Source: Candidatus Dadabacteria bacterium
Lineage (GTDB): Bacteria; Desulfobacterota_D; UBA1144; Nemesobacterales; CSP1-2
NCBI GenBank assembly: GCA_963805855.1
Contig: CAWDVW010000002.1
Coordinates: forward strand, 416,001-480,000
Direction of reading: 5' to 3'
Length of the DNA: 64,000 bases
The notes beneath the pieces were generated by a model. It did not search any database, was not told the origin of the DNA, and worked only from the letters and a program-made list of their open reading frames with translations. The translations under genes were made by a program, and so were the position numbers. This document shows positions 1 to 64,000 of this stretch, one piece after another; within the stretch, counting starts at the first letter, position 1, and each line of letters starts with the position of its first letter.

Positions 1-5
1 GATAA

Positions 6-1136
6 ATGGATCCTAGATCCCTGAAAGTGGAGTTGCAGAGTTACGGCGTTAGAATTCCTGATACCAAAGATATAAGGAGGGGTGGAGCAGGACCTACGGG
101 CGGATTACATCTAAAGATTCTTCCCGACAGTGAAGCGAACATTCCAGTGGTTGGAGGTTTCCTGGATTCCTCGCCCTATTATCTCGACCAGATTAATGGA
201 GAGTACTGGGTGTTTCGAGATGATGTAGCTCTAGCTCAGGTCGAGCTGATGAAGGACGCTAATTTTTATAACCACAAAACGTCAAACGGAATTCCGATGC
301 AGAAAATTGGGCTACTTCACTGCCCGACAACCTTCGCGACTACCCTTCTTCAGACCTGCGACTTCTGGGTAGATGAGCGGAGATGTAAGTTCTGCGGTAT
401 CGAGCTTACACTTAAGGATAGGAGCACAGTTGGTTTCAAGAATGCAAAAAGCCTTGTTGAGACGATTTTGCTTGCCAGGGAACTAGATGGAGTTTCGAAT
501 ATCGTTTTTACCTCGGGAGTTGCTCCGGATGAGGAAAAGGCATTACGAAAGTATGCCGAAATCTGTTCGGAAGTGAAGAGATTCACGGGTCTGCCAATAC
601 AGCTTCAAATTATTCCCCCTGAGGATCTGACCTGGCTTAAAAGACTAAAGGAATCCGGAGTTGACGCCTTGGGGGTTCATATAGAGACATTTGACCCAGA
701 TGTATTTGAAAACGTTACCCCTGGTAAAGCGAGAATTGGAGTTGACAAGTATGTGGAGACATGGAAGGAAGCGGTGAATGTTTTTGGCAGGTGGCAGGTA
801 AGTACATATGTTTTAGTAGGGCTCGGGGAGAGGATAGAAACAATAATCGAAGGAGCGTCATTATGCGCTGATTTGGGAGTGTATCCCTTTATAGTCCCGT
901 TCCGACCAATTGCCGGAACGCCAATGGAGAATGTAAAACCCCCAGAGCCAGAGATTATGAACTACGTTTATACAGAAGTCGCGAAGGTTCTCGCAAAATA
1001 CGATGGGGGGTCAAAGAGCAGCGGTGCGGGCTGTGTGAGCTGCGGAGAGTGCTCTGCACTTCCCGAGTTTGAAAGGGACTTCAAACCTAGCAATGTAAGT
1101 TTTAAAAAATTTATGAAATCAACTAAGGTAAGCTGA
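6..1136 (+). CDS. MSMEG_0568/Sll0785-family radical SAM protein (Nit1C NitD-like)
   Basis: N-terminal RRGGAGP motif, family-type cluster motif LLQTCDFWVDERRCKFCGIE, GVYPFIVPFRPIAGTP, and C-terminal GCVSCGECSAL; near an MSMEG_0565-type glycosyltransferase. Confidence 0.9.
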   Translation: MDPRSLKVELQSYGVRIPDTKDIRRGGAGPTGGLHLKILPDSEANIPVVGGFLDSSPYYLDQINGEYWVFRDDVALAQVELMKDANFYNHKTSNGIPMQKIGLLHCPTTFATTLLQTCDFWVDERRCKFCGIELTLKDRSTVGFKNAKSLVETILLARELDGVSNIVFTSGVAPDEEKALRKYAEICSEVKRFTGLPIQLQIIPPEDLTWLKRLKESGVDALGVHIETFDPDVFENVTPGKARIGVDKYVETWKEAVNVFGRWQVSTYVLVGLGERIETIIEGASLCADLGVYPFIVPFRPIAGTPMENVKPPEPEIMNYVYTEVAKVLAKYDGGSKSSGAGCVSCGECSALPEFERDFKPSNVSFKKFMKSTKVS

Positions 1137-1185
1137 TTTGTTCTGAAGACTTAATCGGCTAGTGAGCACATGGTAATCGAAGATC

Positions 1186-1213
1186 GTAGGGAACGCATAT
1201 ATGCGTTCCCTAC
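1186..1213. repeat. GTAG-type REP-like palindrome
   Basis: GTAGGGAACGCAT-AT-ATGCGTTCCCTAC perfect inverted repeat; related copy at 10366-10417. Confidence 0.8.
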
Positions 1214-1270
1214 TTTTACCTGTTGAGCAAATCAAAGTTGGATTTATGACTTGAGTGAGGTAACTATATA

Positions 1271-2647
1271 ATGGCTCAAAACAAGTTACGTATTATTGTT
1301 GTAGGAGGAGGCGCCGGTGGGATTTCGTCTGCCTCAACCTCCAAGGTTATCGCCCCGGATTCCAAAGTTACTCTATTCACAGAATATGAAGATGTAGCCT
1401 ACAGTCCGTGCGGTATCCCTTTCGTACATGGAAGAGAAATTCCAGATTTCAAAAATCTGTTTCTCCAGACCTCAGAGCACTATGCAGAGGTAGGGATTGA
1501 TCTAAAACTCGAAACTACTGTTACGGGCATAGATGTAAAAGATAGGACTGTCAACGTCGGTTCAGATGTCTTCGAATGGGATAGGCTGATTCTCGCAACC
1601 GGTTTTGAATATGAAAAGCCGGAAATTCCAGGTGTGGGACTCCAAGGGCTTCACTATGTTAAGAACATCCGTAGCGCAATGGAATTTGACAAGGTTCTTG
1701 ATCAGCTAAAGAAGGCCGTTGTAATGTCTGCAACTCCTCTAGGTATTGAAATGACCGGGGCTCTCGCCCAGAGGGGTCTCGAGACTCATCTTGTGGAGGA
1801 GGGTGCATGGATAATGTCTGATGTGGCTGATCCTGATATAGTCGAACCAGTACAGCAGTCTCTCGAAGAGCTCGGTGCAAAACTCCACTTTGGCACTAAG
1901 GTCTTGGAGTTTAAAGGCTCTAATGGAAAGGTAACATCTGTAGTTACAAACAATGGCGACATCGACTGCGATGTTGTAATCGTCGCAACTCATAAGGTGC
2001 CAAACAACAGACTCGCTAAGGCTGCAGGCTTAGACATTGGAGCAAGCGGGGGAATCCTCGTAGATGATCATATGCGCACATCCGTCAAAGATGTCTATGC
2101 AGCAGGAGATTGCATAGAAGTCGTCCATGGCGTAACTGATTTACCAATACAGGGCCTTTCCGGGAGCCACGCCTATTCTCAGGGAAGGGTTGCAGGTGCT
2201 AACGCCGCGGGTGATGACCGGGCTTATGATCCGGTCTACATACCCTGGGGTATGGTAGGAGGGCACGTTCAGTTAGGGGGTGTTTCCCTTGGCGAAACGC
2301 TTCATAAGGCTTTAGGAATTCCTCACTTCGTTGCCTTTGCTCAAGGAATATCCAGAGCCAGATACTATCCGGGAGTTAGCAGAATACGTGTTAAGCTCAT
2401 CGCTGATCCGAAAACACTTCGAGTCATGGGTGCGCAGATGTCGGGCGGCGAGGGAATAAAGGAACGAGCAGACTTCCTCGCATTCACGATCAAACGCGGA
2501 GCCACACTGCATGACTATGCCTGGATGGAAAATGTTTATTCACCCCCGATTGGAGCGCTGATGGAGCCAATAGCGCTCGCAGCCCAAGCGGGACTGGCAG
2601 AATTGGCAAAGAGAAGATACGAAGCCCCCGAATTTGCCGGTACATAG
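1271..2647 (+). CDS. FAD-dependent pyridine nucleotide-disulfide oxidoreductase (CoA-disulfide reductase/NADH oxidase family)
   Basis: VVGGGAGG FAD-binding motif, YSPCGIP single redox Cys, LILATG, YAAGDC, C-terminal YSPP dimerisation motif. Confidence 0.85.
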   Translation: MAQNKLRIIVVGGGAGGISSASTSKVIAPDSKVTLFTEYEDVAYSPCGIPFVHGREIPDFKNLFLQTSEHYAEVGIDLKLETTVTGIDVKDRTVNVGSDVFEWDRLILATGFEYEKPEIPGVGLQGLHYVKNIRSAMEFDKVLDQLKKAVVMSATPLGIEMTGALAQRGLETHLVEEGAWIMSDVADPDIVEPVQQSLEELGAKLHFGTKVLEFKGSNGKVTSVVTNNGDIDCDVVIVATHKVPNNRLAKAAGLDIGASGGILVDDHMRTSVKDVYAAGDCIEVVHGVTDLPIQGLSGSHAYSQGRVAGANAAGDDRAYDPVYIPWGMVGGHVQLGGVSLGETLHKALGIPHFVAFAQGISRARYYPGVSRIRVKLIADPKTLRVMGAQMSGGEGIKERADFLAFTIKRGATLHDYAWMENVYSPPIGALMEPIALAAQAGLAELAKRRYEAPEFAGT

Positions 2648-2662
2648 ACAAGAGGTAACAAA

Positions 2663-2924
2663 ATTGGCAGAAAATAAGTCGTTCAGTCAATGGTTGAGAA
2701 AAAACGCTGAAAAGTACCTGCTGGAGGCAGCGGCTGATGATCTAATAGCCCGCTATCCCAATCTTTGTGCAAAGCCTTACCGCGAAGAAGGGCTTGGTCC
2801 ACTTTTTTGGAGGAAGGTATTCGTTCCACTCTATACCTCTATTCCCTGGAGCGTACGTAAAAAAATTATTCTTCTTACCTCATACCCTGGTGGAAAACGC
2901 CCGCACTGGAAGAGTTTTACTTAA
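2663..2924 (+). CDS. Small hypothetical protein in the Nit1C-like operon
   Basis: ORF 2634-2924; probable TTG start near 2664 after AGAGG; tight operon packing; Trp-rich C-terminus. Confidence 0.6.
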
Positions 2925-2929
2925 TTCCG

Positions 2930-3910
2930 ATGCTATTAATTGCAGAATCCGTAGGTTATAAGGCCAAGAAGGCCCTACAGAATCCCGGCACAAAATCTAA
3001 GATACATAGCGTATTCGATCATGCGTTTTATATAGAAGTTAATGAGAACAAATTGATTAATGTCATAACGACTATATCGTACATGAGTTCAACCTCTGTT
3101 CTGATAAAGAATACAAAAATGAAGAGTTTTAAACTATTGAATATTAAAAAAGGTATGCAAGTTACCTTAGACGATCGTCATATTGTGATCGGAGACAGTC
3201 TTGCAGCTATAAAACTTGATGGCTCCTCCACATATTCAAAACCCCCAGTCCCAAAAAAGGAATCAATAGAAAGTTTAGGTATGATAAGTTTGAATCTCAG
3301 GGTGCTTCGAGATGAAATATATAAATGCAGGAGCAGGGACGGTCTGGTCGATGTGTTAGAAAAGGTGGAAGTCACGGGCCCGCTCAACCTTTTTCTAAAA
3401 CCTCAAGAGATAAACCTTTCAGAGAGAGCAAGGCCTTATATTGAAAGGCTAATGTGGGGCCTCCACTGGGGCAATCCCGAGATGGTATTATCGAATGCGC
3501 AGTTGCTTCTAGGATTAGGCCCGGGACTAACACCTTCATGTGATGACTTTTTAGCAGGTTTGCTAATGAGTTTAAACTTCGCGGGCAAAGCTATCTTAAA
3601 AGATATTAAGCAGGAAACGGAGTTTTATAAGCTGATTTCTAACCAAATCTACAGGTCCGCAAAATCAAAAACAACTATATACAGCCTAAATAATTTAGAA
3701 GGTGCTTGTCATGGTGAAGGACCTAATGCAGCTGTGGATTTAATGCTCAGTCTACTAACAAAGGATGCAAATCAAGTTGCAAAGTGTACTCGTATCGTGC
3801 TGAAGATCGGAGAGACAACGGGCGCCGATATCGCAATTGGAGTTTACTATGGAATACGTTATTTGATTTCGCGATTAGAAGGTATAGAAGGCTATGATGA
3901 GATCGCTTAA
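2930..3910 (+). CDS. DUF2877 family protein (YlbF/YahE; AllH-like)
   Basis: GLGPGLTPSCDDFLAG and C-terminal IGETTGADIAIG motifs. Confidence 0.85.
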   Translation: MLLIAESVGYKAKKALQNPGTKSKIHSVFDHAFYIEVNENKLINVITTISYMSSTSVLIKNTKMKSFKLLNIKKGMQVTLDDRHIVIGDSLAAIKLDGSSTYSKPPVPKKESIESLGMISLNLRVLRDEIYKCRSRDGLVDVLEKVEVTGPLNLFLKPQEINLSERARPYIERLMWGLHWGNPEMVLSNAQLLLGLGPGLTPSCDDFLAGLLMSLNFAGKAILKDIKQETEFYKLISNQIYRSAKSKTTIYSLNNLEGACHGEGPNAAVDLMLSLLTKDANQVAKCTRIVLKIGETTGADIAIGVYYGIRYLISRLEGIEGYDEIA

Positions 3911-5078
3911 GATAGCCTTATTTACATATTCAACTAAGCCGAGAGGAGGCGTCGTACATACGCTCAGATTGGCCGAGGAATTAATCGGTCTAAAACATGA
4001 CGTACATGTTTATACCCTATCCACCGGGAATGGTTTTTATAGAAACGTAGACGTTCCCCATACACTTATCCCCTGCCCGGTGGTGAACTATCCAAGCATC
4101 GATGAAAAGATAGAAAGCTACATCCGAATCTACTACGAATATCTCTCGTCCGTAAGAGATCTTTACGATATCTACCACGCTGAGGATTGTATCTCAGCAA
4201 ATGCACTATTAGAACTGCGCGATAACGGATTTATCAAGTCGTTTGTAAGGACCGTCCATCACCTGGATGATTTCACTTCTAAATCCTTGATTGAATGCCA
4301 GTCGAAAAGTATATTGAAACCGGATTTTGTTATGGTTGTTAGCAGATACTGGGAAAGAGAACTGCGCTCGCTATACTCCTTAAACCCTATACTAACTCAA
4401 AATGGAGTGGATCTCGACAGGTTTTCAAAAGCTAAAGGAGACAAATATTCAAAAGAGTTAGCGAAAAATAGGTTTTCGGTCAATGGTTACAGGGTAATTT
4501 TGAGTATAGGGGGAATCGAACCCCGGAAGAATACGTTAACCACGCTCAGGGCGTTTAACATTGCAAGATCGCATTTTATGAAAAAGGGTGAGCGGGTGAT
4601 ATGGTTAATCGGAGGCGGAGAAACACTCTTTGATTACAGGGCATATCGCGAGGAATTCTTTTCTCAAGTCGAGAGGCTAGGACTCAAAATGGATCAAGAC
4701 ATAAGAGTTCTTGGGAATATACCAGAAGTGAATATGCCATACCTTTACGACGCGGGAGATATATTTGTATTTCCGTCCCTCAAAGAAGGATGGGGACTCG
4801 TGGTGCTTGAGGCCATGGCATCAGGAGTTCCGGTTATCGCTTCCAATATTGAACCGCTGACCGAGTATTTAAAGGATAGTGAGAACGCTGTTCTTATTCC
4901 TCCCATGGACCATGAAGCTCTGGCTCAAAAGATAATAAGTGTTTTGGAAAACGAAGACCTTCGAGAAAAACTGGCAACAAATGGACTGAGAACTGCCAAC
5001 TCCTATAGCTGGAGCAAGACAGCGTTAATGCACTCGGAGTTTTACCACCGAATTTCCAGACCCGTCATACCAGTTTAA
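3894..5078 (+). CDS. MSMEG_0565-family glycosyltransferase (GT4)
   Basis: TYSTKPRGGVVHTLRLAE, HAEDCISANAL, RTVHHLDDF, GGIEPRKN, EGWGLVVLEAMASG. Confidence 0.9.
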   Translation: MMRSLKIALFTYSTKPRGGVVHTLRLAEELIGLKHDVHVYTLSTGNGFYRNVDVPHTLIPCPVVNYPSIDEKIESYIRIYYEYLSSVRDLYDIYHAEDCISANALLELRDNGFIKSFVRTVHHLDDFTSKSLIECQSKSILKPDFVMVVSRYWERELRSLYSLNPILTQNGVDLDRFSKAKGDKYSKELAKNRFSVNGYRVILSIGGIEPRKNTLTTLRAFNIARSHFMKKGERVIWLIGGGETLFDYRAYREEFFSQVERLGLKMDQDIRVLGNIPEVNMPYLYDAGDIFVFPSLKEGWGLVVLEAMASGVPVIASNIEPLTEYLKDSENAVLIPPMDHEALAQKIISVLENEDLREKLATNGLRTANSYSWSKTALMHSEFYHRISRPVIPV

Positions 5079-5237
5079 TCTTCTGGCTAAAATGTGAGGT
5101 AACGAATCTCGCGTGGAACGAGATAAATGGCATCGACTTCTACGGATGGCCTCCATTCTTTATAGCCCGGCCATCAAGAATATCTCGCCGACCGTGTATA
5201 AGACTGCACCTCCATTTAGCGGATGCGCATTAACCAG

Positions 5238-5684
5238 CTAGGAAGCTGCGATCTGCTGCATCGACCAGATTAGCGCGAGTACTTCTGTGACATTGACAGG
5301 CGGTCCGCCGCCGATATCTGCCGCGTGGACCTCAATGGTCTCACCGAATATGTTGTAAACGTGGCGCTCCCCAACCCCGCTCAGGCTGTCGCTGACCAGA
5401 TCTATGGCTCGCTCAGCATCTGAAAAGTCCTCGTGCCAGGAGTTAAATGCAACTAAGTCCCTTGTCGTCACATGCTGAACAATTGCTCGAGCCCTGTATT
5501 TATTTTGATCAACTACCCATTCGATCGTTGAAAATGGCCATAGCTGATACACGGTCACACCCGGTTGAAGATTGTAATTTTTCTTCTCACCGATAACTCC
5601 AACGGAAAACCTCAAACCACCTATCGCAAGCTCGGTGCCTGGGATGATCTTAGGTGGCTTTCGTGCGGGATTCTTTTTTTTCAT
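5238..5684 (-). CDS. Hypothetical protein
   Basis: 148-aa ORF with strong RBS (AAGGAGG) upstream; no family recognised. Confidence 0.55.
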   Translation of the reverse strand: MKKKNPARKPPKIIPGTELAIGGLRFSVGVIGEKKNYNLQPGVTVYQLWPFSTIEWVVDQNKYRARAIVQHVTTRDLVAFNSWHEDFSDAERAIDLVSDSLSGVGERHVYNIFGETIEVHAADIGGGPPVNVTEVLALIWSMQQIAAS

Positions 5685-6037
5685 ATCGACCCTCCTTAAA
5701 GATCGGTGTTGTTCCGATCAATGACGTTGTAAAATATGAACAAATGGTTGCGCATCCACGTTTTAAAGAACACTAATCAATAACTCTTTCAGCAAGCTGC
5801 AGAGAATCTTCGAGTTAACACGCTTAGGACATTCATCATCTATTTCAAGTTTAATCAAACACTAGTTCTCAAGTCAATAGGGAAAGTAAAATAGTGGAAA
5901 ACCCGCTGAAGAAGAATATTCTTATTATATAGAAAGAGCAGTTAGTCAAACAACCTAATTAATATTTACCGTTCAACAGGCTCGCGGCTCGGTGTGAAAG
6001 GATTTATACACTCTTAATATTATAATGTAAGTCCAGA

Positions 6038-6135
6038 CCGTACATCCTGAGTCGAGTCGAAGGATGATATCTAAGAAATTAAATCTGAGAAAATCGCCCT
6101 TCAATCATGTCCTTCAACAGGCTCAGGACGAACGG
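6038..6135. repeat. Inverted pair of CTGAG/CTTCGA-type REP-like elements
   Basis: ccgtacatcctgagtcgagtcgaagga ... tccttcaacaggctcaggacgaacgg are approximate reverse complements. Confidence 0.65.
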
Positions 6136-6311
6136 GTTTTTGACCACGCTCAGTAAGTTTCTTTTTCTTTAAAATAAAGCTACTGATTGACCGGATTCGG
6201 CATCACGGCTAAACTAGAACGAGCATTTAGGTTAGAATTAAGTAAAAATCATGTACTTAACGATTGTTCTTATTGATTGAGGCTAATAAACGAGTTCTAT
6301 GGTGAAACTTC

Positions 6312-6761
6312 ATGGAAGTTCAGGCTGTCTGGAAAAGAAATTATCAGGTCGAGGTAAAGGCAAGGCAATTCAACGTACCCATAGATGAAGCGCCGGAGTT
6401 CAATGGTGAGGACACAGGTATGATGCCGACTGAACTATTCCTCTGCTCGCTAGCTTCTTGCTATTGTCTTTCTCTCGTATATGTTGCTAAAAAAAAACAA
6501 TTGAAGCTTAAGGATATGCGGGTGAATGTAATAGGCAAAAAGGACAAAAAACATTTCACGTTCTCAAGACTGATCGTAGAGGTTGAGAGTTCGTTACCAT
6601 CACGGGATATAGAAGAAATTATCGATCCTGCGATAAAATATTGCTATGTGAGTAATACGGTGTCCAAATCATGTCCGATTGAATACGTAGTTAGTAAGAA
6701 GACAGGGGACAGAATGCAGGAGACAGGAGACAGGAGAAAAAAATCTCTTCGTAACTTGTAA
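6312..6761 (+). CDS. OsmC family protein
   Basis: DEAPEFNGEDTGMMPTELFLCSLASC and KYCYVSNT; C-terminal tail encoded by a heptamer repeat. Confidence 0.85.
   Translation: MEVQAVWKRNYQVEVKARQFNVPIDEAPEFNGEDTGMMPTELFLCSLASCYCLSLVYVAKKKQLKLKDMRVNVIGKKDKKHFTFSRLIVEVESSLPSRDIEEIIDPAIKYCYVSNTVSKSCPIEYVVSKKTGDRMQETGDRRKKSLRNL
6701..6735 (+). repeat. Heptamer tandem repeat (GACAGGA-like x5)
   Basis: gacaggg gacagaa tgcagga gacagga gacagga, inside the OsmC 3' end. Confidence 0.6.
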
Positions 6762-6797
6762 CTTGTGTATTCTGAATACTTTTGGAGGAGAAATATC

Positions 6798-7256
6798 TTG
6801 GCGATAAAGTTCAAAATCAAAAAAGGCTATTTTCAAGATGCGCTGCGTTTGATGCGAATTTCCAAGAATATAAGTGACATCGAAGGAGTCGAAAAGGCCG
6901 TTGCAGTAATGGCCACGGAAAAGGCCAAATTTGCGCTGAAAGACGCCGGTCTGATGACCGCAGAAATAAATGAGGCAAGTGGAAGCGATCTGGCGATGGT
7001 CGTCCAGGGTAAATCTGTAGAAATTGCAGAGAAAACGTTAGAAAAGATGGAAGAGATGGTATCCTCGGGTGGTGCTCAGGCCAGGAGGCCGTCCTCATCT
7101 AATATACTTAACGATGAGATTCAAGCCATAAATATCGGACTTGAGACCTTTAAGGACGCATTAGAAGCTCAGGGGGTAAAGGTAAAGCACGTCGACTGGC
7201 AAGTCCCCGCAAAGGGAGACGTGAAATTAATAAACATTCTGAAGAAGTTATATTAA
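6798..7256 (+). CDS. Mini-FdrA (N- and C-terminal FdrA segments only)
   Basis: TTG start after GGAGG; YFQDALRLMRIS..GVEKAVAVMATE resembles the FdrA N-terminus and INIGLETFKDALEAQGVKVKHVDWQVPAKGD the FdrA C-terminus. Confidence 0.7.
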   Translation: MAIKFKIKKGYFQDALRLMRISKNISDIEGVEKAVAVMATEKAKFALKDAGLMTAEINEASGSDLAMVVQGKSVEIAEKTLEKMEEMVSSGGAQARRPSSSNILNDEIQAINIGLETFKDALEAQGVKVKHVDWQVPAKGDVKLINILKKLY

Positions 7257-7283
7257 TTTTTGAACCACGACGAGAAAATACTA

Positions 7284-7315
7284 AGAATTCAGAAGGCAGA
7301 AGTCAGAATTCAGAA
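7284..7315 (+). repeat. Heptamer tandem repeat (AGAANNC x4)
   Basis: agaattc agaaggc agaagtc agaattc agaa; inverted partial copy (ttctgacttc) follows. Confidence 0.6.
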
Positions 7316-7387
7316 GAAAAAATTTTGGCACATGGATTCTGACTTCCAAATCCTAGTTAAAGCTTTGGCGCCGCTGCGGTATAAATA

Positions 7388-7954
7388 ATGAGCATTAGAA
7401 ATCCTGAGAGATTAAGAGAGGTTCTGTCTAACCCTAAGGGGCTTGCACGGGCGTTTAGCCGTCACACCTATGGGATGCTTTCCTGGGTGGATTTGTTCGG
7501 AGCAAAGTTAAAGTCAATAAGAGGGATCGAAATGAAGCTGATCACGTCTAGGATAATTGCCGACAATGCGAAGCACGCGAAGCTCTTTTCCGAAAGAGCC
7601 AGAGAACTGGGCGAGAATCCTGAAAAATATAAGCCGCCTCAAATCGGGCAAAAGATATATGATATCCTCGAATCCTATACCGATCCAATTGACGAATTTG
7701 CTTACGCCTGGGGATCCCTGATACATTTTTCTGCCTTACTAGAGATATATCGCAGCGTCGCAGATCCAAGGAGTCGAGAAATAATTGAGGAGATTCAAAG
7801 GGATGTTAAAGAGCACTTAACCGTACTTGAGAGATATTTTGAAAAAGAATTACTCACACCTGAAAGGCAAAAACGCGCCGAAGAGGTTAAAATGATAGCT
7901 GACAAAATCTACACCGATAGAGAAGATGAGGAGATAATTTGGTATGCAGCATAG
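7388..7954 (+). CDS. Ferritin-like domain protein
   Basis: Helical pattern with paired D/ExxH motifs (ADNAKH, RDVKEH) and RARELG. Confidence 0.65.
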   Translation: MSIRNPERLREVLSNPKGLARAFSRHTYGMLSWVDLFGAKLKSIRGIEMKLITSRIIADNAKHAKLFSERARELGENPEKYKPPQIGQKIYDILESYTDPIDEFAYAWGSLIHFSALLEIYRSVADPRSREIIEEIQRDVKEHLTVLERYFEKELLTPERQKRAEEVKMIADKIYTDREDEEIIWYAA

Positions 7955-8798
7955 GTTGACGCCAACTTTGGAGGAGTTGCTTACAAACCTGCCCTTCTAT
8001 AGTCCAAGGAGATGGTATTTTGACTTGGCTTCTCTTTTTCTAAGGTCAATCGGGACGTGTTCCGAAGGGATAAAACTAGGGTTTAAACATGGTTTCGATT
8101 CAGGAATGATCATGAACTATATTTACAATAATACGCCGACTGGTAGATTCTACGTGGGTAAACTCATAGACAGCATTTTTTTAAATCAGATTACCTGCAA
8201 GGCTTTCAGAGCGACAAAAGATATACAGAAGAATATGATCAAGGATTACATTCAAGAGAGAAATGGCAACTCGACCTTTGTAGTTGATTTGGCATCGGGA
8301 AAGGCCGACTACGTCTACGACGTTCTCCGTGACACTGACGCATCTGTTAAGGTTCTTCTTCGTGACATTGATAAAAGCGCGTTAATGGAAAGCAGAGAAA
8401 TCGCTAAAAATTTTGATTTAGAAAACGTTGTTAGCTATGAACTTGCAAATGCTCTCGACTCTCACAGTCTGAGCAGGATTAGTCCGAAACCCAATCTTGT
8501 AATCGAGGTAGGACTTTATGGAATTATCCACGATGACGAGCAAATAAGATCGCATCTCAAGGACCTTAAAAATATACTTGATCCAGATGCAGTTCTTTTT
8601 AACGTTCAAACGTACAATCCCCAGATCGAACTGATAGCTAGGACGCTTAAGAATCAAGCTGGAGAAAGATGCGTATGGCATCTACGTTCTGCAGGTCTTG
8701 TGATAGATTGGGCAGAGGAGGCCGGATTCAAAGATCCGAATGTCATCATGGATCCATATGGAATTTACGCGGTTGTCATGATGAGAAACGGCAATTAA
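7944..8798 (+). CDS. Class I SAM-dependent methyltransferase (YnbC C-terminal / Methyltransf_20-like)
   Basis: SEGIKLGFKHGFDSG..YIY..G..GKLID, VDLASG motif I, D.YGIY.V end. Confidence 0.8.
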   Translation: MQHRLTPTLEELLTNLPFYSPRRWYFDLASLFLRSIGTCSEGIKLGFKHGFDSGMIMNYIYNNTPTGRFYVGKLIDSIFLNQITCKAFRATKDIQKNMIKDYIQERNGNSTFVVDLASGKADYVYDVLRDTDASVKVLLRDIDKSALMESREIAKNFDLENVVSYELANALDSHSLSRISPKPNLVIEVGLYGIIHDDEQIRSHLKDLKNILDPDAVLFNVQTYNPQIELIARTLKNQAGERCVWHLRSAGLVIDWAEEAGFKDPNVIMDPYGIYAVVMMRNGN

Positions 8799-8810
8799 GA
8801 AGAAATTCCA

Positions 8811-8867
8811 GCCACAGAGTTCACTGAGAAAAAAATATTTAAGTAAATACTCTGTGTCCTCTGTGGC
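8811..8867. repeat. CCACAGAG...CTCTGTGG intergenic palindrome
   Basis: gccacagag ... ctctgtgtcctctgtggc. Confidence 0.55.
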
Positions 8868-8888
8868 TAAAGAATAAAGGAGATCAAG

Positions 8889-10292
8889 GTGGGCAAAGAG
8901 AGATTCGTACTAGGATGGGAAGGTGGAAGCGAAGATTCATTTGATATCAAAGATATTGTATCTGATAGGGTAAGATCTGTTATAGAAAGTCCGCATGGAA
9001 TGTGGAACTACATGACATACAGGGATGCAATAGGGATATTGGGCTTAGATGCCGGGGAGATATACAGAGAAGGAAGGATTGATTTAGATCCCAAAGAATG
9101 GGCTGATTTTGGCTGGATGTCTTGCTACGCTGGACCTCCCAAGAGCGCCATCAAAGAAATGAAATCCAGAACAAAGGCATCAAACATTAATCCCTATTCA
9201 CCTGATCTTATTAATCCGCTCAGGGATGCGTGTGCTTTATTGAAATTCAAACGACCTAGAGGAGAAGAATTTGAAGTCATAGGAACGGAGGGAGGACAGG
9301 CAGGAATTTCTTACTTTCTCCAATCTACTCTAAATCCCGGAGATGAAGTCATTATCACCGATCCGGGATATTTCCATTTTGAATCTGCAATTCTTATGGC
9401 CAGGGGCGTGCCGGTGAGGATTCCTCTTGATTCTAAAAATGGGTTCTGTTTAGACCCCGACGAGGTCAAAGATTGTATCACTCCCAGGACAAAAGTTTTG
9501 ATTATCTGTGACCCGATTAATCCTTTCGGAACCATTCAGTCCAGAGAGAGTCTATTAGATCTAATCGAGCTTGCGAATAAATCCAATATTTTGATCCTTA
9601 ATGATATTACCCATAACACGCATCAAATCGACCCGACTGCACAACATTACGCGATGAGTTCACTGTGGAGGGAAATTAATGTTGACAGGGTGGTTTCGGT
9701 CTTCAGCGTGTCGCATGGGTATGGAATGGCGGGTGTCCGCATCGGATTCCTGGCCGGCCATCCCAAGCTTATGAGAACATGTTTGTTGACTAAAATTTCT
9801 TTAACCAGGCTTAATACCAATTTAATTGCTCAGTACGGCGCCATTGCAGCATTAAATGATCATGCATACATTCAGAAATCAGAAAAGATTATAAGACGCA
9901 ACTACCGGGTCATAAAGGGCATAATCGATAATACCGAAGGGTTATCGATTCCGGTAGAACCCAAGTACGGATTTTCAATGGTCTTGGATGTTTCTGGAAC
10001 CGGGGTAACTGCCCAGGAATTGACCGTGGCTTTATTTAAACACCGAGTAGCTGTATATCCCGGAGACGGGCTGGGAGATATTGGTGCAACTGACTACATA
10101 AGGCTTAATATTTCCCGTCCGGACATTTGGGCATTTAGGCATTTTCGCAATGTTCTGCCGATGGCTGTCGAGGAAGCGAAATCGGGTATTTATCGCAACA
10201 GCGTCGCCCAATTTTTTAAGGGTAAGAAAACAAAGCGTGCTCGCAATATCTTACAGAAAATGAATGATTTGCATCTGGCTCGAGAACCTTAG
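8889..10292 (+). CDS. Fold-type I PLP enzyme (class I/II aminotransferase family) with His at the Schiff-base Lys position
   Basis: PGDEVIITDPGY, DPINPFG, NDITH, SVSHGYGMAGVRIGF (canonical SxSKxxGxxGxRxG), YIRLN; GTG start after AAGGAG. Confidence 0.85.
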   Translation: MGKERFVLGWEGGSEDSFDIKDIVSDRVRSVIESPHGMWNYMTYRDAIGILGLDAGEIYREGRIDLDPKEWADFGWMSCYAGPPKSAIKEMKSRTKASNINPYSPDLINPLRDACALLKFKRPRGEEFEVIGTEGGQAGISYFLQSTLNPGDEVIITDPGYFHFESAILMARGVPVRIPLDSKNGFCLDPDEVKDCITPRTKVLIICDPINPFGTIQSRESLLDLIELANKSNILILNDITHNTHQIDPTAQHYAMSSLWREINVDRVVSVFSVSHGYGMAGVRIGFLAGHPKLMRTCLLTKISLTRLNTNLIAQYGAIAALNDHAYIQKSEKIIRRNYRVIKGIIDNTEGLSIPVEPKYGFSMVLDVSGTGVTAQELTVALFKHRVAVYPGDGLGDIGATDYIRLNISRPDIWAFRHFRNVLPMAVEEAKSGIYRNSVAQFFKGKKTKRARNILQKMNDLHLAREP

Positions 10293-10365
10293 ATCGGTAG
10301 TCGGCTATCAGAAAGGATTAACAAGTTATAGAATAATTGATAGATATAACTTACGACGACGTTCT

Positions 10366-10417
10366 GTAGGTAACGCATGCCTGCCCTGAGCGCGGTCGAA
10401 GGGGATGCGTTCCCTAC
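10366..10417. repeat. GTAG REP with nested CTGAGC..GTCGAAGG module
   Basis: Arms match 1186-1213 but the loop contains gcctgccctgagcgcggtcgaagggg. Confidence 0.75.
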
Positions 10418-10475
10418 GCAATAATTACCCGATTAGGTTCTTAAAAATCATTCGAGACGATCAATCTCATCACAA

Positions 10476-11729
10476 ATGGAAAAGATAGAAGGAGTTTCAG
10501 TAGAAAAGCTTGTCAATGATTTCGGTTCCCCCCTTTTCATTGTTTCTGCTAAGACTATCAGAGAGAATCTAAAGAGGTTTCGTAGCGAATTTTCAACTAG
10601 GTATCCAAAAGTTGAAGTAGCCTATTCCTATAAAGTTAACTGTCTGAGTGGGGTGCTGGAGATAATACACAATGAAGGGGCATGGGCCGAAGTAGCCTCT
10701 GGCTTTGAATATGAATTAGCAAGAAAGATCGGAGTTCCTGGTAAATCCATTGTTTTTAACGGTCCCTACAAGAAAAAAGAGGAAATTAACAAGGCAATTG
10801 AAGAAGGCGCCTTAATTAATGTTGACAACGAAATTGAATTAAAGCTGTTGGAGGAAATTGCATCCGAATTTCAAAAGCCAATTGAGGTGGGTATCAGACT
10901 AAATACCGATGTTGGGATAAAGCAGTTGCCTGATAGATTTGGATTTAACATTGAATCAGGCAGAGCCTTGGAGATCGTAAGCTACTGTACAACGAAAACG
11001 CCAATCAGGATAGTAGGGGTCCACATCCATCTGACAAGCTACATCATTTCCCCTGAAGTCTTCAATAGTCAGACCCCTGCAAAGAGTATAGAACTTATCT
11101 GGCCGAAAGACTCAAATTTGTACAGGCTAGCGGCGGATAAAATAACTGATTTTGCCGACGAAATAAGAAAGAGATTTGGCATAAGCTTAAAGTACATTGA
11201 CATGGGAGGCGGGTACCCGACACTTGATTCTATCACAGCCTATGCAGACGCGATAGCTGAGCCGATTCTGGAGGCTTTCAATCACATCCACCCCCTATTG
11301 ATACTGGAACCTGGAAGAGCAATTGTAAAGGATGCTGTACAGATGATAACAACAGTAGTAGGCGCTAAAGAACTCATGAACGGAATTAGGTCAATCGTGG
11401 TTGATGCGGGAATTAACATGATTCCGACATCTTCTTGGAAGTTTCAGGAGATCGAACCCGTGGCTAAAGGTCGCGGCAACCTACGAGAAACGATTGTCTA
11501 TGGGCCACTTTGCCTTCAGACAGACATTTTGGGTATAACAAAACTCCCACATCTGAACGTGGGAGACAGGCTTGTTATAAAAAACGTCGGCGCATATAAC
11601 ATTTCTCAATCTAGTTCGTTTATATTCCCGCGCCCTATTATAATTCTTATTGATAAAAACAAGGTAACAGTTCTAAGACGTTCAGAAACAATAAAGGAGA
11701 TTTTATCTTACGAAGACCGCATATCGTAA
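10476..11729 (+). CDS. Group IV PLP-dependent decarboxylase (diaminopimelate decarboxylase-like)
   Basis: YSYKVN (PLP Lys), AEVASGFE, FNGPYK, RFG, DMGGG, LEPGR, GPLC, GAY. Confidence 0.85.
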   Translation: MEKIEGVSVEKLVNDFGSPLFIVSAKTIRENLKRFRSEFSTRYPKVEVAYSYKVNCLSGVLEIIHNEGAWAEVASGFEYELARKIGVPGKSIVFNGPYKKKEEINKAIEEGALINVDNEIELKLLEEIASEFQKPIEVGIRLNTDVGIKQLPDRFGFNIESGRALEIVSYCTTKTPIRIVGVHIHLTSYIISPEVFNSQTPAKSIELIWPKDSNLYRLAADKITDFADEIRKRFGISLKYIDMGGGYPTLDSITAYADAIAEPILEAFNHIHPLLILEPGRAIVKDAVQMITTVVGAKELMNGIRSIVVDAGINMIPTSSWKFQEIEPVAKGRGNLRETIVYGPLCLQTDILGITKLPHLNVGDRLVIKNVGAYNISQSSSFIFPRPIIILIDKNKVTVLRRSETIKEILSYEDRIS

Positions 11730-12014
11730 ACTTTTATGAGGGATCACCAATCAAGTACATTTCACCTGTAAGTTGTGGTGCGCCGCTGGCATGGTCAAGG
11801 GTAAACGCGAATTCTTTTATCTGACCGGCGGCAGGAAGTGTTCCCAAATTCATAACGTTGTCTTCCATTATATTCCACAGTAAGAAGACCAATTCTCTCT
11901 TTGTCCCGGACCAATCTATTCAGCATCCCAGGATCAATTAAGTTATAATAAATTTTGCTAACTCCAAAATATTATCTACTCGAGGGTTATTAATTTATCC
12001 AGAAGTTAGCAAGG

Positions 12015-12806
12015 ATGAAAAAAATCAGACTGAGAACTTTCGTAATATTATCTTTGGTCTTGCATATTATCCTTATAACTGCTTTAGTGGCAATTTTTCT
12101 ACCAGAGCGAGGAATATTGAGAAATGCGCAAACTCCGATTTCGGTCGGTATTCTGACTCAAAGCAATGGAATTGATAACGCAAAGGATAACTCTTTAGAT
12201 TCTATTGCACGCAATGTTTCAAAACGAAAAGAAACCCAGAAAACAAACGAGCCTAGAGAAAAGGGGAGCTTCCAAAGAGATGATAATGAAAAAACAATCA
12301 AAAAGATTGATCAGGAAAAAGAAAAAACAACCGCAAAAGAACACGTCAAAGAAAAAGCTAGCGTATCTTCTGGTTCAAGTGCAATAGACACTGAAACTGC
12401 CAGTAATGAAATTGCTTTTAGTGACACTGACAAGGAAACAAATAATCAAAGGACAGCTAGATTAAGCGGTAACGAGAATATGAATCTTGAAAGAGATTTT
12501 GGCACCGATTCTCTAAGTCGAAATATTGAGCGCGCTTTTCCCGATTATAAGGTAAATCCTAAACCCAGGTATCCAACGTTAGCCAGGAGGAAGGGATATG
12601 AAGGAACCATTCTCTTGAGAGTGTTCGTACTAGAGACCGGCGGGGTAGGAAAAGTAGAATTAGAGAAATCCTCTGGGTATGAGATTCTGGATGAGTCAGC
12701 GCTTAAAGCCGTAAAGAAGTGGGTTTTCATTCCGGGGAAAAACGACGGAAAACCAGTTCCAAGCTGGGTAACAGTTCCGATTAAGTTTCAACTAAATAGC
12801 GGTTAA
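12015..12806 (+). CDS. tonB: Energy transducer TonB family protein
   Basis: N-terminal TM with SLVLH; C-terminal PKPRYPTLARRKGYEGTI..KSSGY..LDESAL..W.F.P. Confidence 0.9.
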   Translation: MKKIRLRTFVILSLVLHIILITALVAIFLPERGILRNAQTPISVGILTQSNGIDNAKDNSLDSIARNVSKRKETQKTNEPREKGSFQRDDNEKTIKKIDQEKEKTTAKEHVKEKASVSSGSSAIDTETASNEIAFSDTDKETNNQRTARLSGNENMNLERDFGTDSLSRNIERAFPDYKVNPKPRYPTLARRKGYEGTILLRVFVLETGGVGKVELEKSSGYEILDESALKAVKKWVFIPGKNDGKPVPSWVTVPIKFQLNSG

Positions 12807-12821
12807 TCATCCAGCAACGTT

Positions 12822-13454
12822 CTAAATTTCTTGACAGACCCACCTGTAGCTATAGGAAATTTCATAATTATTGTCTTTTTTATCTCTAGCCTGTCCGCAA
12901 ACCACTTCTGCATTAAGAATTAACTTATTATCTTGGCTCGAGATGATATTTTTATACTGTGGGCTGCATTGGCCGCTGCACCTCTCGTACAGATTTTTAC
13001 CATCTTCTCCCTTACCCTGCGAAAATTTAGACAACCAATTCTCGAGAGCTTGCATCGTGTCAAATTCCTTTTCACTGTACGTAAACGGAGTTTTTTCAGT
13101 TTCACCCTGCAACGTTTGGCACTTTTCTTGTTGATCATAACCAGTTAAGAAATTATTCGGTATAGATTGGAAAACAATCAGAGGCTTATCGGGAAGTTGG
13201 CAATCAGATGGGCAAAGATCAGTCGGTTTTTCCGCATTCGCTAAATTGGTCTCGGCTTTGTTTAACATCTCTTTCGTTTCAAAGCGAATCGATCCTTTTT
13301 TATTTTGAGCGTTTGCCAACATGGAAGCTGAAGCGAGGCTTGACTCTATTTTAGCATCTCTGATATAAGACGAGCAATCTTTATCCGCTTCGGCTTTTAC
13401 GAGGATTGAAATAGACATTATAACCATTAGATAAAGTGATATTTTGAATCTCAT
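12822..13454 (-). CDS. Secreted Cys-containing hypothetical protein
   Basis: Signal-peptide-like N-terminus, 8 Cys, RBS GGAGG. Confidence 0.65.
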   Translation of the reverse strand: MRFKISLYLMVIMSISILVKAEADKDCSSYIRDAKIESSLASASMLANAQNKKGSIRFETKEMLNKAETNLANAEKPTDLCPSDCQLPDKPLIVFQSIPNNFLTGYDQQEKCQTLQGETEKTPFTYSEKEFDTMQALENWLSKFSQGKGEDGKNLYERCSGQCSPQYKNIISSQDNKLILNAEVVCGQARDKKDNNYEISYSYRWVCQEI

Positions 13455-13614
13455 ATCATCCTCCTGAATGTTTTTACAATTACTTATGCCTTTATTTACA
13501 GAACTGACGATCTCTTAAATTGTAAGATACTTTCCTTTTTGGCGAAACGGAACTTTAAGAAAATTTTAACAAAGATAATATTCACTCTAAAGGATCAATT
13601 AGCACACAATTTCT

Positions 13615-13836
13615 TTAATAAATTCGTTTAACTTCTACCATATCACCAACCCCCTCTACCTCAATAAGAAACTTATCACCTTCCTGCCATATTGTCACCT
13701 TAGGACGATAATCATATACATACTTGTATTTGTCTTTGATCTGTTGCCACTTCTCTCCGTTTTCCAGCGAAAATATTTTTTTAATCTCAAACCCTTCAAA
13801 AACGTCTTCCATACGACTTTCAGTTACTTTCTTCAT
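13615..13836 (-). CDS. Small hypothetical protein
   Basis: 73 aa, F.LENGEKWQQ beta-rich pattern. Confidence 0.6.
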   Translation of the reverse strand: MKKVTESRMEDVFEGFEIKKIFSLENGEKWQQIKDKYKYVYDYRPKVTIWQEGDKFLIEVEGVGDMVEVKRIY

Positions 13837-14130
13837 AAGATTTGTGCTACCTTTACCGAAAGGCTCTTCCTATATTCAGTGAATTAAATTAATTAAAGAG
13901 TACAAAGATTTTAGCATAAAAAAAAGGTAATTAAAGAACGGATATCAAATTAAAATCTAAGCGGGTCGTAAGATTATGAGCAGGCTCGACTCTCGGGCAC
14001 TTGCGTTTATTTCTGAGAATCGTTTTATCAGATAAAAGGTGCCCGGTATCAGAAAACCAAAATTCCCGAAGATTTATTACCTATCGAGGCGGCCCGACTG
14101 CACTATCGATATATAGGTAGACGCGCAATA

Positions 14131-14547
14131 TTACTTTAAAACCGGAACGGCGCCCAGCACCTCTATTTCCTTCGGATACATGAACATCGAGGCCGCACCC
14201 AAAGTGCTTCCATTTCTCAAGTACGTGTCATTGCTATGGGGAGGCAACGTTACGGGTAAAACACCGGTCTCCTGAGCGATTTGAGTTCCAGCCCGTGGGG
14301 CAGAAGTCTGGTAGTAACGCACCCTTACCATGACATCCTTATAGGGTATATCGCTGGTGTTTTCAATTGTAACGTGATGTATGATTGCCACAGCACTCCA
14401 GGTTGAGTAAATCGCCCAGTCAGTGATCTTAATGTACCACTCCGGATGATCAAGCATCTGTCTATTGTAGCTAAATGAGTTAGCGCTCGGACTGAGAAGC
14501 ATAATGGCAATCAAAGTAATAGTAGTTGCTATCTTGGAAATTCGCAT
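14131..14547 (-). CDS. Secreted hypothetical protein (paralog of 53315-53764)
   Basis: Signal peptide; shared HPEWY, IENT.DI.YKD, LPVT.PP.S..TYL.NG. Confidence 0.75.
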   Translation of the reverse strand: MRISKIATTITLIAIMLLSPSANSFSYNRQMLDHPEWYIKITDWAIYSTWSAVAIIHHVTIENTSDIPYKDVMVRVRYYQTSAPRAGTQIAQETGVLPVTLPPHSNDTYLRNGSTLGAASMFMYPKEIEVLGAVPVLK

Positions 14548-14729
14548 TATGACTCTCGGCCTTATCCGCGTGGGGTTGGACTTACAAGCAAAAGTACAGT
14601 CACATTATAGACCATTTAATCATCAATCTCCAATACTTTTGGTTTGTTCGGGTCAAATTTGAACTCAGATTTCATTGCGTTGCTAAAGAGCTCTCGGATT
14701 CACACTCCTCGAAAAAGACATCTCAGGTC

Positions 14730-15137
14730 TTACCACCAGCCCCACGGTCCACCCAACCAATCCCAGGAGTTCATTTCCATTGCTGCTTCTTCGTTCATCA
14801 ATGCAGCCTGCTGCTCCTCTTCTGCAATTGCAGCCTCCTGGGCTAACTTTGCGTAACGGTCGTAGGCAGTCTGATCGCCAGTATAAACACACTTACAGTT
14901 ATAAGGATCCGCATAGAAGTATAGTGGATTACCATCCTTCACACGGTAGTGAAGCTTAAGGGGCGGCAGTGAATTCAGCATCTCCTCCTTTTCAGGGGTG
15001 TCCGCTGGAAGTATCTTGAAGCCGGCCGCAGCTAACAGGCTATCAACTTGTTGCGCCTCGCTCGTTCGTATTGCGGCACAGCTCAAATGCATTAATATCA
15101 TCGTGCCAATTGTTATAAGAACTGTAATTCTCATCAT
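14730..15137 (-). CDS. Putative lipoprotein
   Basis: Lipobox-like LSC; LLAAAGFK, YFYADPYNCKCVYTG; RBS GGAGG. Confidence 0.7.
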   Translation of the reverse strand: MMRITVLITIGTMILMHLSCAAIRTSEAQQVDSLLAAAGFKILPADTPEKEEMLNSLPPLKLHYRVKDGNPLYFYADPYNCKCVYTGDQTAYDRYAKLAQEAAIAEEEQQAALMNEEAAMEMNSWDWLGGPWGWW

Positions 15138-15430
15138 TAGCTGCCTCCTATTTCTATTAACTCAACCTCAATTCGATTTTAATTAACTATATAGAGAAAA
15201 TTATCAATTATCCAGAAATAAATGATTAGCAATTTACATATTCAATTGAACACTAGACGCCAAAGTAATCATAACAAAAAACTTTAACGTTCGTCCTCTG
15301 CACATTTTTCTATTGGTAAATTTATTCCGAGGTCTTGGGTCTGGGAAAGAAGTTAAGCGTAATCCAATTAGAATGATAACGCCAATTGAATAATGAACGA
15401 ACATGTAAGGAAGGTAAGGAAATTATGAAG

Positions 15431-16429
15431 TTAAGACTTGAATTGAGAAGATACTTCATCAAGATATTCCAGATCTTGCTTATTTAGAGCAAATCTCATA
15501 GAATCTGCGTTAGTTATTGCCTGTTCATCACTTGTTGCACCAGGTATAGCGACCACTCGATCTCCATTGAAATTTATCAACCAGTTGAGCGAGATTTGAG
15601 ACATCGATACCCGATACTTCCCGGCCAAACCTCTGATCACACTAATTACAGGATAGCTTTTTTCAAGCCCCTTGCGCTTGAAGGCACTTTGGTATTTTCT
15701 AAAGCCTTGCCGCGTGTTGATTAGATCAGGATCATCATGAAACTTGCCAGTTAACAATCCCCTGGCTAAAGGTGTATGAGCTATAATAGTAATGTTAAGA
15801 TCTCTAGCCGCATCTAAAATGCCATTGGTCTCAATCTTCCTATTCAATAGGCTGTAGTTTACTTGATTCGAGACAAGGCCCAGTCCATGTTTTAAAAGTT
15901 CCCGATGAGCTCTTTTCATTTGATTTGCCGAAAAATTGCTTACCCCTATGTAACGGATCTTCCCGTCTTGTACAAGTCCTGCCATAGCATTAACTTCGGA
16001 CTCAATCGAAGAAAATGAAAAGGGGTTATGTATTTGATATAGATCGATACAATTGGTCTTCAGTGCATCTAATCTTTTTCCAATCGTCCTGGTGATTGAT
16101 CGAGCTGTCCTAAGCACAGGCCACCACTTAGTGGCAACAATTACATCATCACATGATTTACCGCAATTCTTTAGAGCGTCAGAAAGCGCTTTCTCGGATT
16201 CCCCCCATCCATATACCTCGGCGGTATCAAACCAATTTATACCACGATTCAAGCTTTCTTCCACAATTCTTGATATTTCATCATCATCTAACGTCCCCCA
16301 ATACTTGCCCGATAGGCCCTTCCTCTTACTAAATTGCCAACTACCGAGCCCAATCGGTGAAACCATCAATTCCGAATATCCAACTCTTCTGAAAGCGAAT
16401 TCAGTTTCCAAGTTATTATCAACCCACAA
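15431..16429 (-). CDS. Aldo/keto reductase
   Basis: GINWFDTAEVYG, VATK, IDLYQIH, IGVSNF, IPGA. Confidence 0.9.
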   Translation of the reverse strand: MWVDNNLETEFAFRRVGYSELMVSPIGLGSWQFSKRKGLSGKYWGTLDDDEISRIVEESLNRGINWFDTAEVYGWGESEKALSDALKNCGKSCDDVIVATKWWPVLRTARSITRTIGKRLDALKTNCIDLYQIHNPFSFSSIESEVNAMAGLVQDGKIRYIGVSNFSANQMKRAHRELLKHGLGLVSNQVNYSLLNRKIETNGILDAARDLNITIIAHTPLARGLLTGKFHDDPDLINTRQGFRKYQSAFKRKGLEKSYPVISVIRGLAGKYRVSMSQISLNWLINFNGDRVVAIPGATSDEQAITNADSMRFALNKQDLEYLDEVSSQFKS

Positions 16430-16498
16430 TTGTAAAAAGAATCAACGGATAATTAATTGCTATTTTATACAATCTCCACAGGGCAGTGTGACTTTTGA

Positions 16499-17185
16499 TC
16501 AACTTTCACCAGCCCAACTCCCCTTTTTCGTCTTCCTTTTCAATGTAAGTTTTAGCATAGCTAAGAATGATTCACGGTCGACCTCTCGTGCTCCAAGACT
16601 CTTCATGTGATTTGTCGGAATTTGAGAATCAATGAAATCGAATCCCCATGATTTTAATTTCTCCACCAAGCAATATAAGGAAACTTTCGAAGCGTTGCTC
16701 ATCGAGTAAAACATAGATTCTCCAAAAAAAGCGCCGCCTAAAGAAATTCCGTATAATCCTCCAACTAGCTCGTCTTGGTAGAACGTCTCAACTGAATGAG
16801 CAAAACCCTCATTGTATAATTGTACAAATGCATCAGTCATATCATCTGTAATCCATGTCGCATCCTGATTTTTCCGTTTAACCGTGGCGCATTTCATTAT
16901 CACCTCTTCAAAGCAGTTATCAAATCTTATTTCAAAATCTTCTGAATTTATAATCCTTCTTAAGCTTTTGGAAACTCTCATTTCATCGGGGAATAATAAT
17001 AATCGCGGATCAGGTGAAAACCACATAATCGGATTCCCCTCAGAATACCACGGGAAAATGCCATTTTGATAAGCTAATATCAACCGCTCCATTCTTAAGT
17101 CACCCCCAACTGCAACCAAACCATCGGGTTCAGCACATCTCGGATCCGGAAATACCAACGAGTTATTAAGTAGAAACACAGTCAT
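16499..17185 (-). CDS. aat: Leucyl/phenylalanyl-tRNA--protein transferase
   Basis: GLVAVGGDL..ERLILAY..GIFPW, TWIT, AHSVE, LVGGLYG, FFGESMF, NASK. Confidence 0.95.
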   Translation of the reverse strand: MTVFLLNNSLVFPDPRCAEPDGLVAVGGDLRMERLILAYQNGIFPWYSEGNPIMWFSPDPRLLLFPDEMRVSKSLRRIINSEDFEIRFDNCFEEVIMKCATVKRKNQDATWITDDMTDAFVQLYNEGFAHSVETFYQDELVGGLYGISLGGAFFGESMFYSMSNASKVSLYCLVEKLKSWGFDFIDSQIPTNHMKSLGAREVDRESFLAMLKLTLKRKTKKGSWAGES

Positions 17186-17273
17186 TAATATACGAAAACA
17201 ATATAGGGGTCAACGAATATATTGACCTTACGATTAATCGTGGATTAAAATTACCATGGGCATTATCAAAGTT

Positions 17274-17552
17274 TTATCCATCCGTGTGGCCCAGGTCCTT
17301 TCCGGGAGCAACATGGTCCCTAATCAACTGTTTTAACTCCTTAATATCGGGAAATCGCCCTCGATCTTTACGAGACCAGATCGTTGTCTCGCTTACTCTA
17401 ACTTCGAATATGCCGCCCGTTCCCGGTATAAGAGAAACACCCCCTATCTCCATCTCGAAGGTTGACAGAAGCTCTTGTGCCATCCAAGCCGCTCTTAACA
17501 GCCATCGACACTGAGTACAATATTTAATCTCGACAATTTTCGGCTTTGTCAT
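17274..17552 (-). CDS. SelT/SelW/SelH (Rdx) family protein, Cys form
   Basis: YCTQCRWLLRAAWMAQELLSTF, GGIFEV, GRFPDIKELKQ, DLGH. Confidence 0.92.
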   Translation of the reverse strand: MTKPKIVEIKYCTQCRWLLRAAWMAQELLSTFEMEIGGVSLIPGTGGIFEVRVSETTIWSRKDRGRFPDIKELKQLIRDHVAPGKDLGHTDG

Positions 17553-17849
17553 GACTAAGATACGCCGCAGTAATGAACCTGCGTAAAAAATTAAATATTA
17601 TTTTACATAATTAGAATATAATGTCTCTGAACTTAAATTATTTTGTCGTGCTCCAAACTTCAAAATTCTAACAGTTTCAATAATGATAAATAATGAATAA
17701 TAAGCGATTAATACGTCACGGAGAATAATTTATTGACAAAGGATGAAAGAGTATTAGTATATAGAAGGTAAGTTGCCACACTTCCTGCCAAGACCTATCA
17801 AAGGCTCAGAAATAAATATTAAAACAACCCATGCCATAGGAGGGGAAAA

Positions 17850-18653
17850 ATGAGATATGTAATTTTACTGTTAAGTGCAGTTATGATTTTTATAGCTAGA
17901 TTTCCTGCCATCGCGGAAATAAAAGGGGAAGAAGTTCAGTATAGTGATAATGGCACCACGCTCAAGGGATACCTCGCGTATGATGACAGCATCGAGGGTA
18001 AACGTCCGGGGGTTCTTGTGGTTCATGAGTGGTGGGGACACAACGATTATGCCAGGAAGAGAGCAAACATGCTTGCAGAATTAGGGTATACCGCGCTGGC
18101 TGTAGACATGTATGGTAATGGTCAGCAAGCAGATCATCCTGAGAAAGCGGGCGAGCTGTCGAGCAATGTAATGAAAAATCTTGATAATGCCCAGAAAAGG
18201 TTTGAAGCTGCTATGAATCTTTTAAAAAAACAAAATACAGTTAATCCAGAGCAAATTGCCGCCATAGGATATTGCTTCGGAGGCGCTGTGGTATTGAACA
18301 TGGCTCTCCGAGGTGTAGACCTTGACGGTGTCGCAAGCTTTCATGGTATTCTTCCCACAGCGGCGCCCGAAAATGCAGATATAAAATCCAAGGTCATAGT
18401 ATTCCAGGGAGCGAAAGACCCATTCGTCAAAGATGAGCAGGTAGAGGAGTTTAAAAAAGCGATGGACAGTACCAATGCTGATTATGAAATCATTATCTAT
18501 TCCAATGCAAAACACAGCTTTACAAATCCTAAGGCCGATGAGTATGGAAAAAAATTCGACCTTCCCTTGGAATATAACGCTGAGGCTGACCAAAAGTCAT
18601 GGGATAGGACACAGGAATTTTTGAAGACAGTATTTGCGGAAGAGAAAAAGTAA
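17850..18653 (+). CDS. Dienelactone hydrolase family protein (exported)
   Basis: PGVLVVHEWWG, GYCFGG nucleophile, SFHG, AKHSFTNP; signal peptide. Confidence 0.9.
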   Translation: MRYVILLLSAVMIFIARFPAIAEIKGEEVQYSDNGTTLKGYLAYDDSIEGKRPGVLVVHEWWGHNDYARKRANMLAELGYTALAVDMYGNGQQADHPEKAGELSSNVMKNLDNAQKRFEAAMNLLKKQNTVNPEQIAAIGYCFGGAVVLNMALRGVDLDGVASFHGILPTAAPENADIKSKVIVFQGAKDPFVKDEQVEEFKKAMDSTNADYEIIIYSNAKHSFTNPKADEYGKKFDLPLEYNAEADQKSWDRTQEFLKTVFAEEKK

Positions 18654-18666
18654 CATTTACTGACGA

Positions 18667-18697
18667 CTCCTGGAGGTTATTACCTCCAGGGGTTTAT
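18667..18697 (+). terminator. Probable intrinsic terminator
   Basis: ctcctggaggt-tatt-acctccagggg hairpin followed by tttat, between convergent genes. Confidence 0.55.
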
Positions 18698-18740
18698 GTC
18701 GGTAATTTTATAACGAACGGCCGTCTCGCTTAACCTGGCT

Positions 18741-19430
18741 TTACTTCAGCCTTATCAATTCAAACGCCTTTTTGGCTTCGGATAAAAATGCCTTTACGAA
18801 TTCCGTAGATTTTCGCCCGTTTTTTAGTTCTACACCGGTATGGACGTCAACCCCTGACGGTCTGACCCCCGTAATCGCGCTGTAAACATTATCTGGCTTT
18901 AGCCCCCCCGCTAAAATCAAAGGTTTAGGCGATATCTCAACAAGGGTCCGGCTTATGTCCCAATTATGTGTCTTACCTGTTGCTCCATAGGCGCCCGTAA
19001 GCGGCTCGTATGTATCGGTTAGAAAGGCATCAACATAAGGACTGAAAATTTTCATCTTACCTTCTAGTTCCACCATATTATCATCTTGTACTATCAGGCT
19101 TTTTATAATTAACAGATTTGGCGAGATTCTCCTTAGTTTTGATAGCTCCGGCTCATCGATTTCACCATGGACTTGAACAATATTAGTTCCAACAAACTTG
19201 CAAAGTGCTGAAATATCTGCAGCATCTCTTAGATATGTTATCAAAACCCCGCAAACTGCAGTGGGGAGATTTCGAATAATATTTGCCGTCATGTTCTCGG
19301 AAAGATCTTCTTCATCGGATGAAAGCTTGAGTGGAAATCCTATAAACCTTACACCACACTCGATAAGCATCCTTGTTTCTTCTTCATCAATGACCCCAGC
19401 TATCTGGATATAATCCTTAAAGATTTCCAT
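18741..19430 (-). CDS. trpF: Phosphoribosylanthranilate isomerase-like protein
   Basis: VQVHG, GATGKTHNW, ILAGGLKPDNV, GVDVHTGVE; N-terminal KICG replaced by QIAG. Confidence 0.75.
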   Translation of the reverse strand: MEIFKDYIQIAGVIDEEETRMLIECGVRFIGFPLKLSSDEEDLSENMTANIIRNLPTAVCGVLITYLRDAADISALCKFVGTNIVQVHGEIDEPELSKLRRISPNLLIIKSLIVQDDNMVELEGKMKIFSPYVDAFLTDTYEPLTGAYGATGKTHNWDISRTLVEISPKPLILAGGLKPDNVYSAITGVRPSGVDVHTGVELKNGRKSTEFVKAFLSEAKKAFELIRLK

Positions 19431-19437
19431 ATCACAA

Positions 19438-19923
19438 TCATATTGGCTGCAAACATATAACGGGTAGGAATGCCGCTAACTTTTCAAAGCTGGTCTTCGT
19501 AATTTTCAGATCCGCCCCGAGTATTCTCTTCGAAAGAATTCGAAATGCCTTCGGGTGTTGAAAAGCGTATTTTGAAATCACACTCTCAGCCTCCTCAGAC
19601 GTGATTTGAAACGCTATTGCTTCAAACCTCTTACCTCCGATATTGACGACGACTTCGGGGTTTTTCCGAATATTCATAAACCAGTCAGATTTATCTCCCC
19701 AACCGGACAATACATAATATTCGCCGGATGTTTTGTTATGGTAAAGTACCTCCAATACCACCTGGCGCTTGAGTCCGCTCTTACGTCCTATGTTTGTCAA
19801 CATTAAGAACCGACCGCCAAATAGCCAACCCAATCCGATCTTATAAAGCAGTGTTGGAAAACGAAAGATAAGACTTAATAGACGACTCGGTCTTTTCCTA
19901 TTTTTCTTCCATAGGGTAGACAT
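19438..19923 (-). CDS. Nitroreductase-family deazaflavin (F420)-dependent oxidoreductase
   Basis: P..LY..GLGWL.G.RFL.LT..GRKSG..R, SDWF.NI..NP; start taken at MSTLW. Confidence 0.8.
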   Translation of the reverse strand: MSTLWKKNRKRPSRLLSLIFRFPTLLYKIGLGWLFGGRFLMLTNIGRKSGLKRQVVLEVLYHNKTSGEYYVLSGWGDKSDWFMNIRKNPEVVVNIGGKRFEAIAFQITSEEAESVISKYAFQHPKAFRILSKRILGADLKITKTSFEKLAAFLPVICLQPI

Positions 19924-19936
19924 GATTTTCGGACAC

Positions 19937-20623
19937 CTAAAATTTTTCCAACCACGGACGCAACTCAACTTTGAAAGACCAACTGCTTCGATGCTGCCGA
20001 TGGACCTGAAGGTATGTTTCAGCGATGGCATCGGGATCTAATTTGCTATCTTTCGAGTCACGCCCTATAACACCATCTATAATGAAATGGGCAACATGAA
20101 TGCCCTTAGGCTGTAGCTCTCGAGCCATACTTTCAGCGAGAGCTAACAAACCAAATTTCCCCACGGCAAATGCTGCCGAACTCGGAAACCCTTTAATACT
20201 CGCAGTAGCACCGGTAAAAAAGATGCTACCTTTTCCTCTTGGAATCATGTATTTCGCGGCCTCCCGACCCACGAGAAATCCGCCATAACATGAAAGCTTC
20301 CAGGCATTTATAAACTCATCGGAAGAGATTTTAAGGACTGGCTTTCTAATCCTGAGACTGGCATTGTATACGACGATCCTAATAAGCCCGAGTTCTTTTT
20401 CTGTCCTTGCAAATAACCTTTTGACATCCGATTCGCCAGTCGCATCCGCTTTAATCGCAATCGCTTTTGTACCAAGAGACTGAATCTCACCAACAAGCGG
20501 TAACAACTTTTCCCGGTTTCGAGCAACAAGTGATACCGAGAATCCCGATTTTGCAAAGCGTCTTGCTAAAGACGTTCCGAGCCCGGAACCTACACCAACT
20601 ATGACTACACTTTCATCGTGCAT
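19937..20623 (-). CDS. Short-chain dehydrogenase/reductase
   Basis: GVGSGLG, VYNA, FTGATAS, FxxxKFGL, ELRPW.E.F. Confidence 0.9.
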   Translation of the reverse strand: MHDESVVIVGVGSGLGTSLARRFAKSGFSVSLVARNREKLLPLVGEIQSLGTKAIAIKADATGESDVKRLFARTEKELGLIRIVVYNASLRIRKPVLKISSDEFINAWKLSCYGGFLVGREAAKYMIPRGKGSIFFTGATASIKGFPSSAAFAVGKFGLLALAESMARELQPKGIHVAHFIIDGVIGRDSKDSKLDPDAIAETYLQVHRQHRSSWSFKVELRPWLEKF

Positions 20624-20868
20624 GCTTTGAATCCATATATACGAATTAAAAATGCTTGAACTAAAATCGACACATAAACCTCAACAATCCCCACGCAGGT
20701 TAGAGAAACACCGCAATGCTTTAATCCTTATAAGTCCTTTTCACACTGCTAATATGTCATATCATTCATAGACTTTCAAGCTTATCATGAGAACTGATTA
20801 CTAGAAGTGTCTCTCTTTTTCGAATTCTGAACGCATCCTTACCCCATGGTAATTTCTTCTGTCTTCCG

Positions 20869-20917
20869 GTAGGTCACGAGTCCCTTCGACCATGCTCAGG
20901 GCAGACTTGCGCGTGAC
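20869..20917. repeat. GTAG REP with nested CTTCGAC..GCTCAGG module
   Basis: gtaggtcacgag[tcccttcgaccatgctcagggcaga]cttgcgcgtgac; reverse-orientation counterpart at 59979-60026. Confidence 0.7.
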
Positions 20918-21006
20918 AGAAACGAGTGCATCGGTCATTACACAACTGGACTCGGAATATAAAACTTGTTAGTATTTACCCTGAAGATCTTTAGGAGGAT
21001 AAGCCT

Positions 21007-21519
21007 ATGAAAATTCAATTTGTCAAACTATCATTCATATCAGCCTTATTTGGGGGCTTATTGTTTTTTGGATTAAATATTGAAACCCTAGATACCTTAG
21101 CTTGCGGCAATATAGAGTCATGCGACAAGCTTATAGCACAAATGGATCCGGTGGAATCTGAATCGGTTGAGCCAGAAACCGAATCACTGGATTCCGTCTT
21201 TGAAACGGCGGAGGAAGCCTCAGAACCAATTGGAGACGAAATTGAGCCTACCGAGCCACTAGATGCTGTTTCGGAAACGGCAGGAGAGGCAACTGAGTCA
21301 GTTAATTCATTGACGGAACCTACGGAATCACTCGGATCAGTGTCGGAAACCGATGATGAGGTTTCAGAACCGATAGGCGCGGTATCAGAAACAGCAGACG
21401 AGGCTTCTGAAGACTTACCGTTTGCCCCTGAAGGAGAAGAAACAACCGAACAATTGGGAGCACCCCAAGAACTGCCTCTCGGGGATAGAGAAGCAGAGGG
21501 AAGAGGTATAGGAGAATAA
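21007..21519 (+). CDS. Exported acidic low-complexity repeat protein
   Basis: RBS AGGAGG, hydrophobic N-terminus, repeated EP(T)E.L..V.ET..EA.E units. Confidence 0.7.
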   Translation: MKIQFVKLSFISALFGGLLFFGLNIETLDTLACGNIESCDKLIAQMDPVESESVEPETESLDSVFETAEEASEPIGDEIEPTEPLDAVSETAGEATESVNSLTEPTESLGSVSETDDEVSEPIGAVSETADEASEDLPFAPEGEETTEQLGAPQELPLGDREAEGRGIGE

Positions 21520-21571
21520 TATCGGTCGATTGCTTGTTTGATTCGTGATCTAGAAATTATCACACATGTTG

Positions 21572-22318
21572 TTACCTGGAAGGAAGTCTGTGCCTCCTCT
21601 GCTTGTTTCCAAAATTCTTAATGAATTCGCCGAACACGATGTCGCTCAACTTTTCAAGGCGGTCGATGCGTAAGATAGTCTCGTTCCTTATATTCTGAGG
21701 ATCAATCTTTCCTTTAGTTTTCTCAATCTCCACTTTGTGATGAGGAACCCGTAACCAACGTTCTATCATTTTTTGGTCGACTTCGAGATGAAATTGAAAC
21801 CCGTATACGTTGCCTTTATATCTGAAAGCCTGATTGCTGCATAATGGTGAGCTTGCAAGATGAACCGCCCCATGTGGGATATTAAACGTATCGCCATGCC
21901 ATTGAAATATTCTCTCACTTTTCCCAAAGTAACCGATCAACGGATCCTTTTTCCCATCTTCGGTTGGCGAAACATCGTACCAACCAATTTCTACTTCTCT
22001 GTTCTTCCTGATCTTTGAGCCTAGCGCCTTGGCTATCAACTGCGCTCCAAGACAAATACCCAATACTGGAAGTCCCCTTTTTATGGCTTCTTCTATTACA
22101 TTTATCTCAGTCACTAAATGCTTGTACTGGTCGACCTGATCGACATTCATCGGCCCGCCGAGAATAATGAGACCGCGATAACCGTCAAGGCTTGGCTGTG
22201 AATCGGGAAATCTTCCAAAATTTACGTACTTTATGCGGATTCCGGAACTTCTTAAGAGTGGATCGAGCGTTCCTAGAACCTCATAAGCTACATGCTGAAA
22301 AACCAGAATCTTACTCAT
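21572..22318 (-). CDS. Type 1 glutamine amidotransferase (GMP-synthase-like)
   Basis: LGGPM, LGICLGAQL, FQWHGD, QFHLE; start taken at MSKILVFQH. Confidence 0.9.
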   Translation of the reverse strand: MSKILVFQHVAYEVLGTLDPLLRSSGIRIKYVNFGRFPDSQPSLDGYRGLIILGGPMNVDQVDQYKHLVTEINVIEEAIKRGLPVLGICLGAQLIAKALGSKIRKNREVEIGWYDVSPTEDGKKDPLIGYFGKSERIFQWHGDTFNIPHGAVHLASSPLCSNQAFRYKGNVYGFQFHLEVDQKMIERWLRVPHHKVEIEKTKGKIDPQNIRNETILRIDRLEKLSDIVFGEFIKNFGNKQRRHRLPSR

Positions 22319-22473
22319 GTTCCGAAAACCCCGCTTAGAACCCTGCCGAAAATTGACACAGATTTTACTCAACTTTGATCAACGAATAGAAATAATATTA
22401 TCTTATTCCATGTGAGTCAACATAAAGCAGCAAAGTCACAACAATGAGGGAAGGGTCAAGCGCAATTGCCGTT

Positions 22474-22718
22474 AGCCCTGAGTCCTCCGATCCCGCGCCC
22501 AAGCTCAGGATAGTCGGAATTTGGAGTTTAAATATTGTGATTTGTGTTAAACCGTGAACTCCGAAACGATAGGCGGGGTTTTCCAATCCCGCATGAATGC
22601 TGATTCACCCCAACCCCTTCGCCCTCAGTAAATCGAAGGGGCAAACGACGATGAAGACAAAGACTTGAAACGAATTTTGTCACCCTTCGACTTTGCTAAG
22701 GACAAGGCTCGGGGTGAT
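22474..22718. repeat. Cluster of REP-like palindromes
   Basis: ccctgag...gctcagga, taggcggggttttccaatcccgc, ccccttcg..cgaagggg, gtcacc[cttcgactttgctaaggacaagg]ctcggggtga. Confidence 0.6.
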
Positions 22719-22731
22719 CGGGAATTCCTAT

Positions 22732-25700
22732 TCACACAATACCTTTACCCAAATAAGCCCTAAGCTTGGGTGAAACCCTTCTTTGAACAAGGGTCTTATG
22801 GATATGCCATCTTTCCTCAGCCCCGAACTCTTTCAAAAACCTCAATTCTTTCCCTTCTTTGATTGCCACGGGCTCGCCGTCTCTGTAAAGAATGCGGTTG
22901 TTGAAAAGTGAGGGCACACGCCTGCCCGGCGTTATGATGCCCGTAAGATTGACTGGATCTGCTGCACTGATTGAAATAAGCTCCCCGGTTTTGGGCTGTC
23001 TTCTTATTGCGCGAAGCTTCCCCACCGCCTCGGGCAAAGCGAATTGCTCTCCCCAAACCCCCTCAACAAACCTACCCCCTCTTATTTCACCCCGTGCTTC
23101 AAGTATCCTAAAGACCCTGACCAGGTCTCTCCACGGGGGTACCAGATTCTCACGGTCAACGAGTCTTCTAAAGACAACCCCATACCTCCGTAGTAACGCT
23201 CTGGCTACCACTATCAAGGACTCCCCGTCAGTTTTGATATCATCTTCAGTAGTTGTTCCGTAATGAATCAGAGACCAGCGTCCAGCCTCTTCCATTCCAA
23301 AGCTGATACCCTGTCTCCGTCGCCTGCCCTTACCCGTCCGGTATTTCGACTCTACCAGAAGTGACCTTAGCCCAGAAAAGCTATCGGATGTCAACAATCC
23401 GACTGCAACCAGCTCCGCCAAAGCTACTTCGACCTTTGACCTCAAGAGGCCTGTCTTTGAAACTACATCCTCGAAAAATGATGCCCCCCTGGTTCTTAGA
23501 AGCGCCAAAACCTTCACCGTGTCGTTTGACAGCTTGTCGATGTTCTTGGCGGACGAGAAATTCAGTTTCTTCCAATAATCAAAGTTTGATCTTGTTACAA
23601 AGGTAATGGGACTGCTTTTTACAGGGCTAGGATTCCTATCACCATTCTTTTCAGCAGCTCGATTTCTGAATCTCCCCCATACCATATAGCCCGATAGACA
23701 TAACATATCCAGCCAAAGATGATCATAATCCGTCATACGAGAGGGTAGTAACTCACCCTCCCACGAAGCCGCAGGAGCCTCAAACCCTTCGAGCTGATTC
23801 AGCACTTCCTTCAAAGCCTCCGGCCCCTCGGGCTTTTCATCTGATCCCAGTGCGTGCCACGAAAACAAGAACCGCATAAAGTCTACGGCTGGTACTGGTT
23901 CTATCTCCTTCCTTAGGCTTTTCAACGTGTATTTATGAATTCGCGCTAAAAGCCTCCGCTCACACCATTCAAGATCATCGATGCCAGGGGTAAAATGTCC
24001 TCTGAAGACAAAACCCTCATTCTCCAGCGTAATCAAAGCCATTTCTATCTCCGATACTGGCATCCCCATTGAACTGGAAAGGTCGATGGATCGGATGGGC
24101 CCGAGTGCTTCCAATCTTCCCCTCACAACTTCAACCAGAGCCCTCTCCTTCGAAGTAATGCCCTCTGACAATTTGTCAGGTATTTGCAGCAACGGATCCA
24201 TATCCGAATTCGGAAAGATTAAATTCATCTGCGGGATTCTCTCTACCGCCACCCAGAACTCGTAACCACTCTCCGTACTTAAAACGCAAGCTCTCTTTTC
24301 ATTCTTCAATTCGGTAAAATATTCCTCCCAACCACCGTAACCATCCCCTCTTATCCCTTCTTCAGCAGTCAGAAAACCCGACAAAACCAATGCGTCGTGC
24401 AGCTCATCTGCATTTCCTACCTGTGGCCATGCCTCGTTTTTCACAGCATTTATCGCGTCGGCACTCAATTTGCCCAAATCCGCTGCTTCAACTGGGTCAA
24501 GCCATCTTCGGTTCTGCACAGCATTTGAGCGACGTTCTTCCAGCGGGGCGTCATCCAAGAATGAGTATGGACGAGCGCTTAATATCTGGCCTGCAAGCGG
24601 TGAAGGTTCCTTTAGATCCATTGTTACAAGCTTTCTTTCACCGTTATGTATCGAAGTAAATAGATTCTCAATTTCGTCAATATCCATCGCCTCATAAAGA
24701 CAGTCGTGAATGGTTTGATTCACCAACGGATGATCGGGAATCTCTCTTTCCCCCGTGATGTTTTCTTGACACGCTAATTGATCGGGAAAAACCAGAGCGA
24801 GAAGGTCTTCCGACTGGATCCGCTGGATCGCCGGGGGCACTTTACTTCCTGCTCGACGCCTCAGCACTGCAAGCGCTCTTGATGCATTCCAGCGCCAGCG
24901 TACCCCAAACATAGGAGAGTCAAGAAGTGCCTGGGTTAAAACATGTCGAACAGTGTTAGGGCTTAGATAATAAAAGACCTCATCCAGAGGGAAACTATGA
25001 GTCGCTCCCAGTGATAGAATTATTGAATCTTCTGTTGCAGCCGCCTGAAGCTCAAAATTGAATTTCCTGCAAAATCGCTTTCGAAGGGCCAGTCCCCATG
25101 CGCGGTTGAGCCTGTTCCCGAATGGGGAATGAATGACTAGATGCATCGCTCCAGCCTCATCAAAAAAACGCTCCATGACTAATGTATCTTGTGAAGGCAT
25201 TACTCCGAAAGTAGCCTTCACAGCCGCAAGATAGGTCACCAATTGATCGGCTGCTTCTTGACTCAAGCCGACTGCGGGCACGAGCCAATCGATAGGTTCT
25301 TTTTTCCACTCATCATTTATCGGTCTCTCCGCATTGTCACGGGTATTATTTAACTTATCCAAATCCCCGACACGACCTGAGATTTCTTCCCTAAATCTGG
25401 ACACTGCAAATGAGAGTTCAGCAGTCCTCGCAGGCGCTTCCCCAAACCAGAACGGAATCGTCGGAGGCTGACCCTGTGCATCTTCAACACGCACCTTGCC
25501 CCCCTGGACGCCTAAGATCCTCCACGAGTTATTGCCCAGGAGGAATATATCTCCCGCCACGCTTTCGATCGCGAAGTCCTCATTAACCGTTCCGATAAAT
25601 GTATCCGTCGGTTCGAGAATCACATCGTAATCGAAGTTATCCGGAATGGCCCCACCTGAAACGAGCGCCGTGAGCCGTGCTCCCCGTCGAGCCCTCAGCC

Positions 25701-27141
25701 TCCCATTTACAATGTCACGATGAAGGTACGCACCTCTTCTTCCCCTCTGCGTGGCGTAGCCTTTGGAAAGCATATCAATCACGGCGTCAAACTCTTCACG
25801 CGATAGGTTTCTGAATGGATAAGCACGGCAAACCAGATCAAACAACTCCGATTCTTCGCACTCCCTTGAAGAAACCTCCGCGACGATCTGCTGGGCAAGA
25901 ATATCAAGAGGCTTCTCAGGCATGACTGTGCTGTCCAGCTCCCCACGCCTTATGGCATCCAGAAGGGCCACGCACTCAACCAGCTCATCCAGCGACAGTG
26001 GAAAGAGTCTCCCCTTTGGAATTCCTTTTACGGTGTGACCAGAGCGCCCCACTCGCTGTAATAATATGGCTATAGATCTGGGTGAGCCAATCTGGCATAC
26101 GAGGTCTATCGAGCCAATATCTATCCCAAGCTCTAATGATGAAGTCGCGACCAACGCCCTAAGCGAGCCTGATTTCAACCGCTGTTCCGCATCCAAACGG
26201 ATTTCTTTTGATATGCTTCCGTGATGCGCCGCTACGATCTCGGTGCTAAGCCTCTCCGTTAAATTATGAGTCATCCTTTCAGCTAAGCGCCTTGTATTAA
26301 CAAATATCAGTGTGGTATTGTGCCCATTGATTAGCTCCTCCAGCCTTTCATAAATTTCACCCCAAACCTCATTCGACATTACCGCGTTAAGTGGTGAGGC
26401 AGGAACTTCAATCTTAAGATCTAAATCTCTCTTGTGTCCAGCATCAAGGATGCTGCAATTCAAACCCTCGATATTCTTTGCAGGTCCGTTTCCTATTAAA
26501 AAGCGTGCCACCTTTTCAATCGGCTTTTGGGTCGCCGAGAGTCCTATCCTGATCAGATCCTTTTTAGTTAAAGCATCCAACCTTTCAAGCGATAGTGAAA
26601 GGTGTGACCCGCGCTTATTCCCAAACAGAGCGTGAATCTCGTCAATAATTGCCGTGTCAACATTGGAAAGCATATTTCTTCCATTTTCACTGGTAAGTAG
26701 CAGGTACAGAGATTCCGGCGTGGTCACGAGTATGTGAGGCGGGTGCTTGATCATCGCTGTTCTTTCAGAGGTTGAAGTATCGCCTGTGCGGACCAAAACC
26801 TTTATCGTTATCTCGGGCAAACCTGATTTTTTCAACTCCTCGCCGATCCCTCTGAGTGGCATTTGAAGGTTACGTTCAATATCATTACTGAGTGCTTTAA
26901 GTGGCGAGACATAGACGACCTGTGTTTTCTCCTCGAGTCGCCCTTCGAGACCCTGCTTAACCAGATCATCGATCGTAGATAAGAAAGCGGCAAGCGTTTT
27001 CCCTGAACCTGTAGGAGCCGATATCAGTATATTTCGACGCTTCTGAATCTCAGGCCAGGCCCTAACCTGAATATCGGTAGGCTCCTCAAACGTATTTCTA
27101 AACCAATTTGCAACAGAGGAATGGAATCTTTCTAAAGGCAT
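22732..27141 (-). CDS. lhr: Lhr-like DEAD/DEAH-box ATP-dependent helicase
   Basis: [31 protein letters not shown]-terminal [24 protein letters not shown]. Confidence 0.95.
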
Positions 27142-27303
27142 GATATTTCAAATTGTATGATAGATATGTGAATCTTTTCCAACATTATAAATGAATATTT
27201 CTTTTTCGCTTATTATTGAAATCACGGTGCCCAAAATCTGTCCAACATCCTGCCAATTTTTTTGCAGGATTGCCTGTAATGTACCTATACAACATGTCAT
27301 CTC

Positions 27304-27618
27304 TGTAGATGTTAGATATTTCGTGGACAAAAATGCAAAAACTAAAAAAGTTCGCGAAAATATGCTATCCGTCATCCTCGAATGTTTCTATCGGGGATCC
27401 ATAGCTTAATTCTTTTATTTTCTTTGTCTTGATACAAAGAAACAAAAATCAAGGGCTGCAAAAAATTAGGAATTATTAAATCAATTCCTTCAGCTAAAAA
27501 TATTTAATCCAACCGCCACCCCAAATCTTTTTCTAACGCTTCCGGAATTGATTTTGGCAATTTTTTGAATGCCCATTTAAAATCTAAAAAACTGCCCTCG
27601 AATTACTTGACATCTACA
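27304..27618. mobile_element. MITE-like non-autonomous element, copy 1 (TGT...ACA ends)
   Basis: Left TGTAGATGTTAGATATTTCGTGGACA, right ...CGAATTACTTGACATCTACA; collinear homology with 62038-62386. Confidence 0.75.
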
Positions 27619-27657
27619 GAAATGACAACCTTCTCCTGTCGTCCTGATACCAAAGTC

Positions 27658-27941
27658 TGTCATCTCGAACCTTGTCCTGAGCTACCGCGAAGGAGCAGTG
27701 AGAGATCTTGTAGTTAGGTCGGTCAAGGCAAGAGGGAAAGGAAAGATTTCTCCTTGCAGTCGAAATGACACAAGTGGTCGAAATTGCGAGGGACCCAAAA
27801 AGTACCGGAAACCTTCAGGTTTCCATTCCATTTCTTTATGGAGGACTAAAGTCCTCCGCTACATTTATGTCGAAATATAAATATCCTTAACACCCTCTAG
27901 GAAGCCAACCAGTGGGCTCGGGGCAGCCATAGTCGCTCCTA
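27658..27941. repeat. REP-like cluster (GTCAT..ATGAC and GTAG types)
   Basis: gtcatctcgaa..gagagatct...agatttctc..gtcgaaatgac; ggaggactaaagtcctccgctac (reverse complement at 50888-50911). Confidence 0.65.
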
Positions 27942-28143
27942 CTTAAATACTCGAAGTAATAGGAAACCGAGGGCTCCGAAACTCTCGAAGGACATACGCT
28001 TTTATAAAAAGGTAGCTTGCGCCACTTCTCTTATATAATAAAAAATTTGCACATTGATCTTTTTTATGATATTTAAGGATACTGTTCTACCTTCTTTCAA
28101 TTCTTCGAAGTACCGAAAATACAACCTACAGAGAGGTGCCAAA

Positions 28144-29364
28144 ATGTCGGAGCTAAAACGTAGTAAGACTCGGGTCAAGGGCTTCAATGATGCCGAGATG
28201 GACTTTCAGTTAATACGTCAGCTCGGTTCTTCGAGTTACGGTGGGGCATCGGTTGGTGAGTGCTTATCTACCGCCGCTCGCATTGAAGATGGCGATCCCT
28301 CAAGTTGGGTGAGTGAATTTACGAAGCTGGCTGAACATCAGGAAAATGACGCGTTAAAGCGCGCCTCCAGGGGTCATTTTATAAGCGCGCGTGACCAGTT
28401 CCTGAAGGCCGGTAATTCTTACCGGGCGGCTGAGTACTATAGCTATGCCTATGAACCAAAGCACCAGGATCTCGGCATGAAGTCCAGAGATTGTTTTCAG
28501 GAAGCCATGAAGTACGTGGGACATACGTTCGAAAGCATCTTGCTCCCGTACAAAGAGATGCGACTGCCCCTTTATTTCATGGCTCCGGAAAGTGAAGTCA
28601 AAAAGAGAAAGACGCTATTAATTGTGAGTGGGTATGACGGGACAACAGAAGAGGAGTATTTGATGAGAGGAAAGGCAGCCTTAGAGAGGGGTTTTAACGT
28701 AGTCCTATTCGCAGGACCCGGGCAGATGGATACGCTACGTTTTAACCCGGATGCACACTTCGAACCAGATTTTGAGAATCCCGTGAAGGTAATTATAGAC
28801 TTTTGCGCGAAACGTCCCGAAGTGGATCTGCAAAGGTTGGGACTATTGGGGATAAGCTTTGGAGGTTACTTCGCCATACGTGCGACCGCGTTCGAAAATA
28901 GGATCAAGGCGCTCATTGCCAATTCCCCGATCTTGAACCTTCATGACTATATGACCGCTTTCGGCGGAGAAGATTTCGCCAAAATGCCGGAAGAGGAGAA
29001 CTTTCGACTGGAGGATATACCCGACATCCCTGAGAAATTCATGTCAAAGCACGACAAGCTTATGTCAGCAAACTTGATAAAGCGATTCGGGCAACCGACC
29101 TTCAAGGATACCTTTGAATATCTTCGTGAATTCGCCGCTGAAGAAGCCGTAAGCAATATTCAGTGTGCGTGTCTTGCAATGGCAGGAACCGGAGAAGGCA
29201 GTGAGCCCGAAAAGCAGTTCAATTCCTTCTGCGAAAACGTGTCTGGCCCGGTCGAATCCCGCCTTTTCACCGAGCTTGAGGGTGCCGATACCCATTGCCA
29301 GGTTGGCAATGTATCCTTTGCTGCATCCGTCTATCTCGATTGGTTGGATGAGCAATTTGATTGA
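28144..29364 (+). CDS. Alpha/beta hydrolase (FrsA / dihydroxypseudooxynicotine hydrolase-like)
   Basis: GASVGEC, YRAAEYY, GYDGT.EE, GPGQ, GISFGG nucleophile, GADTHCQVGN; ATG after AGAGG. Confidence 0.85.
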   Translation: MSELKRSKTRVKGFNDAEMDFQLIRQLGSSSYGGASVGECLSTAARIEDGDPSSWVSEFTKLAEHQENDALKRASRGHFISARDQFLKAGNSYRAAEYYSYAYEPKHQDLGMKSRDCFQEAMKYVGHTFESILLPYKEMRLPLYFMAPESEVKKRKTLLIVSGYDGTTEEEYLMRGKAALERGFNVVLFAGPGQMDTLRFNPDAHFEPDFENPVKVIIDFCAKRPEVDLQRLGLLGISFGGYFAIRATAFENRIKALIANSPILNLHDYMTAFGGEDFAKMPEEENFRLEDIPDIPEKFMSKHDKLMSANLIKRFGQPTFKDTFEYLREFAAEEAVSNIQCACLAMAGTGEGSEPEKQFNSFCENVSGPVESRLFTELEGADTHCQVGNVSFAASVYLDWLDEQFD

Positions 29365-29410
29365 GCATCTGAAGATTCGGGTTGTTTTTGATCAATAATA
29401 ACGAATAACA

Positions 29411-29534
29411 GGTCAAGCCTTGGACTAACATATTAATTCATCACATCCAACCAAACTCCTGGAGATTCTGTCGTTAAAAATCTTGCCCCATGAAACGTTT
29501 ATCGCTTATAAGAGGTGTTGTCAAAGGCTTGACC
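29411..29534. repeat. Intergenic inverted repeat
   Basis: ggtcaagcctt...aaggcttgacc arms about 100 nt apart. Confidence 0.5.
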
Positions 29535-29552
29535 CATCCTCCACTTTATTCA

Positions 29553-31119
29553 TTATGATGAACCTGGCGGCCACTGTTTCTTATGACCATTTTCGTCGAC
29601 GATCAGGCTATCAGTCCCTGGTGGCAAAACCTGAAGTGTCTTCAAGAACTCAATGACCGCATCCTGTTCATCTTCCTCCAACATTATAAATGCGTCAAGT
29701 GACGCCTGGGCTTCACCAGCGTGAGCCAGCACCGATTCCCGCAAAGTTGTAAACTGACCGTGGTGAAAAAAAGGCGGCTCATTTGCGACCCCCCAAAGCT
29801 TTCGTGTGATGAATTTTGAGTTTCCCGCAAAAAACATCGCAGATCCGGCAGCCTCATTCATATCGAGAGGCTCTATGTTTGGATCCCCCGGCCCACTCGT
29901 GATGTCGTGTAGCTTGAGATCTGTGTAGGCCGGCACATTCACAACACCATGCTTAGGTTTTAGACGCGGATGCGGAAGCTTTCGATCAGTTAGATCAACA
30001 CTCAGTGTCGGGGCATCACCCTCCTGCAGATTGCCGGGCGGATTAAAAGGATCAGGCTCCTTAAAGACCCAACCCTCGTTGTCAAGTGGCAAACTGGGCA
30101 CATGACACGACGTACACCCGATCTCGTCAAACTTCTGTTCTCCCAAAAGTACAGCCTCCTCAATCTCCGGATCATTAGGGATGACCCGTCCCGGTACAGC
30201 CAACGTCGCCTGGTGAATTGTACTCGCGGTCACGTCGGCCCGCGTAAGCTCGTTTTCAAAACCATCACCGTCGGGATCCGTATTAAGTCCGAACCGCTCC
30301 GTCGACTGAATACCATGATGATGGTTGAATGCATTATTGGTAAACTGACGGATTGACACCACAGCGCCAGCCTGATGGAAAGGCCGGATTATCAAACTTG
30401 GCGCATCGTCAGGACTAGTAGCTTCGAGGCTGGGCGCCGGAAGCCCCACAACTGACGACACGTCCCAGGTGCCGTCTAAATTCCGGGCTATTGTGCCAAA
30501 AGGGATTCCTTTAGAAATCAGCGGATTCTGCTGTCCCGGCGCCGTATCATCGCGAATAGCCTGTAAGTCAGCGGTCATCTGGCGAGCAAGCATCTCTATG
30601 AAGCCCGATCCAAACATACCTAATGTAGCTCGCCTATTGGCGATCGTCTGTTGCGTGACAGGTGTACCAGCTTCGTCCACCGCACCCTTCGTCGGAAGCG
30701 AGTCAGCCTGATCGAAGGTTGAGAAGTCAAAGCGCTGGCCAAGAACAAACACACTGGTCACAAAGTCGCCACCTCCCCCCGCAATACCGAAGGGTGCATT
30801 GTGGCATCCGGCACACGAGTTGGAGTCCGGCGCTGAGATACGGTTATTGTTCCTTGGGAAAACAAGTGGGTCACTAGGATCCGAAAGCGACGCGCCTGTT
30901 CCCTTAGTCAGAGGCCGTCCACCCCCTTCTTGACTCGTCCAATTAGCCTTAAACAGCTTTTCGCCGTGCACAATCAGGTCCTCTGATTGAAATCTCAAAT
31001 TCATCGCCATCCTGCAGATGATCGGGTACTGAAACCTCACGCCCGATTTCGGCGGCCACAGCACTATACAAAAATCCAAGCGAAAAAAACAATAAACCGA
31101 GTGTAACTAAGGTTTTCAT
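29553..31119 (-). pseudogene. Di-heme oxidoreductase/peroxidase (DHOR, 'thiol oxidoreductase') gene with frameshift near 30984
   Basis: Two CxxCH motifs (CAGCH, CTSCH), YTDLKLHD, T..LWG, HHG, HAGEA; RBS and signal-peptide start MKTLVTLG (31119) lie in another frame. Confidence 0.75.
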
Positions 31120-31379
31120 AGTTGCCCCCTCTGTTTAGTATTAGAGATTTCTTCATTATAGCAAAACATAAAGTCTAAAATCAACATGAAATTTAGCTAC
31201 GTCCACAAAAATCAAAGATTTGTTATAGAACTGGTACCTGTGTAGAAACCGGGAACGCATACCAACGAACTTCCTCTTGATCAAAGTATTGTCAATTTTC
31301 CTTCGCGGAAAGATTAATCTTTTAGAAACTACTAATACTCGAGTGAATGCAGAATGCCAAAAAATGGCACCAATTTATT

Positions 31380-31598
31380 TCAGCCTTCGCTGTCGTCCGA
31401 ATTCTCGAAAGTTATCAAGTCACCCACATCACAATCCAATGCCTTACACAATGCATCTAAGGTTTCCCGTCTGATTCCTTTCCAGGTGTCATCGTAAAAG
31501 GGCTTCAGGCTTGTAAGAGAAATGCCGGACTTTCTCAATAATTTTGTTCTTGTCATCCTCTTCGAGCCGAGGATCGTTGACAAATTGCACTTAATCAA
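31380..31598 (-). CDS. Cro/C1-type HTH transcriptional regulator (HTH_26/YozG-like)
   Basis: IKCNLSTILG..RM...L...SGIS...L......GIRRETLDALCKALDCDVGDL. Confidence 0.85.
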   Translation of the reverse strand: MIKCNLSTILGSKRMTRTKLLRKSGISLTSLKPFYDDTWKGIRRETLDALCKALDCDVGDLITFENSDDSEG

Positions 31599-31626
31599 TT
31601 ATCACACCCCCTGAGATGATCGGGTA

Positions 31627-31655
31627 TTTATAATATATATCTGATGGTTTGTCAA
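31627..31655 (-). promoter_or_regulatory. sigma70-like promoter for the HTH gene
   Basis: TTGACA-17-TATAAA on the minus strand. Confidence 0.6.
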
Positions 31656-31684
31656 ATATGTCTTGTAATAATAAAAAAAATACC

Positions 31685-31713
31685 TTGACTTTTAAAAAGG
31701 AAAGTTTTAATAT
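31685..31713 (+). promoter_or_regulatory. Divergent sigma70-like promoter
   Basis: TTGACT-17-TAATAT. Confidence 0.5.
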
Positions 31714-31722
31714 GATTCTTCG

Positions 31723-31750
31723 AATAACTAAAAGATGTCTTTTAGTTATT
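31723..31750. promoter_or_regulatory. Perfect 13-bp palindrome (candidate operator or hairpin)
   Basis: AATAACTAAAAGA-TG-TCTTTTAGTTATT. Confidence 0.55.
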
Positions 31751-31775
31751 GTTTCTATTAAAGGAGGATGAAAGG

Positions 31776-32006
31776 ATGTCAAGCTATGCCATTGCGACGG
31801 CTAGTCCGTTTTTGCAATTTGTGTCAAAAGGCGACAACCCACTCCATATATTAACAACAGAGCTCCCCGGACAGTGTTATTTATGCAATCATGCATCCAG
31901 GTCATTATTCATATTGACGTTCAATAAGCTCGCCTGCCACGTATGCTTCGATTTCGCGCTAAGTTGCAATTTTTTCAACGACTTAAGTCCCATAGATCAT
32001 TATTAA
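31776..32006 (+). CDS. Small putative Zn-finger protein
   Basis: AAGGAGG upstream; CxxC..CxxC (CYLC, CHVC). Confidence 0.5.
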   Translation: MSSYAIATASPFLQFVSKGDNPLHILTTELPGQCYLCNHASRSLFILTFNKLACHVCFDFALSCNFFNDLSPIDHY

Positions 32007-32167
32007 TCCTTCGATCCGGCTTAGGGCAACTGGGTCATTGCCGCACATAATACTTGTTTTTTGCTATTTAGACTCTGGTGAGATCAGTAGAAATGCGGCT
32101 CATTGATTATTAATTGAAGTTATTTAGAATTTAAATATTAATCTAACGATTTGAGGAGGCGTTCCCT

Positions 32168-32491
32168 ATGGCGCTGTACGGTGTATATGGAAGTCATACG
32201 ACTGAATCCTGTCCTTTAAATAACAAAGAAATAGCGACAAGGGTAGTCCAGTTATCAAAAATGGATTTATCCCCATTATTGACTAAATATAAAATCAATA
32301 AGGTAGTCGCCCAATATCACTCGGCTTTAGAACACACATTGGTTTGGGTGTTTGAAGCCGAAGACCCGCATCTAATTCAGGGATTCTGTGTCGAATCAGG
32401 ATTAGCCTCTTTTAACAAACTCACTATCGTACCTCTCATGACTTTTGGAGAAGGGGTTATACCTACTCTCAAAAAGATTCATAATCTTTGA
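32168..32491 (+). CDS. DUF3303-like small hypothetical protein
   Basis: HTTESCP..N, EHT.VWVFEAED, PL.TF; RBS GAGGAGG. Confidence 0.65.
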   Translation: MALYGVYGSHTTESCPLNNKEIATRVVQLSKMDLSPLLTKYKINKVVAQYHSALEHTLVWVFEAEDPHLIQGFCVESGLASFNKLTIVPLMTFGEGVIPTLKKIHNL

Positions 32492-32705
32492 TTTAAAGTT
32501 GCGAGGCTCACCTCTCAGTACATTATAGGAGGGAGTGCCAGCAAAAAGGTTGAAGTTTTCTTCGAACAGGTTCTGTTTAACTTCGGGAAGGGACGCATCA
32601 AGCTGTTAAGTTTTGTAACCTTTTCGATCATTATTTGGTTAATAATAAACATTGACTCATGAATTTTTTATTTTACACTTGAAGAAACCAGGAGGTCATA
32701 CATAA

Positions 32706-33035
32706 ATGAACACAAAACTAAATATATTCTTGTTGGCTTTGGTTTTGGTAACATTGTCAGTTGGGGGAAAATCTGATTTTATCATCGAACCCGCGGAGTC
32801 GCATGAGTCCTTAGACCTTAATCTAGTTGAAATAGATTTTGACCAAGCTCCCCTCGCATTTTTAGAACAGGAATCGAACTCCGAAATCATCTTGGCTGAG
32901 AAGAATTGTGGAAATGAAAGCTGCTTTGACAGAGAATGTTGCTGTCTTAACGTTGAAACTGGCGCACAATGCTGCAGGCCCCGCGGCAACAGCGCAAATT
33001 GCATTGAAGCATGCAAAAAAAGCAAACCGTGCTAA
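32706..33035 (+). CDS. Secreted Cys-rich peptide precursor
   Basis: RBS AGGAGG, signal peptide, acidic linker, 10 Cys in the last 43 aa. Confidence 0.7.
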   Translation: MNTKLNIFLLALVLVTLSVGGKSDFIIEPAESHESLDLNLVEIDFDQAPLAFLEQESNSEIILAEKNCGNESCFDRECCCLNVETGAQCCRPRGNSANCIEACKKSKPC

Positions 33036-33160
33036 CGTAAAAAAGTAGTTCGGTAATGAGTCGGGTCCTAAATGACAAAATGAAAACCAACAAGAGATTC
33101 ACAATGAGAGTTAAAGAATTTTTTTATACTATCTATCAGCTAAATTTCTGAAAGTGCAGT

Positions 33161-33772
33161 TTATCCGATTCTTTTTGCAATTATAGTAAAATACTTAATC
33201 AAGTTCAGCGGGTGACATATTTTTTCCTTCATGATCTCAAAGCCGGAACTTTTCAAGCTTTCAATAAGGTCCATTCTTCTATACATTCTTTCATAGGGAT
33301 GTTTAGTCAGTTTTCTCAGGATTCTGCCGGTCGTCGTTTCAAATGTCTCTATTGAATAATCTTCGATCATTAACTCTCCACCTATTTTTAGAACCCTTTT
33401 CAATTCGTTTATGCAATCCTCCCAATTCGGTATATGATGAATAACCCCAAAATCAAATACGGCATCAAACTGTTCATCTATAAATCTCAACTTCGTGGCA
33501 TCACCCAATTCGAAAACTATGGAGTCATCGGCATTATTCATTTTAGCTATATCTACCATCCTTTGATCTAGGTCTATTGCATAAATCTTTTGTGGAGAAA
33601 AATATTTTTTGATCAATCTTGTTCCAATCCCGTTACCGCATCCAATTTCGAGTACGATTTTATTTGAGGGCAAAGACGATAATCTTCTAATTTCCTTTAC
33701 CTCGAATTTATCTTGGAGATAAGCCCTTACACGACTATTTATCACTAAGAACTCAAATCTATTAAGTATCAT
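33161..33772 (-). CDS. Class I SAM-dependent methyltransferase
   Basis: VLEIGCGNG, GDAT.L.F....FDAV, HHI..W....E..RVLK.GG. Confidence 0.9.
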   Translation of the reverse strand: MILNRFEFLVINSRVRAYLQDKFEVKEIRRLSSLPSNKIVLEIGCGNGIGTRLIKKYFSPQKIYAIDLDQRMVDIAKMNNADDSIVFELGDATKLRFIDEQFDAVFDFGVIHHIPNWEDCINELKRVLKIGGELMIEDYSIETFETTTGRILRKLTKHPYERMYRRMDLIESLKSSGFEIMKEKICHPLNLIKYFTIIAKRIG

Positions 33773-33823
33773 TATTTATCCAAACTCGCCGAAATAAGAT
33801 GTGACACCCGAAGGGTCAACGCA

Positions 33824-34450
33824 TTAGTTTGCCAACATCTCTACCGTGCCCCTCCCCGACGGTGAGCTCAAAATATAGGTCTCAGGACTATCGGGCAATA
33901 TCAGCGGGTAATTAATACCAAGCAGCACACCCACAAAGGAGTTATCTGCAGCTACCAGAAGAACGTACTTACCATCCTCAGGAATCTTCGTCTTCCATAA
34001 ACCCTCATAACTTAGCCCCGTCAATATAAAGTCGTGTTTTCTTTCCCATTCCCTAGGATCGGACGTTAATACATTACCGTTGTAATCCAATACGTAAGCC
34101 ACGGGATAGACAATGGTTTCTCTAAAAACCGATATACACTTACACGAGGTCGTAATCTTGAATGAAGCCATCCTACCAGCGCTTCCCGTGAATTCAAACA
34201 ATCTATAAAACGTTCGGTATCGATGACCGTTAGAAAGCTCAATAATAGAATTTCCTGTACCAAGCTCAAACTCTACAATCTCATTTGGAAAAATCTCCTT
34301 AGCCTGACTGAACTTAATCGCTTCTCTGAATTTATTAGCTACATTATTAGACTCAACAGACTCGATAGAATCATATAAGCTCTGCGGTGAAGCGGCGCAG
34401 CCTAAAAATATGAATAAAATTATGATGCACAATCGATTCTTTGATGTCAT
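33824..34450 (-). CDS. Putative lipoprotein
   Basis: Lipobox FLGC after a hydrophobic stretch; start taken at MTSKNR. Confidence 0.6.
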   Translation of the reverse strand: MTSKNRLCIIILFIFLGCAASPQSLYDSIESVESNNVANKFREAIKFSQAKEIFPNEIVEFELGTGNSIIELSNGHRYRTFYRLFEFTGSAGRMASFKITTSCKCISVFRETIVYPVAYVLDYNGNVLTSDPREWERKHDFILTGLSYEGLWKTKIPEDGKYVLLVAADNSFVGVLLGINYPLILPDSPETYILSSPSGRGTVEMLAN

Positions 34451-34495
34451 AATTTCTACTCTGTCCTCATCCTTTTCGATCCACAAAAAAAACAC

Positions 34496-36916
34496 TCAGT
34501 TAAAATTAAACGGATCCACATCGGTTTGAATCTTAACATTACGCGATATTCTGCTCTCTCTTAAGATCATCGAAAGCTTTTTTGAAAAATTATGAAGTGC
34601 CCTCACGTTCCTCGATTTGAGTAACATTTGATAACGGTATCGATTTCTTATCTTATAGATTGGAGCGGGTGAAGGTCCGAGTATTTTTATCACTCCAATA
34701 GGCATCTTCGACACCAATTTTCTCGCCAGTTCTCCCGCAATCCCGGCCGCGTTTATAGTGTCCGATTCCACTCTACCCTGAAACCTGAAGTTTACCAGCT
34801 TCGAGAATGGAGGGTATTCTAAATCGTCTCGAAGCTTCAATTCCTCTTTTAAAAATCCAACACTGTCCTGTTCTAAAGCGAATTTAATGCTGGGATGCTC
34901 CGGATTAAAAGTCTGAACAATTACCCTTCCCGGCTCATCCCCCCTTCCCGCCCTGCCGGCAACCTGGGTAACCAATTGAAACGTTCTTTCTCCAGCTCTA
35001 AAGTCGGGTATTCCAAGGGACTGGTCCGCGGATACTACTCCCACCAGGGTTACACCAGGAAGGTCGTGTCCTTTAGCAACCATCTGGGTTCCAATAAGGA
35101 CATCCACCTCGCCCTTTTCTAATCTATCATAAAGACGAAGCAGCTTATTTTTACCCACGACCGCATCACTGTCCATTCTGGATATTGCGGCTGTTGGTAA
35201 AATGCTTTTAACCTCATCCTCAATCCTTTGTGTACCCATTCCCAAGCCTCTTAGCTCCTTTCCACATTTCAAACAATGGTCAAACAACTGCTCTGAAATC
35301 CCACAGTAATGACATTTAATCGAATTATCCCTCATATGATATGTCAACGAAATACTACAGTTAGGGCAGGAGACTATCTCCCCACATGCCTGACATGCAA
35401 CGAAGCTTGAAAAACCCCTTCTGTTGAGGAAGAGTATGGTCTGTTTCCCATTATTAGCGTTCTCTATTATCGCTCCCCTCAGAATTTTGGAAAACACCTT
35501 CCGCTTCTCGTTTCTCATGTCAACGATCTCAAGGGCTGGAAGCGTCCTGTCTTCAACCCTCAGAGGAAGTGAAAGATATGTAAACCTCTGTTTTTCTGCA
35601 TTTGCATAAGTTTCAACAGAAGGTGTGGCGGAACCGAGTATCACGACTGAATTTGTCATCTTTCCCAAAACCAGTGCTAAATCCCTTGCGTTATAACAGG
35701 GACTTTCATCCTGTTTATATGATGCCTCATGCTCCTCATCCACCACTATAATCCCCAAATTTTTAAACGGAGCAAAAATAGCAGATCTTGCACCTATAAT
35801 TACACTCACGCTCCCTCTACTTGCCTGCCTCCAGGCGTCGAATCTATCACCTTCACTAAGAGCACTGTGAATAACCCCTACCTTCTTACCAAACCTTCCG
35901 CGAAACCTCTTTACAAGTTGAGGCGTAAGCGAGATTTCAGGCACCAAAACGATTGCCTCCTTTCCCCTTCCGATAACTTCTTCTATTACTCGCAAATAAA
36001 CCTCTGTCTTCCCACTCCCTGTGACACCGTGCAGCAGGTACGGAGCGAACTTTTCCCTGGCTATAGAGTCAGTTATTTCCCGAAACGCCAATTCCTGATC
36101 CGGATTAAGGATCGGTGGACTCTCATGATTTAAAGGGATTACCGAAAACGGATCCCTCGAGATCTCTACCTGTTCTATCTTAATAAATCCGCTTTTGCTT
36201 AATTCTCTAACATGACGGCGGACATCACCGAAAACCTCTTTGATGCTCGTATAAGGAACCTGCTCATGAGAGAGTACATATTCCAGGATCTTTGCCTTAG
36301 CCGGACTCCTCCTCCCAAAAGCTTCATTCATGTTTGAACCTTCTATAGGCGAAAGAATAGTTTCAGTCTTAATCTTAGGGTCCGAACGAAGTTCATAATC
36401 AAATTCGATGAGTTTCTTTCTTCTAAGGGAATTAAGCGTCTCATGAGTAAGTCCATCTAATATGTTAAAGAGCCTTTCAACTGTAATTCCAGGAATACTG
36501 GTTAAAGTTTTTAAAACAACTTCCTCATACTGGCTTAATCGCTTTTTATGTGCGACGTCTTTCTTATATTTGCATAACTTCACAACCCTCCTCAGGCTAA
36601 TCCCAAGACCCCCGGGATGTGCTGCTTTGAGCACAATTCCAAGCGAAGTCATGTAGTACCTTGAAACCCACTTCAGAAAATCAAGCCTCTTTTCGTCAAA
36701 GAGCGGCTCCTCGTCAACAATATCACTAGCATCTCTTAGGCTTATCCCCTCCGGAGGCTCGGCAAGTCCAACTATGAAACCCAGCATCTTCCGATTCTTA
36801 AACGGCACTACCACCCGCTTCCCTATCTCAATTCCCCCTCTGAGGTGAGAAGGAACTGAGTAAGAAAATGTATCTTCATTTGGTATGGGTAAAGCAACCT
36901 GTACGACTTCTTTCAT
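34496..36916 (-). CDS. priA: Primosomal protein N'
   Basis: GVTGSGKTEVY, VPEISLTPQ, DEEH, LNRRG, Zn-finger Cys pairs, GTQMVAKGHD, QVAGRAGR. Confidence 0.97.
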   Translation of the reverse strand: MKEVVQVALPIPNEDTFSYSVPSHLRGGIEIGKRVVVPFKNRKMLGFIVGLAEPPEGISLRDASDIVDEEPLFDEKRLDFLKWVSRYYMTSLGIVLKAAHPGGLGISLRRVVKLCKYKKDVAHKKRLSQYEEVVLKTLTSIPGITVERLFNILDGLTHETLNSLRRKKLIEFDYELRSDPKIKTETILSPIEGSNMNEAFGRRSPAKAKILEYVLSHEQVPYTSIKEVFGDVRRHVRELSKSGFIKIEQVEISRDPFSVIPLNHESPPILNPDQELAFREITDSIAREKFAPYLLHGVTGSGKTEVYLRVIEEVIGRGKEAIVLVPEISLTPQLVKRFRGRFGKKVGVIHSALSEGDRFDAWRQASRGSVSVIIGARSAIFAPFKNLGIIVVDEEHEASYKQDESPCYNARDLALVLGKMTNSVVILGSATPSVETYANAEKQRFTYLSLPLRVEDRTLPALEIVDMRNEKRKVFSKILRGAIIENANNGKQTILFLNRRGFSSFVACQACGEIVSCPNCSISLTYHMRDNSIKCHYCGISEQLFDHCLKCGKELRGLGMGTQRIEDEVKSILPTAAISRMDSDAVVGKNKLLRLYDRLEKGEVDVLIGTQMVAKGHDLPGVTLVGVVSADQSLGIPDFRAGERTFQLVTQVAGRAGRGDEPGRVIVQTFNPEHPSIKFALEQDSVGFLKEELKLRDDLEYPPFSKLVNFRFQGRVESDTINAAGIAGELARKLVSKMPIGVIKILGPSPAPIYKIRNRYRYQMLLKSRNVRALHNFSKKLSMILRESRISRNVKIQTDVDPFNFN

Positions 36917-36991
36917 GCTCAATTTGAGAGTCTAAACAGTTTAGTTCTTACTATCAATAATCCTGATTTAAAAACGGAGGGGGTTTCTTTT

Positions 36992-37125
36992 GTAGGGGCG
37001 GTCAATTGAACGCCCCTACTCTCGATGCCAATGACAGGGATAGGCGGGGTTTTCTAACCTCGTATATCAATTGGATTGGGACATAGTCGTCACGTAGTTG
37101 CCGTCCACCAGCAAGACTGGTGGGT
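36992..37125. repeat. GTAG-type REP-like palindromes
   Basis: gtaggggcggtcaattgaacgcccctac; taggcggggttttctaacctcg; ccaccagcaagactggtgg. Confidence 0.65.
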
Positions 37126-37483
37126 CACCGCAAGACGCAACTTAGAGGGTTAGCCGATAGGATCACAATTGAGAAGTAGCTAGCCCCATCTATCATCATT
37201 CCATAGGGCGGAAGAACCGGGAATAGCAGAGGCTCTTTAAAATCCTAATCAATAGGGAATGAATATGTCTATTTTACCGGGTAGCACAGAGATAGGCAGT
37301 ACTTTCCAGTGCAGGATGAGAACCTGAAGAGTCGCGGCGACGTTCTAAAAAGATGAAATCCCTGCTGTCTGGAATAAAACTTTATCCGTCAAGGACGGAA
37401 TAGTAGCAAGTTCTTTGACAAGACCTACCCAGCGTTTATTACCGAATTAGATGTTCAAAGATCATAATTCGTGCTTTGTATTT

Positions 37484-37535
37484 GTAGGCACAGACTTGTC
37501 TGTGCTATTTTTGGCACGAACAAGTTCGTGCCTAC
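37484..37535. repeat. Inverted REP doublet (REPIN-like)
   Basis: gtaggcacagacttgtctgtgc ... ggcacgaacaagttcgtgcctac. Confidence 0.65.
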
Positions 37536-37729
37536 AATGATTGTATACCGTCGGAACTGGGCCCGGTTGAAATGCGCCTTTGATTTTTCAATCAAAAATC
37601 TACAATTTCATGCTTCGACAGGCCTGTGCTGAGCTATGCCGAAGTGCTCAGTGTAAAAGGGTTTTTGAACACTCCAACGTCGAACGAACAAAGCGCCTCC
37701 GGGAGGTGAAAAATCTTTATATCTCTCAT

Positions 37730-38449
37730 TTACCTAGTAGCCCTGAGATTCATATTGAGAAGCCAGTTATGAATTGGCGACATATCTCGAAAGATATTGA
37801 AGCAGTAACCGATAAAATCTTGCGAGTATATTTCCCCGGGAAGGGGGTTTTCGCAATATACGCCTAATCCATTAAATAACAGCCAGTCGGCGTTTGGATG
37901 CCGGGAATCATAACCCCTGGGTACCTTCTTATAATACCTCCACCCAATTGTACATGACGGATTCTTTGTCGCTTCTCTTACAGCGTTTACCATTTCAGCA
38001 CCGTATTTGGGGTGGACGACGGATTCTCTATAAGCCTCTAGTAAATGCCTTGGAAAAATATGAAGACCGACTCCGATAAAGAGTTTCGATTTACTTAAAT
38101 GCAGATAGAATCCGGAGTTATCCAACTTCTTTCGTGGACCTTCCCAAAAGAAAATCCCGAGGTGCGTCTTATAAGGCGTCTTATCTGCACTAAACCTAGT
38201 ATCACGGTTGAGCCTGAAAATTGATCGGTCTCTCCTCGGATCGGCTACCACTCTCGGCGCTATTGACCGAAGCCTTTTCCCCATGTCTACAACAAACCCC
38301 TCCGCAGGTTTCATCACATATTTATCGAAACGCCCCCGGTTCTCCTCAAACCAGCTTTTGTCATTGTGCTTTTCGAGATCGCTGAAAAATTTAAAGAATT
38401 CTTTACTAAAGCCATGGAAGCTTAAATCTTTGAACATAAATTCCTCCAC
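37730..38449 (-). CDS. DUF2461 / TIGR02453 family protein
   Basis: F..L..HN.K.WF..N, SIFRLNRDTRFSADKTPYKTH, KKVPRGY. Confidence 0.9.
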   Translation of the reverse strand: MEEFMFKDLSFHGFSKEFFKFFSDLEKHNDKSWFEENRGRFDKYVMKPAEGFVVDMGKRLRSIAPRVVADPRRDRSIFRLNRDTRFSADKTPYKTHLGIFFWEGPRKKLDNSGFYLHLSKSKLFIGVGLHIFPRHLLEAYRESVVHPKYGAEMVNAVREATKNPSCTIGWRYYKKVPRGYDSRHPNADWLLFNGLGVYCENPLPGEIYSQDFIGYCFNIFRDMSPIHNWLLNMNLRATR

Positions 38450-38502
38450 TGCTCGCCTTTAAAGGTCGGATTGCAAAGATTACATAGGGAGTGGTATAAA
38501 CT

Positions 38503-39051
38503 TCATTTGAATGCCACAAAGATAAACAACGGGGGGATATTCAAAAAAACAAAATCATAGCTAATTTGACTGAAATATTTTTTCAAATAACCTACAACGG
38601 TTAGTGTAAATTGGTAGACTAAAAATGTCCCGTTGGTGGACAGAACCTTCCTGGTATTCCCCAATATCTTATGTTTTTCTTCCTTCTTGATAAAAGAGAA
38701 TGGGATACCAGATATGATATAGTCTGCAGTTTCTTCACCACACTGACGTAAGATGTCTTCCACATTTTCCGCCGTATCATTAAAAATTAAAACCCTCGGA
38801 TCCTTGATCTTCTTGAGAACTGAAATCATATCTGTATTTGTTTCAATCAGGATAAGCTTTGACTCAGGACTCATTCTTTCCAGAAGTATTTTTGTGAATA
38901 CGCCAGTCCCCGGACCGTACTCCACAATAATCTTCTTTCCGCTGAAATCCAATTTGTTACAGACCCGCTTGACGGCAAACTTAGACGAGGACACGATTGA
39001 GCCTATCTGTTTGTCCTTTAAAAAATTCTTAAAAAGGTATTTCTTTTCCAT
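38503..39051 (-). CDS. Phospholipid N-methyltransferase-like SAM-dependent methyltransferase
   Basis: IGSIVSSS, VEYGPGTGVFT, ISGIPF, YQF, NIPP. Confidence 0.8.
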   Translation of the reverse strand: MEKKYLFKNFLKDKQIGSIVSSSKFAVKRVCNKLDFSGKKIIVEYGPGTGVFTKILLERMSPESKLILIETNTDMISVLKKIKDPRVLIFNDTAENVEDILRQCGEETADYIISGIPFSFIKKEEKHKILGNTRKVLSTNGTFLVYQFTLTVVGYLKKYFSQISYDFVFLNIPPLFIFVAFK

Positions 39052-39249
39052 TTGTCAGTCCTTAAAAAGTGTTTGGGTAATTAAACAGTATCGTAAAGAA
39101 ATGCTTGATTTTAAACTAAATATTCAGAAAATTCAATCAAACCTGTCAAATAGATTGGAATTTCATAATTTAGCGCCTGATTGTCATTTGAAAGGACTAA
39201 TGAAAACTATGATAACTGTCCTATTTTATTAGAACAGCTTAAAAATAAC

Positions 39250-39957
39250 TCATATTTTTCTTACCAGGGAGCTCACGACCTTAAAGGAATTTTTCGCTAC
39301 AACAGGCATAAACCTGTTAAAATCCTTAGGCGCAGTCCCATCTGCTTTGTCCGAGATCGTCCTGACTACAAGAAAAGGAACTCTGTTCAGAGTGCAAACC
39401 ATTGCTACCGCTCCTCCTTCCATCTCAATTGCATCTCCTTTTAGATCTTCTGTAAGATATTTACGACGTTTAGTTTCCTTTTCAGTCATGAATTGATCAC
39501 CTGTTAAAATTCTTCCTTCCATAATCTTCTTACGACTCAGCCTGACCTCCGAAGCAATCGTTCTCAGTTTATCGTCTGCCGCGAAAACCCTATAATCTGT
39601 GTATGGTATAGTTCCGCGGGAAAAACCAAGGGCCTGGACATCCATATCGTGCTGAATACAATCTCAACTGATTACGACATCTCCGATCTCTAACTTCTCA
39701 TTTAAAGCACCGGCCACCCCAGAAAAGACGATAGCCTTCGGGTTATATTGATCAATCAACCGTTCACAAACCATTGCCGCAAAGACTTTACCTACTTCAG
39801 ATTTCACTATTACAACCCTTCTCCCCTGTAATCTGGCCTCATGGAAAGTAAAGCCGCTCCATTACTTTTGCTTAATACCTGCCGAGTGCTCTAAAAACTG
39901 ATCAATTTCAGCATCCATTGAACCAATTATGCCTATTATCTGACTTTTTCGAATCAT
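39250..39957 (-). pseudogene. mtnN: 5'-methylthioadenosine/S-adenosylhomocysteine nucleosidase pseudogene
   Basis: One frame from ATG 39957: IGIIGSMDAEI..K*W..KSEVGKV..FSGVAGAL..IGDVVIS*D..QHDMD..TGDQF..EMEGGA..RTISDKAD; TAA at 39862-39864 and TGA at 39664-39666. Confidence 0.88.
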
Positions 39958-40027
39958 CTCATTTTGTAAAGTAATCACTTGGATTTACAGGCTAAGGTCA
40001 ATATTAAGGGTTTATAAAATTGCCTGA

Positions 40028-41053
40028 CTACTTCTGTGGCTCGATTATGACCTTGATTGACTCTTTTGATTCAGCCACTAATTGAAAACCTATTCCGGTC
40101 TCCGCCAAGGGAAGCCTGTGAGTAACCATGTCTTTCACATTAACTCTTCCACTCCTTATAAAATCTATTGCCATTGCAAGATCATAAGGGGCCGCAGCGT
40201 ACGAGCTTGTTGTGGTAATTCCACTCCACCAAAGCTCATTGAAGGGTATCTCAATGGTTGTGCCAGGATCAGAGGGCGCAAAGAAAAGTATTGTGCCGCC
40301 CTGTTCAACCAAACCTAAGGATTGTTCGATAGCGGATTGAGCACCCGTACAAACTATTACGAGATCTGCAAGTCTTCCGTCGTTTTCATCGCGCAGTTTT
40401 GAACCTATTTCGTCATTTGCATTTATAATCGCATCCGCTCCAAAGCGCTTTGCGGCATCAAGCTTATAATCGTTGATATCCGTGGCAATAATCCTCCCCG
40501 CACCCTGGGCCTTCACAATCTGAAGATGTAGAAGGCCGGCTATACCGCATCCTATGATCAAAACACTGCTTCCTGAACGAAACCTCGCCAAACGCTGACC
40601 GCGTATAACGCAACCCAGAGGTTCAATAAAGGTACCTTCATCGAACGAAACGCTCTCAGGAAGTAAAAATACACCCCTATCGACATTTATCGCGGGAACC
40701 CTTATAAATTCAGAAAACCCACCGGGGTCGAAACTGGTCATTCTTAGAGTACTGCATGCTGAGTGATTACCCCTCAGGCAAAAATAGCACGTGTTACAGG
40801 GGACGTGATGGGTTGCCATTATCCTATCGCCCTCTTTGAAATGCTTCACCCCATCACCTACCTTTACGATGTCGCCGGAAACCTCATGACCGAGAACTAT
40901 AGGCGCCTTTGGAAGTCTATACCACTCCATTACATCGCTCCCGCAAACACCGCTGGCATGCACACGTAATAGTATCTCACCCGGCCCGATTTCTGGGACT
41001 GACACCTCCTCAATACGTATATCCTGATTGGTATAATACACCGCTACTCTCAT
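40028..41053 (-). CDS. Zinc-dependent alcohol/polyol dehydrogenase (sorbitol-DH-like)
   Basis: GVCGSD, LGHE, CNTCYFC......SAC, EPLGC, GCGIAG. Confidence 0.9.
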   Translation of the reverse strand: MRVAVYYTNQDIRIEEVSVPEIGPGEILLRVHASGVCGSDVMEWYRLPKAPIVLGHEVSGDIVKVGDGVKHFKEGDRIMATHHVPCNTCYFCLRGNHSACSTLRMTSFDPGGFSEFIRVPAINVDRGVFLLPESVSFDEGTFIEPLGCVIRGQRLARFRSGSSVLIIGCGIAGLLHLQIVKAQGAGRIIATDINDYKLDAAKRFGADAIINANDEIGSKLRDENDGRLADLVIVCTGAQSAIEQSLGLVEQGGTILFFAPSDPGTTIEIPFNELWWSGITTTSSYAAAPYDLAMAIDFIRSGRVNVKDMVTHRLPLAETGIGFQLVAESKESIKVIIEPQK

Positions 41054-41248
41054 GAAGGTTCCTTGTTTATGAGAACACCTGAATGAAAAATTTCATTGCG
41101 AACACTTAGATATCCCCACTTTAAAGGCTGATGAGCAATATCTTGAGGCCCAGGCAGGGTTGCTTCATTTTCCTTGCGATGACTCTCAGTTAGATAGAGG
41201 TCTAAAACTAATCGGTAAAATGGTTGAAGGTTGCTATTATTGCACACT

Positions 41249-42064
41249 CTATGCGCTGGCTAGCTTCTTACTTTCTTTCTCCTTAACATCCCTAAAAATA
41301 TCGTGCGCCTGTTTGGGTTTTAGGCCCTCATGAACTATTGAACGTATAGCCCTGATCATAGCCACCGGATGATCGTTTTGCCATATGTTTCTACCCATAT
41401 CTACACCAACAGCCCCCTGCTGTAGGGCATTGTAAGTCATATCGAGCACGTCCATCTCAGTTTCTAATTTTGGCCCACCAGCAATTACAATAGGAGCAGG
41501 ACAGCCAGAAGTGACTTTTTCAAAATCCTCACAGTAATAGGTTTTGACTATATGTGTGCCCAGCTCTGCGCAAATCCTGCAGCAAAGTGATAGAAATCGC
41601 GCATCTCTTTTCTCGAGTTCTTTGCCCACAGCAGTGATTCCCAAAACGGGGATTCCATACTCTTCGCCAGTGTTCACTAGCTCCGCAAGATTCAGTAGCG
41701 TTTGCCGTTCATGTTCAGTTCCAACAAATACCGAAATCCCGATTCCGGCAACATTAAGCCGTATCGCATCTTTAATTGAAGTTGTAATCCCCTCATCCGA
41801 AAGAGCAGGACCAATTATACTAACCCCCCCCGATACCCTTAAAACCACGTTTGTCGCCGACTTAGGATCAACAGACGTTCTCAATACACCCCTTGTTAAC
41901 ATAATCGTATCCGCGTAGGGCAATAATGGCTCAATCGTCTTTCTAGGCTCTTCTATCCGATGGGTCGGTCCTAAAAAGTAACCGTGATCTAGAGCAAGCA
42001 TAACAGTACGGCCGGTGTTAGGGTTGATGATTCTGGCCATTCGATTTTCCATACCCCAGTCCAT
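41249..42064 (-). CDS. lsrF: LsrF-family thiolase / class I aldolase
   Basis: MDWGMENR, TVMLALDHGYFLGP, VVLRVSGG, VKTYYC, IAGGPK, GVDMGRNIWQ. Confidence 0.9.
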   Translation of the reverse strand: MDWGMENRMARIINPNTGRTVMLALDHGYFLGPTHRIEEPRKTIEPLLPYADTIMLTRGVLRTSVDPKSATNVVLRVSGGVSIIGPALSDEGITTSIKDAIRLNVAGIGISVFVGTEHERQTLLNLAELVNTGEEYGIPVLGITAVGKELEKRDARFLSLCCRICAELGTHIVKTYYCEDFEKVTSGCPAPIVIAGGPKLETEMDVLDMTYNALQQGAVGVDMGRNIWQNDHPVAMIRAIRSIVHEGLKPKQAHDIFRDVKEKESKKLASA

Positions 42065-42293
42065 TTTCAGTCACCTCTCATCTGTTTTTTGAAAAAACTT
42101 TAAAATAAGGAGGTTCAAATGTCAACCTAAGCGATTTGCGACTAGGAGCACCGTACCATCATCACAGGAACGCCAGTACAGTGGAAATGCGAGTTCTCTC
42201 ATGCCGCAAAGTAGGGTTTTAAAAAGTCCACACTTCGACTCTGCTCTGTGAACGGAATATTCTAAGCCCGATACACGACAAACGAAACCGTGA

Positions 42294-42370
42294 TGCATCA
42301 TGGATCCTGCATCGTGAATCATGCATCTTGAATCATGGATCCTGCATCGTGAATCATGCATCATGAATCA
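42294..42370 (+). repeat. Heptamer tandem array TGVATCN x11
   Basis: tgcatca tggatcc tgcatcg tgaatca ...; overlaps the bioF stop. Confidence 0.8.
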
Positions 42371-43545
42371 TGCGACATGGAATCATAGGCAGCCTTAAAA
42401 GCGCTTAAGGCCTTTTCAATTTGCTCCTCAGTATGCGTCGCCATCAAGGTTGCTCTTATACGGCATTTACCCGGCGGCACGGACGGAGGCCGGACAGCAG
42501 GGGTATAAACCCCATTTTCTCTTAACCTTAGCGCAAAACCCAAGGCCGGTTCTGCTTCACCGATCAAAACTGGGACTACAGCTGAATAAGAAGGAAGTAC
42601 TTTGAGACCAATCTGTTCGAGTCCCAGCTTGAATTCCTTGATAACCCTCCAAAGGTATTCTCTTCGCTCCGGTTCATTCTCGATCATATCTATCGCCGCT
42701 AATGACGCGGCAAGGCAGCTCGCGGGTAGAGAGGTATCGAAAATGTAACTCCTAACCCTATTTCTTATAAAATCTATTAATCTGCTACTTCCGGCAATGT
42801 ATCCGCCAAGTGATCCGACCGCTTTAGACAGCGTACCCATGACTACCGGGACCCGGTCTTCTATTCCAAAGTGTTCCGTAGCACCACTTCCCCTGTTGCC
42901 CAGCACACCTGTGGCGTGCGCTTCATCGATCATGAGCATACATCCATTCTTCTCTGACATTTCCACTATTTCAGGTAGGGGGGCAAGATCCCCGTCCATA
43001 CTGAAAACGGTATCCGTAACTATAAGTTTTTTATTACACAAGTTTTTATCTGATTCAAGAATTGATTTTAAGTGCGCAATGTCACAGTGTTTATAAACCC
43101 TTATTTCCGCTTTAGAAAGCCTGCACCCGTCAATTATCGAAGCATGGTTCAGTTCATCACTGTATACAATGTCGCCCGGGCCAACTAGAGAAGAGATCGT
43201 CCCAACATTCGCAAGATATCCTGTGCTAAACAGAATTGCGGATTGGGTTTTTTTGAACTTGGCTATTCGTTCTTCAAGCTGCCTGTGCAGGTCTGTGCTT
43301 CCACTTACTAGGCGTGATCCGCCCGAGCCGGCTCCATATTTCTCTAAAGCTTCCATTGCAGCTTTTTTTACTTTAGGATCAACGCTGAGACCAAGGTAAC
43401 TGTTAGATGATAAGAGGATATAGACTTTTCCATCTATTTCGATCTCAGGGGATTGTCCAGTCTCGAGCTCAGTAAGTACTCGAAACAGGTCTTCGTCTCT
43501 TATGTTTTTTAACTCCTCTTCAATCCACAAAAGCGGGTTTTGCAT
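42361..43545 (-). CDS. bioF: 8-amino-7-oxononanoate synthase
   Basis: SNSYLGL, SGGSRL, DELNHASIIDG, FSMDGD, DEAHATG, TLSKA, RPPSVP. Confidence 0.93.
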   Translation of the reverse strand: MQNPLLWIEEELKNIRDEDLFRVLTELETGQSPEIEIDGKVYILLSSNSYLGLSVDPKVKKAAMEALEKYGAGSGGSRLVSGSTDLHRQLEERIAKFKKTQSAILFSTGYLANVGTISSLVGPGDIVYSDELNHASIIDGCRLSKAEIRVYKHCDIAHLKSILESDKNLCNKKLIVTDTVFSMDGDLAPLPEIVEMSEKNGCMLMIDEAHATGVLGNRGSGATEHFGIEDRVPVVMGTLSKAVGSLGGYIAGSSRLIDFIRNRVRSYIFDTSLPASCLAASLAAIDMIENEPERREYLWRVIKEFKLGLEQIGLKVLPSYSAVVPVLIGEAEPALGFALRLRENGVYTPAVRPPSVPPGKCRIRATLMATHTEEQIEKALSAFKAAYDSMSHDS

Positions 43546-43629
43546 GCCTATATTTTAATCGAACGATATATCAATGGTTAATAAATAACCACGTATGAAT
43601 TTAATAATCAATTTAAACGACAAAGAATT

Positions 43630-43688
43630 GTAGCGCCCGTTCCCCGAACGGGGATTATTGATGGACTGATGAGGGCATCAGTCCCTAC
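43630..43688. repeat. Inverted GTAG REP doublet
   Basis: gtagcgcccgttccccgaacggg ... ggactgatgagggcatcagtccctac. Confidence 0.6.
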
Positions 43689-43708
43689 ATTTTTTCTGCG
43701 GAAATAAC

Positions 43709-45064
43709 TTAGGTTTCAGTCGCCTCTTTAATCGCTTTGTATGTCACATTGAGTAGCTTTTTTAGGTGTTCAATATCTATCCCCAATGGGGGCATTAAGA
43801 CCACCACGTTTCCGAGCGGACGAATGAGAACCTCGTTTTGGATGGCAATCTCGGCGACCTTCCACCCCATTTTCTTTGAAAGCTCATACGGTTTTTTCGT
43901 CTCTTTATCTTCAACAAGCTCAATACCGGCCATAAGCCCCTTGTTTCTTACGTTCCCTACATGCTTTAGTCCCTCAAATTCCTTGAGCTCCTGCTCAAAG
44001 CATTCGATTTTTTCTTGCAGATACTCTAGGGTTTTATATTTCTTGAAAACTTCTAAATTCCCAAGAGAGGCGGCGCAGGATATTGGGTTTCCGGCATAGC
44101 TGTGTCCATGAAAAAATGTCTTAAATTCCTCATAATCACCCAAAAAGGCATCATATACCTTTTGATTTGTGATCGTTGCCGAGAGCGGAAGATAGCCTCC
44201 GGTCATACCCTTTCCCAGGACCATTATGTCAGGCGTAACTCCCTCATGCTGGCATGCAAACATCTCCCCGGTTCTGCCGAATCCGGTCGCTACCTCGTCA
44301 AGTATCATGAGGACATCATATCTGTCACAGTATTCCCTGATCATCTTCAGATAACCCTCTGGCGCAACGATCATGCCTCCAGCCGCCTGTACGTATGGTT
44401 CAAGAATTACGGCACAAACCTCATCGTGATGTGCCTTTAAAATGTTTTCGATCTCTTTCGCGCAAGCGATTTCACACGAAGGATACTCTTTCCCTAAAGG
44501 GCATCTATAACAATAATATGAAGGGGCTTTGTACGTTTCGAAAAGTAATGGCTTAAAGGTTGAGTGGAATAAATCTATTCCGCCAACCGACACCGCGCCG
44601 AGCGTATCTCCATGGTACCCATTCTCGAGGAACACAAACTTTGTCTTTTCTGGCTTACTATTATGCTGCCAGTATTGGAATGACATCTTAAGCGCCACTT
44701 CGACAGCGCTTGCTCCATCACCTGAATAAAAGACCCTTTTCAACCCCGGGGGACATATATCGATCAGTTCTTTGGCAAGTTCTACTGCTGGAGGATTTGT
44801 AGCCCCAAGTAATGTACTGTGGCTAAGTTTATCCACTTGCTCTTTTATTGCTCTATCTATTTCAGGAACTTTATGGCCGTGAATATTAACCCAAAGAGAC
44901 GATACGCCATCAATGTATTTCTTGCCCTCGGTATCGTAAAGATAAACCCCTTCTCCTCCCTCAATAACAATAGGATCGGTTTCCTCGTACTCCTTCATCT
45001 GTGTGAACGGGTGCCACAAAAACTCCCTGTCATACGCGCCCAATTTCTTCGTCTTATCAGCCAT
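43709..45064 (-). CDS. bioA: Adenosylmethionine-8-amino-7-oxononanoate aminotransferase
   Basis: LWHPFTQM, SSLW, VEVALK, YHGDT, DEVATGFGRTG, GKGMTGGYLP, HGHSY, IRPLG. Confidence 0.95.
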   Translation of the reverse strand: MADKTKKLGAYDREFLWHPFTQMKEYEETDPIVIEGGEGVYLYDTEGKKYIDGVSSLWVNIHGHKVPEIDRAIKEQVDKLSHSTLLGATNPPAVELAKELIDICPPGLKRVFYSGDGASAVEVALKMSFQYWQHNSKPEKTKFVFLENGYHGDTLGAVSVGGIDLFHSTFKPLLFETYKAPSYYCYRCPLGKEYPSCEIACAKEIENILKAHHDEVCAVILEPYVQAAGGMIVAPEGYLKMIREYCDRYDVLMILDEVATGFGRTGEMFACQHEGVTPDIMVLGKGMTGGYLPLSATITNQKVYDAFLGDYEEFKTFFHGHSYAGNPISCAASLGNLEVFKKYKTLEYLQEKIECFEQELKEFEGLKHVGNVRNKGLMAGIELVEDKETKKPYELSKKMGWKVAEIAIQNEVLIRPLGNVVVLMPPLGIDIEHLKKLLNVTYKAIKEATET

Positions 45065-45088
45065 AGTAATGACTCAGCGCAAAATTAA

Positions 45089-45188
45089 CCAGGATCCACG
45101 ATGCATGATGCACGATTCACGATGAACGAGAGGTCAATAATATCCTGGATCCTGCATCATGTGCATCCTGTACCATGCATCTTGCATC
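45089..45188. repeat. Two inverted heptamer (TGVATCN) arrays
   Basis: aggatcc acgatgc atgatgc acgattc ... tggatcc tgcatca .. tgcatcc .. tgcatct tgcatca. Confidence 0.7.
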
Positions 45189-45230
45189 AATTATGAGTGC
45201 GCTCTGTGGCTCAAGCAATAAAGCTTGGAG

Positions 45231-46220
45231 TTAATTGTTGATATCTTTTCTGACCGGGAGTTCCAGATCGTCCAGCATTCTTAGATCTTCTTCGGGAGAA
45301 CGACCGGGTGTCGTTAGGTAATTTCCAAGTATCATAGCATTCGCTCCTGCCATCAAACCCATAGCCTGTAAGTCCCGGAGGGTTACTTCTCTCCCCCCAG
45401 CCGTCATCAGAATCTTATCTGGAAGAATCAACCTGAAAATCGAGATAGTTTTAACAGCTTCTAAGGGATGTAGCATCTGACGATCAGCAAACGGGGTTCC
45501 AGGCCTTGGGTTTAAAAAGTTAATTGGAACCCATGTTGGATTTAGTTCTCGCAGTTCAAACGCAAGTTCCAGCCTCTGCTTCATTGACTCCCCCATACCA
45601 AGAATACCTCCACAGCAAAGGTGCATTCCCGTTTGTTTTACGAGTAAGGCCGTTTTCAGCCTATGATCATATGTATGTGTAGTACAGATATTCGGGAAAT
45701 AACTCCTGCAGGTTTCGAGATTGTGGTTGTATCTCCACACGCCATGATCCCTAAGGGTATATGCCTGTTCCTCCGTGAGATCGCCAAGAGAGCATCCGAC
45801 TTTGAGATTTGTTTCTCTCAACAAAAGATCCACTGCTTCCAAAACTTTACTAAATATTCTTGGTGTTGGCCCTCGAGAACTGATTACGATGCAAAAATCC
45901 ATCGCACCCATCTTTTCGGCCTGTTGAGCAGCCTTTAGTATCCTCTCAGCAGCCATCAGTGGATGCGCTTGAACCTCTGTATCGAAATGCGCTGATTGAG
46001 AGCAGAACGAACAGTCTTCAGGACAATTGCCGGTCTGTGCGCTTATGATGGAACGCAAGAACACTCCGTCACCCTTATATTTAAGAGTAACCTTTCTTGC
46101 TAATGAAATAAGGTCTGGCACTTCCGGTTTCGGAAGCTCAGTTAGCGTAACCGCCTCTTCGAATGTTATCGGTTCTTCTCTCTCTAATAGCTTTTCTCTT
46201 ACTATGTCTAATGTATTAAT
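45231..46220 (-). CDS. bioB: Biotin synthase (probable non-canonical ATT/ATA start)
   Basis: GNCPEDCSFCSQS, YNHNLET, CCGGILGMGE, VPINFL, AGGRE, GNYLTT; frame stays open about 35 codons upstream of GTG 46121. Confidence 0.93.
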   Translation of the reverse strand: MNTLDIVREKLLEREEPITFEEAVTLTELPKPEVPDLISLARKVTLKYKGDGVFLRSIISAQTGNCPEDCSFCSQSAHFDTEVQAHPLMAAERILKAAQQAEKMGAMDFCIVISSRGPTPRIFSKVLEAVDLLLRETNLKVGCSLGDLTEEQAYTLRDHGVWRYNHNLETCRSYFPNICTTHTYDHRLKTALLVKQTGMHLCCGGILGMGESMKQRLELAFELRELNPTWVPINFLNPRPGTPFADRQMLHPLEAVKTISIFRLILPDKILMTAGGREVTLRDLQAMGLMAGANAMILGNYLTTPGRSPEEDLRMLDDLELPVRKDINN

Positions 46221-46387
46221 TTCTATACCCCCCAGGAATCACAGGTTAATTCATTTAACTGAAAGCATAATTCTTGTCAACTTTAGGATGAATCCAACCC
46301 TATAAGTAAACTTCAAGCTGATTAAGCGGCGCCCGAAAAATTTTCTCTTAGTCTACCCTTAGAAAGATGAGCACGCTGCTCCGATAC

Positions 46388-47977
46388 TTATCTTAATGGA
46401 TCCACGAGGACACCGGGATTTAAAATTCCAGCCGGGTCGAGGACTCTCTTGGCTGATTCAAGAATGCGTCCGAAACCCTCGGGCCGTTGTTTCAGATACC
46501 ATTCTCTATGATAGCGACCAACCGCGTGATGATGAGTAATAGTTCCACCGAGTCTGAGGAAGGCTTCCGATATGGCCGACTTTATCTCCTGACCCATTTC
46601 CAACAGACTGCCCTTCTTTCCTGGAGCGGTTATCGAATAGTAAGGCGCAGGCCCGTCAGGATATGCATAGGTGAATCTGCACGAAACAAACCCGCCGCCA
46701 CAAACCCTTTCCATTACCCGTTTTGCTTCACTCATTACCGACTGATGAAATTCTGGAAATCGATCCCATGTTATTGCACTCTCATAAGTCTCCGTGATCA
46801 TACCCATCGCGATTAACGCCTCCCAGATATATGGCATTCTAATAAATGCCTCCCGCCATGCATTAACCATGCCAGACCGATCCTCTTCTCGCTCTGGGAT
46901 CGTACCGCCATGATCCTGGCAACATTCAAGGGCGCGTTTTATCCATGCGTCTAGGGTATGATCAGCGGACTCAAATCCAAGTACCATAACGGCGACAGAT
47001 CCGTCAGCAACTCCATTAAACCATGCCTCACCGGCGTCCAGAATTCTAATATTCGAGGGATAAAGCCCGGCCTGAGAAATTGCCCTTACCGCCTCTGAAG
47101 CCGAGAGAAAATCGGGGAATGTCAACGCTGCATTTTCACGGAATTTAGGTCGGTGCTGAAGACGCATCCAGGCAGATGTGATGACTCCCATGGCCCCCTC
47201 TGACCCGATGAAAAACCTATCCGGACTTGGCCCCGCCCCTGACCCAGGCAGTCGGCGTGTTTCAATAGTTCCGGTCGGGGTAATGATACGTAAGCTTTCG
47301 ACAAAGTCATCGATATGCGTGTAAAGAGTTGCAAAATGCCCGCCGGAGCGTGTTGCAATCCAGCCGCCGAGAGTAGAGTACTCGAAGGACTGCGGGAAAT
47401 GACGTAGTGTCAAACCATGGGGACGAACGCCATTCTCCAAGGCCGGTCCGTAGATGCCGGCCTGTATATTTGCTGCTCGAGATATACTGTCTACCTCTAG
47501 TACCTTGTCCAGCCCTTTCATATCGATTGTTACAACACCTTTATAAGCGTCTCCAACATCGGGTTCGGTACCCTTGACCACGCTCGAACCGCCCCCGTAT
47601 GGTATGGCTGCAATCCCCTCGGATGAACACCAGTCAAGTACATCAATAATGTCCTGTTCGGTCTCCGGAAACGCTACCAGGTCCGGAGCGATCGAAAAAT
47701 CCCTTTGATAGGCCCTCACTAAATCGGGAAATCCTTTACCATATGTGTGTGAAGCACGCTCGAATGGTTCAATTGAAAATATGGACGAAAGGCTGCGAGG
47801 CGGTTCTATTCTTGACCTTGGGAGATCAAGTTCTTCCAGCCGGGGAGGTGGCGTTACTTCCAGCCCGCTTAAAGAGAATTGTTCTTCCATCCTCTTAGCC
47901 AAATCGCTCTTCTCTTGAGGGCTGATATCGGCCTCCTCTATGCCCCATCCCCAGAATTTTCTATGCGTGTTAGCCAT
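46388..47977 (-). CDS. FAD-binding oxidoreductase, alkyl-dihydroxyacetonephosphate synthase-like
   Basis: KFWGWG, PYGGGSSV, RHFPQSFEYSTLGGWIATRSGG, GSEG..GVI, TITHHHAVG, DP.GILNPG. Confidence 0.85.
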   Translation of the reverse strand: MANTHRKFWGWGIEEADISPQEKSDLAKRMEEQFSLSGLEVTPPPRLEELDLPRSRIEPPRSLSSIFSIEPFERASHTYGKGFPDLVRAYQRDFSIAPDLVAFPETEQDIIDVLDWCSSEGIAAIPYGGGSSVVKGTEPDVGDAYKGVVTIDMKGLDKVLEVDSISRAANIQAGIYGPALENGVRPHGLTLRHFPQSFEYSTLGGWIATRSGGHFATLYTHIDDFVESLRIITPTGTIETRRLPGSGAGPSPDRFFIGSEGAMGVITSAWMRLQHRPKFRENAALTFPDFLSASEAVRAISQAGLYPSNIRILDAGEAWFNGVADGSVAVMVLGFESADHTLDAWIKRALECCQDHGGTIPEREEDRSGMVNAWREAFIRMPYIWEALIAMGMITETYESAITWDRFPEFHQSVMSEAKRVMERVCGGGFVSCRFTYAYPDGPAPYYSITAPGKKGSLLEMGQEIKSAISEAFLRLGGTITHHHAVGRYHREWYLKQRPEGFGRILESAKRVLDPAGILNPGVLVDPLR

Positions 47978-47994
47978 CGTATATTTCTGCCCTC

Positions 47995-49182
47995 CTAGTC
48001 AAAGTCAGCGTATATTTCGCCGAAGTTTATCGTAGAAATATAAGAACCCTCATATTTTTCCTTATTTGAAATTATTGATTTATGTAGCTCTTTACTGCTA
48101 GCACCATTCTGGACCGCAGTGTAAGCCTCTATGAAAGCCGCAAGATCATCCAGCGCTTTAATTAGCTCTCCATCTCTAGGATTAAAGTCATCCTGATTAT
48201 ATTTCACGCCTATCTCCTGGCTAGCAACCCTCCTTCTCCTTCCATTTACAGTCACAATATTCTCGAATTCATTTTCCGTAAACATCCTGATTTCCGAATG
48301 AAAACTCTTTGGAATTAATCCGTAAACCTCATTCTCCATCTGCTCCTTTTCGTATTCTTTTATCAGATCGCTCAAACCTTCTATTGATCTCTTCACCGGC
48401 GATATTATATCTCTCGTAAGAACCTCCGGAAGATCATGAAATAGTCCAGTGAAGTAATTATTGAAGCATCTCCTTTCACAAGCTCCTATCTTCAATGAAA
48501 ACAGGTAAGACAGTATCGCTACGAACAACGTATGTCCCAATACCGACGTCTTCGGTATCCTGTGAAGATGTGCCCACCTGGTTTGAAATCTCAGTTGTCC
48601 GCACAGGTCAATAAAATCTTTATAGCTTTTATGCTTTTTCAATTGCCCCATGCCTTTCAAATCGTGGTACCTCTCTTCTTTCAATTTCAAATCTTCTCTG
48701 ATCATGTCAATCTCATACCCGTTGGGGTCAGCGCGTTCTATTATGTCAAACTCCCACTTTGAAGCGTAAAAATGGGAGGCGTATAAGATCCTTCTATTTA
48801 TACCATCTGCAGTACCGGCAAAATAATCCCTGAATCTCCCGCAAAACTCCGAACCTAACGGTGCTATAAAAGGCTCAAGCTCCTTAAAAACCCAATCGTT
48901 TAGCAGCTTATACTTACTGGGATCTTCTTTTATTCTATAAAAAATAGGCGGTTTCAGGTCGGTCACTACAATACGTTGTAGAAGTTCGAATAACCCACCC
49001 TCAATTATGTCAATCCAATTGAAATCGGGGGTTCTCTCTTCAAACTTTCCGAGAAAATATGCGATTATCATTTTATGAGCCTGTTTGTCTAACTCTATGA
49101 ACTCTATAGGACGGAGATGGTCATTCCATCTGTGCATGTAGGCGGCATCAAATATCTTTAAAAGCAAGGCCTTCCTTATCAT
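47995..49182 (-). CDS. HD-domain protein (tandem YfbR-like phosphohydrolase)
   Basis: RWNDH..ELDKQAHK; QTRW...SVLGH...LFHDLPEVLTRDIISPVK. Confidence 0.85.
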   Translation of the reverse strand: MIRKALLLKIFDAAYMHRWNDHLRPIEFIELDKQAHKMIIAYFLGKFEERTPDFNWIDIIEGGLFELLQRIVVTDLKPPIFYRIKEDPSKYKLLNDWVFKELEPFIAPLGSEFCGRFRDYFAGTADGINRRILYASHFYASKWEFDIIERADPNGYEIDMIREDLKLKEERYHDLKGMGQLKKHKSYKDFIDLCGQLRFQTRWAHLHRIPKTSVLGHTLFVAILSYLFSLKIGACERRCFNNYFTGLFHDLPEVLTRDIISPVKRSIEGLSDLIKEYEKEQMENEVYGLIPKSFHSEIRMFTENEFENIVTVNGRRRRVASQEIGVKYNQDDFNPRDGELIKALDDLAAFIEAYTAVQNGASSKELHKSIISNKEKYEGSYISTINFGEIYADFD

Positions 49183-49316
49183 TTATCCTCATACTTATAC
49201 CACCGCTGGTATCGTTCAGTCAACCTTTTGAAAAATCTCTCTTCGTGATGATTTGTAACGATAGATAAGGTAATATTTGAATAACCAATCATATTTATCA
49301 GTCCTGGAGGAAAGAG

Positions 49317-50792
49317 ATGGCTAATACACTAAGAAAATACGGCCTTTTCATTAATGGCAAAGAGGTCAATTCGGTGAGCGGTAAGACATTTATCAGGGAA
49401 AATCCTGCAACCGAAGAACCGCTTGCCGAGATAGCCGAGGCACAGAAGGGAGATGTCGAGAAAGCTGTAAAGTCCGCAAAACAAGCATTTGAGAAATGGT
49501 CTCATTTACCTCCAAGGGAGCGTGCAAAGTTTATCTCTCGCCTAGCAGAAGCGCTCGACAAGCATACGGAGCAAATAGCAATGACAAACACGCTTGAGAC
49601 CGGAAAGCCCATCAGGGAAAGCCGTCTAGTAGAGGTTGGAAATTCCGTCAAAACTCTCGAGTATTACGCTGGAGCCGCCGGCAAACTGAATGGTGAAAGC
49701 ATGTCGATTTCGGATGATCAACTTACCATCACCCTTAAGGAACCCGTAGGCGTTGCCGCGCACATTATTCCGTGGAATTTCCCTCTTCTGCTTTCTTTCT
49801 GGAAGATAGGAGCCGCGCTGGCCGCAGGATGCACGATAGTTTTAAAGCCGGCAACTGATACCTCGTGCGGCATCATGGATTTTGCCCGGATAACTGAAGA
49901 AGCGGGGTTACCGGAGGGTGTCTTCAATGTGATACCCGGAAAGGGAAGTGTAGCGGGTCAAGCTTTGATTGAGCATCCGGACATTAGTAAGATCGCCTTT
50001 ACGGGTTCTACTGAAGTAGGAAAAGGTGTAATGAATACCGCTTCTCAGGGTATAAAAAGGGTATCACTTGAACTTGGAGGCAAGGCTCCCTGCATAGTTT
50101 TCAATGATGCAGAAATCGACGAAGCGGTTGAAGCAAATCTTAGAGGTGGTTTCTTCAATCAGGGTGAGAATTGCACTGCTGTAACCAGACTTCTTCTCCA
50201 TGAAGACATTTACGATGAATTCCTTTCCTCCTATATCGAAAGGGTTAAAAAGATACGCATTGGCGATCCCACCCGGGATGACACGGAAATGGGTTCCCTT
50301 GTTTCAAAATCTCAGTTCGATACAGTCAAATTCTATTTTGATAAGGGGATCGAAGAAGGTGCCAAGGTTCTAGCGGGCGGCGGTCGCCCAAAGGGATTTT
50401 CTAAGGGCTACTTTTTTGAACCGACAGTCCTAGCGGATGTGAAGCCCTCAGCCACAGTTGCATGCGATGAGATCTTCGGACCGATAGTGGCCGTCATGCC
50501 ATTTAAGACCGAAGAAGAGGCCGTAAGAATAGCTAATGACACAATCTACGGGCTTGCAGGAGGGATCTGGACACAGAATTTAAAACGCGCCCTGAATGTG
50601 GCAAAGGCCGTTAAAGCAGGCTATCTATGGGTGAACACCTATGGAGGAATTATTCCCGAGACACCCTATGGGGGGTTCAAACAGAGCGGTATTGGAAAGG
50701 AGCTAGGAACCGAAGGCCTGGATATGTACCTTGAGACGAAGGCGGTGAACATATACCTGGGAGATAAGATTCCGAGATGGTATACGGGTTAA
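49317..50792 (+). CDS. NAD(P)-dependent aldehyde dehydrogenase
   Basis: PWNFP, FTGST..G, LELGGK, NQGENC, EIFGP, PYGGFKQSG.GKE. Confidence 0.95.
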   Translation: MANTLRKYGLFINGKEVNSVSGKTFIRENPATEEPLAEIAEAQKGDVEKAVKSAKQAFEKWSHLPPRERAKFISRLAEALDKHTEQIAMTNTLETGKPIRESRLVEVGNSVKTLEYYAGAAGKLNGESMSISDDQLTITLKEPVGVAAHIIPWNFPLLLSFWKIGAALAAGCTIVLKPATDTSCGIMDFARITEEAGLPEGVFNVIPGKGSVAGQALIEHPDISKIAFTGSTEVGKGVMNTASQGIKRVSLELGGKAPCIVFNDAEIDEAVEANLRGGFFNQGENCTAVTRLLLHEDIYDEFLSSYIERVKKIRIGDPTRDDTEMGSLVSKSQFDTVKFYFDKGIEEGAKVLAGGGRPKGFSKGYFFEPTVLADVKPSATVACDEIFGPIVAVMPFKTEEEAVRIANDTIYGLAGGIWTQNLKRALNVAKAVKAGYLWVNTYGGIIPETPYGGFKQSGIGKELGTEGLDMYLETKAVNIYLGDKIPRWYTG

Positions 50793-50803
50793 GTCATCAT
50801 TTT

Positions 50804-50993
50804 GGCGATCTAAAAGTCGCCGCTACATCCAAAAAAAATAAGACCCCATCTTTTATCTTCCTCCATCAAGGGGGGAAGTAAGTTTTAGTAGCGGAGGACT
50901 TTAGTCCTCCAAATTCTTTGTCATGCCCGAGGCCGCAGTCGGGCAGCCAAGTATGTTTTCTGGATTCCCGCTAACTATCCGCGGGAATGACGG
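50804..50993. repeat. REP-like cluster
   Basis: ggcgatctaaaagtcgccgctac; gtagcggaggactttagtcctcc; gtcatgcccga..tcgggca ... ggattcccgc..gcgggaatgac. Confidence 0.7.
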
Positions 50994-51155
50994 GGCGTGA
51001 TACGTCAGAACTGGAGTTGCCTATTCAAAATTTAATTCCTGAACGCTTGGTTATAATAAAGACCATTCCAACCCTTTACTGAACCTGGTCCTCATAATAA
51101 TCTTTGCAAGATAATTCACATACTATAGATTGTAAACAGAGATGTATAAGAAAAC

Positions 51156-52466
51156 ATGACTGACCCCAAACAATCTCCGAAACAATATCGAAAGGTGATC
51201 AACTCATGGGTGATGTACGATTGGGCTAATTCTGCCTTTGCCACAACCGTTATGGCCGCAATTCTTCCTGTCTATTACAGTAAGGTCGCCGGTGCAACTT
51301 TGAGTGGCAATAAACCGACATTTTATTGGGGTTACACCATTTCAATAGCCCTCCTCATCACTGCATTTCTATCGCCGATAATGGGTGCCATTGCCGACTA
51401 TACAGGAGCCAAGAAGCGATTTCTCATGATGTTTGCCGCAATCGGTATCTTCTTTACAGCGCTTTTATACTTTGTTACCACAGGGGATTGGTTGATGGCA
51501 TCTGTACTCTTCATCATAAGTAACGTTGGTTTTGCCGTATCGGATGTATTTTATAACTCCCTTTTACCGCATGTAGCAAAGCCCGAGGATATTGATCAGG
51601 TATCAACCAGGGGGTATGCGTTTGGATACATTGGAGGCGGTATACTCTTAGCTATCAATGTCCTCATGATTCAATTCATGGCAGACGGACAACTTGCCGC
51701 CCGTCTCTCCTTTGTAAGCGTTTCTATCTGGTGGGCGGCTTTCACTACCCCCTTGATCTTAAATGTTAGGGAGCCTTCACCCGCTTCAAACACTTTCGAA
51801 ACGTCAAATCCTATATCAGCCGGTTTTAAAAGGCTAGATAAAACATTCCGCGACCTCAGACAATATCGACAATTGCTCATATTTCTTTTCGCATTCTGGA
51901 TTTACAACGATGGAATCGGCACCATAATAAAGATGGCTACAATATACGGAGCCGAGATAGGAATTGGTGTTAATACACTTATAGGTACCCTATTAATGAC
52001 TCAATTTGTCGGAATTCCATTCTCTTTCGGATTTGGCTGGTTAGCAAAACAAATCGGTAGTAAGTCCTGTATATACATAGGCTTAATCGTTTATACCTTA
52101 ATTTCTATTTGCGGTTACTTCATTTCGACTGCATGGCATTTCTGGGTTTTGGGTTTCATGGTGGGTACAGTACAGGGGGGAACACAAGCCCTGAGCCGCT
52201 CTCTTTACGGGTCTATGCTTCCTAGGGCTAAGACGGCTGAATTTTTTGGATTTTACGGAATGAGCTCCAAATTTGCGGGAATATTTGGACCACTAATTTT
52301 CTCGATTGTAGCCCAAATTAGTGGAACCAGCCGTTTGGGCATCATCTTCTTGGTCATATTCTTTTCAGTTGGAGCAATACTATTGAGCAGAGTGGATGTT
52401 GAGCAAGGCATACATAGAGCCAGGGAGGAAGATATGAATGGAGCGACTTTATTAAATGAGAATTAG
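51156..52466 (+). CDS. MFS transporter (UMF1/ATG22-like)
   Basis: WVMYDWANSAF, FYNSLLP, S..G.A.GY.GG, YNDG, QALSRS, EFFGFY, K..GI.GP. Confidence 0.9.
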   Translation: MTDPKQSPKQYRKVINSWVMYDWANSAFATTVMAAILPVYYSKVAGATLSGNKPTFYWGYTISIALLITAFLSPIMGAIADYTGAKKRFLMMFAAIGIFFTALLYFVTTGDWLMASVLFIISNVGFAVSDVFYNSLLPHVAKPEDIDQVSTRGYAFGYIGGGILLAINVLMIQFMADGQLAARLSFVSVSIWWAAFTTPLILNVREPSPASNTFETSNPISAGFKRLDKTFRDLRQYRQLLIFLFAFWIYNDGIGTIIKMATIYGAEIGIGVNTLIGTLLMTQFVGIPFSFGFGWLAKQIGSKSCIYIGLIVYTLISICGYFISTAWHFWVLGFMVGTVQGGTQALSRSLYGSMLPRAKTAEFFGFYGMSSKFAGIFGPLIFSIVAQISGTSRLGIIFLVIFFSVGAILLSRVDVEQGIHRAREEDMNGATLLNEN

Positions 52467-52512
52467 TATCCGTCAAACAACATCCGACTTAAACCTATAA
52501 CCTGGGAGGGGG

Positions 52513-52542
52513 TTGATACCGCGGCAATCGAGATGATATAAT
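52513..52542 (+). promoter_or_regulatory. sigma70-like promoter (extended -10)
   Basis: TTGATA-18-TATAAT with TG; GGAGG RBS follows. Confidence 0.5.
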
Positions 52543-52563
52543 AGAGAACATGGAGGAGTTAAA

Positions 52564-53094
52564 ATGAACAATGACAACAGCTTAGCGAAACGGCTTCAGG
52601 CCAATGAGATTATCCTTATTGCATTAATAGCCCTGTCTGCCATAGGAATCGCCGTAACCGACTTCTCCCCTAAATATGGTTTTTGGTATTGGATGGCAAT
52701 GGTGCCCATATTTGGGGGCTTCAGCTTATATACCGGGTGGTCGAGGGCAACCAGTCAAGGCATAAGTGCATCAGCAGTAATACGAACCCAATTGCTTCAC
52801 TGGATTGGTTTACTGATTGCCATAGTCCTGGTTTTCTTCCTTCTCAGAACAGGAAGGATTAACAATATCGAGGCTGGACTTGTAGCACTATTGATGTTTG
52901 CATTTGCAACTTTTCTGGCCGGGGTCCACTTCGATTGGCGATACATGGTGGTCGGAATAATCCTTGGAGCGGCCGTAGTCGGCGCGGCTCTGGTACAAGA
53001 GTTTATTTGGATGATAATGATTCCCATCGTTGCAGCCGTTATACTCGCGATAATCTGGTGGTGGCGGACAAAAAAGAGGGTTGAGGAGATTTAA
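52564..53094 (+). CDS. Integral membrane hypothetical protein
   Basis: About six hydrophobic segments, Q..HW.G, FLAGVH. Confidence 0.75.
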   Translation: MNNDNSLAKRLQANEIILIALIALSAIGIAVTDFSPKYGFWYWMAMVPIFGGFSLYTGWSRATSQGISASAVIRTQLLHWIGLLIAIVLVFFLLRTGRINNIEAGLVALLMFAFATFLAGVHFDWRYMVVGIILGAAVVGAALVQEFIWMIMIPIVAAVILAIIWWWRTKKRVEEI

Positions 53095-53314
53095 TGTGGA
53101 CCAATTTAAGCGTTTTTATAACAAGTTATGCCAATCGGGAGCTCATGTTTTGTAGGAGTTAATTGATAACGATCTCCGTTGCAAAAGATGGTGTGACAGA
53201 TGAAAATATTAAACACCATTTCCGTCATGCCAATAAACGTTTTAACAAGGCTATTGATTTGCCGAATCTGTATAATTTGCAATATCAACTGGGCACATTG
53301 CAATGTGCCCCTAC

Positions 53315-53764
53315 TTAATCGACAACAGGTGTTGCACCTATAACCTCAACGTATTTAACCCTGTAGTTTATTGATCCTGCCCCCATCGTGATACCATTCT
53401 TAAGATAGGTGTTATTGCTGTTAGGAGGGACTGTGACTGGGAGGGATCCACCCGTACTGGTAACTATCTGTCCGACACTGCCTGGAAACGTAGAGTAGTA
53501 GTAGGCCTTTACCTTTATATCCTTGTAAGCAATATCAGCCGTGTTCTCAATTTCAAAGTTACTGAATATCGCAACCCGGGCGGCAATAAAATATGAGAAG
53601 TCAACTACTTTGAGATACCACTCGGGATGAACAATCATTGACTTTGTAGGTTTGACTTCTTCAGCTTCAATAAACGGATAGTACAAAATAAAAACCATTA
53701 AAAATAATATGGCTTTCCATCGCATCACAAATCTAAGTTTATGCGAAATAGGCAACCTTTCCAA
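53315..53764 (-). CDS. Secreted hypothetical protein (paralog of 14131-14547)
   Basis: HPEWY, IENTADIAYKDI, LPVTVPPNS..TYL.NG, EV.GA.PV; real start may be MRWKA. Confidence 0.75.
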   Translation of the reverse strand: MERLPISHKLRFVMRWKAILFLMVFILYYPFIEAEEVKPTKSMIVHPEWYLKVVDFSYFIAARVAIFSNFEIENTADIAYKDIKVKAYYYSTFPGSVGQIVTSTGGSLPVTVPPNSNNTYLKNGITMGAGSINYRVKYVEVIGATPVVD

Positions 53765-53776
53765 TTAGACCAAATA

Positions 53777-54298
53777 TCATTGTTCATTCTGAAATGAGTT
53801 ATCAATAATGTTTAGCTCCTCTTCTAATCTTGAGGTCACTTGAGAGATTTGCTCCTTTAATTGTTCGTACCTAAATTTAAATGAATTCCAGACGTCAGGC
53901 ATTTCAAAGAGTGGATCTGATGCACAAGATTGCATGAGCAACAGCAACATTGCTTTTCTCAGAGCAAACAACTGAGAGAGCAATTGACTATACTTGAGGT
54001 ATACCCTGCCCGGCTTTACCGATCCTATATTCTTCCCCAGGGTGCGAATTGTCTTATAAGAAGTTTTAGATTCCTTGCATAACTCAATAGCAAGGTCGAC
54101 ATCTGGATATTCAATTAATTCATTTATACGTGCAGACACTTCATTAAAATGAGTTGTCGCCGCAATTATCATTGGCAGAACCTTGAACTGGTACTGTAAA
54201 TCGTTTTGATCCAATTCTTCACAATAAGAAAGTTCCAGATTCGATAAAATAAGGAATAAAGGTATGGCCACAATTAAATTCTTGTTAACCTTCTTCAT
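53777..54298 (-). CDS. Exported helical hypothetical protein
   Basis: Signal-like N-terminus; coiled-coil-like C-terminus. Confidence 0.6.
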   Translation of the reverse strand: MKKVNKNLIVAIPLFLILSNLELSYCEELDQNDLQYQFKVLPMIIAATTHFNEVSARINELIEYPDVDLAIELCKESKTSYKTIRTLGKNIGSVKPGRVYLKYSQLLSQLFALRKAMLLLLMQSCASDPLFEMPDVWNSFKFRYEQLKEQISQVTSRLEEELNIIDNSFQNEQ

Positions 54299-54565
54299 CT
54301 AAACTTTTGCGAAGTTCACATGGATGTATCGTGCTCGATTGAAAAGACACAATAAACTATAAATAAATTTCTGACGTTGTAAATTAATAGACCGGATTGT
54401 ATCTGGTTGCAAAACTTTTAACTTCTATGTTTAGGAAAAGGCGGTAATGGAAAAAAGTTAAGGTTATACGACCACCGATGCTTTTGCGATCAGCAGTTGC
54501 GATGTCAATATCTGCCTTATTATTTGGTAAATGATTTTCCCCGTCCAGTATCAGCCGTTGAAAAT

Positions 54566-56146
54566 TTATCCAACGGGCTGATATTGAGGCTTGACAGTCG
54601 ATTCAATTGAGAGTTGCATCTTCTCTGATTTACTATAGACGTTGGAATTGTAATACAACGCTCCCTCGGGGAGCCACTCCCACAAGGGGCCCAGGTCATT
54701 TCGAATTCGATCCAAATAAAATTGTGGAAGTTCTGTTGTCTCCTGTTCAAAAAAGTCCCTGAACTTCCTATCATTACGGAGCCTGTTAAGCACTTCGGTG
54801 TGGTACTTGACGCGACCAGTGCCTTGCGAGGAAAATGCCCTCAACACGTTCATACACCGCCAGAGCATGGGTTTAATCACTCTGAAGCGATTGGTTATCG
54901 CTCGCAATGAAAATGTGTGCTGTGTAACATCAATCAGATGTTCGTAAAACTCAGGCCAGGAATAGTTTTTCGGCTTGACGTTCATGGCCTGTTGAGTATT
55001 TAGGAAATGGAATGGAAACGGAAGAATGCGATTGGCTCGCTCGTACTCGAGATTGAGCGGTGCTGACTCTCCAAATGCGGAGAGCATGGAATAGGCAGGG
55101 AACGCCCCTGGAGCGATATCCACAAATCGCTTTGTGAGTTCAAAAGGTTCCGGTCCTTCGTCTACGTCGAGCCCGAGCACAAAATTGGCCTGGAGGTATG
55201 GTATGTAGCTCAAGATCATGTTGATGTGCTCTGAGACCTGCAGGACTTTATCCATTCCACCCTTCTTGCCTGTCTTTGATTTGTTGCCCATTTCGTACCA
55301 CGACTCAATCCCCGGCATGATTACCTTGAATCCATTTCGTTTGAGTCGCTTGAGATGCGGTTCAGATAGCAAGGAGAGACTGCTTTCTGCATAGAAATCA
55401 ATACTACCGGGAGGTACGACTTCCTCGATAGCACCTATGCATTCGTCAAACCGCACACCAAAATTTGGATCGAACCAGCCCACGCGCGGCCTCTTGAACT
55501 TCTGTAACAGGAAGCGAAGATCTTCCTTCATCATATCCAGGCTAAGCTGCTGAAACGGTACAGTTGAGTCTATACAAAAGCTGCATGTGTAAGGACACCC
55601 AAGACTAGATATCATCGGAACAACCTTGATAACGGGTGAGTTATGGAGGTTTTTCTCAATAAATTTCCAACGCTGCCGTACACCTGGAAGCATCGAAGGC
55701 TGCTGATTAGCGCTGATACGCAGACCAAGCGGTCGATGCTCCGAGCAATCCTGTAAGACATCGCGAATCATATCCCTGTCAGTTAAGCCAAAAACATAGT
55801 CAAAGTATTTGGACGCGTCCTGTGGGTAGCTACGCGCATGGGGGCCACCGAGCGCGGTGACTGCACCTTTCGATCGAAAAAGGCTGCTTAGCGCATATGC
55901 CAGTTGAGCACACTGGGTATACGCGCCAATGAACACGATGTCGAAGTCATTTTGGAATTCTTCCGCCAAGTCTTCAAGGCCTCGGTAACACAGGTATGTA
56001 ACGTCATGACCCCCGTCTTCACACCATACGGCTATCGCCTGTGGCATGATATTTGCGAAATTCGCATACATGACGCGCGCCCACAATGAACGAGTAGGGG
56101 CATTAGTTACGAGTTCAATGATTCCAATTTTTAGCTTTCTTATCAT
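54566..56146 (-). CDS. B12-binding-domain radical SAM protein
   Basis: LGGPHA cobalamin-domain motif, SLGCPYTCSFC, GIES, NFVLGLD.D; ATG 56146 after AAGGAGG. Confidence 0.85.
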   Translation of the reverse strand: MIRKLKIGIIELVTNAPTRSLWARVMYANFANIMPQAIAVWCEDGGHDVTYLCYRGLEDLAEEFQNDFDIVFIGAYTQCAQLAYALSSLFRSKGAVTALGGPHARSYPQDASKYFDYVFGLTDRDMIRDVLQDCSEHRPLGLRISANQQPSMLPGVRQRWKFIEKNLHNSPVIKVVPMISSLGCPYTCSFCIDSTVPFQQLSLDMMKEDLRFLLQKFKRPRVGWFDPNFGVRFDECIGAIEEVVPPGSIDFYAESSLSLLSEPHLKRLKRNGFKVIMPGIESWYEMGNKSKTGKKGGMDKVLQVSEHINMILSYIPYLQANFVLGLDVDEGPEPFELTKRFVDIAPGAFPAYSMLSAFGESAPLNLEYERANRILPFPFHFLNTQQAMNVKPKNYSWPEFYEHLIDVTQHTFSLRAITNRFRVIKPMLWRCMNVLRAFSSQGTGRVKYHTEVLNRLRNDRKFRDFFEQETTELPQFYLDRIRNDLGPLWEWLPEGALYYNSNVYSKSEKMQLSIESTVKPQYQPVG

Positions 56147-56652
56147 GGCCTCCTTAGCACTATTTATAGCCCTGCGCTCAGCTACATATTTTAGCAATCA
56201 CCAGGTTGCTTTTTTAAAGATAGAGTGCCGAAATCTTTGAATGGTAAGCCTAGTATACTACTACGATTGTTTCTCCTTCGTGTTAAGCGCTCTCCTACGA
56301 TATCTGGATCTTAATAATTTTCCCCTACGACTTTATAGCATACTTTTATAAAGTTATTTCAAGAAATCATTTTTTTGTTGGTACATACGATGCTAGATTA
56401 AAATCCCTTTGTCAATGCCTGGGACTAATATTCGTCAAATTGTTGAACAACAAATATTAGTCAAATGAGAGAATATTCAATGATCATGATAAAATACACA
56501 CGCCTCGTTTAGATTGGTTGTCTTTAAGATTTGGAACCAACTAGACCTTTTAGAATAGAAACCGAAGGAAATTGTATCACCTAAAATCGATCAATATATG
56601 TACTCTAATTAATAATCGCATTCGTAAAATATATTAGGGCCAAGGCTCAAAG

Positions 56653-58557
<1,905 letters not shown>

Positions 58558-58834
58558 TCACTACCCCTAAACAATAATTGAAATTTTTTACTCACCTCAC
58601 ACTGAATTCTGAAATAAGAGGCGTTTATCATGATCATTCTTTTCTTTAATCACCGAAAACAAAGGTGCACGGGAAATACCCTCCGCCAATCTATTCCCCT
58701 TTCAATGACGACACCCCCATTTTTTGCCATTGAGAGCAATAGCGAAGCTATGTACCCAAATTCAAAAGCCTATTGCCACGGGTGAAAATTCCCCATTTTT
58801 GCAATGACAATTAATTATACTATCTAAGAAAAGG

Positions 58835-58863
58835 ATATTAAAGAACGGAACTATGGATGTCAA
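58835..58863 (-). promoter_or_regulatory. sigma70-like promoter upstream of thiC
   Basis: TTGACA-17-TAATAT on the minus strand. Confidence 0.45.
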
Positions 58864-58910
58864 TGAGTTTATAATTTGTGAAAAACCCTTTATTTAGTAA
58901 AATTACTCTG

Positions 58911-59948
58911 ATGAACCCTCTGGTATTGGGAATAGAAACCTCTTGTGATGAAACAGCAGCCTCAGTAGTTAAAGATGGGAAATATGTGCTTTCAAATATT
59001 GTTTCGTCCCAAATTGAAATTCATAAGAAATACGGCGGGGTAGTGCCTGAATTGGCATCTAGAGACCACCTCGAAAAGGTCATCCCCGTAATCGAGGAAG
59101 CACTAAGAAAGGCCGGGGTTTCACTTACCGATATCTCGAGGATCGCCGTTACAAGTGGGCCCGGTCTTGTTGGATCTCTGCTCGTGGGTCTTTCAACTGC
59201 AAAAGCCATTTCATTCGGCTTGGGCATCCCATTTATTGGGATTGACCATCTTGAGGCGCACATCACTGCAGCTCACTTAGAACATGATGTGCCGTTTCCC
59301 TTTCTAGGTCTCATAGTATCCGGCGGACATACAAGCCTCTATACGGTTAATAGTTATACTGACTTTCGTCTGCTGGGAAAAACGAGGGACGATGCGGCTG
59401 GAGAGGCATTTGATAAAGCATCGAAGCTCCTTGGGCTTGGCTACCCCGGAGGAGTAGAGATCGATAGAATTTCCAAGGAAGGAGACCCGCGATCAATTAA
59501 CTTTCCGCGGCCTTTTAAAAACGCTTCCTCATTTGATTTTAGCTTCAGTGGTATAAAGACATCTTTGGTTTATTTTCTAAAGAAAAACCCTATTATTGAT
59601 GAGGATAGACTACGGGATATTTGTGCAAGCTATCAGGAGGCAATAGTCGAGACACTCGTCAGCAAAACCCTGAGTGCTGCGAAATTGAACGAAATTAGAA
59701 ATGTTGTGATATCTGGTGGAGTTGCAAGCAATTCGCGGCTCAGGGAGCTTGCGAAAGAAAGATTCGAACAAGAGGGTATCTCGCTTTTCATCCCCTCGCC
59801 AGAGTATTGTACGGATAATGCGGCGATGATAGGGGCCTTGGGCTATCATAAAAGCAGAAATGGAGAGTCTTCGCCTTTGGGCCTAGCCCCATATTCGACT
59901 ACGAGACCAAAGTACGTTCGGGGGAAGGGATTCGTCTCTGACAATTAG
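58911..59948 (+). CDS. tsaD: tRNA N6-adenosine threonylcarbamoyltransferase
   Basis: LGIETSCDET, GGVVPELASR.H, GPGL.GSL, HLEAH, VSGGHT, DDAAGEAFDK, DNAAMI. Confidence 0.97.
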   Translation: MNPLVLGIETSCDETAASVVKDGKYVLSNIVSSQIEIHKKYGGVVPELASRDHLEKVIPVIEEALRKAGVSLTDISRIAVTSGPGLVGSLLVGLSTAKAISFGLGIPFIGIDHLEAHITAAHLEHDVPFPFLGLIVSGGHTSLYTVNSYTDFRLLGKTRDDAAGEAFDKASKLLGLGYPGGVEIDRISKEGDPRSINFPRPFKNASSFDFSFSGIKTSLVYFLKKNPIIDEDRLRDICASYQEAIVETLVSKTLSAAKLNEIRNVVISGGVASNSRLRELAKERFEQEGISLFIPSPEYCTDNAAMIGALGYHKSRNGESSPLGLAPYSTTRPKYVRGKGFVSDN

Positions 59949-59978
59949 TAGCCGACGACATCGGTTCTAGGGAAAATG

Positions 59979-60140
59979 TCACGAGCAAGCCAGTCCTGAG
60001 CACGGTCGAAGGGACTCGTGATCTACCCAGTGATGGCATCGCTACCCGGGTAGCCGGCCAGTCTTGCTGGTCGGTTATTATTGTGGAACGAGCAAGCCTT
60101 CCCTGAGTCTTAATCCTTGGGCAAATCGAAGAATTCGCCA
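59979..60140. repeat. REP-like cluster with nested modules
   Basis: tcacgagcaag[ccagtcctgagcacggtcgaaggga]ctcgtgatctac; gtagccggccagtcttgctggtcgg. Confidence 0.7.
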
Positions 60141-60286
60141 GATTTTGACGCGATTATATCGCAAGAAAAATCTCCCAAAATAATGAAAGGCGTGGTTTTT
60201 CAACCGCGCATGAAAATCCATACGTTTCCTTGTCTAAAAATTCAACTTTTTTTCACGATCTTATTGAGATGATAAAATATTAGGAG

Positions 60287-60748
60287 ATGACTGAATTACG
60301 CTTTATTGCAGACTCCATGCTTGGAAAGCTTGCAAAGTGGTTGAGACTAGCTGGCTTGGATGTAAGTTACAAAAATGATATTGAGGATAATGTATTGATC
60401 GATCAAGCATTATCAGAGGACCGTATAATTCTCACAAGGGATAGAAATATAAAGAAGAGGAAGATCGTAAAAAAGTGTCTCCTTATACACAGCGACCATT
60501 TAGAAGAACAAATCAGACAATTCTTTGAAACCTATAGAATAAAAGGCACCGGAAGATCGTTTTGCAGATGCATACGTTGTAATACTCTATTAAAAGATGT
60601 AGATAAACGCGCATTAAAGGGCAAAGTTCCGGCTTATGTGTTGGAAACAAATGATAGATTTAAGCAATGTGACTCATGCAAAAGGATATATTGGGCGGGG
60701 ACGCACAGGGAAAACGCCGAGGGGTTCTTGAGAAGAATGATTCCCTAA
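60287..60748 (+). CDS. Mut7-C RNase domain protein (PIN-like)
   Basis: FIADSMLGKLAKWLRL.G.D, LTRDR, RC..CN, F..C..C.RIYW.GTH. Confidence 0.92.
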   Translation: MTELRFIADSMLGKLAKWLRLAGLDVSYKNDIEDNVLIDQALSEDRIILTRDRNIKKRKIVKKCLLIHSDHLEEQIRQFFETYRIKGTGRSFCRCIRCNTLLKDVDKRALKGKVPAYVLETNDRFKQCDSCKRIYWAGTHRENAEGFLRRMIP

Positions 60749-61929
60749 GGATTAAACTTCCGCATCATTCTGATAAATTCATCAAAAAGATAGGACGAAT
60801 CGTGCGGTCCTGGTGATGCTTCGGGATGATACTGGACTGAGATTATTGGATATTTTGTGTGTCTTAGTCCTTCTACTGTTTTATCATTAAGATTGATATG
60901 AGTAATCTCCACATCTGATCCCAACGAGTCTGGGTCAACCGCAAACCCGTGATTCTGTGACGTAATTTCAACCTTCCCGGTCGATAAATTCTTAACCGGT
61001 TGATTTGCTCCCCTGTGACCAAATTTCAATTTAAAGGTTTTCCCACCAAGTGCTAATCCGAGTATCTGATGCCCTAAACAAATTCCAAATATCGGTTTCT
61101 TGCCCACTAGTTTTTCTACATTCTTTATTGCGTAGGAAACGGCAGAGGGGTCTCCCGGCCCATTAGACAATACGATACCATCCGGATCCATTGAGAGAAC
61201 TTCCTCGGAGGAGGTTTGAGAAGGAACTACCTTCACATGACAACCCACGTCAACAAGCCTTCTTAAAATATTCTGTTTTATCCCATAATCGTAGGCTACG
61301 ACTTTGTATCCTTTCAATAATTTCGGCTCCGTATTTAGAGACTGAGCTAAAACATCACTTCCATTTTCCCAGGTATAAGGCTTCCGGCAGCTTACCTCTG
61401 TTACAAGGTCTACATCCAATATGGAAGGAGACGAACGCACTTTCTTCAGTAAGCTATCATGCGAAAAGTCGACTGTAGAAATCACTGCACGCTGGGCTCC
61501 CTGAGAGCGTATTCTCCTCGTGATATCCCTCGTAGCTACATCCTGAATACCGATAATGTTATAATTTTTTAAATAGGATCCCAGATTCTCAGATGACCTC
61601 CAGTTACTGGGTTTACTGCAGTATTCACGAACGACGAAGCCTCTGACAAAGGGTCTTCTTGATTCTACATCCTCAGGATTTACTCCATAGTTTCCAATCT
61701 CGGGATAGGTCATTACAACAATCTGCCCGTTGTAAGAGGGGTCGGTGAGTATTTCCTGATAACCATACATTGAAGTGTTAAATACAATTTCTCCATAGGA
61801 TTCGCCATCGGCCCCGAAACCAAGGCCTTCGAACCTTGTCCCATCTTCTAAAACAAGTATCGCTTTTTTCACGGGATCGTTGGGAAAATACACATGAAAA
61901 GGATCACTGTCAAATCTCTGTTTCTTCAA
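60745..61929 (-). CDS. carA: Carbamoyl-phosphate synthase small subunit
   Basis: LVLEDG, GEIVFNTSM.GYQE.LTDPSY, LSNGPGDP, GICLGHQ, SQNHGF, QYHPEASPGP; start could be GTG 61872. Confidence 0.97.
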   Translation of the reverse strand: MKKQRFDSDPFHVYFPNDPVKKAILVLEDGTRFEGLGFGADGESYGEIVFNTSMYGYQEILTDPSYNGQIVVMTYPEIGNYGVNPEDVESRRPFVRGFVVREYCSKPSNWRSSENLGSYLKNYNIIGIQDVATRDITRRIRSQGAQRAVISTVDFSHDSLLKKVRSSPSILDVDLVTEVSCRKPYTWENGSDVLAQSLNTEPKLLKGYKVVAYDYGIKQNILRRLVDVGCHVKVVPSQTSSEEVLSMDPDGIVLSNGPGDPSAVSYAIKNVEKLVGKKPIFGICLGHQILGLALGGKTFKLKFGHRGANQPVKNLSTGKVEITSQNHGFAVDPDSLGSDVEITHINLNDKTVEGLRHTKYPIISVQYHPEASPGPHDSSYLFDEFIRMMRKFNP

Positions 61930-62037
61930 TACAATAATAAGAAGTAAATGACGCTAAAACGCGAGTTAATAGAGGATTCATTCTCTCCTTTCAACTAAAC
62001 CTACACGCCCCAGCAATCAACGAGGGAGCGTCATTGC

Positions 62038-62386
62038 TGTAGATGTCAGATAGTTCGTGGACAAAATCCAAAAAGTAATAAATTCCCCGGAAATTTACTT
62101 TTCCGTCATCCTAGAATGTTTCTATCGGGGATCCATTGTTTAATCTTTTATTTTCTTTGTCTTGATACAAAGAAACAAAAATCAAGGGCTTACAAAAAAC
62201 GCTTGCGTATCGAGCAAGTGCGAGATATCTATTTCTATTGTTGATTAGTTCTCTCAGTCACTCTGTTCCCTCGAGATGACGTTAATGATTGTCACTTTTT
62301 TTAACGCTTCCGGAATTGATTTTGGAAATTTTTTGAATGCCCATTTAAGAACTAAAATACTGTCCCCGAATGACTTGACATCTACA
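62038..62386. mobile_element. MITE-like non-autonomous element, copy 2
   Basis: TIR TGTAGATGTCAGATAGTTCGTGGACA / TGTCCCCGAATGACTTGACATCTACA; homologous to 27304-27618. Confidence 0.75.
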
Positions 62387-62455
62387 ATGCGAGTGCTGTC
62401 TAAGTGACCACATGTTGTTTTATGGGTTACGGATAAATCATGCCGCAGTAGAGAT

Positions 62456-63886
62456 TTAGTTCTCTGATAGAATTCTCTTTAAGGTTTCATTAACGATTTT
62501 TGGATTCGCTTTACCCTGCGTTGCCTTCATAACCTGACCAACGAAAAAGCCTAGCAGCTTATCCTCACCAGCATTATACCTGGCTACTTGGTCGGGATTT
62601 TTTTCTATAATATCCTTTATCAACTTCTCAATTTCACCCAGATCGGAAATTTGCTTTATCCCCTTCTCGCTTATTATCTCATTTGCTCCCTTTCCATGTA
62701 TGACCATTTCACCAAAAACCTCCTTTGCAATCTTTCCGCTTATCGTTCCATCTTCAATAAGATCCAATAAGTCACAAAGCATCTTCGGCGAGACTTTAAA
62801 AGACTTAATCTCATCCTCAGACTTTAATTCCCTTAGGACCTCGGTCATGATCCAGTTACTTACTAACTTTGGTTTGTCACAATACATCAAGCATTCCTCA
62901 AAATAGTCCGCAACGTCTCTCGATGCAGTTAAAACCCCTGCATCATATTGTGGAATTTCGAAGTGCTCAACATATCTTTCAAACCTCTGATCCGGCAGTT
63001 CTGGAAGGGATTTCTTAATTTGTTCAACCCACTCCCTGTCTACGGTCACAGGAAGAAGGTCAGGGTCAGGAAAATACCTGTAATCATGCGCTTCCTCCTT
63101 CGACCTCATTGAAAAGGTTAAATTACGATTTGAATCAAACAGTCTTGTCTCCTGGAGAACCGGCTTTCCGTTTTCCAAAAGCATTATCTGCCTTTTTATT
63201 TCATACTCGAGTGCCTTATATATAAACTTAAAGGAATTTACATTCTTAATCTCGGTTTTCGTCCCCAACTCTTCAACACCCGTGCGCCGAACGGAAACAT
63301 TTGCATCACATCTCAGGCTCCCCTCCTCCATATTTCCGTCACACACGCCAATATACATCAATATGGACCGAAGCTTTTTCATATATGCTACAGCTTCATC
63401 GAGCGTACTTATATCAGGTTCACTCACAATTTCTATGAGAGGAACACCGGCACGGTTGAGATCCACGTAGCTCATGCTTTCAGAATTCTCGTGAACCAGC
63501 TTTCCAGCATCCTCTTCGAGATGAATTCTCGTTATTCCGATCCTTTTTTTCGAACCGTTGGTTTCGATCTCAAGCCAGCCCCTTTCGGAAAGGGGCTCTT
63601 CGTATTGAGAAATTTGATACCCTTTAGGCAGATCTGGATAGAAATAGTTCTTACGGGCGAATCTAGATTTATCCGACACCTCACAGTTCGCGGCGACTGC
63701 CGCACGAACGGCATATTCGAGAGCCTTCTCGTTTAGAACGGGAAGAACTCCTGGCATCCCGAGGCATATCGGGCACACCTGAGAATTAGGTTTCGCGCCA
63801 AATTTTGTCGAACAAGCACAGAATATCTTAGTCTCCGTTAATAACTGTGCATGAACTTCCAGTCCAATTACAGGTTCGTATTCCAT
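62456..63886 (-). CDS. gatB: Asp-tRNA(Asn)/Glu-tRNA(Gln) amidotransferase subunit B
   Basis: IGLEVHAQL, RKNYFYPDLPKGYQISQ, HLEEDAGK, RCDANVS, RSKEEAHDYRYFPDPDL, GQVMK..GKANP. Confidence 0.98.
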   Translation of the reverse strand: MEYEPVIGLEVHAQLLTETKIFCACSTKFGAKPNSQVCPICLGMPGVLPVLNEKALEYAVRAAVAANCEVSDKSRFARKNYFYPDLPKGYQISQYEEPLSERGWLEIETNGSKKRIGITRIHLEEDAGKLVHENSESMSYVDLNRAGVPLIEIVSEPDISTLDEAVAYMKKLRSILMYIGVCDGNMEEGSLRCDANVSVRRTGVEELGTKTEIKNVNSFKFIYKALEYEIKRQIMLLENGKPVLQETRLFDSNRNLTFSMRSKEEAHDYRYFPDPDLLPVTVDREWVEQIKKSLPELPDQRFERYVEHFEIPQYDAGVLTASRDVADYFEECLMYCDKPKLVSNWIMTEVLRELKSEDEIKSFKVSPKMLCDLLDLIEDGTISGKIAKEVFGEMVIHGKGANEIISEKGIKQISDLGEIEKLIKDIIEKNPDQVARYNAGEDKLLGFFVGQVMKATQGKANPKIVNETLKRILSEN

Positions 63887-64000
63887 TTTCTATCTCATAG
63901 ATACGTTAATCAATTAATGTGATTTATCAAAAGAAGGTTGTCAAGGAAATAGATATTCTGCCGGGCAATAAGAAGATCCCCATGTCTTGATACTTCCTAC

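Follow-up and report, generated by a model that had tools for sequence, protein, structure and literature searches.

The replacement of the Schiff-base lysine of a fold-type-I enzyme by histidine has been described for ColD, E1 (AscC/DdhC) and SpnQ, which are PMP-dependent nucleotide-sugar 3-dehydratases of the DegT/DnrJ/EryC1 family with an untethered cofactor. In PMC8987622, the histidine that takes the place of the catalytic lysine is described as removing the proton from C4' of PMP, and E1 is described as shifting to transamination in its H220K variant. Here, we describe a protein, ATHis, which has the same replacement in a fold-type-I enzyme and is encoded in a window of 64,000 nucleotides of a Candidatus Dadabacteria genome (contig CAWDVW010000002.1, positions 416,001 to 480,000). 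To our knowledge, only one sugar-enzyme family (ColD, E1, SpnQ) is known in which a lysine-to-histidine exchange turns transamination into PMP-dependent elimination. ATHis lies outside that family, has an alpha-carboxylate arginine and no Fe-S cysteines, and is encoded in a Nit1C-type cluster rather than in a deoxysugar operon.

The best matches of ATHis are the subgroup Ib aspartate and prephenate aminotransferases (1J32, 1BJW, 1DJU, 6F5V; E 1.3e-30, TM 0.83-0.87 by target), with which it has the residues for phosphate, ring, N1 and carboxylate in common. It differs from them in having histidines in place of the Schiff-base lysine and of the O3' tyrosine, as well as about 80 more N-terminal and 55 more C-terminal residues, modelled as helices. 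A further parallel is the engineered aspartate aminotransferase (AspAT) K258H, in which this fold has the identical exchange at the corresponding residue and which, to go by the title of a 1995 paper by Malashkevich et al. (Biochemistry 34:405; cited in PMC8405696), reportedly is still catalytically active to some degree although the lysine that binds PLP is gone. K258H is a transaminase mutated in the laboratory, whereas the change in ATHis occurs naturally, has become fixed in a clade and goes along with other changes in the pocket. In titles and abstracts, we found no match for a natural lysine-to-histidine class I aminotransferase or for PF12147, the family of a neighbouring methyltransferase.

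The third point of comparison is the Nit1C/gpr cluster, known examples of which are Pseudomonas nitB-H, Synechocystis sll0783-0787 and Mycobacterium smegmatis MSMEG_0565-0572. We know of no explanation for the chemistry of this cluster. In M. smegmatis, as stated in PMC6039565, it is tied to nitrogen starvation and to GlnR-dependent peroxide resistance with a higher NADPH/NADP ratio.

Fold and cofactor pocket

The ATHis reading frame is uninterrupted and starts with a GTG at 8889, with AAGGAG six bases 5' of it, and the genome (93.84% complete) holds a single copy (Table 1). In a profile search, PF00155 covers residues 83-408 with 117.6 bits (cut-off 19.7), and PF01041 matches partially, over residues 132-242, with 32.5 bits. 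The AF2 model (pLDDT 93.4) has AspAT 1J32 as its closest fold in Foldseek (E 9.5e-27, TM 0.86 by target), and sugar aminotransferases are absent from the best 35 fold matches listed. The original prediction is supported in part: ATHis is a real member of the class I/II aminotransferase fold that lacks the lysine and is under selection, whereas the dehydratase or deoxygenase activity suggested for it would be an analogy. Homologues are labelled 'pyridoxal phosphate-dependent aminotransferase' in the databases, which is probably wrong for proteins of this type, and a protein atlas look-up with ATHis returned generic aminotransferase clusters alone.

Table 1. Features of the ATHis locus, with positions in the window
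Feature	Position	Strand	Basis
MSMEG_0568-family radical SAM protein	6..1136	+	TIGR04043 336.1 bits, cut-off 303.7
Pyridine-nucleotide-disulfide oxidoreductase, CoA-disulfide-reductase-like (CoADR-like)	1271..2647	+	PF07992; TIGR03385 274.7 bits, below cut-off
AllH-like protein, oxamate carbamoyltransferase subunit family	2930..3910	+	PF11392 2e-20
MSMEG_0565-family GT4 glycosyltransferase	3894..5078	+	TIGR04047 387.6 bits, cut-off 259.85
OsmC-family protein	6312..6761	+	PF02566 1.6e-18; syntenic in groups A, B, C
163-aa protein like the FdrA N-terminus	6765..7256	+	NF004760 74 bits, below cut-off
188-aa helical, weakly ferritin-like protein	7388..7954	+	PF13794 6.2e-5, below cut-off; 3EZ0 E 0.004
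SAM-dependent methyltransferase MT20 (Methyltransf_20)	7944..8798	+	PF12147 2.7e-56
ATHis, Lys-less class I/II aminotransferase-fold protein, 467 aa	8889..10292	+	PF00155 9.7e-34
D239-I-T-H242 (N1-position Asp retained; His instead of Tyr)	9603..9614	+	1J32/1DJU alignment
His276 codon CAT, Schiff-base Lys position	9714..9716	+	Alignment to solved AspATs, homologue rows
R284, phosphate-binding Arg	9738..9740	+	Same residue in 151/151 family rows
R405, alpha-carboxylate Arg	10101..10103	+	Pairs with Arg of IRLS in 1J32; 151/151 rows
Fold-III PLP decarboxylase, nearest N-citrylornithine decarboxylase FslC	10476..11729	+	PF02784, PF00278; 7KH2 E 3e-48

The stretch around the position of interest reads S-V-S-H-G-Y-G-M-A-G-V-R-I-G, and in phmmer alignments to solved AspATs H276 pairs with the lysine of ...FAKTYAMTGWRVGF (1J32) and ...FSKTFAMTGWRLGF (1DJU), and H242 with the tyrosine of DE(I/V)Y in the same two proteins. 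The alignments agree with what had been read from the DNA, namely that an intact ORF has histidine at the place of the Schiff-base lysine and that its DExY motif has become DITH (residues 239-242).

Conservation was followed in 151 family rows: 121 from Dadabacteria (group A), 10 in group B, 6 in group C, 2 labelled 'N' and 12 with lysine. Groups A, B and C are only 47-53% identical to one another. The Schiff-base lysine (Lys258 in AspAT numbering) is absent from the His clade, where all 139 rows have His276, and the tyrosine of the DExY motif is replaced by H242 in 151/151 rows. Y103, G135, N211, H242, R284 and R405 are invariant in all five groups, Y161 is the same in 137/137 rows of groups A to C and in 12/12 Lys rows, and D239 is present in 120/121 Dadabacteria rows and in 135/137 rows of groups A to C. 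The group C row L071 has valine at 239, and two His rows, L073 and P0123, have asparagine there. We take R284 (Arg266 in AspAT numbering), Y103 and G135 to bind the phosphate, Y161 to stack on the ring and R405 to correspond to Arg386; following the AspAT literature, D239 would presumably contact the pyridine N1 and N211 the O3', with H242 at the place of the O3'-contacting tyrosine. Nine of the 12 canonical cofactor and substrate positions are among the 79 (of 467) that are invariant in groups A, B and C (hypergeometric p = 1.1e-5). The pocket is not fully canonical, since H242 replaces the O3' tyrosine and group C has glycine and alanine at 273 and 275. By alignment, which is also what places H276, H242 and D239 around a cofactor, the sole invariant lysine of the His clade, K302, is no replacement for the lost one, because 1J32 has a lysine there in addition to its own catalytic lysine. 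No cysteine is found among the 79 positions, C207 being valine in group B, and ATHis therefore has no E1-type Fe-S motif; a metal site made of C207, H242 and H276 was dropped on account of the same valine.

The joint retention of an aspartate and two histidines in the His clade, where the Lys-bearing relatives have asparagine and lysine, would fit a re-purposed pocket in which vitamin B6 has given way to a metal or some other ligand of D239, H242 and H276. We regard this as very unlikely: the invariance of R284, Y103, G135 and Y161 is sensible only for a pocket that continues to bind a phosphorylated pyridine cofactor, and in AspAT the Asp222 position is at one end of the ring and the Lys258 position at the other.

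Conservation and origin of His276

H276 and H242 are present in 121/121 sequences (ATHis and 120 homologues of 66-99% identity), and 46/46 loci of GTDB species representatives, two of which end before R405, have one and the same site string, Y103-Y161-N211-D239-H242-S273-S275-H276-R284(-R405). None of these orthologues has lysine at 276. Lysine in orthologues, one of the three outcomes named in the original prediction as refuting it, is thereby excluded, and neither of the other two was encountered: K302 is no second lysine for the site as far as the alignment shows, and the residues that would bind the cofactor are conserved. Contigs from three public runs of three studies (X1, X2 and X3; one run may be the window's own source sample, and a further run, X5, is without coverage of the codon) span 9714-9716 and show no difference there. 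A single sequencing error had already been judged unlikely in the original prediction. The possibility that His276 is an artefact, through faulty sequencing or assembly or as a sign of a decaying pseudogene, is now practically nil: nothing was found in its favour, and against it stand the intact 467-aa ORF with its strong ribosome-binding site and the same residue across homologues, genomes and runs. All listed runs that carry the region are DNA, labelled salt marsh, marsh, mangrove, soil or metagenome, with no RNA run among them.

His276 is also fixed in two more lineages, groups B and C, at 47-51% identity, and the His276 form arose once. In the tree, one branch parts all 38 His rows from the 12 Lys sisters (UFBoot 93, SH-aLRT 81), a single Lys/His change suffices in 98% of 200 bootstrap trees, and a long branch (100/100, length 2.8) separates the ATHis family from seven ordinary aminotransferases. 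The Lys-bearing sister clade (P0121, P0273, L058-L063, L070, L082) is 40-55% identical to ATHis and shares with it the extensions at both termini as well as the T-H motif. It differs from ATHis in having lysine at 276 and asparagine at 239, the latter in 12/12 Lys sisters, whereas His forms have aspartate with few exceptions. As H242 is common to all 12 Lys sisters, it is older than the Lys-to-His change. The genomic surroundings of the sisters were scanned at three loci (L059, L062 and L070), where a GntR/FCD regulator adjoins, followed at L059 and L070 by a sodium:solute symporter. Nit1C-type neighbours were found in none of the eight Lys loci that are long enough, and the closest Lys relatives (P0121, L048, L056) lie on short contigs; if these relatives share the cluster, lysine and histidine might be interchangeable.

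A nitrilase-less variant of the Nit1C/gpr cluster

The ATHis gene is part of a nitrilase-less variant of the Nit1C/gpr cluster (MSMEG_0565-0572, sll0783-0787), in which a carbamoyl-phosphate module, OsmC, a CoA-disulfide-reductase-like protein and an FslC-like decarboxylase are encoded. The gene order upstream is GNAT (TIGR04045, 161.4 bits, cut-off 68.45), AIR-synthase-like protein (TIGR04049, 335.8 bits, cut-off 321.3), AllG, FdrA, carbamate kinase, Amidohydro_2 and MSMEG_0572 (TIGR04044, 174.2 bits, cut-off 109.85), and it continues with the radical SAM protein, CoADR-like protein, AllH-like protein, GT4, OsmC, MT20, ATHis and the decarboxylase. Five signature families (TIGR04043, TIGR04044, TIGR04045, TIGR04047 and TIGR04049) thus exceed their curated cut-offs. 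In contrast to the known Nit1C/gpr clusters, the variant adds AllF/G/H-like proteins, carbamate kinase, Amidohydro_2, OsmC, the CoADR-like protein, MT20, ATHis and the decarboxylase. For the sll0784-type nitrilase, the best TIGR04048 match in this 93.84% complete genome reaches 225.4 bits against a cut-off of 502.6 and lies on another contig, and for the MSMEG_0569 flavoprotein the best genome-wide TIGR04046 match is 22.9 bits (cut-off 498.35).

Groups B and C have the same gene set in a rearranged order, except that MT20 is absent in C, and their CoADR-like copies are 52-57% identical to the one in the window. Among 120 genomes of the phylum, ATHis is found in 52, MT20 in 53 and the radical SAM protein in 50, and these sets agree except for six genomes of 59-90% completeness, while in genus g19 the same 9 of 36 genomes have all three together; since the Dadabacteria genomes are kin and the linkage is partly inherited synteny, such counts overstate independence. 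The linkage is to the whole Nit1C-type cluster and not to the glycosyltransferase alone, whose sugar had been considered in the original prediction.

The presence of an MSMEG_0565-family GT4 in the cluster of all three lineages, together with a histidine at the lysine position like that of ColD, E1 and SpnQ, would suit a PMP-dependent dehydratase of the ColD/E1 type acting on a nucleotide 4-keto sugar for this GT4. The sugar-enzyme precedent is as had been claimed, and PMC8987622 gives both the histidine for lysine and its abstraction of the C4' proton, but the sugar substrate that had been considered with it is unlikely, because R405 is invariant and the PF01041 match is partial when set against PF00155. 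With amino-acid aminotransferases as its nearest folds and no invariant cysteine for an Fe-S motif, and with no nucleotide-sugar 4,6-dehydratase or nucleotidyltransferase found in the window cluster and the upstream region, a sugar dehydratase is in our view highly improbable.

MT20 is the next gene upstream of ATHis in the Dadabacteria loci (46/46) and in group B loci, and one MAG that has the full cluster also has a second, stand-alone MT20-ATHis pair (L041, L045). MT20 is absent from three long group C loci, and the methyltransferase is therefore not essential to the histidine chemistry. A prediction of the ATHis-MT20 complex gave a score of 0.00 ('no answer') and speaks neither for nor against pairing. 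Apparent fusions of MT20 with the ATHis N-terminus (P0152), of the ferritin-like protein with ATHis (P0172) and of ATHis with the decarboxylase (P0147) were rejected, since they contain long stretches that are rich in Arg and Pro and out of frame, as is typical where a high-GC assembly has frameshifts. The AF2 model of MT20 (pLDDT 92.3) has 3OCJ as its first fold neighbour, followed by small-molecule methyltransferases including SgvM and MrsA (TMq 0.55-0.56). SgvM and MrsA are alpha-keto-acid C-methyltransferases. A sequence search returned no solved relatives of MT20, and profile searches gave weak matches alone (CysG 0.0015, MppJ about 0.4, and a weak TIGR04543). An alpha-keto-acid C-methyltransferase activity of MT20 may serve as a lead only, as the E-values do not part it from other small-molecule methyltransferases.

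The FslC-like decarboxylase (NF041039 FslC, 200 bits, below cut-off) accompanies ATHis in groups A, B and C, and a CysK/CBS-like enzyme does so in many Dadabacteria. In the 188-aa ferritin-like protein H26, H63 and H113 are invariant; a role as a di-iron oxygenase was dropped because the di-iron ExxH pairs are not conserved.

Proposed function of ATHis

Loss of the Schiff-base lysine is the usual sign of a dead PLP homologue. As the O3'-contacting tyrosine is replaced too, and ATHis is closely paired with MT20, including in a duplicated pair, it could be a pseudoenzyme that lost catalysis with the lysine and acts as a ligand-binding protein, scaffold or regulator of the methyltransferase or decarboxylase. 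We consider this unlikely, given that lineages with no more than 47-53% identity have the residues for phosphate, ring, N1 and alpha-carboxylate unchanged, which is unexpected for an idle pocket, that His276 shows no drift in the His clade, and that group C has ATHis without MT20. From its sequence conservation, ATHis is probably a working, non-standard vitamin-B6 enzyme without an internal aldimine, since histidine is fixed in the whole clade within the cluster; the retention of the phosphate, ring and N1 residues along with the alpha-carboxylate arginine makes an alpha-keto or alpha-amino acid enzyme likelier than either a dead protein or a dehydratase of sugars.

In the mechanism that we propose, ATHis would bind PMP or PLP non-covalently and act on an alpha-keto or alpha-amino acid and not on a nucleotide sugar. 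At C4' and C-alpha, His276 would act as acid and base in place of the lost lysine, like the histidine of ColD and E1, and the AspAT K258H mutant, whose histidine would take that role weakly, may be seen as a parallel. The reaction could proceed through a PMP-ketimine and finish by eliminating a substituent at C3 of a 2-oxo acid, and we lean slightly towards such an elimination over plain amino transfer because in E1 the choice between histidine and lysine decides between elimination and transamination. Going by gene linkage alone, ATHis may serve a nitrilase-less variant of the Nit1C/gpr nitrogen-starvation and peroxide-resistance cluster, with the FslC-like decarboxylase as a constant partner and the PF12147 methyltransferase as a partner in two of the three lineages. 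At its most specific, and rather doubtfully, ATHis might be the first enzyme among the amino-acid aminotransferases that depends on PMP and does without the lysine, with His276 eliminating a C3 substituent of a 2-oxo acid at the committed step to a new small redox or organosulfur metabolite, which would be the product of the nitrilase-less Nit1C-type cluster. If so, ColD chemistry would have moved from sugars to keto acids, and the nearby OsmC, CoA-disulfide-reductase-like and DsrE-like proteins and the CysK/CBS-like enzyme would be explained.

Significance

Within the amino-acid aminotransferase family, a clade that spans at least three distant lineages has the lysine-to-histidine exchange fixed. 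With the lysine lost and the N1 aspartate retained in the His forms, and asparagine in the Lys sisters, the family offers a natural case for what the internal aldimine is for. ATHis may also serve as a marker of the nitrilase-less Nit1C/gpr cluster variant, and its cofactor state, which would be unusual and readily assayed, may provide a practical way into the pathway of the cluster.

A histidine at the Schiff-base lysine position

ATHis, a protein of the class I/II aminotransferase fold that lacks the catalytic Lys, is encoded by a stop-free ORF of 467 amino acids, with AAGGAG six bases 5' of its GTG start. It matches PF00155 over residues 83-408 (Pfam, 117.6 bits), and only partial matches were obtained with PF01041, PF00266 and PF01053. 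The top PDB sequence matches (phmmer) are the aspartate aminotransferase (AspAT) 1J32 (E 1.3e-30) and then 1DJU/1GD9; H276 is aligned to the Schiff-base Lys of these enzymes, H242 to the Tyr of the DE(I/V)Y motif and R405 to the Arg of IRLS in solved AspATs. The site reads S-V-S-H-G-Y-G-M-A-G-V-R-I-G and residues 239-242 read D-I-T-H, so that the original prediction, of a His replacing the Schiff-base Lys in an intact ORF and of DITH in place of DExY, is borne out. An AF2 model (pLDDT 93.4, pTM 0.92) has the standard AspAT-like core with extra N-terminal helices and two C-terminal helices, and the folds it matches best are those of AspAT and prephenate aminotransferases (TM by target 0.83-0.87).

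His occupies both 276 and 242 in 121/121 sequences (the window protein and 120 homologues of 66-99% identity), and the site string is identical in all 46 species-representative genome loci, mostly from Candidatus Dadabacteria or Thermodesulfobacteriota, two of which end before R405; the proposed check on His conservation thus turned up no Lys orthologue. Codon 276 is covered by contigs of three other public runs, for which no difference is listed, and lies outside the coverage of a fourth run's contigs. An artefact (sequencing or assembly error, or a pseudogene) is refuted by the intact ORF, the AAGGAG site, the uniform His and the recurrence of the codon in three runs, and is left with practically no probability, as had been expected for sequencing error. 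ATHis is present in one copy in the 3.11-Mb genome (93.84% complete), alongside ordinary aminotransferase homologues.

A nitrilase-less Nit1C/gpr-type cluster

Features of the ATHis gene cluster and nearby ORFs (window positions unless stated)
Feature	Position	Strand	Remark
ATHis ORF	8889..10292	+	467 aa
His276 codon CAT	9714-9716	+	codon 276 of ATHis
PF12147 methyltransferase (MT20)	7944..8798	+
FslC-like fold-III decarboxylase	10476..11729	+	follows ATHis
AllH-like protein	2930..3910
MSMEG_0568-family rSAM	in window		above curated cut-off
MSMEG_0565-family GT4	in window		above curated cut-off
CoA-disulfide-reductase-like flavoprotein	in window
OsmC	in window
FdrA-N-terminus-like protein	in window
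Helical protein	in window		weakly ferritin-like
148-aa ORF	5238..5684	-	opposite strand, breaks cluster; no Pfam match
Cys-rich 210-aa ORF	12822..13454	-	after TonB-like gene; no family match
1469-aa ORF	22732..27141	-
Upstream region L132	G000:C2:402000-416100		14 kb just upstream of window start

The cluster extends 10 kb upstream of the window, within L132, where genes for an AgcS carrier, an MSMEG_0567/Sll0786 GNAT, an sll0787 AIR-synthase-like protein, a PuuR-like regulator, AllG, FdrA, carbamate kinase, an Amidohydro_2 protein and an MSMEG_0572/Sll0783 (DsrE-like) protein are found. Together with the AllH-like protein, these include a full oxamate-carbamoyltransferase-like set (AllF/G/H and carbamate kinase). 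Neither an sll0784-type nitrilase nor an MSMEG_0569 flavoprotein was found above cut-off in the window's genome, which makes this a form of the Nit1C/gpr cluster (MSMEG_0565-0572 / sll0783-0787) that lacks the nitrilase. In PMC6039565, the Mycobacterium smegmatis cluster is described as induced by GlnR, as giving peroxide resistance and as raising the NADPH/NADP ratio. By analogy, the OsmC and disulfide-reductase-like additions may fit this peroxide-resistance role.

Linkage to the cluster, which the original prediction had proposed to examine, extends across lineages: ATHis lies inside a Nit1C-type set in group A (Dadabacteria) and in groups B and C, two further His lineages known only from metagenome contigs. 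In group A, MT20 is directly upstream of ATHis in 46/46 loci, and the decarboxylase adjoins or overlaps ATHis in 7, follows a CysK/CBS-like PALP gene in 28 and is absent from 11, some of which are cut. Group B loci, with neighbours only 30-57% identical, contain MSMEG_0572-like, PuuR-like, carbamate kinase, FdrA, GT4, OsmC, helical protein, MT20, ATHis, decarboxylase and flavoprotein genes. In group C, ATHis directly follows carbamate kinase, with MSMEG_0572-like, Amidohydro_2, rSAM and GNAT genes divergent and decarboxylase, FdrA, GT4, OsmC and flavoprotein genes downstream; no MT20 was found in these loci. Among 120 genomes of the phylum, which are kin and whose counts are not independent, ATHis occurs in 52, MT20 in 53 and rSAM in 50; the three sets are identical save for six genomes (59-90% complete), and in one genus all three occur in the same 9/36 genomes. 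In several genomes the rSAM gene lies at a distance, either on a separate contig or tens of kilobases along the one that carries ATHis. No Nit1C-type neighbour was found in the eight Lys-sister loci long enough to judge. In three Lys-sister loci (L059, L062, L070) a GntR/FCD regulator adjoins the Lys-sister gene, followed in two of them (L059, L070) by a sodium:solute symporter.

The intervening PALP gene (CysK/CBS/cysteate-synthase-like) occurs in most Dadabacteria (including L008, L011-L013, L016, L018-L020, L022 and L023, e.g. 9386..10330 in L023) and is absent from the window's family, the closest match in the window's own genome being 38% identical. Some genomes carry a second, stand-alone MT20-ATHis pair, also with His, outside the main cluster (L021, L025, L041, L014, L015, L017), which in L021 neighbours MsrB, glutamate dehydrogenase and an MFS transporter; a single MAG holds both L041 and L045, and the pair has therefore been duplicated as a unit. 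Apparent MT20/ATHis/decarboxylase fusion proteins in public protein databases (P0152, P0172, P0147) were rejected as frameshifted read-throughs of high-GC assemblies.

Cofactor pocket and proposed chemistry

Pocket residues were counted over 151 family rows (121 A, 10 B, 6 C, two His rows with Asn239, termed 'N', and 12 Lys-bearing sisters, K), their roles being transferred by phmmer alignment with solved AspATs. Five residues are tabulated as invariant in every group: Y103 (which we take to be Tyr70* of AspAT, a phosphate contact), G135 (presumably of the phosphate loop), N211 and R284 (taken as Asn194 and Arg266) and R405 (taken as Arg386, the alpha-carboxylate contact). Y161, presumably the ring-stacking residue and aligned to a Trp of 1J32, is invariant in A-C and in 12/12 K rows. 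D239, which we equate with Asp222, the pyridine N1 contact, is kept in 135/137 rows of A-C and is Asn in 12/12 K and both 'N' rows. Groups A, B and C are mutually only 47-53% identical, and 9/12 canonical positions fall within their 79 shared invariant positions (of 467; p = 1.1e-5). With phosphate and ring residues retained, a re-purposed cofactor pocket appears highly improbable, and the conserved pocket also weakens the idea of a pseudoenzyme or scaffold, which we consider unlikely.

The only invariant Lys in the His clade is K302, and no invariant Cys was found there in the family alignment. Judged from the alignment, K302 is no stand-in for the lost Schiff-base Lys, because 1J32 carries this Lys in addition to its catalytic one. 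ATHis would bind PMP/PLP non-covalently, and the retention of R405 makes an alpha-keto or alpha-amino acid the probable substrate.

The precedent originally invoked stands: in PMC8987622, a His replaces the Lys of ColD, E1 and SpnQ, abstracts the PMP C4' proton and so brings about elimination, whereas the H220K variant of E1 goes back to transamination. His276 may similarly serve as a proton shuttle, and elimination from a PMP-ketimine seems to us slightly more likely than simple amino transfer. That ATHis is itself a sugar 3-dehydratase is very unlikely, since it belongs to another family (PF00155) and retains the carboxylate Arg; the suggested use of the glycosyltransferase's sugar as substrate is unlikely on the same grounds.

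MT20 keeps its SAM-binding signature (D115, G119, D141 and D172 invariant), and in fold comparison it lies nearest to 3OCJ and to small-molecule methyltransferases, including the alpha-keto-acid C-methyltransferases SgvM and MrsA. A keto-acid substrate common to MT20 and ATHis would be compatible with these fold matches, as a lead only. A literature search, with supplements outside its scope, found no work on PF12147.

Origin of the histidine and its lysine sisters

Relatives of ATHis were sought exhaustively among 1.84 billion cluster representatives, where a few full-length relatives (55-42% identity) score 551-387 bits, followed by a steep drop to ~139 bits for ordinary aminotransferases. 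The best 150 representatives have His (15), Lys (108) or another state (5: two Thr, one Ser, one Asp, one gap) at the site, which is not covered in 22. When the non-Dadabacteria relatives were aligned and used to scan metagenomes, 80 loci came back, and those numbered L048-L095 belong to the family. The classes are defined by the residues at 207, 211, 238, 239, 242, 273, 275, 276 and 284: C-N-[ND]-D-H-S-S-H-R in A (including the window protein), V-N-H-D-H-S-S-H-R in B, C-N-A-D-H-G-A-H-R in C and C-N-N-N-H-G-S-K-R in K, with N239 and H276 together in L073 and P0123.

A maximum-likelihood tree was built from 57 hand-chosen rows: 38 with His, 12 with Lys and, as outgroup, 7 ordinary aminotransferases. 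Loci were taken only if they cover at least 400 residues, and 9 of the 120 Dadabacteria proteins were included. A branch of length 2.8 leads to the family, which is a clade with 100/100 support; one branch (93/81) separates all His rows from the rest, and a single Lys/His change suffices in 98% of 200 bootstrap trees. Because the outgroup has Lys, His276 is, on this tree, a derived state of single origin. The literature search, at listing level, found no paper on a class I/II aminotransferase in which Lys is naturally replaced by His.

In fold-type-I enzymes, an Asp binds the pyridine nitrogen. In the ATHis family, the N1 position covaries with the site, Asp nearly always accompanying His276 and Asn accompanying Lys276. 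The Lys sisters (L058-L063, L065, L066, L070, L082; P0121, P0124, P0273) have Asn at 239 and His at the Tyr225-type position, and this Asn239/His242 combination by itself makes for an unusual PLP site.
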